Below, one piece after another: positions 1 to 64,000 of a DNA stretch of 64,000 nt (position 1 is the first letter of the stretch; the number at the start of each line of letters is the position of its first letter). A program made the position numbers and the translations under genes. The notes beneath the pieces were generated by a model that saw only the letters and a list, made by a program, of their open reading frames with translations, ran no database searches and was not told the DNA's origin. Origin of the DNA: Deltaproteobacteria bacterium (GTDB lineage Bacteria; Desulfobacterota; Syntrophia; Syntrophales; UBA2210); contig JAFGBH010000008.1 of NCBI GenBank assembly GCA_016933215.1, positions 52,854-116,853 on the forward strand, in the 5' to 3' direction.

Positions 1-2
1 AA

Positions 3-1007
3 AGGGAGTTTCAGGATTCCACCGGCAATACAAGATTCAACCTCGGCCCCCTTGCAAGTCGCCTCCAGATGCTGATTAATCTCAACACTACGAGGGGTGC
101 AATCGCCCAGTTTCTTGACGATAACCATACCCACATCACGAGGGAGAACCGCCACAACCTGATGGCACATTTCAATGAGTATCTTGACAGTGCCTATGCG
201 ATGCTCATGAATGAACCACGGCCCTACGAGGACAATCTCAGACAGGTAAGGGCGTATGAAAAACGATTGGAAAAGCTTGGTGAAAAATCTTTCTCACTTC
301 TGACGCAGAAAGAAATAGAGGAGATGAGGGAGATTATAGAATTACTCGTGAGAAGGTTGAAAGATATCATGTCTCGCCGCTTCGTCTCGAATGACCGGGG
401 AGTCCTTGATGTAAAAAAGACCCTGAGAAGGGCCGCCAAGTATCAGGGGGTTCCTGTGGAGATTATGTTCAGGAAGCGACCGCCGCGGAAGGGAAAAATT
501 GTGACCCTTTGCGATGTCTCCAGTTCCGTGTGGTCCGCCGCCCGGTTCATGCTGAACATACTCTACTCGCTCCAGGAGTGTTTCACAAAGGTGAAGAGCT
601 TTATCTTCGTCTCGGGACTCACCGAAGTATCCGAGATATTTGATAAATACGAGATCAATCAGGCGATAGCAAAGGTATTGAGCGAGGCGGATATCGAATA
701 TAACGTCCCCACGGACTATGGCGAGACCTTCAGGGACTTCAGAAAAAGCCACATGGATATATTAAACAAGAAGACCACCCTCATAATCATAGGAGACGCC
801 CGTTCAAACTACTTCAGTGCGGAGGATGGGATACTGGAGGAGATGCGTGAAAAATCGAGGAGGGTCATATGGCTCAACCCGGAACCGGAACAGACCTGGT
901 ATACGGGCGACAGCGAAATGTATGCCTATAAACAGCACTGCAATGAGGTACGGCCCTGCAGAAACCTGAATCAGCTTCTCGCTTTCGTCGAGGAGCTGAT
1001 ACTGTGA
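3..1007 (+). CDS. VWA domain protein, CoxE-like (5' end probably outside window)
   Basis: ORF 69..1007, with the frame open back to base 3. 'KIVTLCDVSSSVWSAARF' is a DxSxS-type MIDAS region and 'VIWLNPEP' lies in the C-terminal part, as in VWA partners of MoxR/CoxD ATPases. Confidence 0.7.
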   Translation, partial: REFQDSTGNTRFNLGPLASRLQMLINLNTTRGAIAQFLDDNHTHITRENRHNLMAHFNEYLDSAYAMLMNEPRPYEDNLRQVRAYEKRLEKLGEKSFSLLTQKEIEEMREIIELLVRRLKDIMSRRFVSNDRGVLDVKKTLRRAAKYQGVPVEIMFRKRPPRKGKIVTLCDVSSSVWSAARFMLNILYSLQECFTKVKSFIFVSGLTEVSEIFDKYEINQAIAKVLSEADIEYNVPTDYGETFRDFRKSHMDILNKKTTLIIIGDARSNYFSAEDGILEEMREKSRRVIWLNPEPEQTWYTGDSEMYAYKQHCNEVRPCRNLNQLLAFVEELIL

Positions 1008-1069
1008 TCTTTTAAAGGCGGGGTGACAAAAAATCGAATCTCACCCCGCCATATCTCACGTCCCGAAGA

Positions 1070-1786
1070 CTACACCATAAGGTTGAGCGGTTCGATATAT
1101 TCGGGATCCTCTTTCTCCATAATCTCCACAATCCACTTATGAAGGCGGATCTTATGCTGCTCCAGTATGGCCCTCTTCTTAACAAAAGTCTTTGCAAAGG
1201 CAACCGATTCTTTCATTAATTCCTCTTCGTTTTCACAGGCCTTCACAATGACGTGATTTTCCTCGAGTTCAACCGCTGATTCTCTCTTGCCGCTGAAGAT
1301 CAAATATTCAGCCTCATAGTAGGGCATCGACTTCTTCACAATGGCAAGCATGGCAGGGAGGAAGGGAATGCTTATATCGACCTCGGGAAAACAGAAGTAA
1401 CCCCGATCCTTCCTCATAAATCGAAAGTCGCAGGCACAGGCGAGGAGCGTCCCGTCACCGAAGGCATGACCGTTGATGGCCGCGATGACCGGCATTGGAT
1501 AATAGAGGATTCTCTTAAAAACCCTGTTCAAACCGTACATAAAATCCTTGATATTCTGGTATTCCTTATTGGCCATTGCACCCCCGATCCATTCGAGATC
1601 TATTCCGAGCGACCAGTTCTTGGGATCGCTCGATGTCATCACAACCGAATAGATCGACTCGTCTTTCTCGATCTCGTCAAAGGCCTCGAGAACGGCATTC
1701 ACAAAATCAGGATTATGTCTGTTTTCACCGTTATTCAGCGTCATAATCGCAACCGTTTCATCCTTTTTCCACTCTACAATACTCAT
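1070..1786 (-). CDS. enoyl-CoA hydratase/isomerase (crotonase) family protein
   Basis: 238 aa. The N-terminus 'VAIMTLNNGENRHN' and 'AAINGHAFGDG' resemble the crotonase fold oxyanion-hole region. Confidence 0.75.
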   Translation of the reverse strand: MSIVEWKKDETVAIMTLNNGENRHNPDFVNAVLEAFDEIEKDESIYSVVMTSSDPKNWSLGIDLEWIGGAMANKEYQNIKDFMYGLNRVFKRILYYPMPVIAAINGHAFGDGTLLACACDFRFMRKDRGYFCFPEVDISIPFLPAMLAIVKKSMPYYEAEYLIFSGKRESAVELEENHVIVKACENEEELMKESVAFAKTFVKKRAILEQHKIRLHKWIVEIMEKEDPEYIEPLNLMV

Positions 1787-1814
1787 CTATTCCTCCTTCA
1801 TATCCAAAATATTA

Positions 1815-1940
1815 TTCGACCGGGAGCGCACCCTCAATCCCCGCCTTGAAGGCGGGGTCAAGGGGCGCAACATAATTAATCTATTCCTTACCAAGAAGCC
1901 CCGCCCTGCAGGCGGCGGGGTGCTTCACAACTGAGCGAAA
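1815..1940 (-). repeat. copy of the dispersed modular hairpin repeat family (divergent)
   Basis: Two GC hairpins, ccccgccttgaaggcgggg and ccccgccctgcaggcggcgggg, flank an AT-rich spacer. The reverse complement aligns with the GAAGCxCCCCGC...TAAGGAA...CCCCGC...GCGGGGA..GCGCTC consensus seen at 3891, 42484 and 56522. Confidence 0.6.
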
Positions 1941-1960
1941 CAGCCATTAATTCCCCCATA

Positions 1961-3766
1961 TCAGGGGATTTTCAACTTCTGCCCCACATAGATACGATTT
2001 TTTGACTTCAGGTTATTAAGGCTCATCAGCGCCTCAACCGTAGTCCCGTTTCTTCTGGCAATCTCCTCGAGCGTATCACCCCTCTTTATCCTGCAGGTCG
2101 TCGTCGCTGGGGGATTAGAGGACACCCTGAGCTTCTGTCCCACATAGATCCTGTTTTTTGATTTCAGTTCATTCAGTCTCACCAGGTCACTCACGCTCGT
2201 ACCGTAACTCCTGGCAATCAGTTCAAGCTGGTCACCCCGTTTCACGGTATAGACCGTGACGGGAAGTTCCGATGGAATCTTGAGACGCTGGCCAACATAA
2301 ATCCTGTTCCTTGATTTCAGTTCATTCAGTCTCACCAGTGTACCAACAGTCGTTCCGTAATTCCTGGCAATTTCCTCAAGTTTATCTCCCCGCTTCACGG
2401 TATAGGACGTCACAGGGAGTTCCGACGGAATCTTGAGTCGCTGACCTATCAATATCCTGTTCTTCGATCTCAGTTGATTCGCTTTCAGCAAGGTGGCGAT
2501 CGTTGTCCCGTTTCTTCTGGCGATCTTCTCCAGGGTATCGCCCCGTTTCACCTGGTAGGTATGATAGATAACTTCTTCCGCGGTATAATCTTTCTGGGGC
2601 TGTGCGGCCGCCCGTTCTGCCCAGGTCTTGTCCGCTTCGTAAGGAAGGGGAATAAATTCATTGACGGCAGAGGCAATAGCCCAGGCAACGTCGGTCTGAT
2701 AGGCGGAACTTCTCAGGAGAACCTCCTCTCTTGGGTTCGAGATATAGGCAGTTTCCACCAGAACCGACGGAATATCGGGAAGCTTGAGAACCCTGAAGGG
2801 CGCCATGTGGACCTTGGAAAACTTGAGACGATTTACCTTTTTGACGTCACTGAGAACCATGGTGCCGAATTCTATCGACTGATTTATCGTCTCCGTCTGG
2901 AGCATATTGAGGGTGATGGGATCTGATTCGTCATTATTATGACCGTTTTCCGACCCTCCGATAATGTCTGACAGGTTCTGACTCTTCGCAAGGAGTCGTG
3001 CCGCCTCGTTTGTTGCTCCCCTCGTCGAAAGGCAATAGACAGAGGAACCTCGTACTCCCCTGTTTCTGCAGGCATCGGCATGAATGCTTATGAAGAGATC
3101 AGCCCCGTATTGCCGTGCCGCTTTCATCCTCTCTTTAAATGAAACATAGTAGTCCCCTTCTCTGGTAAGGAAGGCTTCATATCCCCGCTGCTTCAAGATA
3201 TCACGTAATTTTTTTGAAATACCGAGGACGATGTCTTTTTCCAGTGTCTTTCTCCTGCCTATTGCTCCCGGATCTTCACCCCCATGACCGGGATCGATGA
3301 CGACGACCCTTTTCCTTTCCAGGGTCTTTATCTTTTCTCTCTCCTCAATCGTTTTTCTCTCAATCTCGGGAATCTTAATATCGATAACAATTCTGTGAGG
3401 TTTATCAAGTATTTTACCTAACTTAAAGTCCTCAACACTGACACCGTCGGCAACAGACAGCTCAAATCTTACCTTCTTTTCAGGAAGATCCGTGATAAGA
3501 ATTTTTTCAACGGCCGGTTCATTGAGAAAATACTCTCTCTCCAGCGAGGGAGAAACGTCGGCATTGTCGATATCGACAGATATTTTTCCGTCTTCCTCTG
3601 CCACACGATACTGCGTATCTGCGCTCGTATCGATCACGACTCGCGTATATTCGGGAGCCGTCCAGTGCCGAACACTTAAAACATGAATCGTACCCGATGC
3701 TTCGGGGGAAGGAATGGTCGCGCACAGAAACAGAAGAAGAAAGGCGATATAGAATATCTTTCTCAT
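1961..3766 (-). CDS. N-acetylmuramoyl-L-alanine amidase (AMIN-like N-terminus, Amidase_3 domain, four C-terminal LysM repeats)
   Basis: Signal peptide; 'VVVIDPGHGGEDPGA' and 'ISIHADA' amidase_3 motifs; four repeats of the type 'Y.VKRGD.LE.IAR..GT....L..LN.LKS.NRIYVGQ.LKIP'. Confidence 0.9.
   Translation of the reverse strand: MRKIFYIAFLLLFLCATIPSPEASGTIHVLSVRHWTAPEYTRVVIDTSADTQYRVAEEDGKISVDIDNADVSPSLEREYFLNEPAVEKILITDLPEKKVRFELSVADGVSVEDFKLGKILDKPHRIVIDIKIPEIERKTIEEREKIKTLERKRVVVIDPGHGGEDPGAIGRRKTLEKDIVLGISKKLRDILKQRGYEAFLTREGDYYVSFKERMKAARQYGADLFISIHADACRNRGVRGSSVYCLSTRGATNEAARLLAKSQNLSDIIGGSENGHNNDESDPITLNMLQTETINQSIEFGTMVLSDVKKVNRLKFSKVHMAPFRVLKLPDIPSVLVETAYISNPREEVLLRSSAYQTDVAWAIASAVNEFIPLPYEADKTWAERAAAQPQKDYTAEEVIYHTYQVKRGDTLEKIARRNGTTIATLLKANQLRSKNRILIGQRLKIPSELPVTSYTVKRGDKLEEIARNYGTTVGTLVRLNELKSRNRIYVGQRLKIPSELPVTVYTVKRGDQLELIARSYGTSVSDLVRLNELKSKNRIYVGQKLRVSSNPPATTTCRIKRGDTLEEIARRNGTTVEALMSLNNLKSKNRIYVGQKLKIP
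1964..2580 (-). repeat. intragenic tandem repeats encoding the four LysM modules
   Basis: The 27-mer gatttcagttcattcagtctcaccag occurs exactly at about 2160 and about 2311. The period of about 150-190 bp corresponds to the LysM units. Confidence 0.7.
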
Positions 3767-3890
3767 TTTCCGGGGGAATCTCCTCTTTGGAGCGGGAGTC
3801 TAACAGCTTTGGCAAAAGTTTACAACCCTGTTTAGAAAAGGGATTGACAAGAGTGTATCGAAGTGACATTTTGCGTGTAAAGAAAATGGA

Positions 3891-3996
3891 AGCTTCCCGC
3901 AATCCCGTATAAACGGGATTAAGGAAAATGTTTGTTTTTTATTCGCTCGCATTCCCCGCCGCAAGCAGCGGGGAATGCGCTCGCTGTTCAATTGAA
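3891..3996 (+). repeat. dispersed modular hairpin repeat, full copy
   Basis: cccgcaatcccgtataaacgggattaaggaaaat + AT-rich spacer + attcgctcgc..ccccgccgcaagcagcggggaatgcgctcgctgttcaattgaa. Lies between genes, just upstream of metF. Confidence 0.8.
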
Positions 3997-4001
3997 GGTG
4001 T

Positions 4002-4883
4002 GTGTCAATGAAAATAAGGGAGCTGCTGAAGGATGATTTCCCTACTCTCTCATTCGAGTTTTTCCCCCCAAAACGTGAGGGAAATATTGATAGCCTTTAT
4101 CTGGCAATCAATGAACTCATAACCCTTACACCGAGTTTTGTCTCCGTTACCTACGGTGCAGGTGGAACTACACGGGACAAGACTGTGGAGATCGCATCAA
4201 AAATCAAGAACGATTTCGGGCAGGAGGTCCTCGCGCACCTTACCTGCGTGCAGTCGACCCAGGACGATATCGCCGAGATCCTCGGTGATTTGAAAGAGCA
4301 TAACATAGAGAACATACTGGCCTTGAGGGGAGACCCCCCGGGAGATGACAAGGTCTTTATGAAGGTCGAAGGGGGGTTCGGTTATGCCAATGAACTTGTG
4401 GAGTTCATCCGTTCTCACGACCAATTTTCTATCGGCGTAGCCGGTTATCCCGAAGGTCACATCGAGGCTCCGAACCTCGATACTGACATTGTCAACCTGA
4501 AGCGCAAGGTCAACGCCGGCGCCGATTTCATCATTACCCAGATATGTTTTGAAAACGACAGTATCTACCACTTCCGTGACAGGGCACGCTCCCTCGGCAT
4601 CGAGGCACCGATTATTGCGGGTATCTTCCCCATCTTCAACTTCAAGCAGATACAGAAGATGACGACGCTCTGCGGTGCGACCATTCCCTCAAATCTGGAG
4701 AGGAGCCTCTCACGGGTAAGCGAGAAAAACGAGGAGATCGAAAAATACGGCATAGAATACGCGATACGACAGAGCGAGGACCTTTTAAAAAACGGCATCT
4801 CGGGACTGCACTTCTACAGCATGAACAAAAGCAGCCACGTCATCAAGATTGTTGAAGAACTTTCGATTCCCAAAGGCGGATAG
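4002..4883 (+). CDS. metF: 5,10-methylenetetrahydrofolate reductase
   Basis: 'SFEFFPPK', 'VSVTYGAGG' and 'HLTC' are MetF motifs. ATG at 4008, preceded by GAAGGTG, is the likelier start; 4002 is a GTG. Confidence 0.9.
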   Translation: MSMKIRELLKDDFPTLSFEFFPPKREGNIDSLYLAINELITLTPSFVSVTYGAGGTTRDKTVEIASKIKNDFGQEVLAHLTCVQSTQDDIAEILGDLKEHNIENILALRGDPPGDDKVFMKVEGGFGYANELVEFIRSHDQFSIGVAGYPEGHIEAPNLDTDIVNLKRKVNAGADFIITQICFENDSIYHFRDRARSLGIEAPIIAGIFPIFNFKQIQKMTTLCGATIPSNLERSLSRVSEKNEEIEKYGIEYAIRQSEDLLKNGISGLHFYSMNKSSHVIKIVEELSIPKGG

Positions 4884-4920
4884 CGAAAAATACTGTTGAA
4901 TATTACGACCACACATAGTA

Positions 4921-4995
4921 TTGAATTGACCAGCGAGCGAATACAAAATTAACATTTTCCTTAATCCCGCTTATACGGGCGGGGAGCTTTAATTT
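4921..4995 (-). repeat. dispersed modular hairpin repeat, partial copy in inverted orientation
   Basis: The reverse complement reads aaagctccccgcccgtataagcgggattaaggaaaatgttaattttgtattcgctcgctggtcaattcaa. Confidence 0.75.
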
Positions 4996-5059
4996 GAGAC
5001 CGTAAGGGAAAAGCCCGCGAGAAGAGAGGCGGGCTTTAATTATATGGAATCAATAAAAA

Positions 5060-5136
5060 GGGCGATTAGCTCAGCAGGATAGAGCGTTGGCCTCCGGAGC
5101 CGAAGGTCACGGGTTCGAATCCCGTATCGCCCTCCA
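5060..5136 (+). tRNA. tRNA-Arg (anticodon CCG), encoded CCA end
   Basis: Cloverleaf folded by hand: acceptor GGGCGAT/ATCGCCC, D arm GCTC..GAGC, anticodon stem TTGGC/GCCGA with loop CTCCGGA (anticodon CCG), T arm ACGGG-TTCGAAT-CCCGT, discriminator T plus CCA. Confidence 0.9.
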
Positions 5137-5471
5137 GAATATAATTGATAACTTAAACTGTATAACGTGACTGAATTGAATGCTACTTTCCACATTACCA
5201 CACGTTATACACCACCGCGCAGCTGGCTAATTCTTAATCATTACGCGCGAAATAAAAGACGATGTGTTCCGCCTGCAGATCAACAGGATCATACAAGGGT
5301 GATAATCGAAGATTGGAATGTTATAGATTTACCGCCACTGTCTTGGGGCGCTCTTTTTTTTGCGTTCCTGTCAGCAGCATGTTATCTGTAACGTTTTTTT
5401 TATAATTTCTTTAGCTCGTAGATACTCTATATTTCCTCTATGGTACTCATCGGGATACGGTTTATATCATG

Positions 5472-5545
5472 AATTAACTTCGGAATATCGTCAGGCATCA
5501 GGGGAGCCGGTGCCGGCCGGCGGCCCTTGCATACCCTGGTTAGAT
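5472..5545 (-). other. attC-like site (distal, degenerate)
   Basis: Minus strand: R'' ATCTAAC overlaps the relE stop codon and R' is GTTAATT. The arms pair only with bulges. Confidence 0.45.
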
Positions 5546-5800
5546 TTCGCTTTTGTAAACATCCTTACGATTGCCGATTCTGAGGATAAGGATATCAAGA
5601 CCCAACAGGGCATAGATCACCCTATAGTCACCGACGCGGTAATTGCGAAGCCCGGCAAACTGACCCTTGAGCACAGGATTGGATTCAGGCTGCTTGATCA
5701 GATCCTTCTCAATGAGGTCAAGGATACGTTTCGCCTCGGGCTTCGATAGCTTCTTGAGGTCGCGGTGAATCGACTTCTTGTAGACGATATTATAGGCCAA
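5540..5800 (-). CDS. relE: type II toxin, RelE/ParE family
   Basis: 86 aa. 'LKGQFAGLRNYRVGDYRVIYAL....ILILRIGNRKDVY' is the classic RelE/StbE pattern. Overlaps the upstream antitoxin gene by 11 nt. Confidence 0.85.
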   Translation of the reverse strand: MAYNIVYKKSIHRDLKKLSKPEAKRILDLIEKDLIKQPESNPVLKGQFAGLRNYRVGDYRVIYALLGLDILILRIGNRKDVYKSEI

Positions 5801-6008
5801 GAGACTTCCTCATCTCTTTGGATGAAATAACTTCATCCCCCTTGTCATGGAGTCGGTCCAGGGCGATCTGGAGATCCGCGAAATCCTCGATATAGGACTC
5901 CAGGGCCTTCTGAATGATGAAAGAGCGAGGTCTTTCGGTCTCTTTGGCTATACTATCGAGTTGGCTAGCAAGATTCTTGGGAAGTCGTACTGATATCGCT
6001 GTATTCAT
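5790..6008 (-). CDS. ribbon-helix-helix antitoxin (RelB/CopG type)
   Basis: 72 aa. The N-terminal 'ISVRLPKNLASQLDSIAKETERPRSFIIQKALESYI' is an RHH motif. RBS AGGAGG lies upstream. Confidence 0.8.
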   Translation of the reverse strand: MNTAISVRLPKNLASQLDSIAKETERPRSFIIQKALESYIEDFADLQIALDRLHDKGDEVISSKEMRKSLGL

Positions 6009-6036
6009 GGTGTACCTCCTGTCATTTATGTATTAA

Positions 6037-6065
6037 AATGTATGCAGGAATGTCTGTTTTGTCAA
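6037..6065 (-). promoter_or_regulatory. sigma70-like promoter inside the RelBE cassette
   Basis: Minus strand: TTGACA, 17-nt spacer, TACATT, about 30 nt upstream of the antitoxin ATG. Confidence 0.5.
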
Positions 6066-6078
6066 GTAGATTTTCGAA

Positions 6079-6139
6079 ATCTAACACTGCTCTTCAGCGG
6101 GCGCGGTTTTTTGCGATCCGCTGAAAGAGCTTGTTCGAA
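6079..6139 (-). other. integron attC site (61 bp)
   Basis: Minus strand: R'' TTCGAAC, then AAGCTCTTTCAGCGG ... CCGCTGAAGAGCAGT, then R' GTTAGAT, which matches GTTRRRY perfectly. Starts 6 nt after the hemerythrin stop. Confidence 0.8.
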
Positions 6140-6144
6140 ATTTA

Positions 6145-6681
6145 TTACCGCCTTTCGAATCCTTCAACCAAGGATTTGTATTTCTCGTGAATCATATTCC
6201 GATCGAACTCCCAGAATTCTGCCAGCATGGCCTGATCCTCTTCATCAGTAAAGTAAGTTCTGGTTGAAGGAAAAAAAACCTTATCTTCTTTCTCGATATG
6301 TCTGGGATAAAAATCGGTGAGGGTTTGAAGGTTGGTGGAAATGTCGACCAAGGCAGTCTTATCACCATTTCGGTAGCGTGAGTTGGCTTCGACAAGCGCT
6401 TTGGTTGTCTGGCGACCAAACACGTGTTCATCTATCAGTTCTTTCATGATTTTCCGGTCTTCTGAGGTCAGCGGTTTTTTATTCAATTCTCGGAAAAGAA
6501 TATCTTCCTCTTTCCCGTGATGCGTACGGTCGGCGTATACCCGGATGAAATCAACCGCAATATCCACGAACACAGGATCCACCTCTTGTTTCGATTCGAT
6601 TTTGCCCAGAACGCCTTTGATAACCAAAAGCATCCGCTCAATAAGACGATGTTCTATCATGAGTGAGCCTCGTGCTTGCAT
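6145..6681 (-). CDS. hemerythrin-like metal-binding domain protein (integron cassette)
   Basis: 178 aa. 'IEHRLIERML' and 'YADRTHHGKEEDILF' resemble hemerythrin HHE cation-binding motifs. Strong RBS AGGAGG. Confidence 0.65.
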   Translation of the reverse strand: MQARGSLMIEHRLIERMLLVIKGVLGKIESKQEVDPVFVDIAVDFIRVYADRTHHGKEEDILFRELNKKPLTSEDRKIMKELIDEHVFGRQTTKALVEANSRYRNGDKTALVDISTNLQTLTDFYPRHIEKEDKVFFPSTRTYFTDEEDQAMLAEFWEFDRNMIHEKYKSLVEGFERR

Positions 6682-6703
6682 ACTAGTACCTCCTTTTTTT
6701 ACT

Positions 6704-6763
6704 TTCGAACGCTCCGGCTTTGCGGCGAACGAAGCAAGTCCGTCAACAGCCGGTTGTTATGAC
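6704..6763 (-). other. integron attC site (60 bp)
   Basis: Minus strand: R'' TCATAAC, then AACCGGCT ... AGCCGGAGC, then R' GTTCGAA. Confidence 0.75.
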
Positions 6764-6796
6764 CTTCCCTTTTATTCAGAGTCCGTATCGCTTTCC

Positions 6797-7441
6797 TCAT
6801 GATGACAATTTGGACTTTATACCCAAAGCCGATATCCAGTTTCTTTCTACGGATTCATGAACCTCAATGGTTTCATAGCCTGCTGCTGTCAGGAATTCCC
6901 GGTAACCTGCAGGAGTGTGGAGGTGCATATCCGCCCAGGAGGCCCACTTCCTATTTCGCTCTTGGAATTTTTCGTTCTCATAGACCTCGTTCACAAGTAG
7001 CAGTGTACCTCCTGGCAATAGCACACGCTTGATTTCTTGGAGGTCATTGTGAAGATCCGGCCAAAAATAGTAGGCTTCAAATGCAGTAACGAGGTCAAAG
7101 GTGTTGTCAGCAAATGGCAAAGATGAAACCGACCCTTGGTTGATTTCTATTCGACCTTTTTCCATCAGCCCCTTATTCACCTTCTTTGCCAATAGCACCA
7201 TATCTTGGGAATAGTCGATTCCATAGAGCTTTGCTCTCGGAAATATTGAAGCCATATCTCGAAGAGCTGCCCCTCCGCCACAACCAATATCAAGGACGGA
7301 GACATAGGACTCTGAAGATATGTAGCTGAGACCCCAACGCCTGACTTTTGAATGGCCGGCATTCATGGCCCTGCCTACGACTCTTCCAAGAAACCCTTGA
7401 GGTTTCCGGCACTGTCTTACAAACTTCTCTACAAATCCCAT
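6797..7441 (-). CDS. class I SAM-dependent methyltransferase (integron cassette)
   Basis: 214 aa. 'VLDIGCGGGAA' is the SAM-binding motif I and 'FDLVTAFEAYYFW' is of the Methyltransf_11 type. Confidence 0.8.
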   Translation of the reverse strand: MGFVEKFVRQCRKPQGFLGRVVGRAMNAGHSKVRRWGLSYISSESYVSVLDIGCGGGAALRDMASIFPRAKLYGIDYSQDMVLLAKKVNKGLMEKGRIEINQGSVSSLPFADNTFDLVTAFEAYYFWPDLHNDLQEIKRVLLPGGTLLLVNEVYENEKFQERNRKWASWADMHLHTPAGYREFLTAAGYETIEVHESVERNWISALGIKSKLSS

Positions 7442-7462
7442 CAGAGATTTTCCTTATGCTGG

Positions 7463-7612
7463 TCATAACGACGAGTTGAGCGGTTCGACGGCAGGCTGCC
7501 GAGCTTGCTCGGTAAGGTTGCTGTCGAAAGCGCTCGAACGATTTGTTCGAACGCGCGAATCAGCGCGCGGTCGGACTAATCGGGCGAGTGCGAAAGCGCA
7601 ACTCGCCGTACG
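7463..7612 (-). repeat. 150-bp structured attC-like element, copy A (about 90% identical to 11211..11359)
   Basis: Outer pairing aacgacgagttg/caactcgccgt. Internal hairpins tgccgag-cttg-ctcggta, cgcgcg-aatcag-cgcgcg and gtgc-GAAA-gcgc. Minus-strand end GTTATGA lies 22 nt before the methyltransferase ATG. Confidence 0.7.
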
Positions 7613-7616
7613 TTCC

Positions 7617-7679
7617 GCATAACCGGCTGGCAAAGGAGCGCAGCGGATTTGCCAGTCCGAGTTGATGCGGTTGTTAGGC
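7617..7679 (-). other. integron attC site (63 bp)
   Basis: Minus strand: R'' GCCTAAC, then CCGCATCAACTCGGACTGGCAAA ... TTTGCCAGCCGGTTATGCGG, with three unpaired bases on one arm. R' is GTTATGC. Confidence 0.75.
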
Positions 7680-7689
7680 GACACAAAGT

Positions 7690-8724
7690 TCAATTCACGA
7701 TCTCGAAGTTGAGAACCCTGAACTCGACCTTTGTTCGCGGGCTCATTGACCCCGATGACGTCGTTAATTTCTGGACGCTGCCGTCAACGCGGCTCGTTAT
7801 TCGCTTGGCTAAGCCCGCAGGAATGAGCCCCTGATAGTGAACAACATCAACATCGATTGGAATACCCTGCGCATCATAGAAAATTATAAGGCAATAGATG
7901 TTCTTAACGTTCTCGCGGAGTTGATTGCGAAGCGACATAGCATATGAGCCGCTTTGTGCGTGAACAAGTTCCCACGTCAGCTGCCCTCCGACTACACCCT
8001 CCGAACCCCTCCCCCCAAGATCGGCAAGGATCGAGCGTTGAGCTTTGGTCCGCTTCGCTTGAGATAGAGGTTTGGCTGGGCCGGTCGTAGTGAGGAGTTC
8101 CCTCAAATAGCGCGAAGGAATCGCGAAATTGAGGTTCTGGCCACCTGTGAAAGTTGCTACTGAAACGCCGATTACTTCCCCCTTGCCGTTCAGCACCGGG
8201 CCACCGCTGCTACCGGGGGATATTGGAGCGGTTATCTGCAGAAGCTTGTCGTTTCCAACCTCTCGGATACTGCTGACGATGCCCTGTGAAAACGTGCCTT
8301 CCAACCCTTGAGGATTTCCAACGGCATAAACTGTTTCTCCGACCTGAACCGATTCACTATTGCCAAGGGCAACTGCTCCTGCACGAGCACCAGAGATTTT
8401 GAGAATCACAAGATCCCGTTCGGGGTCTACGGCGGTAATGCCTTCGATGTCGTATTTTGTTTTCTGACCGACTATTTTTGCGTACCCTCTTGCGGCACCT
8501 TCGACAACGTGTAGATTGGTGGAAACCTCGCTATCACGAACGAAAAAGCCGCTACCCAACGAAAGCGGCTGGCCGTTGGCGTCTTCCATAACAAGGAGGA
8601 CAGTCGAAGTGAATGCCTTCCTGGCGATTTCCTGCGCAGTTTGTGCATATGCCGGGATAGCTCCTATATACAGAAGAAGCACCCAGATCAAGGGTCTTAT
8701 CAAGCCAATTCTTATTCGTGCCAT
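7690..8724 (-). CDS. secreted trypsin-like serine protease (S1/HtrA-like catalytic domain) with an uncharacterised C-terminal domain of about 110 aa
   Basis: Catalytic-type motifs 'TNLHVVEGA' (His), 'DLVILK' (Asp) and 'GSSGGPVL' (Ser). Start chosen at M42 of the ORF (8724), which has RBS AAGGA and is followed by signal peptide 'MARIRIGLIRPLIWVLLLYIGAIPAYAQ'. The ORF-track start is 8847. Confidence 0.75.
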   Translation of the reverse strand: MARIRIGLIRPLIWVLLLYIGAIPAYAQTAQEIARKAFTSTVLLVMEDANGQPLSLGSGFFVRDSEVSTNLHVVEGAARGYAKIVGQKTKYDIEGITAVDPERDLVILKISGARAGAVALGNSESVQVGETVYAVGNPQGLEGTFSQGIVSSIREVGNDKLLQITAPISPGSSGGPVLNGKGEVIGVSVATFTGGQNLNFAIPSRYLRELLTTTGPAKPLSQAKRTKAQRSILADLGGRGSEGVVGGQLTWELVHAQSGSYAMSLRNQLRENVKNIYCLIIFYDAQGIPIDVDVVHYQGLIPAGLAKRITSRVDGSVQKLTTSSGSMSPRTKVEFRVLNFEIVN

Positions 8725-8765
8725 AGTTCTATCCTTTTGGGCGCGGATGAACATTTCGCCGGTTC

Positions 8766-9092
8766 TTATATCCGCATTAATATTTCGGAATGCTTGCCAC
8801 CCTGCCAGCCGGTATTTGATATTTTTACAAAATCGGAATGGCCGCATATCTCACAATACAATTTAAATACCAATGTGAATCCACGCTTTGCCTTACTCTT
8901 ACAGTGGGCGTTGTATTCATTGACTGCTTCTTTCGCATGTTCACCGTATTCAAGGATCCGCATGATTTCACGGTCAGGGCATTTAGGACAGAAGAAATAG
9001 AAATAATCAGTTTCGCCAGTTGCACCCGCCAACCGGCCTTCGCTTATCTGATCAGATCCGTGATACGGTTTTCCATTGTTGAATTTAGACAT
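8766..9092 (-). CDS. small 4-Cys zinc-ribbon protein, unknown function
   Basis: 108 aa with 'CPKC' and 'CEIC' pairs about 45 residues apart. RBS GGAGG lies 7 nt upstream. No attC separates it from the protease, so both are in one cassette. Confidence 0.6.
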   Translation of the reverse strand: MSKFNNGKPYHGSDQISEGRLAGATGETDYFYFFCPKCPDREIMRILEYGEHAKEAVNEYNAHCKSKAKRGFTLVFKLYCEICGHSDFVKISNTGWQGGKHSEILMRI

Positions 9093-9117
9093 GTTTTCAC
9101 CTCCATTTCGATCTTGA

Positions 9118-9186
9118 GCCTAACGCTCTGGCTCACAGGTGAGGGCCGCTTTTTGGCCAGAATCCTTGTGAAGCCAGTTGTTATGT
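9118..9186 (-). other. integron attC site (69 bp)
   Basis: Minus strand: R'' ACATAAC, then AACTGGCTTCACAAGG ... CCTGTGAGCCAGAGC, then R' GTTAGGC (canonical core). Confidence 0.85.
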
Positions 9187-9189
9187 GTT

Positions 9190-9531
9190 TTATTCGTAGC
9201 GACCATCCTTTGCTTTTATCACCTTAATCACATCATCGTGCTTTTGTCCTTCAATAATATCTTTCAGATGAAGAAAGCCAGTTTCCTTAATGTATTGCAG
9301 ATGAATACGCCAACCAGATACTTTATTTATATCCGCTCTATATATTGCCTTCTTATAACCCTTTACGCGATGCAATCGTGTTTTTGGAAAAGAACGAGAA
9401 GAATGGCACGAGTTATCTTCAAACTCAGCAAGAGCCTCTAAAAATTGAACTTTATGCTCATCATCAGGTAACGATTTGACCGCTTCATGTATGATTCCGT
9501 ATTCATCTAACAACGCTTTGATTTGAGCCAT
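9190..9531 (-). CDS. hypothetical protein with a RelE/ParE-like C-terminal region
   Basis: 113 aa. 'LHRVKGYKKAIYRADINKVSGWRIHLQYIKETGFLHLKDIIEGQKHDD' resembles the RelE/ParE core pattern. RBS GAGGAG lies inside the end of the upstream gene. Confidence 0.45.
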   Translation of the reverse strand: MAQIKALLDEYGIIHEAVKSLPDDEHKVQFLEALAEFEDNSCHSSRSFPKTRLHRVKGYKKAIYRADINKVSGWRIHLQYIKETGFLHLKDIIEGQKHDDVIKVIKAKDGRYE

Positions 9532-9533
9532 AA

Positions 9534-9911
9534 CTAATGCTCCTCTGCGTTGTTGGGATTCAATTTATTTTGATATATTGATTCTGCGATGCCTTTGAAA
9601 ACTTTGTCTACTTCTGAATGTCTCACAACATGAAGTAGCGTGATAAGACTTTGCTCAAACAAGGGGTCTTCATCAACGGTCATTATTATTCTTATGTCCC
9701 GATCAACCCGTAACGCATAGAGACTTGATTCATTGTCGCCAGCAAGCTTTAACTTCACTGGTTGATATGCGTGATTATAAAAGTCTCCAGTCTTTTGCTC
9801 CAATAACTGACTATATTGGTTGAGTTTCTGAACTATGTGGGCCTTCTCCTTGTGGGGAAATTTGCCAAGCTCTTTCTCAAACTTTTTTGTTGATTCAAAA
9901 CGTATAGTCAT
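9534..9911 (-). CDS. hypothetical protein, RelE/ParE-superfamily-like
   Basis: 125 aa. 'LYALRVDRDIRIIMTVDEDPLFEQSLITLLHVVRHSEVDKVF' resembles the ParE/RelE beta-sheet core. Confidence 0.45.
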   Translation of the reverse strand: MTIRFESTKKFEKELGKFPHKEKAHIVQKLNQYSQLLEQKTGDFYNHAYQPVKLKLAGDNESSLYALRVDRDIRIIMTVDEDPLFEQSLITLLHVVRHSEVDKVFKGIAESIYQNKLNPNNAEEH

Positions 9912-9925
9912 TTCTACCTATTCTC

Positions 9926-9989
9926 ACATAACGCTGCGGCTTAGCAGCCGCGGCGATCTATCGCGGTCTGCTACAGTCGCTGGTTCGGT
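9926..9989 (-). other. integron attC site (64 bp)
   Basis: Minus strand: R'' ACCGAAC, then CAGCGACTGTAGCAGACCGCG ... CGCGGCTGCTAAGCCGCAGC, then R' GTTATGT. Confidence 0.75.
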
Positions 9990-10001
9990 GTATCATTTAC
10001 T

Positions 10002-10586
10002 TTATTGGTATTCGCTTTTGCATTGGAAATTGTTCTCTAATATATATATATCGGGGTTATTCATTAATGCAATTGGGTTCCACATCCTTGGATCATCGTC
10101 GCCGAGCTCAAAATACCAGGCATCTTTTTCACTGCCATGAACAACATAGACCCAATACCAACGTTCCTTGATACAATTCTTGCATGAAATGGATGCAAAG
10201 CCGAAATATCGATGGCCGTCTTCTCCGTACTTTCCCATCAACTCATTTGGGCCTTGCAAAGACCCAGGCCTTAAGTATGAAGTCTCTTTCCATGGTATAT
10301 GAACTGTATCAATTGGCTTCTTATCTAAATCAAAAATGCCGAAGCCATAAGAAGGTTTTTCTGCTGTAGCATTATTTTCATTTGAAACTGTGTACGTTAA
10401 GGATTTCGGGCTGGAAAAAATTAGATGTAGATCAGGCTTGATGAAATAATCTTTAAGCTGAACATACCCTAGGATCACGGTGAGTAAAATAGAGGGAAAA
10501 ACAAAAATTTGCAAAATGGATGACCACGAGCTAAGCAAATTTGATTTGCGTTCAAGCCATATATTTAACTTTTTAAAAAGTTTCAT
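10002..10586 (-). CDS. membrane-anchored protein of unknown function (integron cassette)
   Basis: Start taken at M24 of the ORF (10586), because upstream residues overlap the attC. One N-terminal TM helix 'ILQIFVFPSILLTVILGYV' is followed by a domain of about 140 aa with no motif I recognise. Confidence 0.5.
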   Translation of the reverse strand: MKLFKKLNIWLERKSNLLSSWSSILQIFVFPSILLTVILGYVQLKDYFIKPDLHLIFSSPKSLTYTVSNENNATAEKPSYGFGIFDLDKKPIDTVHIPWKETSYLRPGSLQGPNELMGKYGEDGHRYFGFASISCKNCIKERWYWVYVVHGSEKDAWYFELGDDDPRMWNPIALMNNPDIYILENNFQCKSEYQ

Positions 10587-10601
10587 TGCGCTTAATTTCC
10601 T

Positions 10602-10731
10602 GCCGAACGGTGCTGTTGAGGAGGGGCGGTTTAAAACTGACAACTTGAAAAACAATAAAGATGGTAATAGAAAGACGAGATTTTTGCCAACCGCCTTTTG
10701 GCAGCCCTCTGCTCAAACAGCTTTGTTATAG
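10602..10731 (-). other. integron attC site (130 bp, long variable loop)
   Basis: Minus strand: R'' CTATAAC, then AAAGCTGTTTGAGCAGAGGG ... CCCCTCCTCAACAGCACC, then R' GTTCGGC. Starts 3 nt after the upstream stop. Confidence 0.75.
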
Positions 10732-10733
10732 GT

Positions 10734-11198
10734 TTAGTTAATACATGTAATTGCAATAATAATTGAGGCTATTAAAGATAAAATATTACCAAATAAAAAA
10801 CGATTATATGCTGTCCTTGTGTTTCTCCCGCCCCAAGTGCTAAGTGCTTTTATTCCTATCCAACCAATTATTGCTTTCCAATACCCTAGAGTCATAAAAA
10901 ATGGAAAAACAACCAATTCAATAATTCCTATAAAAAATGGCAACCAATGGTCATCAATTCTAATATCTCCTGAGTTGCTCAGAAAAGACTCTTTTATTAA
11001 TGACTTGATGTCTCTATCTTTAAATTCGGCCTCGTTTTCTGGCTTGGCAATTTCTCCCTTTACAATGGCTTTTGCTTTGAAAAAGCACAAAATTAGTCTG
11101 ATTATTATCGATAGAGCAACGACGAGTAATATGTAGCAACAACTACTATCAATATTTATAGCCTTAATTATTTCTTCCAGAGAGAGAGATTGTTCCAT
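10734..11198 (-). CDS. small integral membrane protein of unknown function (integron cassette, very AT-rich)
   Basis: About 154 aa with three predicted TM segments (CCYILLVVALSIIIRLILCFF; FFIGIIELVVFPFFMTLGYW; ILSLIASIIIAITCI). ATG at 11198 is preferred over the GTG at 11210. Confidence 0.5.
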   Translation of the reverse strand: MEQSLSLEEIIKAINIDSSCCYILLVVALSIIIRLILCFFKAKAIVKGEIAKPENEAEFKDRDIKSLIKESFLSNSGDIRIDDHWLPFFIGIIELVVFPFFMTLGYWKAIIGWIGIKALSTWGGRNTRTAYNRFLFGNILSLIASIIIAITCIN

Positions 11199-11210
11199 TT
11201 TGATTTTCAC

Positions 11211-11381
11211 CTATAACGGCGAGTTGAGCGGTTCGGCGGCAGGCTGCCGAGCTTGCTCGGCAAGGCTGCTGGCGAATGTGCTCGAACGATTTGTTCGGCC
11301 GCGCGAATCAGCGCGCGGTCGGACTATCGGGCGAGTGCGAAAGCACAACTCGCCGTACGGTCGCGCGCAGCGCGACCGTAC
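11211..11381 (-). repeat. 150-bp structured attC-like element, copy B, plus an adjacent 12-bp-stem hairpin
   Basis: About 90% identical to 7463..7612. Minus-strand end GTTATAG lies 13 nt before the first cassette ATG. Hairpin gtacggtcgcgc-gca-gcgcgaccgtac is at 11355..11381. Confidence 0.7.
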
Positions 11382-11548
11382 AATTAATATACTGGGTTGT
11401 TATTTCCGAAAACCCAAGCAATACTACATCAATCTGTATAAATTAGAAAGTATAAATATAATTATGAAATCATGCATAAATGAACTTTCATCATTGGGTA
11501 TTTTGTGGTAATAAAGACTAAAAACCAAGTAGGTAAAATATAGAGAAA
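11382..11548. other. candidate attI / divergent promoter region
   Basis: AT-rich 167 bp between the intI start and the first attC-like element. Placed by position only; no site was mapped. Confidence 0.35.
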
Positions 11549-12838
11549 ATGGTAACGCCCCTAGATGATAAGCTGCCAGAGTTCCAAAAGTATCTTCTGG
11601 ACAAAAATCTGGTCCCGGCGAAAAATGTGCCGTTCTACGCTTACTGGGTCAGCCGGTTTCTCGAATTTGCCTTAAGAAAGGAATTGTCAGCTTTGGAGTA
11701 TCAAGAGGTTGCGGTCTTAGACTTTTTGAATTCCTTGAAATCGGATGATCGTGTTCTGGATTGGCAGTACAAACAGGCTAATGATTCCATCAGGCTCTAT
11801 TATTTTCATTATCTGAAAAAGACAGATATCCGCTCGACAAAAGCTTTGGCTTCTGACAGTATATCCGAAATAATTAAAGAAACGAAACGCCTGATTCGTC
11901 TGAAACATTATTCATACAGCACTGAGAGAACTTATCTTCAGTGGATTGAGCGTTTTCTTGGGTATACAGGGCAAACATTGAAGAAACCTGTCACTGAGAT
12001 CGATACCTCCGATGTTAAAAATTTTCTCAGTCACCTTGCTATTAAACGGCGCGTTTCTGCTTCTACACAGAATCAGGCATTTAACGCGATTTTGTTTTTC
12101 TTCCGCTCCATGCTTGGAAAAGAAATGGGTGATCTCTCCCAGACAGTCCGAGCGAAACGCGGACAGAAACTGCCTGTTGTCTTTTCGGTAGAGGAGGTCA
12201 AACGGTTATTGGCCTGCATGGACGCTAGAGATCTGCTTATCGCCGGGCTGCTCTATGGTGCGGGATTACGGCTGATGGAACTCGCCCGCCTGAGAGTCAA
12301 GGACATCGATATGGATTTAAATACATTAACCGTAAGAAGCGGCAAAGGAGATAAGGACAGAACCACTATCTTGCCGGCAACGGTTAAAGATCAATTGAAG
12401 AATCATTTAACTAAAGTGAAAAGTTTGCATGAGAGCGATCTTTCTAAGGGATATGGCGAAGTCCATCTTCCTGATGCGCTGAGCAGGAAATATCCCAACG
12501 CCGGCAAAGAATGGGCGTGGCAGTATGTTTTTCCGGCTAACAATCTCTCTGTTGACCCGCGCAGTGGCAGGGTGGCTCGCCATCATATCAGCGCCTCCGC
12601 CATACAGGGGATAATAAAAAAAGCGATCAGGGGGGCCGGTATTCCCAAACACGCATCCGTGCATACGCTACGCCACAGTTTCGCGACACATTTGCTCATG
12701 AACGGCGTTAATATCCGGGAAGTGCAGGAGTTGCTCGGCCATAAAAATGTTGAAACAACGATGATCTATACCCACGTGCTGCGGGATATGTCCAAAGCCC
12801 CGAAAAGCCCATTAGATCTTCTTTTGGAAAGGCAGTGA
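11549..12838 (+). CDS. intI: integron integrase (tyrosine recombinase, IntI family) with an N-terminal extension
   Basis: '[41 protein letters not shown]' is the IntI-specific additional domain. Catalytic region: '[12 protein letters not shown]' and '[16 protein letters not shown]'. Aligns by eye along the IntI1 core. Confidence 0.92.
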
Positions 12839-12876
12839 GTAAAAGGACAATGAACAAAAGGAAGGAGGTTCCGAAG

Positions 12877-13380
12877 ATGCTGATTCCGACAATCATCATG
12901 GGCATACTTGCCGTCGCCCTTTTGTCAATCGCATATATGCGAGGCGAGGGTGAACATATAAGTGGTATGAAGATAGCCCTTACCCTGACTATCGAAATAC
13001 TTCCACTCCTTTTCTTCGCCCTCATCATTGCCGGCATGGTCCAGATACTCCTCCCCCACGACCTTCTTGCGAAATGGGTAGGTGAAGAATCGGGCCTGAA
13101 GGGAATTTTCCTCGGAGCAATAGCAGGCGGTTTCTCTCCCGGCGGTCCATATGTAAATCTGCCCATTGCAGCGGGGCTCCTGCGGGCGGGCGCCAGTGTG
13201 GGAACCATGGTTGCATTCCTGACGGGATGGTCCCTCTGGGCGGTAAGCAGGCTCCCCATGGAGGTCGGTATCCTGGGATGGAAATTTACCCTTATTCGTC
13301 TTGCCTGCACCTTTATCTTTCCTCCTATCGCGGGAATAATCGCGCAGGCACTGTTTTCCGGAGCCAGATACACCATCTAA
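12877..13380 (+). CDS. putative permease (small multi-pass membrane protein)
   Basis: Hydrophobic throughout. ATG at 12877 with RBS GGAGG is preferred over the GTG at 12835. Resembles half-size 'predicted permease' proteins; family assignment is uncertain. Confidence 0.5.
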   Translation: MLIPTIIMGILAVALLSIAYMRGEGEHISGMKIALTLTIEILPLLFFALIIAGMVQILLPHDLLAKWVGEESGLKGIFLGAIAGGFSPGGPYVNLPIAAGLLRAGASVGTMVAFLTGWSLWAVSRLPMEVGILGWKFTLIRLACTFIFPPIAGIIAQALFSGARYTI

Positions 13381-13527
13381 TAAATCCTGAGCACCTATCA
13401 CGGAAGGATCATTTTTCGAGATTTTTAAACGATTCCATCATGGTAGTAACACCCCTCATGAAAAAAACATGGAAATCTTTTCGGGAAAAATGGTATGGGT
13501 ATTTTTTTATGAACCAGACCTACAGAA

Positions 13528-14841
13528 ATGGAGGCGTTAATGAACATAAATTTCAGTAAAAAAGGAATTTTATTACTATTCTTCGTTTTCATCCTGCTTG
13601 CCATACCGGGATTCTACTGCGAGAAAACCGCCTTTTCCGCCGACAGGGAAACCTACAAGAGCTTGAGGCTTTTCAATGAAATCCTCGATATGATCGAAAA
13701 GAACTATGTAGAAGAAGTTGATACCAAGGAGATAATAGACGGCGCAATAAAGGGGATGGTAAAATCCCTCGACCCTCACAGTGAGTATATGAGTAAAGAG
13801 ACCTACGAGGATCTGCAGGTCGGTACAAAGGGCGAGTTTGGAGGTCTGGGCATTGAAATAACGATGAGGGATGACATCCTGACCGTCGTGTCTCCCATTG
13901 AGGATACGCCGGCCTTTGTGGCTGGTATCAAGGCGGGAGATCAGATTATAGGAATAGACGGAAAGACGACAAAGGGCCTTACCATAATGGATGCCGTGCA
14001 CAAGCTCAGGGGGAAAAAGGGGACCACGGTAACGATAACGGTTATGAGAGAGGATTTCGACAAGCCAAAGGATTTCGAAATCGTTCGCGATATTATCAAG
14101 ATAAAAAGTGTCAAGTATAAAATCTATCCGGACAAAATAGGATATATCAAGTTATCGAATTTCCAGGAAACCACGTTAAAAGAACTCAATACAACACTCA
14201 AGGAGATGACCGAAAAAGAGCCTCAGATACAAGGTCTTGTCCTCGATCTTCGAAATAATCCGGGCGGGCTTCTGGATCAATCAGTTGATGTGGCCGACGT
14301 ATTTCTTAAATCGGGAATTATCGTCTCCTCAAAGGGGAGAACGAAGGGAACCGAAAAGATTTACGAGGCAAAGGATGACGGCACGGAACCGGAATATCCG
14401 ATCGTGATACTGATCAATGGAGGTACCGCCAGTGCATCGGAAATTGTATCGGGGGCACTCCACGATAACGGAAGAGCCGTATTGCTGGGCACTCAGACAT
14501 TCGGAAAGGGGTCAGTCCAAATCCTGAGGCCTCTCAAGGACGGCTCCGCATTAAAGCTCACAATAGCACGATATTACACGCCGAAGGGCAGATCTATTCA
14601 GGCTACGGGGATCGCTCCCGATATTCCCGTCGAGTTTATCAAACACAATAATAACGACGAAAAGATCGAGAGATTGAGGGAAAAGGATCTGCAGGGGCAC
14701 ATAGAGGGAGAGTCGGAACTACCCGAAGAATCGGAGGAAGAGAAAGAAACAGACGAACTGCTGGAAGACTTGCAGAAGGATAATCAGTTAAAAAGCGCCA
14801 TAGATATCCTCAAGAGTTGGGAAATACTTAAAAAGATGTAA
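13528..14841 (+). CDS. ctpA: carboxy-terminal processing protease (S41A) with PDZ domain
   Basis: 'GGLGIEI' and 'PAFVAGIKAGDQIIGIDG' (PDZ); 'LVLDLRNNPGGLL' and 'NGGTASASEI' (S41). Confidence 0.9.
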   Translation: MEALMNINFSKKGILLLFFVFILLAIPGFYCEKTAFSADRETYKSLRLFNEILDMIEKNYVEEVDTKEIIDGAIKGMVKSLDPHSEYMSKETYEDLQVGTKGEFGGLGIEITMRDDILTVVSPIEDTPAFVAGIKAGDQIIGIDGKTTKGLTIMDAVHKLRGKKGTTVTITVMREDFDKPKDFEIVRDIIKIKSVKYKIYPDKIGYIKLSNFQETTLKELNTTLKEMTEKEPQIQGLVLDLRNNPGGLLDQSVDVADVFLKSGIIVSSKGRTKGTEKIYEAKDDGTEPEYPIVILINGGTASASEIVSGALHDNGRAVLLGTQTFGKGSVQILRPLKDGSALKLTIARYYTPKGRSIQATGIAPDIPVEFIKHNNNDEKIERLREKDLQGHIEGESELPEESEEEKETDELLEDLQKDNQLKSAIDILKSWEILKKM

Positions 14842-14865
14842 GGGAAACAAGGGTATTTGTAAGAA

Positions 14866-15636
14866 GTGAAAAAGAGAGGAATTTCAACCTGGATTGGTGT
14901 TGCTGTTGCCCTTGTTATTGCTTTCGTAGCATGCACCTCATTATGGAACATCATAAAAGAGAAGGCCGAAGCAGAAAACAGAATCGCGATCGTAATCGAC
15001 GACATGGGGTGCGATGTGTCGCCGGTTTATGAAATCCTTTCGATTGATATACCGATAACCCTTTCCATTCTCCCCTCCCGCCCCTTTTCAATGGAAGCGG
15101 CTGAAAAAGCGCGGAAGAAAGGGAGGGAAATCATTCTGCATCTTCCGATGGAACCCCGCGGCTATCCCGAAGAGAACCCGGGCGAAGGATGCCTGTATAT
15201 CAGGATGAGCCATGAAGAGATAGAAAAGCAGCTTGAAGAGGATATTGCGGCGGTCCCCTTTATCTCCGGTGTCAACAACCACATGGGGTCCAGGTTTATG
15301 GAGGATGAAGACAGGGTCGAGACGGTTTTGAAACAGCTTAAGAAGAAAGAACTTTTTTTTCTCGACAGCCTGACGACGAGAAACTCAAAGGGGAAAAGAA
15401 TTGCTGAAAAAATCGGGACGAAATACATAGCACGGGACGTATTTATCGACAATAATCGAGACTTCATAGAAACCCGTGAACGACTTATCGACATAATAGA
15501 AAAAAAGGACAGGTGGAAAACCCTGGTTTTGATTGGCCACCCCCATACCAGTACCATAGAGGCAATCAGAGAAACCGTCCCTCTTTTCAGGGCCGAAGGC
15601 ATAGAGGTTGTAACCCTCTCCGACTTATTGAACTGA
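14866..15636 (+). CDS. divergent polysaccharide deacetylase family protein (YibQ-like)
   Basis: 'IAIVIDDMG', 'HLPMEP' and 'GVNNHMGS' motifs. Lies downstream of ctpA, as is common. Confidence 0.75.
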   Translation: MKKRGISTWIGVAVALVIAFVACTSLWNIIKEKAEAENRIAIVIDDMGCDVSPVYEILSIDIPITLSILPSRPFSMEAAEKARKKGREIILHLPMEPRGYPEENPGEGCLYIRMSHEEIEKQLEEDIAAVPFISGVNNHMGSRFMEDEDRVETVLKQLKKKELFFLDSLTTRNSKGKRIAEKIGTKYIARDVFIDNNRDFIETRERLIDIIEKKDRWKTLVLIGHPHTSTIEAIRETVPLFRAEGIEVVTLSDLLN

Positions 15637-15738
15637 AGAGCGAGTTAACCCTGCTGCCTGCGGCGGGGTTAGCGAGCGAACAGCAAATAAACCTTTACCT
15701 TAATCCCGTTTATTGGGGATTGCGGGGGAGCTTCAATA
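15631..15738 (-). repeat. dispersed modular hairpin repeat, full copy in inverted orientation
   Basis: The reverse complement reads attgaagctcccccgcaatccccaataaacgggattaaggtaaagg...ttcgctcgctaaccccgccgcaggcagcagggttaactcgctcttcag. Confidence 0.8.
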
Positions 15739-15743
15739 GAGAC

Positions 15744-17471
15744 ATGGTGCGAATGACTGTAAAACCAAAAACGGCCTTCATTATAATTGTTGTTACGATT
15801 ACCTTTATAATCTCATGCGCCTGTTTTCCCGAGGGTCAGATGAAACTGGAAGCAGCCCAGGAAGGCGAAGGAACCTTCAACAGATACTACCATTATTCTC
15901 TTGCCACGCTCTATACGCTGAACGGTGAGATAGATAAGGCCATAAATGAATATATAAAAATTCTTCGCTTTGACCAGACATCTGTTGAACTGAGGCTTGA
16001 ACTCGCATCACTCCATGTCAGGAAGGGAGAAAAGGAAAAGGCAATAGCCGTATTGGAAAAATCGATCACTTACAACCCGGAAAACCTGGATTCTCACCTC
16101 TTGCTCGGTGGCCTCTACGGCAGTCTCAAGGAATTCGATAAGGCCATAAGGGAGTATGAAACGGTCATCGGAATCAATCCCGAAAAGCATGAGGCCTATC
16201 TCTTTCTCAGCATCTTTTTCCAGGAAGTCGGAAATCCGGACGAGGCCATCACTGTCCTCAAGAAACTCCTCACAATCTCACCAGATCATCTTATGGGGAG
16301 TTATTACCTGGCAAAGATATATTTAAAGATGGGGGCCGAGGACGACGCGGAGGAATGGCTCAAAAAGACCCTCGCACTGAAACCCGCCTTCGAATCAGCG
16401 GCCCTTGACCTGGGACATCTCTACGAGACACAGGAAAACAGTGATAAGGTAATAGAGACCTACAGGGAATTCATCCGGCTCAACCCCGAGGCTATACCAA
16501 TGAGGCTGCGACTGGGACAAATCTTTTTCAGGATGGAGAAATACGGTGAGGCGGAACGGGTGAGTCGGGAGGTACTGGAGATTGACGATTCCCAGATGGA
16601 TGCAAGATTTGCCCTGGGCCTTTCGCTGCTCTTTGCCGGGGAGAACCTTGACGGGGCCATAGACGAATTTCTCATTGTTTTGGAGAATAACCCCCAGAAT
16701 CACAAGGCTCGATTTTTCCTGGCATCGGCCTATGAAAAAATGAATAACTATTCCGGCGCGCTTCAGGAATTTGCACTCATTCCCGTGGATTCGGATCTCT
16801 ATGTCAACAGCCGAATCCACATGGGTTTCATTTTAAAAGAGGACGGCCGCATCGAAGAGGCCATCGAAATGCTGACAAATTGTATAGATACAAAGGGAAC
16901 CGAAGACGAGCTCTTTGGTTTTCTGGCTGCTCTCTACGAAGAGAACAACCAGCTCCACCGTGCTGAAGATATCCTCAAAAAAGGCCTTTCGGTTGTCCCC
17001 GCGAGCATCGATCTCCATTATAAACTCGGTGTCATCTATTCAAAGATGAAAAGAGATGAGGAGAGCCTGCAGGAGATGGAAGAGGTGCTTGCGATCGAAC
17101 CGGAGAATGCCGAAGCGCTCAATTTCATCGGCTACAGCTATGCCGACAGGGGAATCAAACTTGATGAGGCCGAAAGGATGATAAAGCGGGCTATGGAACT
17201 CAAGCCGGGTAACGGCTATATTATCGACAGCCTCGGCTGGGTCTATTACCGCCAGGATAAGATGGAGGAGGCCGTTAAATATCTCGAAGAGGCATTTCAT
17301 ATAACACCGAAAGATCCTACTATCGCCGAACATCTGGGAGAGGTATACGAAAAAACAGGAAAAAGGCAAGAGGCTCTCGAAATGTACAGAAAGGCCTTAG
17401 AGTTAAACCCAGAAAACGACAGCCTGAGAGAGAAGATTGACAAACTGACGGGCCAACCAGCGACGGAATGA
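15744..17471 (+). CDS. tetratricopeptide (TPR) repeat protein, membrane-anchored or lipoprotein
   Basis: Many TPR-like 34-aa units. Start moved to the ATG at 15744, because the upstream part of ORF 15513 translates the repeat element and overlaps the preceding gene. Confidence 0.75.
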   Translation: MVRMTVKPKTAFIIIVVTITFIISCACFPEGQMKLEAAQEGEGTFNRYYHYSLATLYTLNGEIDKAINEYIKILRFDQTSVELRLELASLHVRKGEKEKAIAVLEKSITYNPENLDSHLLLGGLYGSLKEFDKAIREYETVIGINPEKHEAYLFLSIFFQEVGNPDEAITVLKKLLTISPDHLMGSYYLAKIYLKMGAEDDAEEWLKKTLALKPAFESAALDLGHLYETQENSDKVIETYREFIRLNPEAIPMRLRLGQIFFRMEKYGEAERVSREVLEIDDSQMDARFALGLSLLFAGENLDGAIDEFLIVLENNPQNHKARFFLASAYEKMNNYSGALQEFALIPVDSDLYVNSRIHMGFILKEDGRIEEAIEMLTNCIDTKGTEDELFGFLAALYEENNQLHRAEDILKKGLSVVPASIDLHYKLGVIYSKMKRDEESLQEMEEVLAIEPENAEALNFIGYSYADRGIKLDEAERMIKRAMELKPGNGYIIDSLGWVYYRQDKMEEAVKYLEEAFHITPKDPTIAEHLGEVYEKTGKRQEALEMYRKALELNPENDSLREKIDKLTGQPATE

Positions 17472-18268
17472 AGAAAAAAGTCAGCCTCATCCTTTCAATC
17501 CTTTCGGTCATCGTTTTCATCACTTCCGGATGCACGCCCAAAAAAATACCTGACCTTGCCTTGAGACCGCTTCTTGATCCGGAAGTCGTCTTTGAAAAAA
17601 TATCCAGGCCCTCGGGGCATGACGCCTTCATAAAGGCCGAGGCGCATATTAGCCTTGATTCCCCCGACAGAAACTATTCGGGGAGGGTTGCCCTGGCAGT
17701 AAAGAAACCGTCCTCCCTGCGAATCGATGCGATACCCGCCTTTGGCCCTGCTGATTTTCTCCTTTCGGCAAACGAAAAGGAATTCAAGATCTTCATACCG
17801 GGCAGAAAAAAGTTTTACACCGGTGAATCATCGGGTAAAAACCTCTATCGTTTCTTTGGCATCCCCCTACCGGCAGATGAAACGGTATCTCTCCTTACAG
17901 GAACACCCCCACCTTTACCGGGAGAGAACATAAAACTTGAAGGATCCTGGGAGGGAAATCTGTATCGTATTGACATCAGATCGAGGGGGAAAAGGATACG
18001 ATCCATCTGGACAAGGCCCGATGCAGAGGAGATGGTCAGGATCGAAACCCTGAATGAAAACGGAACGGTTCTCTACACCGCATGGTTCGATGATTATATA
18101 CCGACAGGGGACGATACCTACCCGAAAACGATAAAAGTCGCCATGAAATTCCCCGTGTGGGCGCTCTTCAAGGTACACTATTCCGACATCGAAGTTTCAT
18201 CGGAGGGCGACATGTCACTCTTCAACCTTGTACCCCCTCCGGGCATAGAACCCACCGTTATTGATTAA
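17468..18268 (+). CDS. lipoprotein, LolB/DUF4292-like
   Basis: The lipobox 'FITSGC' follows a signal peptide. Family assignment is tentative. Confidence 0.5.
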   Translation: MKKKVSLILSILSVIVFITSGCTPKKIPDLALRPLLDPEVVFEKISRPSGHDAFIKAEAHISLDSPDRNYSGRVALAVKKPSSLRIDAIPAFGPADFLLSANEKEFKIFIPGRKKFYTGESSGKNLYRFFGIPLPADETVSLLTGTPPPLPGENIKLEGSWEGNLYRIDIRSRGKRIRSIWTRPDAEEMVRIETLNENGTVLYTAWFDDYIPTGDDTYPKTIKVAMKFPVWALFKVHYSDIEVSSEGDMSLFNLVPPPGIEPTVID

Positions 18269-18302
18269 TCCCTTAATTTTGTTGCAGATTGAAATGAGAT
18301 AG

Positions 18303-18427
18303 ATTCGAAATTCGGATATCGTAAACCGAATACCGTAAACCGTTTTCCGCATTTCGATTTTCGATTTACGTTTTACGATTTCCGATATACGTTCTACGAA
18401 TTTCGATTTACGGATTACGGTTACCCG
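18303..18427. repeat. degenerate CGTAA/TTCG-rich short tandem repeats
   Basis: Reiterated cgtaaac, tttcgattt, tacg and ttacgg units. Shares the 13-mer cgaatttcgattt with 32681..32740. Confidence 0.65.
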
Positions 18428-18435
18428 AAGCCACC

Positions 18436-18475
18436 AGAAAAAATTCCCCTGGGCTTAGCCCAGGGGAATTTTTAG
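18436..18475. terminator. bidirectional rho-independent terminator
   Basis: Perfect 13-bp stem aattcccctgggc-tta-gcccaggggaatt, flanked by an A-run and a T-run, between convergent genes. Confidence 0.8.
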
Positions 18476-18514
18476 CTGCCAGCAATTGTTGATAGGACGT
18501 GGTCGTAACGTCCG

Positions 18515-19315
18515 CTACTTGATATCGACCAGCTTTGATCTCGCGATCCTCGCTGCGTTCGTATTCGGATATTCCTTAATTACCCTCTGCAGGAGAAGCT
18601 TTGAGCTCGACTTGTCATCAAGCTTCAGAAAGGAGAGGGCCTGTTTTAAAAGCGCATTGGGGACCTTGTTGCCGTCCGGATAATTCTGGACCACCTTCTC
18701 GTATTCGAGTATGGCTTTCTCGTATTGCTCTTCGAAGTAAAAGCACTCACCGATCCAGAACTGCGCATTATCTGAATACTCGGTATCTGAGAACGACCTC
18801 AGAAATTCACCGAATTTCTCCCTTGCAGCACTATAGTTGCCGTCTTTGAATGTTCGGTATGCCTCTGAATAAATCTGTTCCTTGTCTGAACTTTTCTTGA
18901 GAGGGGTTTCTCCCGTTTCATTTGGTGTGGCCGTTTCCTTCTTCTCTATGCCACAATAGTTTTCTAAAATGGCCACTCTCACTTCAACATCATCTAAATC
19001 GTCACTGAGCGTCTTCAGCTTCTCACCGCCATAGCCTGTCTCAAGATTCTCTGCTTTTATCCCTAACTCTTCTGTAATCCCCCGCAACTCCTGGATCTTC
19101 TGTCTCAAATCAATGATATCCGCACCCATATCGGCCTGATTTTTTCTCACTGCTTTTCCCGATTCTTTATCGGTCTGAATGGTCTTCTCAAGCTCGGAAA
19201 AATCCTTCTGAAGTGCAAAAACATTCATCTTAATAATATTAACATCGTCCTGTGTTGCGCAACCGGCAATAGAAAGGACAGACAGAATCACTATGAGGAT
19301 TAAAGACTTTTTCAA
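18515..19315 (-). CDS. cpoB: Tol-Pal system protein CpoB/YbgF
   Basis: Lipoprotein-type signal, coiled-coil region and C-terminal TPR 'YSEAYRTFKDGNYSAAREKFGEFL...AQFWIGECFY'. Last gene of the tol-pal cluster. Confidence 0.85.
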   Translation of the reverse strand: MKKSLILIVILSVLSIAGCATQDDVNIIKMNVFALQKDFSELEKTIQTDKESGKAVRKNQADMGADIIDLRQKIQELRGITEELGIKAENLETGYGGEKLKTLSDDLDDVEVRVAILENYCGIEKKETATPNETGETPLKKSSDKEQIYSEAYRTFKDGNYSAAREKFGEFLRSFSDTEYSDNAQFWIGECFYFEEQYEKAILEYEKVVQNYPDGNKVPNALLKQALSFLKLDDKSSSKLLLQRVIKEYPNTNAARIARSKLVDIK

Positions 19316-19339
19316 CGTACTGAAGCTCCCTTGTTACTG

Positions 19340-19906
19340 TTATTTTTTTGAAAAGACGACGAAATGATCTCTTCTGTTTTTGGCCCACGCCTCTTCGTTA
19401 CTTGCCGGATCCATAGGAAGTTCTTCGCCGTAGCTTATCGTGGTTATTTTCATCGTATCGACACCTAGGTTCGTAAGATAGGCCTTTGCCGCCTCTGCAC
19501 GTCGTTCTCCCAGGGCGAGGTTGTATTCCGTGGTTCCCCTCTCGTCGCAGTGCCCTTCGATGGTTACCTCAAAGTCCTGATTTGCATTGAGCCAGTCGGC
19601 AAGTTTCGAAAGGACGCCTCTCGCTTCAGGACTGAGATCATACTTATCGAAGGCAAATCTAATGTCTTTAAAAGAATCCGCCTCGGCAAGCAATTTTTCC
19701 TGTAACATCTGCTCTTCTAATGCCGCCTTTTCTGCCGCCAGGGCTGCCGCTTCTGCTGCTGCCGCTGCCTTATCCTGTTCCGCCTGTGTGGCTGCCGTAT
19801 CCTTCATGATTTGCGTCTCTGGAGTTTTCGCACACCCCGTTATAAAAACAAAAGAAAAACTGCAAATAAGTACCAGCGCCCCTATAATAAAAATATTTCT
19901 TTTCAT
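19340..19906 (-). CDS. pal: peptidoglycan-associated lipoprotein Pal (OmpA-like domain)
   Basis: Lipobox 'ITGCA'. 'IRFAFDKYDLS', 'IEGHCDERGTTEYNLALGERRA'. Confidence 0.9.
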   Translation of the reverse strand: MKRNIFIIGALVLICSFSFVFITGCAKTPETQIMKDTAATQAEQDKAAAAAEAAALAAEKAALEEQMLQEKLLAEADSFKDIRFAFDKYDLSPEARGVLSKLADWLNANQDFEVTIEGHCDERGTTEYNLALGERRAEAAKAYLTNLGVDTMKITTISYGEELPMDPASNEEAWAKNRRDHFVVFSKK

Positions 19907-19968
19907 CAGATGTTCCTCCTCTCAAGAATTTAAGTACAGTGAATTTTTAAATCATAAGACAATAAACG

Positions 19969-21297
19969 TCAATATAAATTTAGATGGGGAGACCAGGACG
20001 GACTCTCTAATGATTGAATCCCTTCTATTTCATCCAGAACCCGCAAATTCAAACCGTTGGAATTTACTATACAGATTCTCCGCTCCTGTCCTATTTTCGA
20101 ACTGAAGGCCAGGTATCGTCCGTCGGGCGACCAGCACGGGTCCTCCGCTCCCCCTCTCTCGAAGGTAATCTGCATGGCGTTATTGCCGTCCTCGTCGATG
20201 GTGAAAAGCTGGAAGCTACCATTGGAACTTCCCTCATATACTATCTTTTTCCCCTTGGGTGACCACGCGGGTGAGGTGTTATACGAACCCTCAAAGGTCA
20301 GTCTCCTGGCATTCTTTCCTTCGGCATCCATTATGAAAACCTGGGGAGAACCCGAGCGATTCGATACAAAGGCAATGCTTTTATCGTCGGGAGACCAGCT
20401 TGGGGACACATCGATGGAAGGATCGTTTGTAAGGCGCTCAAGCTTACCGTTTTCAATAGTAATAGTGTAGATCTCCTCGTTTCCTTCCTTGCTGAGGACA
20501 AGCAGGGCCTTCTCTCCATGAGCTGACCAGGGACCAGACAAGTTAAGCCCCACATATTCAGACGTTCTCTTTACCTTCCCGTTTCGAAGGTCCACGATAT
20601 AATAATCGGGATTGTTCCGAAGATATGAGGTGAGTGATATTCTATTGGCGTCAGGTGACCAGTGGGGAAGAAGTGAAAGCGATTTGAAGTTTGTAATTTT
20701 CTGAAGATCGGTCCCATCAAAGTTTACCGTGTATATTTCCGATTCATTTCCTCTTTTACCCACAAATGCGATCTTTGTATCGAAAACTCCCCTCTCTCCC
20801 GTGAGGGCGTGAAGAATCTCACCGACAAATCTGAGCATCATCGCTTTTTTTTCTTCAATTTTTCCCCAGTACTTTTTTCCCGTGATGAGCTTCCCTTCCA
20901 CCACATCAAAGAGCCGAAACTCCACCGAAAGCTTCTTCCCGTCATAATTGAAACCACCCTTGATCAGGAAATCTGCACCCACGACCGACCAGTCGGAAAA
21001 CTTTGTCTCCTCCGCCGTTATTCCCGCACTGTTCGGATCTTCGAGAAAGGCCCCCTTCTCTATCATCCTGAAATATCCGGTAATATCAAGTGCTGAAGAC
21101 AGATGCTCTGAGAACCAGCGGGAGAGACCTTCCCTGTCCTCACTCGTCCCCATATTCCTGAAGTCGGGAATCGCCGTGGGAAATTGCTGGAATGCCGGTG
21201 AATCGATATCGATATAGACCTTTCCCCAGGCCGGAAGGCACAGGAAAAGGGTAAAAAAAACGACAAGAAGTCCCTTAAAAGCGCGCATTATTCTCAC
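19969..21297 (-). CDS. tolB: Tol-Pal system beta-propeller protein TolB
   Basis: Repeated 'SP.WSPDG' propeller blades. Lies between tolA and pal. Confidence 0.9.
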   Translation of the reverse strand: MRIMRAFKGLLVVFFTLFLCLPAWGKVYIDIDSPAFQQFPTAIPDFRNMGTSEDREGLSRWFSEHLSSALDITGYFRMIEKGAFLEDPNSAGITAEETKFSDWSVVGADFLIKGGFNYDGKKLSVEFRLFDVVEGKLITGKKYWGKIEEKKAMMLRFVGEILHALTGERGVFDTKIAFVGKRGNESEIYTVNFDGTDLQKITNFKSLSLLPHWSPDANRISLTSYLRNNPDYYIVDLRNGKVKRTSEYVGLNLSGPWSAHGEKALLVLSKEGNEEIYTITIENGKLERLTNDPSIDVSPSWSPDDKSIAFVSNRSGSPQVFIMDAEGKNARRLTFEGSYNTSPAWSPKGKKIVYEGSSNGSFQLFTIDEDGNNAMQITFERGGAEDPCWSPDGRYLAFSSKIGQERRICIVNSNGLNLRVLDEIEGIQSLESPSWSPHLNLY

Positions 21298-21298
21298 T

Positions 21299-22042
21299 CT
21301 ACCTCAGTTCTGACGAATGGAATCTCACTCCCACTTCGATATAGTTATCTTTAATCCATTCCGGCAGGGGGGAAAATGGGCTCGCCTTTCTGATCGCCTT
21401 GATGGCCGATTCATCAAAGTGTTTATTTCCCGATTCCTTTTCAAACCCTACATCTTCCACCGTTCCGTCCCTCAATATCTTTGCGTCGATGACGGCGACC
21501 AGATTTTCATCTGGCAGGATACCTTCGGGCAGAACCCATTGCTCCTTGACTCTGTACCAGATGTGGGAATAGTAGAGCCGCATGTTCATATTCATCTCCA
21601 CATGCCCCCGGGATGCGACCGCGGACGAAGATGTCCCCTCTTTCGAAGAGAGAACCTTATTCTTGATACCGTCAATCGCCTTGCCTACTTCACCCGAGGA
21701 CTCTGTCTTGCCGGGTTCTATCTTACGGGTTTTCGTCTTCTCGATCGAAATCGGCCGTATTGTATCGGTATTCTTTTTTATTACAGAAGAATGCTCCCCT
21801 GAATTAATGCCAATTATCTTTCCGGAGACCGGCCTGTCATAACCTGCCTCAACGGAACTCAGCGGGACACTTACCAGATCGACGTCATAGACGGGCCCGA
21901 AGGTCCACTTTGGCGTGGGCCATGAGGGAGAGAAGAGTATAATAGAGAGAACAAGTGCGTGGAGAAGAAAAGAAAGGACGATCATGTTATTCAGGCCAAC
22001 ACCATCTTCATGCCTTCTTTTTCCGGCGCTGATAAAAGTCAT
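21299..22042 (-). CDS. tolA: TolA-like protein with TonB-family C-terminal domain
   Basis: N-terminal TM anchor and a TonB_C-like C-terminus ('AIKAIRKASPFSPLP'). Position after tolR supports the call. Confidence 0.7.
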   Translation of the reverse strand: MTFISAGKRRHEDGVGLNNMIVLSFLLHALVLSIILFSPSWPTPKWTFGPVYDVDLVSVPLSSVEAGYDRPVSGKIIGINSGEHSSVIKKNTDTIRPISIEKTKTRKIEPGKTESSGEVGKAIDGIKNKVLSSKEGTSSSAVASRGHVEMNMNMRLYYSHIWYRVKEQWVLPEGILPDENLVAVIDAKILRDGTVEDVGFEKESGNKHFDESAIKAIRKASPFSPLPEWIKDNYIEVGVRFHSSELR

Positions 22043-22044
22043 GG

Positions 22045-22464
22045 CTAATCCTTCGGCGGTTCGGTAATCATTCCCAGCTTGTCAACACCTGCCTTCCTCA
22101 CCTCGGACATGACTTTCACTACAAAGCCGTACGGTACCTTCTCATCGGCTCGCATGAAGATTTCCCTGTCTATCCTGCTTTCAAAGATATTCTCGAGCTT
22201 TGATTTCAGATCATCAAGGGAAGCCTTATATCTATTGATATAGATTTCTTCATTACTTTTTATTGTGAGAATGAGTTTTTCTTCCCCCACGTCGACACTT
22301 TTTGCCTTTACCCTGGGGAGATTCACATCTATCCCCATCTGGAGCATCGGGGCCGTTACCATAAAAATTATCAGGAGTACCAATATTACATCGACGAGGG
22401 GCGTGACGTTAATATCGGATACGGGCTGTTTATCGTTGTTTCTACGTCCTCTACCGATGCTCAT
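22045..22464 (-). CDS. tolR: biopolymer transport protein TolR/ExbD
   Basis: 'DINVTPLVDVILVLLIIFMV' is the ExbD/TolR signature. Confidence 0.85.
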   Translation of the reverse strand: MSIGRGRRNNDKQPVSDINVTPLVDVILVLLIIFMVTAPMLQMGIDVNLPRVKAKSVDVGEEKLILTIKSNEEIYINRYKASLDDLKSKLENIFESRIDREIFMRADEKVPYGFVVKVMSEVRKAGVDKLGMITEPPKD

Positions 22465-23219
22465 TTTCGTACACTTCTCACGTAATATCTCTCTACAATA
22501 TTAAGAAATTCCGAGGCAAAGCTGTTCGCCTCTCCTGTCATCGTCTTAACCTTATTAATATAATAATTATAAAATATTACAGCAGGAATTGCCGCTGCCA
22601 GACCCGCGGCGGTGGCGATCAGGGCCTCCGAAATCCCGGGGGCCACCACGGCCAGTGTGGCCGAGCCTCTCACACCGATTCCCCTGAATGCATTCATGAT
22701 GCCCCATACCGTTCCAAACAATCCTATAAAAGGGCTTGCACTTCCCGTAGTTGCCAGAAAGCCGAGAGCACTCTCCAGTTTTGTTGTCTCACTATCACAG
22801 GCCCTGTTCAAGGCCCTTTCAACATTGTCCAATCCGCGCAGTTCGGGGGAAGAGGGATCGTCCGTCGAATCCTCGCCGGGGTTGGAGTCTCTTTTAATCC
22901 CGGAGACTTTCGCAAGTTCCGTATACCCCGCCCTGAAAACCTCTGCTATCTGGGAATGCTTGAACTTCTTCGACTCGGGGTAAACCTCCGATAATTTATT
23001 AATCCTCATATAGGTGTCTAAAAACATCTCATTTTCTTTTTTCGATTTTTTTATAATCCTGTATTTCATAAGGATAATGGCCCAGGAAACCACCGAAAAG
23101 AACAGGAGCAGAAGGAGTACAAACTGGACCATAGGTCCGGAGTCGAATATCATATCGAGCACGTTACCGTGAAAATGTCTTCCTAAATCCGTCGTTGTGA
23201 CAGCCAAAGCTTCATTCAC
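22461..23219 (-). CDS. tolQ: proton channel protein TolQ (MotA/TolQ/ExbB family)
   Basis: 'LATTGSASPFIGLFGTVWGIM' and 'VAPGISEALIATAAGL' motifs. Confidence 0.85.
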   Translation of the reverse strand: MNEALAVTTTDLGRHFHGNVLDMIFDSGPMVQFVLLLLLFFSVVSWAIILMKYRIIKKSKKENEMFLDTYMRINKLSEVYPESKKFKHSQIAEVFRAGYTELAKVSGIKRDSNPGEDSTDDPSSPELRGLDNVERALNRACDSETTKLESALGFLATTGSASPFIGLFGTVWGIMNAFRGIGVRGSATLAVVAPGISEALIATAAGLAAAIPAVIFYNYYINKVKTMTGEANSFASEFLNIVERYYVRSVRK

Positions 23220-23343
23220 TTTTTCTCTCCTCTGTTCGCTGAATTATAGTTAAGGTCTTGTAGTGTAAATTCCTATCAATGTCAATACGTCATTTGGACA
23301 ATCACCCTGTCAAACTTCTTTAACGTGCTGGTTTAAAAAGCCT

Positions 23344-25254
23344 TTAATTTTCCAGGCGTACCTTTTGGCTATAGTATGATGAATTTTCCCCCATATCAGT
23401 AAGGAGGGCCTCAATAAGCCGATTTACCCCCCCGCCATATTTTATCCAGTCGCCCCGCCGGCAAATCACCGCCTCGTGATGAAGGTCTGGAAGAGTCTTG
23501 AGATCGACCCTCAGCCTCCCCAGAGGTGAAACGAGAAAAACGTTTTTCCTACGGTCAATATTCCTTAAAAGAGGGTTGTCGGAGGCGATCCAGATCGTGG
23601 GCACCCTGTTTTGTTTTTCCGGGGCGATCTGGGAGTGGATTGCCCCTCGCCTGAGAAGACTCAGGAGTCTCAGGGGAAATTCCGGTGGTAACCCTTCATC
23701 TCCATGAATTTCCTCCGGGAAGTGATACTTCTCATCGGGATGATCAAACTTCATTCCCTCGTAGGCGATTAAGGGTCTCTCGGCCCGCAGGAATCCCCTT
23801 TCTTTCAGTTCATCGAGAGAAATATTGAGATAGGGCGAATCGAGCGACAGCCTCAAAATATCCTCCCTTTCGGGCAGAAAAACGGCGGGATGTAATCTCG
23901 CGCCCAGTTCGGAAAGGATAGAAAAATCATCTTTTGCCTCGGCGGGAGGTTCAAAAAGCGGCATCGCATAGTGGACATAATCGTGCATGAAAGAACCGAC
24001 GATATCCTCCTTCTCGAAGGGAAGCAGGCAGGGAAGAAATATATCTGCCATCTCTGCCGTATCGGTCATGAATGCATCGACAACAACTGTGCAATCGACC
24101 GCATCAAAGGCCTTGATTATGGCGAGAGAATCGGGCGCCTGATTAACCACATTGAATCCATTGACCCATATCATTCTGATGGGAGGGTCCGTGGCCTCTA
24201 TAATACTTTTACCGATCAGGGGCTCGGGAAAGTATCGCCGCTCCTTCTCATCGGGGCCTTGCGACCATTCGATGTTAACATTTCTGAGAGAGGAAATGTT
24301 ATAGTAGCTTCCCCCGCCAGACCTGCCGATATTTCCCGAGATCATGGCGAGCGCATTGATAAACCGTACGTTTTCACCGCCACCGCGATACCGCTGGAGA
24401 CCCCATCCCAGAAGGGTTGCGACAGAATCTTCTCCTGAATAAAAATCATAAAGCGTCTCGATTGCATCCACTGGAACACCGCAGGCCGAAGACAGCTCAT
24501 CAATGGAATTCCGTACTATCAGGTCCCGAAAGTGAGGCCACCCCTTGGTCTTCCCTATGATATCGCTCTCGATCCTTTCCCTCTCTATAAAGAGACGTAT
24601 CACGGAGGCGGCGAGAAATCTGTCGGTCCCCGGCCGTATCCGTATAACGATATCGGAAAAGGGGCGGTTCCCGTCACCACCGGGAGATATCGTCAGGACC
24701 TGTGCCCCCTTTTCTCGTGCCCTTTTAACAAAAGAGGCCGTGTGGATCGAGGAACGGGAGAGATCCTTCCCCCAGTTCACGATCCTCTTTGCATTCGCGA
24801 TATTGCGTATATCGTTGCTGTCGAGGGAGCCGAAATCGGAAACACAGGCGGCAATTCCCGCGGAGTCACAGATGGAACCGCAGGTCGTACTCGCCCCCAA
24901 CTTAGAAAAAAAGAGATCGGTGGCACGCCGCATGACGCCGATTGAACCATTTCCGGGCAGATGCAAAATCGACAAGGGATTATCACGATAGTTCTGGATT
25001 TTTTCGGCACAGAGATCGAGGGCCTCTTCCCATCCTACAGAGTGCCAGCTATTGCCTCTCCGCACCATGGGGGTTGTAATGCGGTCGGGGCTTCTCAGCC
25101 TTTCGACGAATTTCTTCACCTTTGCACAGGTGAAACCCTGCGTTATGGGATGACGGGGATTCCCCCTGATGCTGGGATTACCGGTCCCATCATCTTCCAA
25201 CCATACTGAGCAGGCATCGGTACAGTCATACTGACATACGGAGATTTTTTTCAC
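23344..25254 (-). CDS. molybdopterin-dependent oxidoreductase family protein
   Basis: N-terminal Cys cluster 'CQYDCTDAC...C' of the 4Fe-4S Mo/W bis-MGD type. Size and central motifs fit the Molybdopterin/Molydop_binding architecture. Substrate unknown. Confidence 0.7.
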   Translation of the reverse strand: MKKISVCQYDCTDACSVWLEDDGTGNPSIRGNPRHPITQGFTCAKVKKFVERLRSPDRITTPMVRRGNSWHSVGWEEALDLCAEKIQNYRDNPLSILHLPGNGSIGVMRRATDLFFSKLGASTTCGSICDSAGIAACVSDFGSLDSNDIRNIANAKRIVNWGKDLSRSSIHTASFVKRAREKGAQVLTISPGGDGNRPFSDIVIRIRPGTDRFLAASVIRLFIERERIESDIIGKTKGWPHFRDLIVRNSIDELSSACGVPVDAIETLYDFYSGEDSVATLLGWGLQRYRGGGENVRFINALAMISGNIGRSGGGSYYNISSLRNVNIEWSQGPDEKERRYFPEPLIGKSIIEATDPPIRMIWVNGFNVVNQAPDSLAIIKAFDAVDCTVVVDAFMTDTAEMADIFLPCLLPFEKEDIVGSFMHDYVHYAMPLFEPPAEAKDDFSILSELGARLHPAVFLPEREDILRLSLDSPYLNISLDELKERGFLRAERPLIAYEGMKFDHPDEKYHFPEEIHGDEGLPPEFPLRLLSLLRRGAIHSQIAPEKQNRVPTIWIASDNPLLRNIDRRKNVFLVSPLGRLRVDLKTLPDLHHEAVICRRGDWIKYGGGVNRLIEALLTDMGENSSYYSQKVRLEN

Positions 25255-25401
25255 TCTAATAACTCAGAACCCTTATAAAACCGATTACAGACACAGATGA
25301 ACAATGTCTCGATTATATCGGAAATCAACTTTTTTTTCTTGAAAATTCATCTATTGCCCACTATTAATTTACGATAACAGTCTTATTAAAGGAGAATATC
25401 C

Positions 25402-26016
25402 ATGAAAATAAAGACTGAAGAATCGTTCGCTTTGAAAAGGGGCGACGCCCTCATCGTCGTCGATCTACAGAATGACTTTCTTCCCGGAGGTGCCCTGGCG
25501 GTGCCAGAAGGGGACAGGATTATTTCACCCCTCAATGACATCATAAAAATATTTCAGGACAAAAATCTCCCCCTCTTCTTTACCCGTGACTGGCACCCGC
25601 CGCACCATTCCTCCTTTCTGGAAAGTGGCGGCAACTGGCCGGTCCACTGTGTGAAGGACACGGAAGGTGCGGCATTTGCTGCCGGGCTTACCATACCCGT
25701 GAGCGCCTCAATTATATCCAAGGCATCCGAGTCTGATACCGACGAATACTCGGGGCTGATGGGATTCGACGGCGACGGGAACAGGCTTGATGAGATCCTG
25801 AAAAGAGAAACCATCAGAAGGGTTGTGATCGGAGGACTTGCCACCGATTATTGCGTCCTCAATACGGTCCTCGATGCCCTCGATCTTGGATGCGAGGTCT
25901 ATGTTGTCACCGATGCGGTACGTGCCGTCAATGTCAAGCCCGGTGATGACACGAAGGCCATCCAGGATATGACTGATAAGGGCGCGCGGTTCGTATCATC
26001 AGAATCCATAGGGTAA
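25402..26016 (+). CDS. pncA: nicotinamidase/pyrazinamidase (isochorismatase family)
   Basis: 'ALIVVDLQNDFLPGGALAV', 'DWHP' and 'GLATDYCV'. Adjacent to pncB. Confidence 0.85.
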   Translation: MKIKTEESFALKRGDALIVVDLQNDFLPGGALAVPEGDRIISPLNDIIKIFQDKNLPLFFTRDWHPPHHSSFLESGGNWPVHCVKDTEGAAFAAGLTIPVSASIISKASESDTDEYSGLMGFDGDGNRLDEILKRETIRRVVIGGLATDYCVLNTVLDALDLGCEVYVVTDAVRAVNVKPGDDTKAIQDMTDKGARFVSSESIG

Positions 26017-26021
26017 TTACC

Positions 26022-27359
26022 ATGAATCCTCTCACAAGCCCGCTTCTCACCGACCTCTATCAGCTCACTATGCTGCAGGGTTATATCGATCACGAAATGC
26101 ATGAGGAGGCTGTATTTGAATTTTTCATACGAAACATGCCGGAGAGCAGGAACTTCTTTGTGTCGGCGGGTCTTGAATCGGTACTGGAGTTTCTCGAAGA
26201 ATGTCGATTTTCCGACGAAGAGATGAGCTATCTCGACAGTACCGGGAGATTCACCGAGAGTCTTCTTCAGTATCTGCGACAGTTCAGATTCAAAGGCGAT
26301 GTGCATGCCCTCCCCGAGGGAACCATTTTTTTTCCGAATGAACCGGTCATTCGTATCAGGGCTCCGCTTCCCGAGGCACAGTTAATCGAGAGTCGAATAA
26401 TAAATATCATTCATTATCAGTCACTGATCGCCACAAAGGCCGCCCGCTGCTACCTCGCCGCCGAGGGGAAGGCCAGTCTGATCGACTTCGGCCTCAGGAG
26501 GACCCACGGGGCAGAGGCAGGTCTCTTTGCCGCTCGTGCCTCATATATCGCGGGATTTACGGGAACCGCGACAGTTATTGCCGAACCTCTCTACGGCATA
26601 CCGATCTTCGGAACCATGGCCCATTCATTTATCGAGGCGCAGAAAAACGAGAAGGAGGCCTTCATAAACTTTGCCCTTTCCAACCCCGGAAATGTCACCC
26701 TTCTCATCGACACCTACGACACACTGAAAGGTGCCGAAACGGTCGTCGAAACGGCGGAATTTCTCAAAAAAAGGGAGATTACAATAAATGCCGTCCGTCT
26801 CGACAGCGGAGATCTGGCGGAACTGGGCAAGAAAGTGCGAACCATCCTCGACGATGGCGGTCTCAGTGATGTGAACATCTTTGTCAGCGGAAATCTTGAT
26901 GAGTTTATGATCCGGGATCTCTTCGAAAAGGGTGCGCCCATCGACGGTTTTGGCGTAGGGACCCGTCTGGACACATCGGCAGACAGTCCCTATTTTGACT
27001 GTGCCTACAAGCTCACTGAATACGGCGGCGAACCGAAGCTTAAAAAATCGGAAGGAAAGGCAACCTGGCCCGGGCCCAAGCAGGTATTTCGCACCTATGA
27101 AGGGGCGGTAATGTCGAAAGACATCATTACGACGGACAGCGACACAAAGGACGGCACACCCCTCCTGCGGCAATTCATGAAAAGGGGGAAACGTCTGGAA
27201 GGTCCCCGGCCGCTCGAGGAAATAAAGCACTATACCGTGCATGAATACGGAACCCTTCCGCTTGATCTGAGGGGACTCGAAAAATCGGTCCCCTACCCCG
27301 TCGAAATATCCGACGAGCTTGCGAAATTAAGAAAGAAGGTGGAAGAAAAGCTCCCCTGA
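26022..27359 (+). CDS. pncB: nicotinate phosphoribosyltransferase
   Basis: 'LLTDLYQLTM', 'FGLRR', 'GTMAHSF' and 'VRLDSGD' motifs. Confidence 0.85.
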   Translation: MNPLTSPLLTDLYQLTMLQGYIDHEMHEEAVFEFFIRNMPESRNFFVSAGLESVLEFLEECRFSDEEMSYLDSTGRFTESLLQYLRQFRFKGDVHALPEGTIFFPNEPVIRIRAPLPEAQLIESRIINIIHYQSLIATKAARCYLAAEGKASLIDFGLRRTHGAEAGLFAARASYIAGFTGTATVIAEPLYGIPIFGTMAHSFIEAQKNEKEAFINFALSNPGNVTLLIDTYDTLKGAETVVETAEFLKKREITINAVRLDSGDLAELGKKVRTILDDGGLSDVNIFVSGNLDEFMIRDLFEKGAPIDGFGVGTRLDTSADSPYFDCAYKLTEYGGEPKLKKSEGKATWPGPKQVFRTYEGAVMSKDIITTDSDTKDGTPLLRQFMKRGKRLEGPRPLEEIKHYTVHEYGTLPLDLRGLEKSVPYPVEISDELAKLRKKVEEKLP

Positions 27360-27496
27360 TAGGAGCACTCCTCTGCATCGCCTTCCTTTTTTCGAGAAAA
27401 TCCATCTTTTTTATTTTATTTAAGAGAACTTTCTGTATAGAGTGCCACAAGATTATTCAAAAACGCTCCATAAAACCACCGAAGGAGTATTACGAA

Positions 27497-29146
27497 ATGA
27501 GCTTAATAAAACGGATGTTCTTTCCCGTACTGATTGTCCCCTTCTTTTTTTTAGGGGCCTGCGGAAGCAGCGGTCCTGACAATAATTCAGCCGCAAAAAA
27601 GGTCTCTGAAGGAAGTGGCCCCGCCTACGGTGACATCATCGTTGAAGGTTCAATCGGCGACGCCTCAAATCTCATCCCTATCCTCTCCACGGACAGCACA
27701 TCACACGGGATATCAGGCATGGTATTCAACGGCCTCATAAAATACGACAAAGATACGAATGTGATTGGTGATCTTGCCGAATCCTGGGATATCTCCGAGG
27801 ACGGCCTCGTCATTACCTTTCACCTGAGAAAGGGAGTAACCTGGCACGACGGGGAACCATTCACCGCCGACGATGTCCTTTATACCTACCAGGTCACCGT
27901 TGACCCGAAAACACCCACGGCCTATGCAGGCGACTTTTTGAAGGTAAAAAAGGCTGAGATTATAGACCCCTACACCTTTCGTGTCACCTATGACAAACCC
28001 TTTGCAACGGCACTCACCAGCTGGGGAACCGCCATATTGCCGAAACACCTTCTGGAAGGAGAAGACATTACAAAATCTCCCCTGACGAGACACCCGGTGG
28101 GAACTGGACCATATATCTTCAAGGAGTGGATAACGGGGCAGAAAATAACCCTCATGTCAAATCGTGACTATTTCGAGGGGAGACCTTATATAGACGGCTA
28201 TATAATGCGCATCATCCCCGATATGGCAACGATGTTCCTCGAACTCAGGGCAAAGGGCATCGACGAGATGAATCTCACCCCCCTCCAGCATACGAGGCAG
28301 ACGGAAAACGACCTCTTCCGTGAAAACTTCAATAAGTACCGATACCTCTCCTTCGGCTACACCTATCTCGGCTATAATCTCGAAAAGCCCCTCTTTCAGG
28401 ACAGGAGGGTCAGACAGGCAATAACCCACGCCATAAACAAGGAAGAGATAATTGACGGTGTTCTCCTGGGGCTGGGAAAGGTTGCCACGGGACCCTTCAA
28501 GCCCGGGACATGGCCCTATAATCCCGATATAAAGCGGTACGCCTATGATCCCGAAAAAGCGAAGGAACTGCTGAGGCAAGCAGGATGGACTGATACCGAT
28601 GGAGACGGCATCCTTGACCGGGAGGGAATGCCCTTCTCCTTTGAAATCATCACAAATCAGGGAAACGAGATGAGGGCGAAATGCGCCGAGATTATACAGA
28701 GGAGGCTCGCCGACATAGGAATAGAGGTCAAAATCCGGATTATAGAGTGGGCCGCCTTTATAAACGATTTTATCAACAAAAAAAATTTCGAGGCCACCAT
28801 CCTGGGATGGTCTATTACCCTCGATCCTGACCCCTACGATGTATGGCACTCGAGCAAGACGAAACCGGGAGAACTTAATTTCATATCCTTCAAAAACAGC
28901 GAGATTGACAAACTCCTCGAAAAGGGGAGGGGCACCTTCGATCAGGCCGAAAGGAAAGAGTGTTACTATCAGATGCAGGAGATACTCGCCGAGGAACAGC
29001 CCTATACGTTTCTCTACGTTCCCGATGCCCTTCCCATCATCAGCGCCCGTTTCAGGGGGATCGAACCCTCAGCCATCGGCATCGGTTACAATTTTATCGA
29101 ATGGTATGCTCCGAAGGCGGAACAGCGGTATGTCATGACCAGATAG
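27497..29146 (+). CDS. ABC transporter substrate-binding protein, family 5 (peptide/nickel type), lipoprotein
   Basis: Lipobox 'LGAC'. 'FHLRKGVTWHDGEPFTADDV' is the SBP_bac_5 signature region. No permease or ATPase genes adjoin it. Confidence 0.8.
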   Translation: MSLIKRMFFPVLIVPFFFLGACGSSGPDNNSAAKKVSEGSGPAYGDIIVEGSIGDASNLIPILSTDSTSHGISGMVFNGLIKYDKDTNVIGDLAESWDISEDGLVITFHLRKGVTWHDGEPFTADDVLYTYQVTVDPKTPTAYAGDFLKVKKAEIIDPYTFRVTYDKPFATALTSWGTAILPKHLLEGEDITKSPLTRHPVGTGPYIFKEWITGQKITLMSNRDYFEGRPYIDGYIMRIIPDMATMFLELRAKGIDEMNLTPLQHTRQTENDLFRENFNKYRYLSFGYTYLGYNLEKPLFQDRRVRQAITHAINKEEIIDGVLLGLGKVATGPFKPGTWPYNPDIKRYAYDPEKAKELLRQAGWTDTDGDGILDREGMPFSFEIITNQGNEMRAKCAEIIQRRLADIGIEVKIRIIEWAAFINDFINKKNFEATILGWSITLDPDPYDVWHSSKTKPGELNFISFKNSEIDKLLEKGRGTFDQAERKECYYQMQEILAEEQPYTFLYVPDALPIISARFRGIEPSAIGIGYNFIEWYAPKAEQRYVMTR

Positions 29147-29163
29147 GGGGGAGTCAAGGGAAG

Positions 29164-30555
29164 CTACTCTTCCGTTTGCAGGGTATCCTCAAGATATTCC
29201 CTGAATTCACCGTAATCGCCCGTTAATTCAATCGGCTCGCCTTTCCTCGCTTCCAGACCCCTCATACTCTCGGGAACGTCAGGGGCAATATTGAGGAGTT
29301 CGATGATCTCATCGGGGAACTTGGCCGGGTGGGCCGTTTCGAGAGAGACGCAGAGGGGAAAATCCCCCTCCCTTTCAAGATATATCTCAAGTCCCCTCCA
29401 CCCCACGGCACCGTGGGGCTCGAGAATAAGGCCATAGGTATCGTAGGCCTTCCTTATACAGTTCTTGGTCATTGCATCGGAGATACTGACCGAAAAGATA
29501 CGCCGTCTCATCTCATCCAGATCGGGAGAGCGGTGCACCCTTCCCGTTCTGTCAACAGTACCGCCATAGAGCTCGAAAAAGCGGGCCAGGTTGCTCGGAT
29601 GTCCCACGTTCATGGCGTTTGAAAGGCATGCCCGTGAGGGGGAAACTTTCTCATACTGGCCGCTTTTAAGAAAACCGGGGAATTCGTCGTTTTCATTGGT
29701 GGGCATGATCAGTCGTTTTACCGGCAACCCCATCCTCCGGGCATAATCGCAACCCAGGGCATTTCCGAAGTTGCCCGAGGGCACGCATATCACGATTTCC
29801 TCCCCCTTCTCACATAACTGGGAGTAGGCGTAGACATAATAGACCATCTGGGGAAGGATGCGTCCGAAATTGATCGAGTTGGCCGAGGTAAAGTTGAGAT
29901 ATTCGAGCGAAGAATCGGAAAAAGCCTCTTTTACAAGATTCTGGCAGTCATCGAACTTCCCTTTTACGGAAAGCGCCTGTACGTTTTCACCGATCGTATC
30001 GAGCTGTTTTTTCTGTCTCCCGCTCACCTCCTCCGCGGGATAGAGGATATTGACGTCGATCCCTTCCACACCCTTGAATGCCTCTCCAACGGCACTCCCC
30101 GTGTCGCCCGACGTTGCGACGAGAACGTTGAGTCGTTTTCCTCTGGGACGAAAATAGCTCATGAGACGGGCCATCATGCGGGCGGCAAAATCCTTGAATG
30201 AAGCCGTGGGGCCCTGATCGAGGCGCATGACATATTTTCGATCGTAGACATTTTCAAGAGGCACGGGGAAGGGATAGGAATCCTCAATAATTATTTTCAA
30301 TAGTTTTTCTTCGATCTCACCGCCGAGGAAGGCCCCGGCCACAAGCATGGCGGCCTCGACATATGGTTTCCCCTTGAGTGAGAAAATGTCCTCATACAAA
30401 AGAGAGGGGACCGTCTCGGGCACATAGAGCCCCTCATCAGGCGCCTGCCCTTGTAGCAGGGCATCGCGAAACGATACGTATCCTTTAAAAGGGATTATAC
30501 CGTCAATCCCTTCCAGGTTCCTGTTCGTGCTGTAATAACGAATCCTATTTTCCAT
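29164..30555 (-). CDS. thrC: threonine synthase (long form)
   Basis: The PLP-lysine motif 'SFKDFAARMMA', 'ATSGDTGSA' and a length of 463 aa. Confidence 0.85.
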   Translation of the reverse strand: MENRIRYYSTNRNLEGIDGIIPFKGYVSFRDALLQGQAPDEGLYVPETVPSLLYEDIFSLKGKPYVEAAMLVAGAFLGGEIEEKLLKIIIEDSYPFPVPLENVYDRKYVMRLDQGPTASFKDFAARMMARLMSYFRPRGKRLNVLVATSGDTGSAVGEAFKGVEGIDVNILYPAEEVSGRQKKQLDTIGENVQALSVKGKFDDCQNLVKEAFSDSSLEYLNFTSANSINFGRILPQMVYYVYAYSQLCEKGEEIVICVPSGNFGNALGCDYARRMGLPVKRLIMPTNENDEFPGFLKSGQYEKVSPSRACLSNAMNVGHPSNLARFFELYGGTVDRTGRVHRSPDLDEMRRRIFSVSISDAMTKNCIRKAYDTYGLILEPHGAVGWRGLEIYLEREGDFPLCVSLETAHPAKFPDEIIELLNIAPDVPESMRGLEARKGEPIELTGDYGEFREYLEDTLQTEE

Positions 30556-31483
30556 ACGTCACATTTATCTCAAAGGTCCTCAAAAAATCAAAAAAGAGCC
30601 GGTGATGTTTCATCAGGTTCAGCTGCTTCTTGTAGATAACATAGAAATCCCGTTCAATTCGACAATTTCTTACGGGTATTTCGACAAGAAGGCCGCTTCT
30701 TATTTCCCTTCTCACCGCATGATGAGAGATGATGGATATACCGAGCCCTGCGATGACGGCCTCCTTGACCGCTTCAGAGCTCCCCAGCTCGCCTATGATA
30801 TTGAAGACCGAAAGATCCCACTTTTTCTCTTCATGGAGATACTTTTCCAGCGTGGCCCTCGTAGCGGAACCGTGCTCTCTGATGACAAACGGTTCCTCTG
30901 AAATCTCATCGAGACTGACAGATTTTCTGCCCTCCCATTTGTGCTGTTGCGGTACCACCAGTATCATTTGATCCTTCCACAGCCTCTCGGCATAAAGCTT
31001 CCCGTGTTCAATGGGCCTCCCGATAAATCCGATTTCCGCCTCATCGTCCAGGATCATGGCTACCGTCTCTTCGCTGTCGCGCGTTTTCACAAAACAATTG
31101 ATCTCCGGATATAAATTCTTAAAGGCCTGAATAAAGTGAGGAAGGATATAGGTGGCCGGTATCGTACTGGCTGTTATGTAAATGTTTCCCGCTTCGTTCT
31201 CGCGCATCCGTGCGATCTTCTCCCCCGTTTCGTCAATCATCCTGAATATCCGCTTCGCACTCTCGTAGATGACTCTGCCCTCCGGGGTAAGGTTGATACC
31301 CGTCTGTTTTCTCACCATTACCCTTGTACCGACAATGTCTTCAAGATGCTGAATGTGCTTCGTCAGGGAGGGCTGGGAGAGTCTCATCTTTTTTGCCGCC
31401 CTGCTGAAACTCCGTTCTTTCACCACGTTAACGAGGGATTCGAGCTGTTGAATGGTGATATTCCTGAAATTACTGTAATTCAT
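30545..31483 (-). CDS. LysR family transcriptional regulator
   Basis: HTH 'SFSRAAKKMRLSQPSLTKHIQHLE' plus a substrate-binding domain. Start probably at M10 (31483); the ORF track gives 31510. Divergent from selD. Confidence 0.85.
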   Translation of the reverse strand: MNYSNFRNITIQQLESLVNVVKERSFSRAAKKMRLSQPSLTKHIQHLEDIVGTRVMVRKQTGINLTPEGRVIYESAKRIFRMIDETGEKIARMRENEAGNIYITASTIPATYILPHFIQAFKNLYPEINCFVKTRDSEETVAMILDDEAEIGFIGRPIEHGKLYAERLWKDQMILVVPQQHKWEGRKSVSLDEISEEPFVIREHGSATRATLEKYLHEEKKWDLSVFNIIGELGSSEAVKEAVIAGLGISIISHHAVRREIRSGLLVEIPVRNCRIERDFYVIYKKQLNLMKHHRLFFDFLRTFEINVTYGK

Positions 31484-31613
31484 GGAGTCGGGATACCATA
31501 ACAATTTCACATAATCAACAGCTATTCATAACAATAATGAATTTGACTTATTCATTTCACTCCGCTAATTTTCTTATCGGGGAAAAATATATCAATAGAA
31601 GGAATGGACACTC

Positions 31614-32666
31614 ATGAATGACAGGGAGAAAATCCGCCTCACGGAGATGGTAAGTGGTGCGGGGTGAGCCTGTAAAATAGGTCCGGGAGACCTGAATAAG
31701 GCACTCTGCGATTTACCGCTGATTACCGATCCGAATCTCATTGCCGGAATCGAGCATTGTGATGATGCCGGGGTGTATAAACTGACCGATGATATCGCAT
31801 TGATCCAAACAGTCGATTTTTTTACGCCCATCGTCGATGATCCTTATACCTTCGGCCTGGTAACGGCGGCAAATGCCCTCTCCGATGTCTATGCCATGGG
31901 CGGAATTCCTCTTACGGCAATGAATATCATCTGCTTTCCCATAAAAACGATGGATATATCGGTCCTCCATGAGATTTTGAGAGGCGGTCTCGACAAAATG
32001 AGAGAGGCAAATGTCCTGCTCGTTGGTGGTCACAGCGTCGATGACGATGAGTTAAAGTATGGGTTATCCCTATCGGGAACAGTACACCCGGAAAAGGTTA
32101 TCCTGAACAGGGGTGCCCGGCCGGGGGATTCTCTCATTATTACGAAACCGCTCGGCACGGGGATTATCAATACGGCCCTGAAGGCGAATATGGCAAGTGA
32201 CGAACTCGTCGATAAAGCCACGGAGTCCATGACGGAGCTGAACAAAAAGGCTTCCGAGATGATGGTTCAATCGACCACGATTCACGCCTGTACCGACGTC
32301 ACGGGATTCGGCCTTCTCGGCCACGCAGCCGAAATGATCGAGGGAAGCGATGCGGGAATGATTATCGATTCTTCAGCGGTACCGATACTCGGAGATATAA
32401 AGGAGTTTGTTGACATGGGAATTATGCCAGGCGGTCTTCACCGTAACAAAACATTCCGCCTTCCCATAATTGAAAAGAAAGCGTCCTGCCCCGACTGGAT
32501 ATTCGACGTCATGTTCGATCCCCAGACATCGGGGGGACTTCTCATCTCCCTTCCCCATCAAGAGGCGGTAGAATTGTGCAAAAAAATGAATGAAGAAGGA
32601 ATTACAAACGCTGCCATCGTAGGAAAAGTAACCGATGAACCGAAGGGGAAAATTATCGTAACATAG
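31614..32666 (+). CDS. selD: selenide, water dikinase (selenophosphate synthetase); selenocysteine form with in-frame UGA at 31665..31667
   Basis: Translating from the ATG at 31614 gives MNDREKIRLTEMVSGAG-U-ACKIGPGDL..., in frame with ORF 31773..32666. This is the SelD active-site loop (G-x-G-C/U-x-C-K). Confidence 0.85.
31668..31700 (+). promoter_or_regulatory. putative bacterial SECIS element
   Basis: Hairpin aggtc-cggga-gacct at 31679..31693 begins 11 nt after the UGA. This is the spacing known for E. coli fdhF-type SECIS. Confidence 0.6.
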
Positions 32667-32680
32667 TAATCTTGGGGAAT

Positions 32681-32740
32681 GTCGTATAACGTAATTCGTA
32701 ATTCGCATATCGGTTTCCGTTATGCGAATTTCGATTTCCC
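32681..32740. repeat. CGTAA/TTCG-rich repeat, second locus
   Basis: gtcgtataacgtaattcgtaattcgcatatcggtttccgttatgcgaatttcgatttccc. Shares cgaatttcgattt with 18303..18427. Also lies between convergent genes. Confidence 0.6.
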
Positions 32741-32763
32741 TTGAAAATAAATCCTGCCATCCA

Positions 32764-33345
32764 TCACGAGGGATACTCCACATCGACATATCTGTCATTG
32801 ACTTTTATCTCATTTAAAAAGGGCTCGAAAACGAGGGTAAAGGAATCACTGCCGTCGACGAGATGGACTACGGTGGGCTGTACATACCCCTCCTTAAAAA
32901 ACCTGATTATGATCTCTCCGTCGGTCTGTTTTTCCCTGCCGAAGCGATATCCGTCGGCAATTTTCACATTTCCGGGGAGGTGATATGATCGTTTTTTTGC
33001 CTCGTTTTTTCCCTCGGGGGTCATGTCGGAGGTATGAAACCAGATCAATCTCTCATTGATATCGAGATAGAGAACGTAATCAATCTGCTCCCTGACGGAA
33101 CTACCCCTCAGTTCCAACGCTGTTTGCGTCAGATAATTGACCGAAGATTTCAACTCATTGGTAAGAACCGTATCCCTTACCCGGGGAACGGCAATAAGGA
33201 GCATCAAACCGACAAGAAAAACGACCACGGTGAGCTCGACGAGGGTAAAACCGCGTCTATTCAATTTCCCAGCTCGTGATATCCTTATTCTTCCCTTCAC
33301 CACCAGGCTCCCCGTCGGCACCATAGGAAATAAGATCGAAATCAC
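32764..33345 (-). CDS. gspH: type II secretion minor pseudopilin (GspH-like)
   Basis: Prepilin-type N-terminus '[19 protein letters not shown]'. The true start is probably the TTG at 33264, overlapping the gspG stop, which would give about 167 aa. Confidence 0.65.
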
Positions 33346-33709
33346 CCTGTGTTCCCGGACTCAGATAGATGTATTCGTTACCCCAGGGGTCTTTGGGAAT
33401 CTTTCCCTTTTCCAGATATCCTCCCTCTCTCCAGCTCACGGCGAGTTCACCCACTTCGGGAGGTTCAACGAGGGACTGTAATCCCTGTTCGGTCGTGGGA
33501 TAACTGCCGTTATCAAGCTGGTAGAGTTTCAGGGCCGTTTCAATGCTCTCTATCTGAATCCTCGCCTTCGCCTGCCTCGCCTCTTCCGGCCGCCCCATTA
33601 TCCTCGGTACAATGAGTCCCGCAAGGATACCCAGGATAACAATGACCACCATAAGCTCAATAAGGGTAAATCCCCGTTCATCACATCTTTTCCTCATAAT
33701 GTTCTCCAT
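33257..33709 (-). CDS. gspG: type II secretion major pseudopilin GspG
   Basis: '[23 protein letters not shown]' plus '[17 protein letters not shown]' and 'DPWGNEYIY', the GspG signature. Confidence 0.9.
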
Positions 33710-33742
33710 TTATTTTCGCCTCGAAATAGCCTCTTCATATTC

Positions 33743-34972
33743 TTATCGTATAAGTTGATTCATCTCAAAAATCGGCAGCAGTATTGATATCACGATAAAG
33801 CCGACAAACAAACCCATAACAAGTATCATGACAGGCTCCAGGAGGGATGTTATCATCATTATATTGGACTCCACTTCATTTTCATAGCTGTCAGATACCT
33901 TATAGAGCATCTGCTCGATATTCCCGCTCTGCTCTCCCACAGAGATCATTTGAATGGTAAGCGGCGGAAAGAGCTCGCTTTTTGACAGTGAACCGGACAG
34001 GCTCTGCCCTTCCTCAACCTCTTTGCGAGCGTTTTCAATCACGTCGGAAATCAGCCTGTTGTTCACGATATTCTTTACGATGAAAAGTGCCGAGAGAAGC
34101 GGGACACCGCTTTCGAGGAGTGTACCCAGGGTACGGCTGAAGCGGGCCACGGCAATCTTATGAGAAAGGGAACCCACAAGAGGCATCCTGAGCCTTATCC
34201 TGTCCCACATATACTTCCCCCGCTCGGTCTTCGTAAAGGCATACCTGAGCCCGGCAAAAAGGGCTGCGATTAAAAGGAGGAGTACAAACCAGAACGATCG
34301 CAGAAAACCGCTCACCGAGATGAGAAGAATCGTTATACCGGGGAGGGTCTGGTTCATGTCCTCGAAGATACTTGTAATTCGGGGAACGATGAAGGTAACC
34401 ATAAAAAAAAGGACGACACTTCCGACAAGAAACATGAACACCGGATAGGTCAATGCCGCCCTTACCTTCCCTCTGAGCGCCTGCTGTCGTTCATTAAAAT
34501 CTGCCAGCCTGTCCAGGACTATATTGAGTGCACCCGAGGCTTCTCCCGCCCTCACCATGCTCACATAGAAGGCGGAGAAAATACCGGGGTAATGGGAGAT
34601 GCTTTCGGCAAGGCTGTTTCCTTCATTTACCTCCTCTTTTATCTCAGCCATCGTCTTTTTCAAATGCGGATTGACCGTCTGGGAAACAATAGCAGCAAGT
34701 GAAGGAACGAGCGGAAGACCGGCACTGAGGAGGGTTGCGAGCTGGCGTGTCATAATCGATATTTCCCTGAGACCGACCTTTTTAAAGAGTCTTCCCAGGG
34801 ATATTCTTGTATGACCCTCGTCGCGTTCCTTTGCGGTTGTCTCTCTAAGATCAGTAGGAAAGATATTCGTCTCCCGCAACTTCTGTCGCGCAGAAATGAT
34901 GCTGTCGGCATCGATGATGCCCTTCAGTCTCTTACCCTTCACATTGAGAGCACTGTACTCATAAACGGCCAT
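33743..34972 (-). CDS. gspF: type II secretion inner-membrane platform protein GspF
   Basis: 409 aa with duplicated T2SSF domains ('TRQLATLLSAGLPL', 'SRTLGTLLESGVPLL'). Confidence 0.9.
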   Translation of the reverse strand: MAVYEYSALNVKGKRLKGIIDADSIISARQKLRETNIFPTDLRETTAKERDEGHTRISLGRLFKKVGLREISIMTRQLATLLSAGLPLVPSLAAIVSQTVNPHLKKTMAEIKEEVNEGNSLAESISHYPGIFSAFYVSMVRAGEASGALNIVLDRLADFNERQQALRGKVRAALTYPVFMFLVGSVVLFFMVTFIVPRITSIFEDMNQTLPGITILLISVSGFLRSFWFVLLLLIAALFAGLRYAFTKTERGKYMWDRIRLRMPLVGSLSHKIAVARFSRTLGTLLESGVPLLSALFIVKNIVNNRLISDVIENARKEVEEGQSLSGSLSKSELFPPLTIQMISVGEQSGNIEQMLYKVSDSYENEVESNIMMITSLLEPVMILVMGLFVGFIVISILLPIFEMNQLIR

Positions 34973-35157
34973 AAATTATTACTTTCTTGAGAACATAGTG
35001 GGAGTGATTTTCTCTAACATATCACAAAACCCTTTTCAATATAAGACGGAGATGATTGACGATATATTTTGCGGGAAATCTTTTTCCATGACGGTTTTTC
35101 TTGAATTGTCCTCTATCTTGTTCTACCTTTTGATTACTTTTAGAAAGGGAGGTTATC

Positions 35158-35952
35158 ATGGGCATCGAATTTACAATAGAAAGCAATATCGCAAAGGTGG
35201 GGTTAAACATACCTGAAACAAAAAACGCGCTCAGCCCCCAGGCACTCCTTGATCTCTACAGGATCTGGGAAGAGTGCCAGGAAAACAACGATGTGAGAGC
35301 CGTTGTCTTCTACTCCGCACTTCCCGACATTTTCTGCTCGGGAATGGATCTCAAGACAGCGATACCGGTACTCACGGCGGCCCGGGAACCTGAAACAGAA
35401 GCAGAAAAGTGGCTCATTTCGTGGGGCGATGCCGTGGGCAAGGCAATGCTCAAATACAAGGACCTGGACAGGCCTGTCATCGCCGCAATCAACGGATACT
35501 GCCTCACCGGCGGATTCGAAATGGCCATGGGCTGCGAACTCAGGGTTGCATCGGAAGACGCCCTTTTCCAGATGCGCGAGACAACCCTCGGCATCATGCC
35601 GACGGGAGGGTCCAACGTATTTTTACCGATGCAGGTAGGGGCAACACGAGCGATGGAGATTCTCCTCACGGGAAATAACTTCCCTGCATCAACCCTTTAC
35701 GAATGGGGTTTTCTCAACAGGGTTGTGCCGAGGGAAAAACTCATGGACTCTGCCATGGAGCTGGCCGAAAGAATCGCCGGAAACGGCCCCATGTCGGTGA
35801 GAACCATGGTCCGACTCTCGCATCAGATAAAGGGCCTCTCATTCAAGGAAGCGATGGACAAGGAAGTCGAGATGGGGCTCCCCGTATTTATGAGCGCAGA
35901 GGCCCGTGAAGGCGTGAAGGCACAGAGGGAAAAGAGAAAACCCAATTTCTGA
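35158..35952 (+). CDS. enoyl-CoA hydratase/isomerase family protein
   Basis: 'FCSGMDLK' and 'AAINGYCLTGGFEMAMGCE' crotonase motifs. Confidence 0.8.
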   Translation: MGIEFTIESNIAKVGLNIPETKNALSPQALLDLYRIWEECQENNDVRAVVFYSALPDIFCSGMDLKTAIPVLTAAREPETEAEKWLISWGDAVGKAMLKYKDLDRPVIAAINGYCLTGGFEMAMGCELRVASEDALFQMRETTLGIMPTGGSNVFLPMQVGATRAMEILLTGNNFPASTLYEWGFLNRVVPREKLMDSAMELAERIAGNGPMSVRTMVRLSHQIKGLSFKEAMDKEVEMGLPVFMSAEAREGVKAQREKRKPNF

Positions 35953-35982
35953 TGATTGGTTTCGACAGCAACCTTTTATTTC

Positions 35983-36750
35983 TTAGAGGGGAAGGTTTTC
36001 TGTGTCGGGAATCGTAAACCGCCAGGCGCAGAACCATTCCTCGGGATGAGGGTCAGGCGGACAGCCGATACACTCCGTCGTGATTCTCGAATCGATGGCT
36101 TCGGCAAAATAGGCATACTCTACGAGACCCGCCGACTTGCAGGGGTAATCGTCGAGCCCCCTCCGTTTTCTCGCCGATTGAACCCGGCAGTCATTCATCT
36201 GGAACATAATACTGTTTGGTCCCTCGTCGATAATCGACTGGACATTAATCCTTGCATACATCCTGAATCTGAGCGCCTTTTTCAGACCCTCAATTCCCGC
36301 TTTTTCGGGCAGCCCCAGAAATTCCTTGATCGACCATGCCTCGAAGGGCGAAAATCGCGTCCAGCATGAATCGTTGCATCGTTTCGCGTCATTCATCCCG
36401 TGGACATTCTCCACTGCCTGAAACCATATCCCGTCATTGGCAATCCAGTTCACACCAAGGTTGTTCGTGAGGTCAAGGAGTTCCTCTTTCGTCATATCGA
36501 GAAGCGCCTTCGGAATACCGTCAAACATTTCGAAACCGAGTACCTTCGCGAGTCGATTCATCTGAACCGTGTAGGACTGATCTTTCACTTTTTTCAGTAT
36601 GTCCAGGGACTTCTTCATCCCCATCTGATGCTCAACTTCCATAAACCAGAGGGTGTAGTGGACCAGGGTCCGGTGAAACATATCGAGAACGTATCTCGCA
36701 AGATCCTTCTGATCCAGATTTTCCGGATCTTCTACCTTTTCATTCATCAT
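35983..36750 (-). CDS. hypothetical protein (Cys-containing C-terminus, family not recognised)
   Basis: A 255-aa ORF whose start overlaps the stop of the upstream threonine aldolase gene by 4 nt. 'CIGCPPDPHPEEWFCAWRF' at the C-terminus. Function unknown. Confidence 0.5.
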   Translation of the reverse strand: MMNEKVEDPENLDQKDLARYVLDMFHRTLVHYTLWFMEVEHQMGMKKSLDILKKVKDQSYTVQMNRLAKVLGFEMFDGIPKALLDMTKEELLDLTNNLGVNWIANDGIWFQAVENVHGMNDAKRCNDSCWTRFSPFEAWSIKEFLGLPEKAGIEGLKKALRFRMYARINVQSIIDEGPNSIMFQMNDCRVQSARKRRGLDDYPCKSAGLVEYAYFAEAIDSRITTECIGCPPDPHPEEWFCAWRFTIPDTENLPL

Positions 36751-37805
36751 GAAACCTCAACTTTTAGCTCATTAGACATGATTTCTCTCAGAATCTCCAA
36801 CGCCCTGTCGATATCGTCGGCACCGATCCCGCAGTGGGTCACCACCCGGAATCTGGACGGCCCGAGGCTGAGGAATTTCAGTCCTTTCTCATCCGCGCTC
36901 GCGAGAACATCCTCGTCCGACATTCTATCACCGGTCAGATCGAAAAAGACGATGTTTGTTTTTACATATTCCAGATCCACGGAAAATCCCGGAATTCCGG
37001 CAACCCCCTCGGCGAAACGGCGCGCATTTCGATGGTCTTCCTCAAGACGTTTCGTCATATCGTCAAGTGCCACGATACCGGCCGCCGCAATGATTCCGGT
37101 CTGGCGCATCCCGCCGCCCAGGATCTTGCGGATTCTCCGTGCCTCGGCTACAAATTCCTTTGAACCGCAGAGAACGGATCCGATGGGTGCCGAGAGTCCC
37201 TTCGAGAGGCAGAAGCTCACCGAATCGACACCACGGGTCAATTCTGCTGCCTCTACACCCAGCGTAACGGCGGCATTAAATATCCGTGCTCCGTCGAGAT
37301 GTACCTTCAGGCCGTAGTTCTTTGCCAGTTTTACCACCGAACCAGTATATTCCACCGTCAGCGGAATGCCGTTACAGCGGTTGTGGGTATTTTCGATGCA
37401 TATCAGGCGTGTCCGGGGAAAGTGTATATCATCGCCCCGTATAGCCCCTTCGATGTCCTCAATGAGCATCGTGCCGTCTGACTGGTTCGGGACCAGGTGC
37501 GGAAAAATTCCGCCCAGTGCCGACATCCCCCCCGCTTCATAGTGAAAGATATGGGCCTCGCTGCCGAGGATTACCTCGTCGCCGCGGCTGCAGTGAACGA
37601 GTAATGACGCAAGATTTCCCATGGTGCCGCTTGAAACCAGAAGCGCCGCCTCTTTCCCCATCAAACGGGCAGCCATTTCCTCAAGACGAATTGTCGAGGG
37701 ATCTTCGCCATAGACATCGTCTCCTAATGCCACATTATATATTGCATCACGCATCGCCTCGGTCGGCTGCGTGACTGTATCGCTTCTCAAATCAATAATC
37801 GCCAT
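36747..37805 (-). CDS. ltaE: low-specificity L-threonine aldolase
   Basis: 'IDLRSDTVTQPT', 'ALGDDVYGEDPS' and the 'SFCLSKGL' PLP-lysine region. Confidence 0.85.
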   Translation of the reverse strand: MAIIDLRSDTVTQPTEAMRDAIYNVALGDDVYGEDPSTIRLEEMAARLMGKEAALLVSSGTMGNLASLLVHCSRGDEVILGSEAHIFHYEAGGMSALGGIFPHLVPNQSDGTMLIEDIEGAIRGDDIHFPRTRLICIENTHNRCNGIPLTVEYTGSVVKLAKNYGLKVHLDGARIFNAAVTLGVEAAELTRGVDSVSFCLSKGLSAPIGSVLCGSKEFVAEARRIRKILGGGMRQTGIIAAAGIVALDDMTKRLEEDHRNARRFAEGVAGIPGFSVDLEYVKTNIVFFDLTGDRMSDEDVLASADEKGLKFLSLGPSRFRVVTHCGIGADDIDRALEILREIMSNELKVEVS

Positions 37806-37978
37806 ACATCTGTCTCCCGTAAAAATGACTTGTCGTGCACTGTCATGCCCGAAAGTCCTTCTTTTGTCAATGATCTTGTTCTTCAGGCGATCAAAGGCAG
37901 GGGCACGAAAGTTTGACTGGAAAGGAAGAAAAAGAAAGGGTATGAAAACTGGTCAGATATAAAGAGGGAGGACATGCC

Positions 37979-38398
37979 ATGAAATCATACCGGGAAGAGC
38001 TCTGGTTTCACGTTCCCACGAGGAGGGCATTCATCAACATTACGCCGCAGGTGGAAGAATGCCTGAGAAAAAGCGGCATAGAGGAAGGACTGGCCCTCGT
38101 GAACGCGATGCATATTACCGCCTCGGTCTTTATCAACGACGACGAATCCGGTCTTCACGAGGATTATGACCGGTGGCTTGAAGAACTTGCACCCCATGAA
38201 CCGGTTTCACGCTACCGGCACAACAGAACCGGTGAGGACAATGGGGACGCTCATCTGAAGCGACAGGTCATGGGTCGAGAAGTTGTGGTCGCCATCACGC
38301 AGGGGAGACTCGATTTCGGTCCCTGGGAACAGATATTTTACGGTGAATTTGACGGAAGAAGGAGAAAACGGATCCTCGTCAAGATTATCGGCGAATAA
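37979..38398 (+). CDS. yjbQ: YjbQ/UPF0047 family protein (secondary thiamine-phosphate synthase type)
   Basis: '[19 protein letters not shown]' and 'NGDAHLK' conserved motifs; 139 aa. Confidence 0.8.
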
Positions 38399-38426
38399 CG
38401 ATCCAGTTTCGTGACTGGGTATCCAC

Positions 38427-39524
38427 TTAGAGGATTGATCGCTTGCCGTTGTAGCGCTCGGTATCGTAAAACTTCTCTATATCCACAAGCCTCAGTTTAT
38501 CAACGGCCTTCGCGAGGGGAACCGAAGTGATTTCGCCGTGTGTAAGGCTCACCATTCGGCCAAAATCGCCGTTCAATATCATATCGACGGCCGCAATACC
38601 GAATCTTCGCGCCATGAGACGGTCACGGGCAGAGGGAACCCCACCGCGCTGGAGGTGGCTCAAAATAACGTACCGCGCCTCAAAGCCGGTCCTCTTCGCA
38701 ATCTCATCAGCAATGTGAGCAGCAATTCCTCCCAGGGATGTGTGTCCAAAGTCATCGACCTTTTTGTCTTTAACGAACTCCTGCAACCCCTCCTGCTTCG
38801 CACCCTCGGACACCACGATAATACTGTATTGGATCTCCCTGCCTCCCCTCTCCTGAAGGAGTTCACAAACCCTTTCGATACTGAAAGGATGTTCGGGTAT
38901 CAGAATAATATAAGCGCCGCTCGATTCTCCCCCATAGAGGGAAAGCCAGCCCGCATGGCGTCCCATGGTCTCCACTACAAAGATCCGACCGTGAGAACCG
39001 GCCGTCGTCCGCAACCGGTCTATTTCTTCGGTGATGATATTTACTGCCGAGTCAAATCCGAGTGAATAGTCGGTACCGAGGAGATCACCATCGATGGTTT
39101 TCGGAATTCCCACCGTTTTGATTCCGCATTTGTAGAGATTGTTTGCAACGCCGAGGGTGTCCTCACCACCGATGGCCACGACCACATCGATTCCAAGTTT
39201 TTCTATATTCTGAATCAATTTCCTGGAGCGATCATTTTTCGGGTTGAAGGGATTCGTCCTTGATGTACCCAGATTTGTTCCCCCGTAACGATCCCATGCC
39301 CTGACTGTCTCCTCATCAAGATGCCGCAGGTTTCTGGCACAGCTCTCAGGGTCATCGGGATCAACCTCCGTCAGTCCCTTCCAGCCTTGAAGAACACCGA
39401 TAATCTCAAAATCCGATGAGCGTTTTTTCGCAAGGTAGGGATCCAGGGCCGTTTTCGTAACCCACTTTACCGCCCCGTTCAGACCGGGGCAGTCACCACC
39501 TCCCGTTAAAATTGCTATTTTCAT
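38427..39524 (-). CDS. pfkA: 6-phosphofructokinase (ATP- or PPi-dependent)
   Basis: 'IAILTGGGDCPGLN', 'GGEDTL', 'IPKTIDGD' and 'MGRHAGW'. Confidence 0.85.
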   Translation of the reverse strand: MKIAILTGGGDCPGLNGAVKWVTKTALDPYLAKKRSSDFEIIGVLQGWKGLTEVDPDDPESCARNLRHLDEETVRAWDRYGGTNLGTSRTNPFNPKNDRSRKLIQNIEKLGIDVVVAIGGEDTLGVANNLYKCGIKTVGIPKTIDGDLLGTDYSLGFDSAVNIITEEIDRLRTTAGSHGRIFVVETMGRHAGWLSLYGGESSGAYIILIPEHPFSIERVCELLQERGGREIQYSIIVVSEGAKQEGLQEFVKDKKVDDFGHTSLGGIAAHIADEIAKRTGFEARYVILSHLQRGGVPSARDRLMARRFGIAAVDMILNGDFGRMVSLTHGEITSVPLAKAVDKLRLVDIEKFYDTERYNGKRSIL

Positions 39525-39538
39525 CAGTACCTTCCTCT

Positions 39539-41212
39539 TTATTCGATGTGTCCCAGGCTCTCCTTTTCCAGATAGGTAAAATCTACATGTTCATAGCGGT
39601 AGGGAAGAGAACTTCGGATATTATCGGGTATCGATCCCCATTTTGTTTCAAATTCTTCGAGATAGCTGCGACGGCCCTTCAGGAAATCTTCCACCTTCAT
39701 CTTCAGCAATTCCTTGTCCTGAAACATGGGATAGGAGCACATAAGATCCATATTGGATCGGTCGCTCTTAATGGGATGATGGAATCCCAGATGATCCGGA
39801 TCGGAACCGAATCGAAGCTGCACCCTCAAAATATCGCTGTACGACGCCAGAGACTGCCGCAACGACACCTTCATTTCGTGCTCTCCCATTGTCCCCGTAT
39901 TTGCGAGGTAACACTTGATCCTGTTTCTCTTTACAATCTCATAAAAGAGCATGGCATGCTTCAGCCGGTCCCCCGCTATGAAAGGATCGAGGAAAAAGAC
40001 ACGCTTGAAGGTGCCCGCCTGCTCCGGATCGCCGCCACTACTTTCGATAGACTCACCGTAGATAAACTGCATCGTTGCCTGCTCCGGCGTGAGCTTCGAT
40101 ATGACATTGGCCAGGGGGTTTCTCGTCAATATAATTATGTAATCGATAATATCGGCCCGGAGGCTTTTGCTCGCAAGGCCGAGGTTTTCACGTCGTACGA
40201 TGGCCCGGCCGTTTCCTGTCTTGCTCGTATCCATGAAATCAGGGATATAGGGATACCGAGATATGGCAACATTTTCGAGGAAGGTGTCCGATGCCAGAGC
40301 AGCGCGGAGTATTTCAGGCTGACTCTCATCGAGACCTTCCGTTTTGATATAGACACCGCCCAATTCAAAGGCCGCATAGCTTCCGTCAAAACCGAGTGTT
40401 CCGCCGTCATCACCGATCATTTCAGATGTCTCTCTCGGCAGTTTCGCAAGTTTTCTGCAAAGGGTCGTTGTTTTTCCCGTAGCGGTGAGCCCCGAAACAC
40501 CAGTTGCCCTCTCCTGGAGCTCGGGTCGTTCCGATTCAAGGTCGTAAATCCAGAGATGATCCCTTCTCGCGCCGCTGTGCAAAAATATTCCCAGTTTGTC
40601 TATTTCCTTTACCCGCCAGCTCTCAAATTGAAAAACTCCTTTTTTTGCCTCACCGACATAGGTGCTGTTTCGGCAGATCTTGACCTGATCTCCTCTTTTC
40701 TCCCCCATCCAGAGACGGACCGCCACATCCTTTTCAAGGAGCTTCTTAAACTTATTGCGCTCAAATTCCTCATCCGTAAAAAAGATGATCGTATAGGTAG
40801 GCTTTTCCACGACTCTCGCCGCAGGTGTATCCTCAAACAAAAGCTTGACGCCGTAAGCTATCTGAGCATGCTGCTCGGGCATGATAAATCGGGCCGTGAC
40901 TCCATCCTTACCGTCACCGATAATCGTATCGATCGACACGATGCGCTCTTTACTCAGCATCTTCACAGCCTGCTCCGCGAGCGCCTCTTCATCTTCCCCG
41001 AAGGGATCATCGACGCTGTTTTTTGTATGCGGCGCCGAACGTGACATCGGCTCCGAATCAGCAGCAACGGAACCCAGATTTGTTTGAATAACGCCCTCCT
41101 GCTGCAGGGCAAGCGCCTTCAATTCATCAAGGGATTTGCACTCGATGAGTCTTTTCTCGTTCTTCGCACTGCAATAGATCGTTTCAGCCGCTTTTTTGAA
41201 ATAATTCTCCAT
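39539..41212 (-). CDS. phosphoenolpyruvate carboxykinase (ATP)-like protein
   Basis: The kinase-1a-like 'GLTATGKTTT' is followed by 'IGDDGG'. Length is 557 aa. Divergent from the canonical PckA. Confidence 0.55.
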   Translation of the reverse strand: MENYFKKAAETIYCSAKNEKRLIECKSLDELKALALQQEGVIQTNLGSVAADSEPMSRSAPHTKNSVDDPFGEDEEALAEQAVKMLSKERIVSIDTIIGDGKDGVTARFIMPEQHAQIAYGVKLLFEDTPAARVVEKPTYTIIFFTDEEFERNKFKKLLEKDVAVRLWMGEKRGDQVKICRNSTYVGEAKKGVFQFESWRVKEIDKLGIFLHSGARRDHLWIYDLESERPELQERATGVSGLTATGKTTTLCRKLAKLPRETSEMIGDDGGTLGFDGSYAAFELGGVYIKTEGLDESQPEILRAALASDTFLENVAISRYPYIPDFMDTSKTGNGRAIVRRENLGLASKSLRADIIDYIIILTRNPLANVISKLTPEQATMQFIYGESIESSGGDPEQAGTFKRVFFLDPFIAGDRLKHAMLFYEIVKRNRIKCYLANTGTMGEHEMKVSLRQSLASYSDILRVQLRFGSDPDHLGFHHPIKSDRSNMDLMCSYPMFQDKELLKMKVEDFLKGRRSYLEEFETKWGSIPDNIRSSLPYRYEHVDFTYLEKESLGHIE

Positions 41213-41353
41213 GAACCCTTAAAACCCCTTTTTACACAATAATATTTTATGGAAGTTTTGAACTATAAGGAAAGGGACAGTCCGTGTCAAGATAAAACAG
41301 GCCTAAGATACAGAAAAAAAACATTATTTATTCTCTTATCGCTCCGAAAATAT

Positions 41354-41881
41354 CTATTCGGTTGCTGTTTCGGGGTCGTGTTTTGCAAGGTAGTCTTTCA
41401 GGGCATCGACGGTGCTTGAAAAGGCAATATCGTCCCAGGGAATCTCTAAAGGTCTGAACAGATCGACGGCCAGTGCTTCATCGGCTGCCCGGGGAAGTCC
41501 TTCTTTTGCCTCGGCCTCATAGACGATTATTACCACGGAGGTTTCGGGATAGGAGTAGACACCCACCAGAGAACCTATTGCAACTTCAAGTCCCACCTCT
41601 TCCCGGGCCTCTCGGGCGGCAGCAGCGGGAACCGTTTCCCCCACATCCATGAATCCACCTGGTATGACCCACTTACCGACAGAGGGGGGTATTGCCCGTT
41701 TCAGCATAACGATTCTTCCGTCGATATCGATAATCGTACAGGCGGCTATCTTGGGGTCGATATAGAAGACATAGCTACACTCGGAGCATTGAAGGCGTTC
41801 CGGTTCTCCTTCTTTGACCCTTTTTTTCTCGAGTGCACCCCCGCAGAGGGGGCAAAAACGGTAGTTTTCATTTCGATGCAT
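41354..41881 (-). CDS. NUDIX hydrolase with N-terminal zinc ribbon (NudC-like architecture)
   Basis: 'CPLCGG...CSEC' plus the Nudix box 'GGFMDVGETVPAAAAREAREEVGL'. Start taken at M45 of ORF 41354..42013. Confidence 0.75.
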   Translation of the reverse strand: MHRNENYRFCPLCGGALEKKRVKEGEPERLQCSECSYVFYIDPKIAACTIIDIDGRIVMLKRAIPPSVGKWVIPGGFMDVGETVPAAAAREAREEVGLEVAIGSLVGVYSYPETSVVIIVYEAEAKEGLPRAADEALAVDLFRPLEIPWDDIAFSSTVDALKDYLAKHDPETATE

Positions 41882-42425
41882 GGGGAAGATATTCCATAAA
41901 AAACCGGTAAAAGGCAACAACCACGAGGGAATGCGTGATAGTCCCGTTACGTATAAAACCCTGTATCTCTTCGAGAGGATAGAGAACAACTTCAATATCC
42001 TCTCTCTCGTCAAGCTCCTGACGGCCCGATGGAACCACGTTTTTCGCGAGAAAGGTGTAGCAACGGTTGTTCTGTATCGCCGGATTGGGATGCACAGTAC
42101 CTAAGGGTATCATCTCCCCTTCCCTGTATCCCGTTTCTTCACGGAGCTCCCTCCCTGCGGCATCGAGCGGCGTGTCATCTGCCTCGACGAGCCCCCCGGG
42201 GATTTCCAGGGTGATATCACGAATGCCGTGACGGTACTGGCGAATCATCACCACCTTGTTATCCGGTGTCAGGGGTATCACATTGACCCAGGAGGATGAT
42301 TCGAGGATATAGAAATCATGCTCCTTTTGCGTTCTCGGAGAAAGGGCTCTGTCTGTTCGCAGACTGAACACGCGATAGGACTCGTCTCTCCTGCTTGATA
42401 GTATCTTCCAATGTTTCGGTGGCAT
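41868..42425 (-). CDS. NUDIX hydrolase (ADP-ribose pyrophosphatase-like)
   Basis: Nudix box 'GGLVEADDTPLDAAGRELREETGY'. Start taken at M21 (42425), because upstream residues translate the repeat element. Confidence 0.75.
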   Translation of the reverse strand: MPPKHWKILSSRRDESYRVFSLRTDRALSPRTQKEHDFYILESSSWVNVIPLTPDNKVVMIRQYRHGIRDITLEIPGGLVEADDTPLDAAGRELREETGYREGEMIPLGTVHPNPAIQNNRCYTFLAKNVVPSGRQELDEREDIEVVLYPLEEIQGFIRNGTITHSLVVVAFYRFFMEYLPHASK

Positions 42426-42483
42426 GGGCACCTCTATAGTGAAAAAGGGAGATAGGGTCAAGAAGAAAGCATCCCCTCTTGCC

Positions 42484-42698
42484 ATTGAAGCCCCCCCAAT
42501 CCCGTATAAACGGGATTAAGGAAAATGTTTATTTTATATTCTCGCTTCCCCACCGCGAGCAGGGGGGAATACGCTCACCGTTGAAGCTCCCCGCAACAAG
42601 TTGCGGGGAATCTCCGACTGTTAAGGAAAATTTTATTTTTATTCGCTCGCTAACCCCGCTGCAAGCAACGGGGAATGCGCTCGCTGTTCAGTTCAATT
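42484..42698 (+). repeat. two tandem copies of the dispersed modular hairpin repeat
   Basis: Copy 1 (42485..42581) carries the aatcccg-tataaa-cgggatt module. Copy 2 (42581..42697) carries the ccccgcaac-aa-gttgcgggg module. Both carry the ccccgc...gcgggg second module. Confidence 0.85.
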
Positions 42699-42769
42699 CA
42701 TTATTTTCCCCTGTGCTCACCTCAACTCCTGTGGTAATAAGAACCCAGATCAACTCTGAGGGATAAAAT

Positions 42770-43552
42770 ATGGAGATTTTGCCGCTTTCGAAAAATCACG
42801 AAAAGTGGATACGCAAACTGCATCAGAAAAAATACCGCGACGAGGAAGGGATTTTCATCGCCGAAGGCTTCAATTCCTTTGAGGCCGCAATGAGGACAAC
42901 TCGTCACGACGTAAAAGAGGTGGTGATAGAGAATTCCATTCCCGAGTCAGCCCTGAAGAATCTCCCCGACGGCCTCCCGGTCTATACCTGCTCGAAGAAG
43001 GTAATGGAAGCAATCTCTACCGAAGAAAATCCCCAGGGAATTGTGATCGTCTGTCATCAAAGGGATTTTCACTTTTCCGATCTCGAGAATGGTACACCCG
43101 GACAAACACTCCTCTATCTGGAAAACATTTCGGACCCCGGCAACCTTGGTACCATTCTTCGCACCGCGACATGGTTCGGCATCAGTGAAATCCTCCTCAG
43201 TCCCTCCTCAGTCGACCCCTTTAACACGAAGGTCATACGGGCCTCGGCAGGAACAATCTTCAGCCAGGAAATCTACCTTTCCGTAGACAGTGATGACCTT
43301 TTTCGACTCGCCGAAAAACACGATTACAATCTCATTGCCACCGTCCCTCGCGACGGTCTGCTAATAAGGAGATGGCAGGGTGCGGGGAAAAATATCATCC
43401 TTTTCGGGCCGGAGGTACAGGGACTCTCGAAAGAGCTTATTGAAAAGGCCCACCACCGTATTTCGATTCCCGGAAAGGGAGATGCGGAATCTCTAAATCT
43501 TGCCGCGGCAGCGGCCATCATTCTCTATGAAATCACTGCGAGAAAACCCTGA
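42770..43552 (+). CDS. TrmH/SpoU family RNA 2'-O-methyltransferase
   Basis: 'LENISDPGNLGTILRTA', 'LFGPEVQGLS' and 'IPGKGDAESLNLAAAAAI' are SpoU motifs 1-3. Confidence 0.85.
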   Translation: MEILPLSKNHEKWIRKLHQKKYRDEEGIFIAEGFNSFEAAMRTTRHDVKEVVIENSIPESALKNLPDGLPVYTCSKKVMEAISTEENPQGIVIVCHQRDFHFSDLENGTPGQTLLYLENISDPGNLGTILRTATWFGISEILLSPSSVDPFNTKVIRASAGTIFSQEIYLSVDSDDLFRLAEKHDYNLIATVPRDGLLIRRWQGAGKNIILFGPEVQGLSKELIEKAHHRISIPGKGDAESLNLAAAAAIILYEITARKP

Positions 43553-43587
43553 TCATCCCACAGAAAATAGTGGTGGCAACAAAACCT

Positions 43588-43616
43588 TTGCATGCCCAGT
43601 AAATAAATGTTAATAT
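43588..43616 (+). promoter_or_regulatory. sigma70-like promoter upstream of the marR-like gene
   Basis: TTGCAT, 17-nt spacer, TAATAT. The adjacent GTTAA..N18..GTTAAC could be a MarR operator. Confidence 0.45.
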
Positions 43617-43651
43617 GTGAACAATTAATACGTTAACAATGGCAGTGGCGC

Positions 43652-44113
43652 ATGGAAGACATCTCAACTTTTCTCTGTTTTCGTCTCGGTGCACTCTCGC
43701 GCAGGATATACCGGCATTATAACACGCTGTACTCCCGCTACGGCATTACGGTAACCCAATCATTCATACTCTTTGATCTCCTGTTACACAAATCGAGCAA
43801 CATGAAGGATATCGCCTCCCGGGTACAGCTTGACAGCCCGGCGATTACCGGCCTTGTGGACCGTCTTGCGAAGGAAAACCTGGTGGAACGAAAGGAAGAC
43901 CCGTCCGATCGACGGGGACTCCTTGTTGGACTCACAACGAAGGGCCGGAAATTAGCGAAGGAACTGGCACCTGTCGCCGAGGAGTTTAATACAAAGATGC
44001 ATGCGGTCCTCATCCCCGAAGATATTGCGGTCTTTGAACGGTCACTTGACCGGCTGGAAAAAGGCCTGAAAGAAAAAAATCCCGAACGACAGACGGAGGT
44101 TTTGCATGGATGA
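43652..44113 (+). CDS. MarR family transcriptional regulator
   Basis: Winged-HTH pattern 'ITVTQSFILFDLLLHKSSNMKDIASRVQLDSPAITGLVDRLAKENLVERKEDPSDRR'. Confidence 0.85.
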   Translation: MEDISTFLCFRLGALSRRIYRHYNTLYSRYGITVTQSFILFDLLLHKSSNMKDIASRVQLDSPAITGLVDRLAKENLVERKEDPSDRRGLLVGLTTKGRKLAKELAPVAEEFNTKMHAVLIPEDIAVFERSLDRLEKGLKEKNPERQTEVLHG

Positions 44114-45173
44114 TGTTTACAGGAAATTAAGAGAAAAGCTCGACATGTTTCCCATAGGATTTCCCGAAAGCGACGACGCCTATGAAATCCTTGAAACTCT
44201 TTACACCCTTGAAGAAGCGGAACTCGCTCTCAGGCTCCCCATGCTCAACAAATCCCTGAATGATTTAGCCGCGGAGCTTGATGAAGACTCGGAAGAACTG
44301 CGAAAAAAACTGGACAGTATGGCGGCAGGGGGAACGGTATTCGTTATGGAACGAGAGGGAACGCGTTACTACCGGTTGCTGCCATCGGTCGAGGGGTTCT
44401 CCGAAACCCCGTTCTGGCCCGGAAAGGAAACGGAAAAAACCAAGAAACTCGCCCCCCTCTGGAGAAGCTATTTCGATGATAAATTCGCGCGGGAATTGGG
44501 AGACAGATCTCAGACGATCATGAGAGTTATTCCCATACATTCCTCAATATCGAACGAATCGCAGGTGACACCGTACGAAGACCTAGTAGAACTGCTCAAA
44601 CAAAACAAATACTTTGCCGTTGCAAACTGTCCGTGCAGACTGTACGCAAAGGCCACGGGAGATGGATGTGACCATTCTCTCGAAGTCTGCTTCCACTTTG
44701 ACAGTATGGGAAGATACATGGTTGAACACGGTATGGGCAGAGAGCTGTCGAGAGATGAAACCCTCGCGATATTAAAGAAATGTAACGAAGAGGGACTCGT
44801 TCACACGACATACAACTCTGAGGGAAAGGTAGGTACCATCTGCAACTGCTGCTCATGCTGCTGCATATTTTTCAGGGCCCTCAAAGAGCACAATCTGCCG
44901 GGTGCCTTCGCCCGCTCGAATTACGTGAGCAGAGTCGATGTCGATCTCTGTTCCGCCTGTGAGACCTGCGCCGATCGGTGCCCCGTGGATGCAATAACCG
45001 TTAATGAATTTGCCGTTGTGGATAGCAACCGCTGTATCGGTTGCGGTGTCTGTTATCCCACCTGCCCGACGGCGGCCATAGAACTGGTGAGAAGGCCCGA
45101 CGACGAGATGACCTTGCTCCCCGACCGTCAGACCTGGGTCATGGACCTTCTGAAAGAGAAGGGTGTACTATAA
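44106..45173 (+). CDS. Cys-rich iron-sulfur protein with C-terminal 2x[4Fe-4S] ferredoxin domain (paralog 1)
   Basis: 'CPCRLYAKATGDGCDHSLEVC', 'CNCCSCCC', 'CSACETCADRCP' and 'CIGCGVCYPTCP'. Its start overlaps the marR stop. Confidence 0.7.
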   Translation: MDDVYRKLREKLDMFPIGFPESDDAYEILETLYTLEEAELALRLPMLNKSLNDLAAELDEDSEELRKKLDSMAAGGTVFVMEREGTRYYRLLPSVEGFSETPFWPGKETEKTKKLAPLWRSYFDDKFARELGDRSQTIMRVIPIHSSISNESQVTPYEDLVELLKQNKYFAVANCPCRLYAKATGDGCDHSLEVCFHFDSMGRYMVEHGMGRELSRDETLAILKKCNEEGLVHTTYNSEGKVGTICNCCSCCCIFFRALKEHNLPGAFARSNYVSRVDVDLCSACETCADRCPVDAITVNEFAVVDSNRCIGCGVCYPTCPTAAIELVRRPDDEMTLLPDRQTWVMDLLKEKGVL

Positions 45174-45193
45174 TTGATAAAAAAGGAGAAGCT

Positions 45194-46276
45194 ATGGACA
45201 GCTACGAAAAACTGAGAGAGATTCTCGACGCACATCCCTCAGGAGCACCGAAGTCAGAGGCCTTTGATGAGATACTCCGAACACTCTTTACTCCCGAAGA
45301 AATTGAGATCGCCATACATCTGAGATTCGCGTCGAAAAGCGCGGAGTCAATTGCCGAAGCTGCGGGCCTGCCCGTTGAAGAGACAACCGCAAGGCTCGAG
45401 GCAATGGCAGATAAAGTAGTCATCACAAGCAGGGAAAAAGAGGGCACAAAACTCTACTCTCTGGTGCCGACCATTCCCGGTCTTTTTGAGTTTCCCTTTA
45501 TGCAGGGAGGAGGAACGCCCATGCATAAAAAGCTGGGGAAACTCTGGGAAGAATATCACGCCGATGGCCTGGGAGAAGGCTTTGCGGGAAATCCAACGCC
45601 GTTGATGCGTGTCGTTCCCATTGAAAGCACAATTGAAGGTGGAACAAAAGTGCACCCCTACGAGGAGGCATCAAAACTTGTCGAACAGCAGAGCTATCTC
45701 GCCGTGACGGAATGTGCATGCAGGGTGAGTGTCGGTGCCTGCGATCGACCGAAGGATGTCTGCCTCGTCTTTGGAACACCGGCCAAATTTCTCGTCGAGA
45801 AAGACCGGGCCCGTGAAATCACAAAGGAAGAGGCCCATACAATCCTGAAGCGCGCCGACGAGGCCGGTCTCGTCCATACGAGCAATAACAGCATCGACAA
45901 AGCAAATCTCATCTGCAATTGCTGCCCCTGCTGCTGCACCGTACTTCGGGGAAGAACACAGCTCAATCACCCGCACGCCTTCCTGACCAGTTCCTACTAT
46001 GCCGAGGTAGCGGCCGATGAATGTTCGGGCTGTGAACTATGCATCGATGAGCGCTGCCCTGTGGAGGCAATCGAGATGGTCGATGATGTTGCCAGGGTCC
46101 TTGCTGAGAAATGCATAGGTTGCGGCCTCTGCGCAAGTGCCTGTCCTACCGAAGCCATAACCCTCATTAAGCGCTCCGAGGAACCGGAAATACCGGCGAC
46201 TGTCAAGGATATGGCCGTACAGATCCTCATGGAAAAGGGTAAACTGGAAGATTTCATGAAGTATATGAAAAGCTGA
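45194..46276 (+). CDS. Cys-rich iron-sulfur protein with C-terminal 2x[4Fe-4S] ferredoxin domain (paralog 2)
   Basis: ATG at 45194 with RBS AGGAG. 'CACRVSVGACDRPKDVC', 'CNCCPCCC', 'CSGCELCIDERCP' and 'CIGCGLCASACP'. Collinear with paralog 1. Confidence 0.7.
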   Translation: MDSYEKLREILDAHPSGAPKSEAFDEILRTLFTPEEIEIAIHLRFASKSAESIAEAAGLPVEETTARLEAMADKVVITSREKEGTKLYSLVPTIPGLFEFPFMQGGGTPMHKKLGKLWEEYHADGLGEGFAGNPTPLMRVVPIESTIEGGTKVHPYEEASKLVEQQSYLAVTECACRVSVGACDRPKDVCLVFGTPAKFLVEKDRAREITKEEAHTILKRADEAGLVHTSNNSIDKANLICNCCPCCCTVLRGRTQLNHPHAFLTSSYYAEVAADECSGCELCIDERCPVEAIEMVDDVARVLAEKCIGCGLCASACPTEAITLIKRSEEPEIPATVKDMAVQILMEKGKLEDFMKYMKS

Positions 46277-46295
46277 AGAAGCCGAAGGTGAAACT

Positions 46296-47078
46296 ATGGG
46301 ACAGAAACGCTTTGTTGACCTCAGTATAAGTATAGAAACGGGTCTCCCCAGTGATCCGTCCATGATGATTCCCAAGATAGACTACATTGATCATGTCATG
46401 GGCGCCGATTCGATGCAGGAATTCTTCCCGGGTGTCAAAAAGGACCAGCTGCCGGGTGGCCTTGGATGGGCCCTCGAATTCATGACGCTCACCACCCACA
46501 GCGGTACACATCTCGATGCACCCTACCACTATCACCCAACCATGGATAAGGGAAAGCCGGCATCAACCATCGATGAAATACCCCTGGATTGGTGTTTCAA
46601 CGACGGCGTTTTACTCGACTTTCGTCACAAAGGAGACGGTGAGCGGATAACGGCGCAGGACGTAGAGAATGAGCTGAAGCGGATCAGCTACGAGATAAAA
46701 CCCCTCGACATCGTCCTTGTGCAGACCGGGGCGGAGGCGTTCTGGGGAACGGAAGAATACCTCGTAAAGGGTGCCGGCATGGACCGGGAAAGCACGCTCT
46801 TTCTTACTGAGAAAGGGGTAAAGGTAGTCGGGATTGATGCATGGAGCTGGGATCGGCCGCTTCCCTACCTTGCCAAGGAATTCAAGGATACTGGTGATCC
46901 CAAGGTAATCTGGGAGGCCCACTTCGCCGGAATAGAGACAGGATATTGCCACATGGAAAAGATGGCGAATCTCTCGGCGATCGGGAGACCGCACGGCTTT
47001 ACTGTCTGCTGTTTTCCCATAAAGATCAAAGGGGCCAGCGCCGGGTGGGTAAGACCCGTGGCGATTGTTGAAGAATAG
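46296..47078 (+). CDS. cyclase family protein (kynurenine formamidase-like fold)
   Basis: 'HSGTHLDAPYHY' is the metal-binding motif of the putative cyclase family. Confidence 0.75.
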   Translation: MGQKRFVDLSISIETGLPSDPSMMIPKIDYIDHVMGADSMQEFFPGVKKDQLPGGLGWALEFMTLTTHSGTHLDAPYHYHPTMDKGKPASTIDEIPLDWCFNDGVLLDFRHKGDGERITAQDVENELKRISYEIKPLDIVLVQTGAEAFWGTEEYLVKGAGMDRESTLFLTEKGVKVVGIDAWSWDRPLPYLAKEFKDTGDPKVIWEAHFAGIETGYCHMEKMANLSAIGRPHGFTVCCFPIKIKGASAGWVRPVAIVEE

Positions 47079-47171
47079 CACCACGCAAATCGGGACATGT
47101 ATATTCATGGCCATGACGGATTCTGTCAGCCACCTTGCGTGAACGAGTTTCATCTCCCTCTTCTCATATCA

Positions 47172-47258
47172 GATTGAGGCTCCCGGCAACAAGTTACGGA
47201 GACTCCGCAACTGTTAAGAATGATTTATTTTATTCGCTCGTTGTTCGTTTCATTGACC
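47172..47258 (+). repeat. dispersed modular hairpin repeat, degenerate copy
   Basis: attgaggctcccggcaacaagttacggagactccgcaactgttaagaatgatttattttattcgctcg... Confidence 0.7.
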
Positions 47259-47280
47259 GCGTGGTTTTGCAATTTCTCAC

Positions 47281-47309
47281 TTGACCATACATAATTTCTT
47301 AATTATACT
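47281..47309 (+). promoter_or_regulatory. sigma70-like promoter of the peptide/nickel ABC operon
   Basis: TTGACC, 17-nt spacer, TATACT, about 90 nt upstream of the ATG at 47402. Confidence 0.5.
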
Positions 47310-47401
47310 AATTTCTTCCGAAAATTAACTATGGGTATTTGAGAAGGCAGGGGGGATTATCTCTTTCTAACGTTTCTTAACCGTAACAGAAAGGAGTCGT
47401 T

Positions 47402-48955
47402 ATGAAAAAACTGTTTATTGCTTTTTTAGTATTGGTGGTGGTCTTATCATTCGGCACTGTAGCATCTGCCAAAGCTCTGAAAGTAGCAATGGATGCCGAT
47501 CCGGTTTCACTGGATCCTCATGTGCAGCTTTCGGGCGGGATGCTTCAGTACTCGCACATCTGTTTTGATCCCCTGGTACGCTGGACAAAGGACATGAAAT
47601 TCGAGCCCCGTCTGGCTGCCAAGTGGGAACGTATCGACGACCTTACCATGCGATTCTATCTTCGCGAGGGAGTAAAGTTTCACAGCGGCAATACCTTCAC
47701 GGCGAAAGACGTGAAATGGACCATTGAACGGCTCAAGATCAGCCAGGACTTCAAAGGATTATTCGAACCCTTCGTGGGAGCCAAGGTCATTGACGATTAC
47801 ACCGTGGATATTATCACAAAGAAACCTTACGCTCTGCTGCTGAACATGGCTACCTACATTTTCCCGATGGACAGCGAGTTTTACACGGGGACAGATGCAA
47901 GCGGTCAGCCGAAGGATGCCATTGTGAAGATCGGCCCATCTTTCGCTCTTACGAACGAATCGGGTACCGGTCCCTATCGGGTTACCTATCGGGAACAGGG
48001 CGTAAAAAACGTCTTTCAAAGATTTCCCGAATACTGGGACAAGATGTCCCCGGGCAATGCAGATGAGTTTATACTGACACCGATCAAGAATGACGCCACG
48101 CGAGTGGCCGCGCTTCTCTCAGGTGACGTTGATTTCATCATGCCCGTACCTCCACAGGATTACGCGCGAATTGAAAAGGATAAAAACAGCAAACTGATCG
48201 CCATGTCGGGAAGCCGCATCATCACCGTACAGCTGAATCAGAAACGTCGTCCCGAGTTCGCTAATAAAATGGTCCGTCAGGCAATCGTCTATGCCACCAA
48301 TAACGAGGGGATCGTCGAAAAGATCATGAAAGGCACGGCAACCGTTGCCGCACAGCAGGCGCCTATAGGTTTTGCCGGTTACAAAGCCAGTCTTGTTCCC
48401 CGGTATGACCTGAAAAAGGCGAAAGATCTCATGAAGGAGGCGGGATACGAAAAGGGTTTTGAATGCACCATGATCGCGCCCAATAACCGCTATGTTAATG
48501 ACGAAAAGATTGCCGAGGCCTTTGCCTCGATGCTGGCAAAGATAAATATCAAGGTTAATCTAAAGACCATGCCGAAGGCCCAGTACTGGGATCAGTTCGA
48601 TGCACAGGTAGCGGATATGCAGTTGATCGGGTGGCATCCGGACACGGAAGATTCTGCAAACTATTCCGAGTTTCTCGTCATGTGCCCCAACAAGGAAACA
48701 GGTTACGGTCAGTATAACAGCGGCAATTACTGCAACCCGAAGGTGGATGAGATGGTGCTTGCATCGCAGACCGAAACGGACCTGAAAAAGAGATCGGAAA
48801 TTCTTCAGGAAGTGGAGCAGATCCTTTATGATGACGCCGCCTATGTCCCCTTCCACTGGCAGAATCTTTCCTGGGCAGGGAAAAAGAATCTTCGTATGGA
48901 GCCAATTGTTAATGTTATGAATTTCCCCTATTTTGGCGATCTTGTCATCGAATAG
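47402..48955 (+). CDS. ABC transporter substrate-binding protein, family 5 (peptide/nickel type)
   Basis: Signal peptide; 'FYLREGVKFHSGNTFTAKDV'. First gene of a five-gene ABC operon. Confidence 0.85.
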   Translation: MKKLFIAFLVLVVVLSFGTVASAKALKVAMDADPVSLDPHVQLSGGMLQYSHICFDPLVRWTKDMKFEPRLAAKWERIDDLTMRFYLREGVKFHSGNTFTAKDVKWTIERLKISQDFKGLFEPFVGAKVIDDYTVDIITKKPYALLLNMATYIFPMDSEFYTGTDASGQPKDAIVKIGPSFALTNESGTGPYRVTYREQGVKNVFQRFPEYWDKMSPGNADEFILTPIKNDATRVAALLSGDVDFIMPVPPQDYARIEKDKNSKLIAMSGSRIITVQLNQKRRPEFANKMVRQAIVYATNNEGIVEKIMKGTATVAAQQAPIGFAGYKASLVPRYDLKKAKDLMKEAGYEKGFECTMIAPNNRYVNDEKIAEAFASMLAKINIKVNLKTMPKAQYWDQFDAQVADMQLIGWHPDTEDSANYSEFLVMCPNKETGYGQYNSGNYCNPKVDEMVLASQTETDLKKRSEILQEVEQILYDDAAYVPFHWQNLSWAGKKNLRMEPIVNVMNFPYFGDLVIE

Positions 48956-49069
48956 CGGAGAGTTGATTTAAATAACAATGCTTTATAATATGAAGCGCAG
49001 GAGGGGCAGCCCCTGTTACAGCAGGTAGCAGGGGCTTCCCTATGTAATCGTAAGGAAAAGAATTACACC

Positions 49070-50044
49070 ATGTTTGCATTTGCAGTTCGTCGCATAACCC
49101 AGGCTATAGTTGTCATGCTGGTAATCAGTCTTATCGGCTTTGCCATCAAGCACGAGATCGGTGACCCCGTGAGGGATATCGTGGGAGTTTCCGTCTCTGT
49201 AGCCGAGAGGGAAGCACTGCGTGACAAACTCGGCCTGAATGATCCCTTTATTATGCAGTATGCCCGTTTTGTAAAAGACGCTCTCCACGGGGACCTGGGA
49301 CACTCCTTCTTTTTCAAAAAGCCGGCACTTGATGTAATTACCGCCAAGGCCCCGGCAACTCTGGAACTGGTCTTCGTAAGCAGCCTCATTATTATCTTCG
49401 TCTCTATTCCCATCGGCATCTACACCGCGATTAATCCCAAGAACTGGTTCTCCCGACTTACGATGGGGGTGAGTATCGTCGGGGTTTCAATTCCCGTTTT
49501 TCTTACCGCAATTATTCTCATATATATTTTCGCTGTCGAACTTCACTGGCTTCCATCGTACGGCCGGGGACAGACCATTAACATATACGGGTGGGAAAGC
49601 GGCTTTTTCACCCTTGACGGATTAAAACACCTCATTCTTCCGAGTATTGCCCTTTCATCCATAATGCTCCCCCTCTTTATCAGGCTTATCCGCTCTGAAA
49701 TGATGGAGGTCCTCGAGACCGAGTATGTCAAATTTGCCTGGGCAAAGGGCCTCTCCAAATACCGCATATGGCTTCTCCATGCCTTTAAGAACACCCTGCT
49801 TCCCGTTATCACTGTCGGGGGTGTTCAACTCGGCATTCTTATTGCGTTCACCATCCTGACTGAAACCGTTTTTCAGTGGCAGGGCATGGGGTTCATGTTT
49901 CTCGAGGCGGTGGAGCGATCGGACACAGCACTCCTCGTGGCCTACCTCATCGTTGTTGGTGCTCTTTTTGTGGTGGTCAATACGATTGTCGATATCATCT
50001 ACGGACTGGTAAATCCAACCGTGAGGATTACGGGCAGAAAATGA
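49070..50044 (+). CDS. ABC transporter permease (DppB/OppB type)
   Basis: Typical 'RRI.QAI.V...IS...F' N-terminus and the EAA-loop region 'EYVKFAWAKGLS'. Confidence 0.85.
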   Translation: MFAFAVRRITQAIVVMLVISLIGFAIKHEIGDPVRDIVGVSVSVAEREALRDKLGLNDPFIMQYARFVKDALHGDLGHSFFFKKPALDVITAKAPATLELVFVSSLIIIFVSIPIGIYTAINPKNWFSRLTMGVSIVGVSIPVFLTAIILIYIFAVELHWLPSYGRGQTINIYGWESGFFTLDGLKHLILPSIALSSIMLPLFIRLIRSEMMEVLETEYVKFAWAKGLSKYRIWLLHAFKNTLLPVITVGGVQLGILIAFTILTETVFQWQGMGFMFLEAVERSDTALLVAYLIVVGALFVVVNTIVDIIYGLVNPTVRITGRK

Positions 50045-50961
50045 GAAAAAAATGGCACCGCTTTAAAAATTCCTATTTTCTCTACAGTTTCAAGCGAGAC
50101 TGGATTGCCGTTGCGAGCTTTGTCGTCTTCATAACACTCGTTTTCGTGAGCCTGGCCTCTCCCGTATTGGCACCCTACGATCCCTATGATTCTTCGAGCA
50201 TTGATGTCATGGACGCTGAAATTCCCCCGTCATGGATGGAGGGGGGTGAAGAACGTTTCCTCTTCGGTACCGATATTCAGGGAAGAGACCTCTTGAGTAC
50301 CATGTTCTATGGTATGCGGCTTTCGGTTTTCATCGGATGCGGGGCCGTTTTGCTTCAGGCCTTTATCGGAATCCTTATCGGAATGATTTCCGGCTACCTG
50401 GGGGGAAAAGTCGACGCATTTCTCATGAGAATCGCCGATGTCCAGCTCTCATTTTCCACCATGATGGTGGCAATTATCATCAGTGCCATTTTTCAGGTGG
50501 CCTTTGGCGTTGGCAGATATGAAGAGCTGGCCGCTCCGCTTCTTATCATCATTATCGGTCTCGCCGAGTGGCCCCAGTATGCCCGTACGGTGCGCGCCTC
50601 CGTTTTAGGAGAAAAATCAAAGGAATACGTCGAGGCGGCACGCGTAATCGGTCTGAGCCCACGACGTATCAGGTGGCGCCATATCCTGCCCAACGCGCTC
50701 TCGCCCGTGCTGGTTATTTCAACAATACAGGTAGCCAACGCCGTTATGAGCGAAGCGGCACTGTCGTTTCTGGGCCTCGGAATGCCGATTACAAAACCCT
50801 CGTTAGGATCTCTCATTAATGCAGGGTTTGAATACATTTTCAGCGGTTCGTGGTGGATCACCCTTTTCCCGGGAATTCTCCTCGTCATTTTCGTCCTTGT
50901 CGTAAACCTCCTGGGCGACTGGCTGCGAGACGTGATGAATCCGAAATTGTATAAAGGATAA
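50041..50961 (+). CDS. ABC transporter permease (DppC/OppC type)
   Basis: The ATG at 50041 overlaps the upstream stop (ATGA). 'EYVEAARVIGLSPRRI' EAA loop. The ORF-track start at 49876 is an upstream extension. Confidence 0.85.
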   Translation: MRKKWHRFKNSYFLYSFKRDWIAVASFVVFITLVFVSLASPVLAPYDPYDSSSIDVMDAEIPPSWMEGGEERFLFGTDIQGRDLLSTMFYGMRLSVFIGCGAVLLQAFIGILIGMISGYLGGKVDAFLMRIADVQLSFSTMMVAIIISAIFQVAFGVGRYEELAAPLLIIIIGLAEWPQYARTVRASVLGEKSKEYVEAARVIGLSPRRIRWRHILPNALSPVLVISTIQVANAVMSEAALSFLGLGMPITKPSLGSLINAGFEYIFSGSWWITLFPGILLVIFVLVVNLLGDWLRDVMNPKLYKG

Positions 50962-50976
50962 AACATATAAAAGAGT

Positions 50977-51960
50977 ATGCAACATTTACTTGACGTGAAA
51001 GACTTGGAAGTTACCTTTGCCCTCCGAACGGGGAGCCTGATTGCCATACACGGGGTCAACTTTACCGTAGACAAGGGCGAACGGGTTGGTCTGGTAGGCG
51101 AAAGCGGGGCCGGTAAATCCGTCACGGGGTTTGCCATCATAAATCTGATAAGCAAGCCCGGCTATATATCGAACGGCAGCGTCCTCTTCAACGGCCGGGA
51201 TCTGGCCTCTCTTTCCGATGAAGAGATGCGTCATATTCGCGGAAACCGCATCAGCATGATTTTTCAGGACCCCATGATGACCCTCAATCCCGTTCTTACC
51301 ATCGGGACACAGATGATTGAAACGCTGCAGGCTCACCTGAAAATATCAAAAACCGATGCGGCGGACATAGCTCTTGAGAAGCTTCACAAAGTTCATATTC
51401 CCTCGCCGGAAAAACGTCTGAGGCAGTATCCTCATGAGTTTTCGGGGGGGATGAGACAGAGAATTGTCGTTGCGATTGCGCTTTTGGTAGATCCTTCACT
51501 TATTATCGCCGATGAACCGACCACCGCCCTCGATGTTACCATACAGGCGGAAATCATGGATCTTCTCCGTGAACTCTGCGAATCGGAAGACACCGGTCTC
51601 ATTCTCATCACCCACGATCTCGGTGTCGTCGCACAGATAACGGAAAAGGTGGTGGTCATGTATTCCGGCAACATTGTCGAGATGGGAACCACCACCGAGA
51701 TCATAGAAAATCCAAGGCATCCCTACACGAAGGGACTTATACAGGCGATACCGGACAAGCGGAACCCGGGAGAACGCCTGAATCAGATTCCGGGAGTCAT
51801 GCCCACATTGATGGACATCCCGCCGGGTTGCTCATTCCATCCCCGCTGCACGATCAAGGGAGAGATATGCACAAGAGAAATCCCGAAACTCAAGGAAATC
51901 GACAGTACGGGTAAAATAGTCGCCTGCCATATGGTTTCGGCTGAAGGTGAAGTGCAATGA
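50977..51960 (+). CDS. ABC transporter ATP-binding protein (DppD/OppD type)
   Basis: Walker A 'GESGAGKS', signature 'FSGGMRQR', Walker B '[12 protein letters not shown]', and the C-terminal oligopeptide-type extension. Confidence 0.9.
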
Positions 51961-52972
51961 GCGAAAACAACAGTCTTTTAACAATACGAAACGTGGTAAA
52001 GCACTTCGACATATCGGGCGGTCTTCTGGAGCAGCTCGCCATACAAGGGGGAAAAATTGTCAGAGTCCGGACAATCGTGAGGGCCGTGAATGATGTAAGT
52101 TTTTCCATCTATCCGGGCGAAACGCTAAGCGTTGTCGGTGAAAGCGGGTGCGGAAAATCGACGCTGGCACGGGCTATCCTCGGTCTCTATCCGCCCGAGA
52201 GCGGCGAGATAGTATACCGGAACAAGAGAATCGATCATCTCACACCGAATCAGATGCTCCCTACAGGGCGAAGATGCAGATGATCTTCCAGGACCCCTAC
52301 GCCTCACTGAACCCGAGGATGACGGTGGAGCAGACCCTGAACGAGCCGGTAAAGTTTCATAACAGAAACATCTCGGAAAACGAAGTCAAGAAAAGGGTGG
52401 TTGACGTCATGCGTCAGGTGGGCGTGGACCCAAGTTGGGTTGACCGCTATCCCCACGAGTTTTCCGGGGGCCAGAGACAGCGTATCAGTATTGCCCGGGC
52501 ATTGATGGTTGACCCTGAATTCATTGTGGCTGACGAACCGGTCTCCGCCCTCGATGTATCAATCCAGGCCCAGATTCTGAACCTCCTGATGGATGCCCAG
52601 GAACAGCGTGGACTGACCTATATGTTTATCACCCATGATCTCTCCGTTGTTCGTCATATAAGCACGAGGGTGGCGGTGATGTATCTCGGACGATTATGCG
52701 AACTGGCACGAACGGTTGAACTTTTTGAATCGCCAAGGCATCCGTATACCCAGGCCCTTTTAAGTGCCATTCCCGATATTCATAACCGAAAAGGAGCCCA
52801 CGTAAAATTAAAAGGTGAAGTTCCCACCCCCATCAATCTGCCACCGGGCTGTGTTTTCCACAGCCGCTGCCCCTTTGCGAACGAAAGGTGCATGAGGGAA
52901 ATTCCCGAACTTATCGAGATCGAATCGGGCACATTCGTCGCGTGTCACGGAGTCGAGGAAGGGCGCCTTTAA
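51957..52972 (+). pseudogene. ABC transporter ATP-binding protein (DppF/OppF type) interrupted by a 1-nt frameshift near 52259..52262
   Basis: ORF 51957..52283 carries Walker A 'GESGCGKS'. ORF 52148..52972, in another frame, carries '[16 protein letters not shown]', 'FSGGQRQR' and '[10 protein letters not shown]'. The two join at the ccc run in ctccctac. Confidence 0.75.
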
Positions 52973-52992
52973 ATTATATAATGTTCCACTAT

Positions 52993-53060
52993 TTGAAGCT
53001 CCCCCGCAATCCCGACTCGTCGGGATTAAGGAAAATTTATGCGCTCGCTGTTCAGTTCAA
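52993..53060 (+). repeat. dispersed modular hairpin repeat, short copy
   Basis: ttgaagctcccccgcaatcccgactcgtcgggattaaggaaaatttatgcgctcgctgttcagttcaa. The second hairpin module is missing. Confidence 0.8.
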
Positions 53061-53091
53061 CATGTTGCCGTTATAAGAGAGGAATGCCGGA

Positions 53092-54012
53092 TTGCATACT
53101 ACCGACCACACAAAAACATATTTTGCCCTCATGGGAGCCGTTATTTTCTGGGGACTTTCCTTTGTCGCAACAAAGATAGCCCTTACAAGTATTCCTACAT
53201 TCACCCTGATTTTCGCAAGATTCAGTATTTCTGCGCTTTTCTTTCTTACACTGATTTTGAGAAATGGCCTCCCACGATTTTCAAAGAAAGATCATATCTT
53301 CTTATTTCTGCTATCACTCTTTGAACCGGGTCTCTACTTTATCTTTGAGACTCTGGGGCTTCAATATACAACAGCGCCGAAGGCATCCCTTATCATAGCA
53401 ACGATTCCTATCGCGGTCCTGATACTCTCGACAATATTTCTCAAGGAAAAGTCGTCACCCGCCAGGCTTGCCAGCATTGTGCTCTCATTTGCGGGAATAT
53501 TCATCCTGATAACGGGGGAGTCAGGATTCAGGCTATCCTGGGAGGGCTCCGTTATCGGCGATCTTCTTATCTTTGGTGCCGTTATTTCGGCAGCGCTGTA
53601 TATCGTATCGGCACGGAACCTCGGAAGGAGATATAGCGCTCTGGAGATCACCAGCATGCAGGTATTCTACGGCTCCCTCTTTTATGCTCCCGCATTTCTC
53701 TGGGAGCTTCCGGCAATCGAATGGTCCCAGATAAGCGGAAGCTCTCTGGGTGCGGTTGTCTATCTCACGGTCTTTGCCACCATAGGCGCCTTTCTCTGCT
53801 ACAATTTTGCCCTGACAAGAATATCCGCCACACGGGCATCCCTCTTTATAAACCTGATCCCCGTTGTCACTGCCATAGGGGCATGGATACTTCTGAACGA
53901 GACGCTCACCATGATACAGGCCTTTGGCGGACTCTTGGTTCTCTTCTCGGTTTTCATCGCAAGCCTTCCGGGCCTCAGGGCCAAAACACCTGAACACATT
54001 CTCTCGAAATAG
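53092..54012 (+). CDS. DMT superfamily transporter (EamA-like, two EamA domains)
   Basis: About 10 TM segments with an internal duplication. TTG start at 53092; the start is uncertain. Confidence 0.75.
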   Translation: MHTTDHTKTYFALMGAVIFWGLSFVATKIALTSIPTFTLIFARFSISALFFLTLILRNGLPRFSKKDHIFLFLLSLFEPGLYFIFETLGLQYTTAPKASLIIATIPIAVLILSTIFLKEKSSPARLASIVLSFAGIFILITGESGFRLSWEGSVIGDLLIFGAVISAALYIVSARNLGRRYSALEITSMQVFYGSLFYAPAFLWELPAIEWSQISGSSLGAVVYLTVFATIGAFLCYNFALTRISATRASLFINLIPVVTAIGAWILLNETLTMIQAFGGLLVLFSVFIASLPGLRAKTPEHILSK

Positions 54013-54165
54013 GAGGCATCTGCTTACAGCCCAAATAAGCACAAATGATGCAAGGGGTACCATTAATTTCAGAGGGAAACTCATTATTTGTCTTGACAAT
54101 ATAGCGGCTTAAATAGTAGTTGTGTCGGGATTTTAAAAAAGCAATTTAACGAACAGGAGGAAGAT

Positions 54166-54921
54166 ATGAGGGCACACAGAATCATTATTGCTTTACTGGT
54201 TATGGCAAGTTTCATTATTGCCCCTGTGACAGTCGGCTCCGTATTTGCTGCGGAAAAGGTAATAACCGTTGCAACCGACGCAACATGGCCACCGATGGAA
54301 ATGGTCGACCAGAATAAGAACATCGTCGGTTTCGACATCGACTTCCTCAATGCCGTCGCAAAAGAGGCCGGTTTCACGGTAGAATTTCAGAACACCGCCT
54401 GGGACGGGATTTTTGCGGGAATCGCTGCCGGAAAATATGACGCGATCATCTCATCCGTCACGATCACCGAGGAACGCAAGAAAACAATGGATTTTTCTAT
54501 CCCCTATATCAATGCAGGCCAGATACTCATTGTTCCCAATGCCTCCAATGCGGTTGTTCTGAAAGACCTTGTGGGGAAAAATGTAGGCGCCCAGATAGGC
54601 ACGACGGGTTCTTTTGAAGTGAAAAAGATAGAAGGCGTCACCTTGAAGACATACGATGAAATAGGCCTTGCCTTTGAAGACATGGCCACCGGTCGTATTG
54701 ACGGCGTTGTCTGCGACACCCCGGTAGCTGCAGACTATGCACTGCAGAAAGACGAATACAAGGACAAATTCAAGATCGTCGGCGAACCTTTTACCGAGGA
54801 ATATTACGGCATCGTAGTGAAGAAGGGCGATAAGGAACTTCTCGATCTTGTCAACAAGGGAATCCAGGCTGTTCAGGCTAAGGGAATCGACAAGAAGTTA
54901 GAGGCGAAGTGGCTGAAGTAA
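54166..54921 (+). CDS. amino-acid ABC transporter substrate-binding protein (family 3)
   Basis: Signal peptide; 'GFDIDFLNAVAKEAGF' and 'YDAIISSVTITEERKK' motifs. Confidence 0.85.
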   Translation: MRAHRIIIALLVMASFIIAPVTVGSVFAAEKVITVATDATWPPMEMVDQNKNIVGFDIDFLNAVAKEAGFTVEFQNTAWDGIFAGIAAGKYDAIISSVTITEERKKTMDFSIPYINAGQILIVPNASNAVVLKDLVGKNVGAQIGTTGSFEVKKIEGVTLKTYDEIGLAFEDMATGRIDGVVCDTPVAADYALQKDEYKDKFKIVGEPFTEEYYGIVVKKGDKELLDLVNKGIQAVQAKGIDKKLEAKWLK

Positions 54922-55712
54922 AGAAAACAGAAAAGATAGACAAGAAAAAACCTGTAATTGCAGTAGGCGACGGGCCTGCAATCCCGAGTAAAGAAGATGT
55001 GGGACTGTTTACGGCATGGCGGGTATCTATCATCGGTGCCCTCGCGATTATCGCCTATCTTGCCATATCGAAACCGGATCCCTATCTGGCAATCCTGAAG
55101 TTTGTGCCAGATGGGATCCTGGTTACCTTTCAGGTTACCATAGAGGCCATCCTTCTTGCCCTCCTCATCGGTCTTTTCACGGGTCTCGGAAGGATATCGA
55201 AAAACAGGATAATAAACGGCATCGCCTCAGTCTATGTGGAAGTCATCCGGGGTATTCCCCTTTTAGTTCAGCTTTTCTACATCTATTTTGCCCTGGGACG
55301 GGTGGTAAATCTTCCCGCTATGGTGAGTGCCGTCATTGCCATGTCAGTGTGTTACGGTGCCTACATGGGTGAGATATTCCGGGCGGGAATCGAGTCGATC
55401 CCAAAGGGCCAGATGGAAGCGGCACGATCCCTCGGCATGAGTTACCCGCAGGCGATGATACATGTCATACTCCCGCAGGCCTTCAAAACCATTCTTCCCC
55501 CCGTTGGAAATGAATTTGTTGCCCTTTTAAAAGATTCGTCCCTCGTTTCGATCCTTGCAGTATCGGATCTCTTGCGGAGGGGCCGGGAATTTGCTTCGGA
55601 ATCGTTTACCTATTTCGAAACCTACACCATGGTTGCCCTTGTGTACCTCGTCATCACCCTCTTTCTCTCAAAACTCGTCAGCCTTATGGAGGAGCGGATA
55701 AGTGTCGACTGA
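54909..55712 (+). CDS. amino-acid ABC transporter permease (His/Glu/Gln/Arg/opine family)
   Basis: '[15 protein letters not shown]' and the EAA loop '[14 protein letters not shown]'. Confidence 0.85.
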
Positions 55713-56448
55713 AAATCGCAACATCATGGTCCAGATACGAAGCGTCTACAAGTTCTTCGGGCAGCTGAAGGCTCTCGACAACGTTACCCTGGATATTTAC
55801 GACGGCGAAAAGATGGTCATTATCGGGCCAAGCGGCTCTGGAAAAAGTACGCTGCTCCGTTCCATCAACAAGCTGGAGACCATTGATGCGGGACAGATTA
55901 TCGTTGATGGTTTGGACATCAGCAATCCCGAGACGGACATCAATAAGGTGCGCGAAGAGATCGGCATGGTTTTTCAGTCCTTCAATGTCTTCCCCCACAA
56001 AACGGTTCTTGACAATATCAACCTGGCCCAGACCGTCGTTAGAAAACGGTCCAAGAAAGAGGCGACGGAGATTTCAAGGGAGCTTTTGAACAAGGTCGGC
56101 ATACTGGACAAGGCAAATGAGTATCCCGGGAAGCTCTCCGGCGGTCAGCAGCAGCGTGTTGCTATCGCGCGAGCCCTGGCCATGAAACCAAAACTCATGC
56201 TCTTCGACGAACCCACGTCGGCCCTCGACCCCGAAATGATTGGGGAAGTCCTCGAAGTCATGATTAAACTCGCAAAAGAGGGAATGACCATGATCGTGGT
56301 AACCCATGAGATGGGATTTGCCCGCGAGGTATCCGACAGGGTATTATTCATGGATTACGGGGCAGTGATTGAAGAGGGAACTCCCGAACACTTTTTCAAA
56401 AATCCCACCGAGGAACGTACTAAGCTTTTCATGAGTCAGATTTTATAA
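55702..56448 (+). CDS. amino-acid ABC transporter ATP-binding protein (GlnQ type)
   Basis: Walker A 'GPSGSGKST', '[15 protein letters not shown]' and '[13 protein letters not shown]'. Confidence 0.9.
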
Positions 56449-56521
56449 GATTAATTCCTCTTCTCAATCAACGGCGGCTGTGCTACAAATGTTTCAGGCG
56501 TCTTCTTACGATTTTTCGTTA

Positions 56522-56670
56522 ATTGAAGCTCCCCGCAATCCCGTATAAGCGGGATCTCAGCTTTGCTCTGACAAGTTGCGGGGAATCTCCCACTGTCAAG
56601 GGAAATATTATTTGGATTCGCTCACTAACCCCGCTGCAAGCAACGGAGAATGCACTCGCTGTTCAGTTCA
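56522..56670 (+). repeat. dispersed modular hairpin repeat, composite copy carrying both alternative first modules
   Basis: attgaagctccccgcaatcccgtataagcgggat... then ...acaagttgcggggaatctcccactgtcaaggg... then attcgctcactaaccccgctgcaagcaacggagaatgcactcgctgttcagttca. Confidence 0.85.
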
Positions 56671-56724
56671 TCGAGCTCCCTGAGACATTGATTTTACATT
56701 ACATACACGGAACCGGCAAAGAGA

Positions 56725-58335
56725 ATGATACTAAAAACTTTTCTGATTTTCGCAACGGGCCTCACCCTTTTCCTTCTCGGAATGTTCTGGCTCAGTACAA
56801 CGGTTCAGAGAAATTTTACCAGTACAAGGATTCGTGAACATTTCGCCCTTTCCGTTAAGCGACCGATTTACGGCATTGTAACGGGAGCCTTCACGACGAT
56901 TCTTTTCCAGAGCAGTTCCGCCACATCAGTTCTTGCCGTCGGACTCGTCGGCGCAGGGCTTATAAGCTTTTTTCACTCACTCGGCATCATACTCGGCGCC
57001 GATATCGGAACGACCCTTACCGTTCAGCTCGTTGTCTGGAAGATAACCGATATCTCCCCCGTTTTTATTGTCTTCGGCAGTCTCCTCTGGCTTTTGGGAA
57101 AGGGAAAATGGAAACCCGCAGGGGAGGCAGTTCTCTATTTCGGTCTCATTTTCTTCGGATTGAGCCTCGTTTCCTATGCAACGGAGCCGCTCAAAGACAG
57201 TGAAGCATTCATCTCATTTTTCAGGGGAATAGAACATCCCCTTTACGGACTTCTGATCGGTTTTGCCGTAACCGCACTCATCCAGTCCTCAGCAGTAACC
57301 ATCTCCGTTCTGGTTATCCTTGCCTCTCACGGCCTGATTTACATCGACATAGCTATTCCCATAGTTTTCGGAGCCAACATCGGTACGGCGGCCACGGCAC
57401 TCCTCGCAAGTCTAACTTCAAATGTGGAAGGGAAAAAATGTGCCATTTCTCACTTTTTCTTCAAACTTACCGGCGCGGTATTTTGTCTTTTGATTCTCCC
57501 CCCCTTTCTCGATGCGGTAAAAATTCTCTCTTCGGAGACCCCCCAGCAGATAGCCCTCGGCCATTTTCTCTTCAATTGTGTCATCGTCCTCATCTTCACC
57601 CCGATTCTGAAGCCCTTTGCCAGCCTTGTCGAGAAAATGATCCCGCAAAAAGGCGACCTTCTCCCAATCTGGCCGGAGTTTCTTGACGAAAGGCAACTTT
57701 TCAATGTTCATGAGGCATTGAATTGCACGAGAAAGGAACTCGAGCGGGAGACAGTCATCGCCCAGAAGATGGTCGGGATGAGTGTGAGACTTATAGAGGA
57801 TTTCAGTGATAGCGAGAAAACCAGTATCGAGTATATCGAATCCGTCGTCGACAATCTCAGGCACGAAATAGGAGATTACCTCTGCAAGATATCCTTCGAT
57901 ACCCTCTCGATCGAGGTATCCCAGAAGCTCTTTTCCTTTTCGGCGATTGCCGATGATTCTGAACGTATTGCCGATCATGCCCTAACACTATCCAATCTTG
58001 CCGAGAGAAAACACAGGCGGAAAATTCTCTTCACCGAAGAAGCGATGTCCGATCTCAGGAAAATAACGGAACTGGTGCTTGAAAACATTGCCGATGTAAT
58101 CGGGCTGATCAGAAAGAAAGACGGCGAAACGATCGAGACAATCATTGAACGCGAAGACCTCATTGACCGGGTAGTGAGAGATGCCAGAGGCCGTCATCTA
58201 GAAAGACACTACAAAAGACTCTGCACGCCGGAAGCCGGACCGATCTTTGTCGACATCCTCATACATCTCGAAAGAATTTCAGATCACTGTGAGAATATCG
58301 CAGAACATATCCAGGATATCGGGGCATCTGCCTGA
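56725..58335 (+). CDS. Na/Pi cotransporter family protein with PhoU-like C-terminal domain
   Basis: Duplicated 'QSS.AT/QSSAVT' Na_Pi_cotrans motifs, and a helical C-terminal part with 'ERI.DH' PhoU-like repeats. Confidence 0.8.
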   Translation: MILKTFLIFATGLTLFLLGMFWLSTTVQRNFTSTRIREHFALSVKRPIYGIVTGAFTTILFQSSSATSVLAVGLVGAGLISFFHSLGIILGADIGTTLTVQLVVWKITDISPVFIVFGSLLWLLGKGKWKPAGEAVLYFGLIFFGLSLVSYATEPLKDSEAFISFFRGIEHPLYGLLIGFAVTALIQSSAVTISVLVILASHGLIYIDIAIPIVFGANIGTAATALLASLTSNVEGKKCAISHFFFKLTGAVFCLLILPPFLDAVKILSSETPQQIALGHFLFNCVIVLIFTPILKPFASLVEKMIPQKGDLLPIWPEFLDERQLFNVHEALNCTRKELERETVIAQKMVGMSVRLIEDFSDSEKTSIEYIESVVDNLRHEIGDYLCKISFDTLSIEVSQKLFSFSAIADDSERIADHALTLSNLAERKHRRKILFTEEAMSDLRKITELVLENIADVIGLIRKKDGETIETIIEREDLIDRVVRDARGRHLERHYKRLCTPEAGPIFVDILIHLERISDHCENIAEHIQDIGASA

Positions 58336-58421
58336 TACAATAAGTTGCCCGTACATGCGCCATAAAGCTTCGCATGATAAAACAGCCTGACAGGAAAATC
58401 TTAAGGAAGTATTTTTTTACA

Positions 58422-59861
58422 TTATTTCAGCTTTTGGAACGGCATGGCCTGAAAGGCGGTATAACCTGTCGCGGAGGTCACGTCACCCTTTTCATTTCTC
58501 TCGATTTTAAATGTCCAGTTACCCAGTATGTCATCGGGGATAAAAAAAAGATCATCCGTTTCAGGATACATCCGCATTGTTCTTTCCAGTATTGTGCAAT
58601 AAAGTGTATCGCTCTTTCTAAAGACCGATACGCGAATATCACCCTGCCGCAACTGGTAGTCACCAACGCAGGAGTCAAGAATCGCCGGATCAAGTTTTAT
58701 AATCTCCCGGGGCAAAATCGGCGGCAGCATGGCGGGAATGATGTAATTGATCAGCATTCCCAAGGTCTGTAATTCCAGGATACTATTATAATTTCCCCCC
58801 GTGAAAACTGCCACCAGGTCCAATCCCGGACAGACGAATATATAATTTCCACCATTACCGGCCGCCCAGTATCCGGTAATAATTTGCTCACCGATTAGCT
58901 GTTCGCCCACCCACCACAGATACCCGTAGCCCCAGTTATTTTCTGATTTCTCATGCTCCCTGGTCGATTCTCCTATCCATTTTTCTGAGACAATTTGTTT
59001 GCCCTTCCATTTCCCGCCCTCCAGCATGAGAAGGCCGATCTTCGCCATATCCCTCGGTTTCATTTTCGCATTTCCGGCAATCCATGCCCGCCCTTTCGGG
59101 GAAAACCCCCAGTGAAACTCATTGATCCCCAATGGTTCAAAGAGATACCTCTCCGCAAAATCCGGGATGGTCATTGTGGATGTCTTTGAGATAATTTGAC
59201 TCACCAACATGAGGCTGCTGCTGTTATAGGCCCAATGTTCCCCAGGCTTATGGGCCATCGGGAGATTGAGGGCATACTCCACCCAGTCATCGGCCCCGTA
59301 CATCGCCTTTTCACACTCGAATTTCGGCGTTGCATGATCATTACAGGCATATCCCGACGTCATGGTCAATAACGACTCCAATGTTACATCCCTGACCCTC
59401 GCATCCCATTCCTGTCCGATGTCGTACTCTTTGAAGTAGGGATATATTTTCTCCTTTATATCCTTAATGAAACGATGATCGATGGCTATCCCGGTCAGTA
59501 TGGAGCCGATCGATTTGGTGGCGGAACGGATCTGATGAGGTTTTTCACGATCGAAACCATGAAAATATTCCTCGAGCATGAGTTTCCCGTCCTTTACGAG
59601 GAGCACGCCATGGATATTCTTGTAGTCGCCGTTCCGGATATGACGAATCAGGTCAATGAGTTTATCAGCATCGATAGTGGTTTTATAAAGAGATTCCGTT
59701 TTCCAGCCGTCATCTATCACGGGGGGTATCCGGTAGGAATAATCGGCATTTGGTCCGCTGAAGCAGATTCCGGTCGGGAACAGGATACAACCGGTTGTAA
59801 AGAAAAGTATAAGAAGAAAACGGACAAGAACGGTCAGTCGCTGCCATAAGCGATGTCTCAT
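58422..59861 (-). CDS. serine hydrolase, beta-lactamase/transpeptidase-like family
   Basis: Signal/TM N-terminus and the SxxK motif 'SATKS'. The extra C-terminal domain of about 110 aa is not recognised. Confidence 0.7.
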   Translation of the reverse strand: MRHRLWQRLTVLVRFLLILFFTTGCILFPTGICFSGPNADYSYRIPPVIDDGWKTESLYKTTIDADKLIDLIRHIRNGDYKNIHGVLLVKDGKLMLEEYFHGFDREKPHQIRSATKSIGSILTGIAIDHRFIKDIKEKIYPYFKEYDIGQEWDARVRDVTLESLLTMTSGYACNDHATPKFECEKAMYGADDWVEYALNLPMAHKPGEHWAYNSSSLMLVSQIISKTSTMTIPDFAERYLFEPLGINEFHWGFSPKGRAWIAGNAKMKPRDMAKIGLLMLEGGKWKGKQIVSEKWIGESTREHEKSENNWGYGYLWWVGEQLIGEQIITGYWAAGNGGNYIFVCPGLDLVAVFTGGNYNSILELQTLGMLINYIIPAMLPPILPREIIKLDPAILDSCVGDYQLRQGDIRVSVFRKSDTLYCTILERTMRMYPETDDLFFIPDDILGNWTFKIERNEKGDVTSATGYTAFQAMPFQKLK

Positions 59862-59942
59862 TATTTTTCTCTCCTACAGAGTATGACCTGTTATGGAAGG
59901 TGAGCCTAAGCCATATCCAAGTGAATACCGTTGTTCGATGAT

Positions 59943-60707
59943 TCAGTATTTTTTTGCCAGCTTTGACAAGGAACCCATTGCGGGTTTCAGCGTCAGATCC
60001 AACTCACGGGCAATTGCCCAGTAAAGAATCGTATCGGCAGCAATTATCGGACACTTGATCTTTGATTCCAGATCGGAAAGGATATCCAGCGTTCTCGTCC
60101 CGGCGCCGGTTACCACCATTGCCTCGGCATCTGGCGAAGCATCCGCAACTGCAAGAATTGATCTCATCGCCAGTTCATCTGTCATCGACCATCCGTAGTC
60201 TTCCATTTTCGCATCAGATTCGGTGAGCCCCTGGTCTGAGAGCGTTGAGACATGTATCGTATCGAAACCGCATAGTCTCAAAAAGGCTGCAAAACCATCG
60301 CGCCAAGCGGTGTCGTAATAGGTGCAGTTGACGGCGATCTTCTGTATGCCAAACGATCTGAGTCCGTCCACGATGGCGAGACCGGTCATCACACATGGAA
60401 TATTCGCAGCCTTCGACATTGATTCTGCTCGCTTTCGTGCTTCCGACTCGGACTCAGCAGAGGCCCATGCGAAGGGACTCCCGACCTGCGCCACCAGATC
60501 ACATCCCATCGCTTTCAAGCTTCGGGCGCACAGATTAAGCTCGCTCTGAACGGATGCGATACTTTCAAGTTGATAATCGAATTCGGGTATAAGGAGCGGT
60601 GCCTGCTGTGTCTGAACAGTTTCTTCGACGACTTCAGGAAATTCCGAAGGTGCCGGATCAAACCAGGCCGGTGCGCTTATAAAACCGATTGTTGGTATCT
60701 TTTTCAT
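59943..60707 (-). CDS. Asp/Glu racemase-like protein (maleate isomerase / arylmalonate decarboxylase family)
   Basis: Family-like layout with Cys-containing motifs ('NCTY', 'VTGAGTRT'). Start taken at M18 'MKKIPTIGF'; the ORF track gives 60758. Confidence 0.55.
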   Translation of the reverse strand: MKKIPTIGFISAPAWFDPAPSEFPEVVEETVQTQQAPLLIPEFDYQLESIASVQSELNLCARSLKAMGCDLVAQVGSPFAWASAESESEARKRAESMSKAANIPCVMTGLAIVDGLRSFGIQKIAVNCTYYDTAWRDGFAAFLRLCGFDTIHVSTLSDQGLTESDAKMEDYGWSMTDELAMRSILAVADASPDAEAMVVTGAGTRTLDILSDLESKIKCPIIAADTILYWAIARELDLTLKPAMGSLSKLAKKY

Positions 60708-61121
60708 AGTAGGTCCAACGCTTGAGTTAAGAAGCGGGCGGCTATCTGAAGCCGCCATGCCATGTTGTATGTCTTTTCTTCAATAAACCTTCTTTAAGTT
60801 TCATTTTATACCATGAATCTAAAAAGCAGGAGAATCGATAATAAAAATGAAGCATTAGAATAACGGCTATGACAGCCGCCCTTTTTTATCCGTTAACGAT
60901 TATTTGTTGTTTAAAAAAGAATTTTCCCTATTAAAAGCATCAATAATTAAGCATTCTTAGGGATGTTTGTCAATTTATTTAAGAGGGACAAAGTTACAAA
61001 GGCACTAAGGCACAAAGGGGAAGAAAAGAAAAGGCACAGAGAAAAATACAAAATAACTGGATTACGGACCGTTGAGGAAGAGATTGCCGCGTCGCATCGC
61101 TCCTCCAATGACAAGGGGGTC

Positions 61122-62315
61122 TTAATTGCGGAGCATCAGGTAGTTGACGGCCTTGTCCAGTCCGTCCAGTGTCAGTTCATACATGGGAAAGACCTCCTGG
61201 ATGGCATCGATGGTCCAGGTGTGCGACCACTGGTTGCGTGGGCGTGGATTCAGCCAGACAGTGTGGCGGAATGTCTTGGCGAGGAACTTCAAATTGTCGA
61301 TGCTGGCCTTGCTCTTCTTTTCCTCGAAATAAATGGACCCGCTTTCATACATGAGTTCATAGGGGGCCATGCTGGCATCACCAACAATAACAATCCTCGA
61401 TTCGGGGTCCTTGTTGGGAAAGGTGATAATCTTTTGGGGTTTTTTATACCTGGTGTAATCTTCCCAGACCTTCTCGTAAATCGTATTGTGAAAGAAGTAG
61501 GTCTTCAGCTCCTTGAACTGATCGCGGGCATAATCAAAGAGCACCTGCACGATATGCACATAGGGGTCCATCGACCACCCGCCGTTATCGATCATGAGGA
61601 TTATCTTGAGTCTGTCCTTGAGCCGCTTGTCGAAAACAATCTCGATCTCACCGGCATTTCTCATGGTTTCGTAAATGGTTTTATCTATATTGACCACATC
61701 TCTCGGGCCCGACGGCACCATGCGCCGCAGTTTTTTCAAGGCCTCTCCAATCTGCGACTGCGTGAGGGGTCCCTGCTGGGAATAATCGCGGTAACGCCGC
61801 TCGAGGGCCACTTTTATAGCTGACATGCCCCCTCCGGAACCACCGACCCGCATGCCACCGGGATGTACACCGGAATGACCGACGGGCGAAGTGCCACCCG
61901 TGCCGATCCAACGGTCGCCCCCGTGATGTTCTTTTGTCTGTTCTTTCAGGCGGTCCAGAAAATACTGTATCAGCTCCTCGGGAGTATATTTTCTCAGTTT
62001 ACTTTCATCAATGCCGAGGGCATCGGCCATCTGAGCAGGATTTTTAAGCCATTCCTCCAGGAGCGCTCGTGCAATCTCGTCGAGTTCAAGGTCGGTAATT
62101 GGAGGCATTTCCGCCCCCTCAAAGTAGTGGGCGAAGATCTGATCATAACTGTCAAAATACCTTTCGCTTTTCACGAGGGTGGAACGGGCAACGGTATACA
62201 GGTCTTTCAACGACAATACCTGGCCTGTATTGAGCGCCTTATGGAACCTGAGAAACGACGTAGGGGATACGGGAATTCCGTGATCTCTCAGGCTATAGAA
62301 AAAATTGATAAACAA
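61122..62315 (-). CDS. VWA domain protein, CoxE-like
   Basis: 397 aa. 'KIILMIDNGGWSMDP' is the VWA MIDAS region. Lies immediately downstream of a MoxR-type ATPase. C-terminal 'VWLNPRP' resembles 'VIWLNPEP' of the protein at 3..1007. Confidence 0.75.
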   Translation of the reverse strand: MFINFFYSLRDHGIPVSPTSFLRFHKALNTGQVLSLKDLYTVARSTLVKSERYFDSYDQIFAHYFEGAEMPPITDLELDEIARALLEEWLKNPAQMADALGIDESKLRKYTPEELIQYFLDRLKEQTKEHHGGDRWIGTGGTSPVGHSGVHPGGMRVGGSGGGMSAIKVALERRYRDYSQQGPLTQSQIGEALKKLRRMVPSGPRDVVNIDKTIYETMRNAGEIEIVFDKRLKDRLKIILMIDNGGWSMDPYVHIVQVLFDYARDQFKELKTYFFHNTIYEKVWEDYTRYKKPQKIITFPNKDPESRIVIVGDASMAPYELMYESGSIYFEEKKSKASIDNLKFLAKTFRHTVWLNPRPRNQWSHTWTIDAIQEVFPMYELTLDGLDKAVNYLMLRN

Positions 62316-62326
62316 TTCTTTTCTCC

Positions 62327-63178
62327 TCAGTTCTGAGACCGGGCAATCATTTTACTCGCCATTGCAAGGTCGGTGCTTTTCTTGAAAAACACGCCCAGAT
62401 AGGGGACATCGCCCCGACTGAGTGAAGAGACATCAAAATCAGGATCGGCCTTGAGCGCCCTGATCCAGTTGATCAGTTCCCTCGTGGCGGGTTTCTTCTC
62501 GATTCCGTCAACCCGTCTAAAACGATAGAATGCCTCGATGCAGGCATCAGCCACTTCCTGATCAAGGTTGGGAAAGTGCACGGCAATAATGCGTTTCATC
62601 ATATCGGTGTCGGGAAATGCAATGTGGTGGAAATTACAGCGGCCCAGAAACGGATCGGAAAGATCCTTCTTGGCGTTCGAGGTAATAATGATAACGGGCC
62701 GGTTCTTGGCCTTCACCGTCTTGTCGATCTCCATGATATCGAACTCCATCTGATCAAGAATGTCGAGCATATCATCCTGAAAATCCGTATCGGCCTTGTC
62801 GATCTCATCGATGAGAAGCACTGTCCTCACATCGGACACAAATGCCTGTCCTATCTTTCCCATCCTTATATAATCTTCGATATTGCTCACGTCTCTCGTC
62901 GAATCCCCGAAACGGCTGTCATTCAGGCGTGTCAGGGTATCGTACTGGTACAGTGCGTCAACCAGCTTCATACTCGATTTTACATTGAGTGAGATCAGTG
63001 GCATGGCAAGGTTTTCCGCAATGGCATGTGCCAGCATGGTCTTTCCCGTTCCCGGCTCTCCCTTGAGAAGAAGCGGCATTTCGAGTGCCATCGACACATT
63101 CACGATCTTCGCCAGTTCTTCATCAAGGACGTATTTTGACGCGCCTCTGAATTTCTGAAACGAATTGTTCTCAGACAT
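62327..63178 (-). CDS. MoxR-like AAA+ ATPase (CoxD-type)
   Basis: Walker A 'GEPGTGKT' and Walker B 'VLLIDEIDKA'. 283 aa; paired with a VWA protein. Confidence 0.85.
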   Translation of the reverse strand: MSENNSFQKFRGASKYVLDEELAKIVNVSMALEMPLLLKGEPGTGKTMLAHAIAENLAMPLISLNVKSSMKLVDALYQYDTLTRLNDSRFGDSTRDVSNIEDYIRMGKIGQAFVSDVRTVLLIDEIDKADTDFQDDMLDILDQMEFDIMEIDKTVKAKNRPVIIITSNAKKDLSDPFLGRCNFHHIAFPDTDMMKRIIAVHFPNLDQEVADACIEAFYRFRRVDGIEKKPATRELINWIRALKADPDFDVSSLSRGDVPYLGVFFKKSTDLAMASKMIARSQN

Positions 63179-63261
63179 ATTTTATCCCTTCCGTTCATAT
63201 CGGGCATGCAGGGGGGAGAATACATCCCCTCCCCCTGCTACCCTTTCAACTATCCAATTAC

Positions 63262-64000
<739 letters not shown>

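Follow-up and report, generated by a model that had tools for sequence, protein, structure and literature searches.

The stretch of DNA analysed here (64 kb, hereafter the window) carries an undescribed family of a known kind, namely small, hairpin-bearing, non-autonomous elements that are PATE- or REP-like and targeted to ATTGAA. Comparison of filled and empty sites demonstrably defines these elements as insertions without target-site duplication, lying in one orientation directly 3' of (A)TT(G/A)AA. They are probably small non-autonomous mobile elements moved as single-stranded DNA by an HUH/Y1 enzyme that acts in trans. Our literature search found no published description of the family, and the view of the first-pass annotation that the repeats could not be assigned to a named family was upheld, with neither an Rfam match nor a describing paper to set against it.

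Copies in the window and their architecture

A nhmmer profile trained on the reported copies, alongside a repeat search, recovered eight strong copies in the 64-kb window, with E values from 1e-33 to 3e-9, at 3885-3997(+), 4928-4994(-), 15627-15738(-), 42483-42583(+), 42580-42697(+), 47172-47268(+), 52991-53053(+), and 56521-56672(+). A ninth, diverged copy at 1814-1927(-) was matched at E 5.5e-4 by nhmmer and at 2e-7 by a covariance model. The modular, REP/MITE-like, interspersed hairpin family proposed at first was thereby supported, with coordinates in agreement to within a few bases, although its count of about 10 is corrected to nine. The best match of the profile search in 50 shuffled windows (3.2 Mb) reached only E 0.11, and zero family matches were found in 708 kb of unrelated metagenome contigs, taken from a metagenome scan with the metF protein in which the relatives among the matches listed had at most 51% identity. 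Since neither control gave a comparable match, the window copies lie far beyond chance. The copies are listed below.

42490..42585, plus strand: tandem copy 1, with the A' left hairpin AATCCCG-TATAAA-CGGGATT and a degenerate right hairpin; target motif ATTGAA at 42484-42489, right end ...CACCGTTGAA and not ...TTCAA
42586..42696, plus strand: tandem copy 2, canonical two-hairpin form, starting directly 3' of the TTGAA (42581-42585) that ends tandem copy 1
3892..3996, plus strand: copy upstream of metF (site U), A' hairpin form; left motif TGGAA at 3887-3891
4921..4987, minus strand: short copy in the metF / tRNA-Arg interval (site D), without the right hairpin; left motif TTAAA at 4988-4992
15628..15731, minus strand: copy between the polysaccharide deacetylase and TPR genes; target motif TTGAA at 15732-15736
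47179..47256, plus strand: decayed copy in the cyclase / oligopeptide-binding protein interval, hairpin-A form with the right part truncated; left motif TTGAG
52998..53060, plus strand: short copy in the oligopeptide ABC ATPase / EamA interval, A' hairpin fused straight to the right tail; TTGAA at 52993-52997
56528..56670, plus strand: composite copy, A' hairpin plus 17 nt nested within the loop of hairpin A, then hairpin B; TTGAA at 56523-56527
1815..1923, minus strand: diverged copy of an older subfamily with the same architecture, hairpins CCCCGCC..GGCGGGG and CCCCGCC-TTCAA-GGCGGGG; preceded by GTGAA

The commonest form of the element, with its flanks in brackets, reads (ATTGAA)GCT-CCCCGCAA-CAAG-TTGCGGGG-AATCTCCGACTGTTAAGGAAAATG-TTTATTTTTT-ATTCGCTCGCTAA-CCCCGCC-GCAAGCA-GCGGGG-AATGCGCTCGCTGTTCAGTTCAA(T), and tandem copy 2 is laid out as GCT-CCCCGCAA-CAAG-TTGCGGGG-AATCTCCGACTGTTAAGGAAAAT-(AT-rich)-ATTCGCTCGCTAA-CCCCGC..GCGGGG-AATGCGCTCGCTGTTCAGTTCAA. 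The element proper starts with GCTCCCCGC and ends with GTTCAGTTCAA, and may also be given as GCTCCCCGC... to ...GCTGTTCAGTTCAA. Its size ranges overall from 50 to 250 bp, with about 52 nt for forms with one hairpin, about 111 nt for forms with two, and about 250 nt for composites. Hairpin A is separated from the left end by 3 nt and hairpin B from the right end by 24 nt, and both read CCCCGC..GCGGGG-AAT on one strand (GCT-CCCCGC...GCGGGG-AAT), making them like-oriented; the hairpin modules inside any element are all in direct orientation. On one strand the hairpin feet read GCT/GCTAA and AAT, and on the opposite strand ATT and AGC, with the bases 5' of hairpin B conserved as GCTAA and only GCT between the target motif and hairpin A. 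The two hairpins, each with its 3' tail, show recognisable homology (GCT..CCCCGC..GCGGGGAAT..C.C.GCTGTT).

The earlier account of a four-part layout with alternative left hairpins of two kinds, and of a composite copy at 56.5 kb and a tandem pair at 42.5 kb, was borne out. The A' form, in which AATCCCG-TATAAA-CGGGATT takes the place of hairpin A, predominates in the window, where the copies at 4921-4987 and 52998-53060 are short forms without hairpin B. A one-hairpin form of about 52 nt, with hairpin A joined to the right tail, occurs in five genomes, forms of 165-250 nt carry extra hairpin modules, and truncated and decayed copies are common. Every variant junction lies within sequence common to the modules, and the modularity would therefore be explained by recombination between homologous modules that share GCGGGGAAT and CGCTCGCT.

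Folded as single-stranded DNA, intact copies form the expected hairpins and decayed copies do not. Stem positions were paired in 88-89% of cases across 22-27 copies, compared with 28-54% when the partners were slid, and compensatory changes were present in 4-5 of 14 stem pairs; few shuffles reached the observed values. Diverged copies, namely those of loci L111 and L047, the Manganitrophus copy, and window 1815-1923, retain GC-rich stems of different sequence. Covariation in the hairpins, which the first-pass annotation had proposed to check, was thus present in the pairing but weak because the copies are very similar to one another, and selection on the stems is only modestly supported.

Filled sites, empty sites, and the target motif

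Orthologous loci of the metF and oligopeptide-transporter regions were compared with those of relatives with 87-97% identical proteins (in the sequences that follow, a slash marks a junction). The comparison is base-exact at site D (4921-4987, minus strand), where the empty site of L200 reads GGTCTCAAATTAAA/TACTATG and the filled site of the window reads GGTCTCAAATTAAA/GCTCCCC...GGTCAATTCAA/TACTATG, with flanks identical to those of L200. This is an exact insertion with zero duplicated bases and a junction ambiguity of just 2 nt. The site at 15.6 kb is filled in the window and in L200 and empty in L198 (empty, TCTCTATTGTATAAGG; filled, TCTCTATTGAA/GCT...GTTCAA/TAAGG), while site U, upstream of metF, is filled in the window, L200, and L198 and empty in L201 and L202 (empty, GAAAATCTGAAGGTG; filled, GAAAATTGAA/GCT...TTCAA/GGTG). 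Both sites fit the rule of site D, save for one base difference within the target motif. The ends of the elements and any target-site duplication, which the initial description had left to be defined, are thus settled by these filled and empty sites: the ends are set, and no duplication appears in any of the three comparisons.

Further differences in occupancy were found among relatives of 93-95% protein identity used to compare the copies at 52998, 56528, and 42490/42586. The copies at 52998 and 56528 are missing from L203 and L205, and the tandem pair is missing from L205 and represented in L203 by a 27-nt remnant of the right end. At least five of the eight strong window copies are lineage-specific, and since close relatives are without most of the window copies, their insertion was recent. 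The diverged copy at 1815-1923 occupies the same site in all relatives examined (L198, L200, and L201) and is therefore old.

Both ends of the elements had been described as carrying TTGAA in inverted orientation. In nearly all copies GCT is preceded by (A)TTGAA. The right end is TTCAA, five terminal bases that do resemble the target. However, the empty site already has the off-consensus TTAAA that lies to the left of 4921-4987, and the left TTGAA therefore belongs to the target and not to the element, so that the inverted ends amount to a target plus a similar terminal motif and do not form a terminal inverted repeat. Of 47 left ends, about 80% have A directly before TTGAA, at a position left free in the search pattern, which extends the target to ATTGAA, often with T next.

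These observations bear directly on a classical MITE derived from a DDE insertion sequence, with terminal inverted repeats and a target-site duplication in the manner of Correia, ERIC, or Tc1-like elements. The size of 50-250 bp, the intergenic location, and the apparent ATTGAA...TTCAAT ends would all suit such an origin, yet it is extremely improbable, given that no duplication appears in three filled/empty comparisons and that the left ATTGAA pre-exists in the empty sites. Furthermore, when the left flank and end were compared with the reverse complement of the right end, the similarity stopped after TTGAA, at 5-6 nt, and terminal inverted repeats of about 10 bp or more are absent. A TA-duplicating, mariner-like MITE was rejected as well, as site U does not fit duplication of TA.

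The tandem pair at 42490-42696 can be read in terms of the same target. Tandem copy 1 ends in ...CCGTTGAA rather than ...TTCAA, and copy 2 begins immediately after it, which is expected if a variant right end reading TTGAA became a target and was hit again, as we propose may have happened here.

Gene context and distribution

All nine window copies are intergenic or trim gene ends by a few bases. Based on Pfam, they adjoin unrelated housekeeping genes, including those for an enoyl-CoA hydratase, a LysM amidase, MTHFR, a polysaccharide deacetylase, a TPR protein, and a cyclase, as well as an oligopeptide ABC transporter, EamA, and an amino-acid ABC transporter, with NUDIX and SpoU methyltransferase genes beside the tandem site. 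The statement that the elements lie always between genes holds for their location in general but has to be qualified for two copies. The upstream deacetylase gene takes its final two codons and its stop from the right end of the 15628-15731 copy, and the 3892-3996 copy ends about 11 nt 5' of the metF ATG and covers its likely ribosome-binding site. We infer that the effects on neighbouring genes (new stop codons, altered 5' leaders, and possible mRNA-end hairpins) are side effects.

In addition to altering gene ends and leaders, the family generates spurious ORFs, for example at 42479-42766 and 56523-56837. The peptide noted earlier at two loci was confirmed as IRSLTPLQATGNALAVQF, translated from 42641-42694, with a one-residue variant from 56619 onward. 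Three other candidate features were rejected: a small ORF from AAGGAAAATG, because its start codon lacks conservation; a sigma-70 promoter (TTGAAG-N15-TATAAA), which is neither conserved nor called by the scan; and a CRISPR repeat, because there is no array. GC skew tracks gene strand across the 64-kb window, which is without an origin or terminus, and an intergenic stretch at 18326-18423 contains imperfect repeats with a 7-nt period (TTTCGAT, TTTACGA, and similar).

Conservation for a host function instead of mobility, either as an RNA hairpin involved in termination, stability, or regulation or as a protein-binding DNA site, would account for hairpins that are maintained with some compensatory changes, for unpaired segments conserved between genomes of different phyla, and for copies set tight against gene ends and starts. 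Such host selection is nevertheless highly improbable as the explanation of the family, since presence or absence varies at 5-6 or more sites among relatives of 87-95% protein identity, truncated and decayed copies are common, and copies are seen in both orientations relative to neighbouring genes that are functionally unrelated (orientation was judged by crude stop-to-stop ORFs and is too noisy for further use). Moreover, no T-run lies 3' of the hairpins, where AATCTCC or AATGCGC follows instead, and a scan of both strands revealed no terminator-like site or promoter inside the elements. With the covariance models of Rfam 15, the sole match in the window was a tRNA, and a search of 42400-42780 at E up to 10 returned two chance-level matches and no match to the family. 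Nor are the elements parts of conserved coding sequences, a possibility that had been raised at the outset; they occupy variable intergenic sites.

The family is likewise not confined to the window, as had been considered possible, but is present in many genomes and on other contigs. In a pattern scan with one genome per species, at least 20 other species-level MAGs with the labels Syntrophaceae, Syntrophales, Deltaproteobacteria, or Thermodesulfobacteriota proved to carry full-length copies, as did one labelled 'Nitrospirae' and one unclassified MAG. Several of the carrier MAGs yield multiple loci among the matches listed, which also contain many chance 16-mers. The canonical copies of other species show 65-92% identity to the window copy, and Ca. 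Manganitrophus (Nitrospirota) has one copy with 76% identity at a single orthologous locus in three replicons (PLSDB, BLAST), an occurrence too sparse to tell much. Pattern scans of IMG/VR gave no family match.

The repeats also leave a mark on the assemblies themselves. The proteins of MAG GCA_016938315.1 (JAFGUT01) are identical to those of the window, and the region is spread over several contigs in that MAG. Three short-read contigs start inside the element (the starts of L002, L004, and L006, corresponding to window 42590-42670), as expected of a multi-copy repeat. Short-read assemblies made independently from one population are interrupted within the element, and the family thus fragments assemblies of MAGs in this lineage. 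With a model of the family, annotators could mask it and use it as a lineage marker.

A separate observation concerns the MAG JAUVKS ('Pseudomonadota'), in which three loci (L022 6092-6229, L081 5614-5756, and L108 1-241) have ATTGAAGCTCCCCGCAACAAG in common. Beyond it, each continues into a different repeat, about 90 nt long, that runs up to gene starts. The left 21 nt of the family might have been reused here in a chimeric repeat or in an unrelated one.

Proposed mobilising enzyme and relation to known families

The absence of a duplication and of a terminal inverted repeat, together with the like-oriented hairpins and the target-like terminal motif, points to HUH/Y1 transposition. Subterminal hairpins, together with a target tetranucleotide on the flank and another tetranucleotide at the terminus, define both IS200/IS605 ends and REPs (PMC6006769), and ORF-less derivatives (PATEs), with target-adjacent and terminal motifs, have been described (PMC10055086). 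In the mechanism that we propose, the elements would be transposed as single-stranded DNA by 'peel and paste' through an HUH/Y1 tyrosine transposase acting in trans, either IS200/IS605 TnpA-like or RAYT-like, which would recognise the hairpins and make its cuts immediately 3' of the flanking ATTGAA and of the terminal TTCAA. The HUH/Y1 step is one that we infer, as no cognate transposase was found.

A search for a RAYT or other transposase gene, suggested when the family was first noted, gave no cognate gene, either in the window or among element-bearing loci totalling about 350 kb. The 64-kb window contains no Y1 gene, and no transposase partner was recovered by tblastn and phmmer with the Y1 protein of L198, by an HUH...Y motif scan of all ORFs of the element-bearing loci, by inspection of the ORFs adjoining left-end-only fragments, or by walking 7 kb beyond the window. 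Neither the window nor the 350 kb of element-bearing loci contained a parent element with the same ends encoding a Y1 TnpA/TnpB, and no RAYT gene among those loci is flanked by element hairpins. The sole Y1 gene in the element-bearing DNA (about 350 kb) is located at L198 11649-12614 and encodes a RAYT-like protein (321 aa) that has an NHYH motif and, at its C terminus, a helix-turn-helix-like tail (NF047646, 72.5 bits versus a cutoff of 80). This gene (11644-12693) is bounded by a perfect 28-bp inverted repeat, GGGGGTCACATCTTGATTAGTGAATTAA, which is unrelated to the element.

In L198, the Y1 gene and an acetyltransferase gene are inserted between tRNA-Arg and ArsP_1, where the window has an integron. 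The latter is a chromosomal integron at 5137-12838 that adjoins tRNA-Arg(CCG), with intI at 11549-12838(+) (TIGR02249, 423 bits versus a cutoff of 265) and at least seven minus-strand cassettes at 5.2-11.2 kb with attC-like sites (..TAACAA...GCGTTRRRY) between them. The cassettes include a hemerythrin, a SAM methyltransferase, a trypsin-like peptidase, and four ORFs without a Pfam match, and for the cassette nearest the tRNA (about 5500-6000, minus strand), visual inspection of the translation suggests a ribbon-helix-helix antitoxin with a RelE/ParE-like toxin. GC content falls to 42-44% in this block, which is missing from L200, where ArsP_1 directly follows metF-tRNA. A direct repeat of about 150 bp, containing GC-rich palindromes, is present at 7465-7615 and 11213-11362 (92-95% identical), with one copy at the attI position beside intI and the other between two cassettes; a similar sequence lies upstream of ArsP_1 in L198 (about 12860-12960). 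Elsewhere, L203/L204 carry at 13719-14006 a 95-aa GIY-YIG ORF between the oligopeptide permease and ATPase genes that is missing from the window and L205 and may be a small mobile endonuclease gene.

Insertion by IS110/IS1111 and IS91/ISCR elements and by site-specific recombinases is also typically free of duplication, fixed in orientation, and beside a short specific sequence. The same duplication-free, site-specific insertion might therefore be the work of another enzyme, such as an IS110/IS1111 DEDD transposase, an IS91/ISCR rolling-circle HUH enzyme, a serine or tyrosine recombinase, or the integron integrase of the window, and the fixed-orientation insertions next to a short motif seen here fit those families too. 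The integrase, encoded at 11549-12838, belongs to enzymes that recombine folded single-stranded hairpin sites, and no Y1 gene was found near any copy. Even so, we regard another enzyme as rather unlikely. The attC sites of this integron (..TAACAA...GCGTTRRRY) are unrelated to the element sequence and confined to a cassette array, whereas the element is found among housekeeping genes, and a crossover before TT, as an integrase would require, costs more mismatches at site D and the 15.6-kb site than does the left-target model. The elements were also rejected as attC sites themselves, as they have no R''(RYYYAAC)...R'(GTTRRRY) likeness and are dispersed rather than at cassette boundaries. Moreover, two like-oriented, near-identical subterminal hairpins and a target-like terminal motif are the signature of Y1 systems (PMC6006769).

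Two features of the left end and the short forms are relevant to the HUH/Y1 model itself. The target motif stands 3 nt from the foot of the left hairpin, so that the IS608 spacing is not reproduced and a separate guide tetranucleotide of that type would seem to have no room, and the one-hairpin form would need a single hairpin that serves both ends, which counts against the model. It is conceivable, if quite unlikely, that the unit of about 52 nt (ATTGAA followed by GCT-hairpin-AATGCGCTCGCTGTTCAGTTCAA) is itself mobile, is moved by an unrecognised class of Y1/RAYT-like enzyme, and is shared by Thermodesulfobacteriota and Nitrospirota.

Given insertion without duplication and the lack of a terminal inverted repeat, the closest analogues of the family are PATEs or RAYT-type REPs and not Correia/ERIC MITEs, which have terminal inverted repeats and had been named beside REP/BIME elements in the first comparison. 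PATEs, known for example from Haloquadratum walsbyi and Geobacillus stearothermophilus, are like the element short, non-coding, present in multiple copies, and presumed to be mobilised in trans. They likewise have subterminal hairpins of the same strand at both ends without a terminal inverted repeat or target-site duplication, and they insert 3' of a fixed left motif, with a related motif closing the right end. In contrast, the distance from the target to the foot of the left hairpin is roughly 19 nt in IS608 and 3 nt here, the present family includes the one-hairpin form of about 52 nt, and the search for a parent insertion sequence or TnpA/TnpB bounded by these ends was negative. The element shows no similarity to the Rfam families of the IS605/omega-RNA type.

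With REP/BIME sequences, the element shares GC-rich imperfect palindromes of about 20-25 nt with conserved foot bases (here GCT...AAT), an extragenic and abundant occurrence, either single or in mosaic clusters with conserved linkers, and a probable dependence on a Y1 enzyme. REPs, however, are tagged with GTAG or CGTC at the palindrome foot (PMC3733652), a feature missing from the element hairpins, and the hairpins of BIMEs/REPINs are alternating or inverted (PMC2817692), whereas those of the element are direct; unlike REP/BIME sequences, the element has defined ends and a specific insertion motif. The BOX elements of Streptococcus pneumoniae (boxA-boxB-boxC) offer a parallel in their constant end modules and variable internal hairpin modules, their intergenic position, and their possible effect on neighbour expression, but BOX ends form a terminal inverted repeat and BOX is thought to be MITE-like, with no sequence relationship to the element and a host of a different phylum. 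Correia (CREE), ERIC/IRU, and other MITEs are similar in size and intergenic position and can alter gene ends or leaders, but in these MITEs the terminal inverted repeats are long and the target is duplicated (TA in Correia), and the element has neither feature.

The family thus represents a well-delimited, duplication-free, ATTGAA-targeted, hairpin-bearing insertion in uncultured anaerobes, with clean filled and empty sites, and its series of one- to multi-hairpin forms is placed between REPs and IS200/IS605 ends. If the one-hairpin unit is indeed mobile, cleavage motifs would flank a single hairpin, making it a 'mobile REP' that would link REPs and IS200/IS605 ends mechanistically and provide the defined insertion mechanism that REP-like sequences still lack. 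The identity of the enzyme could clarify how REP-like sequences spread.
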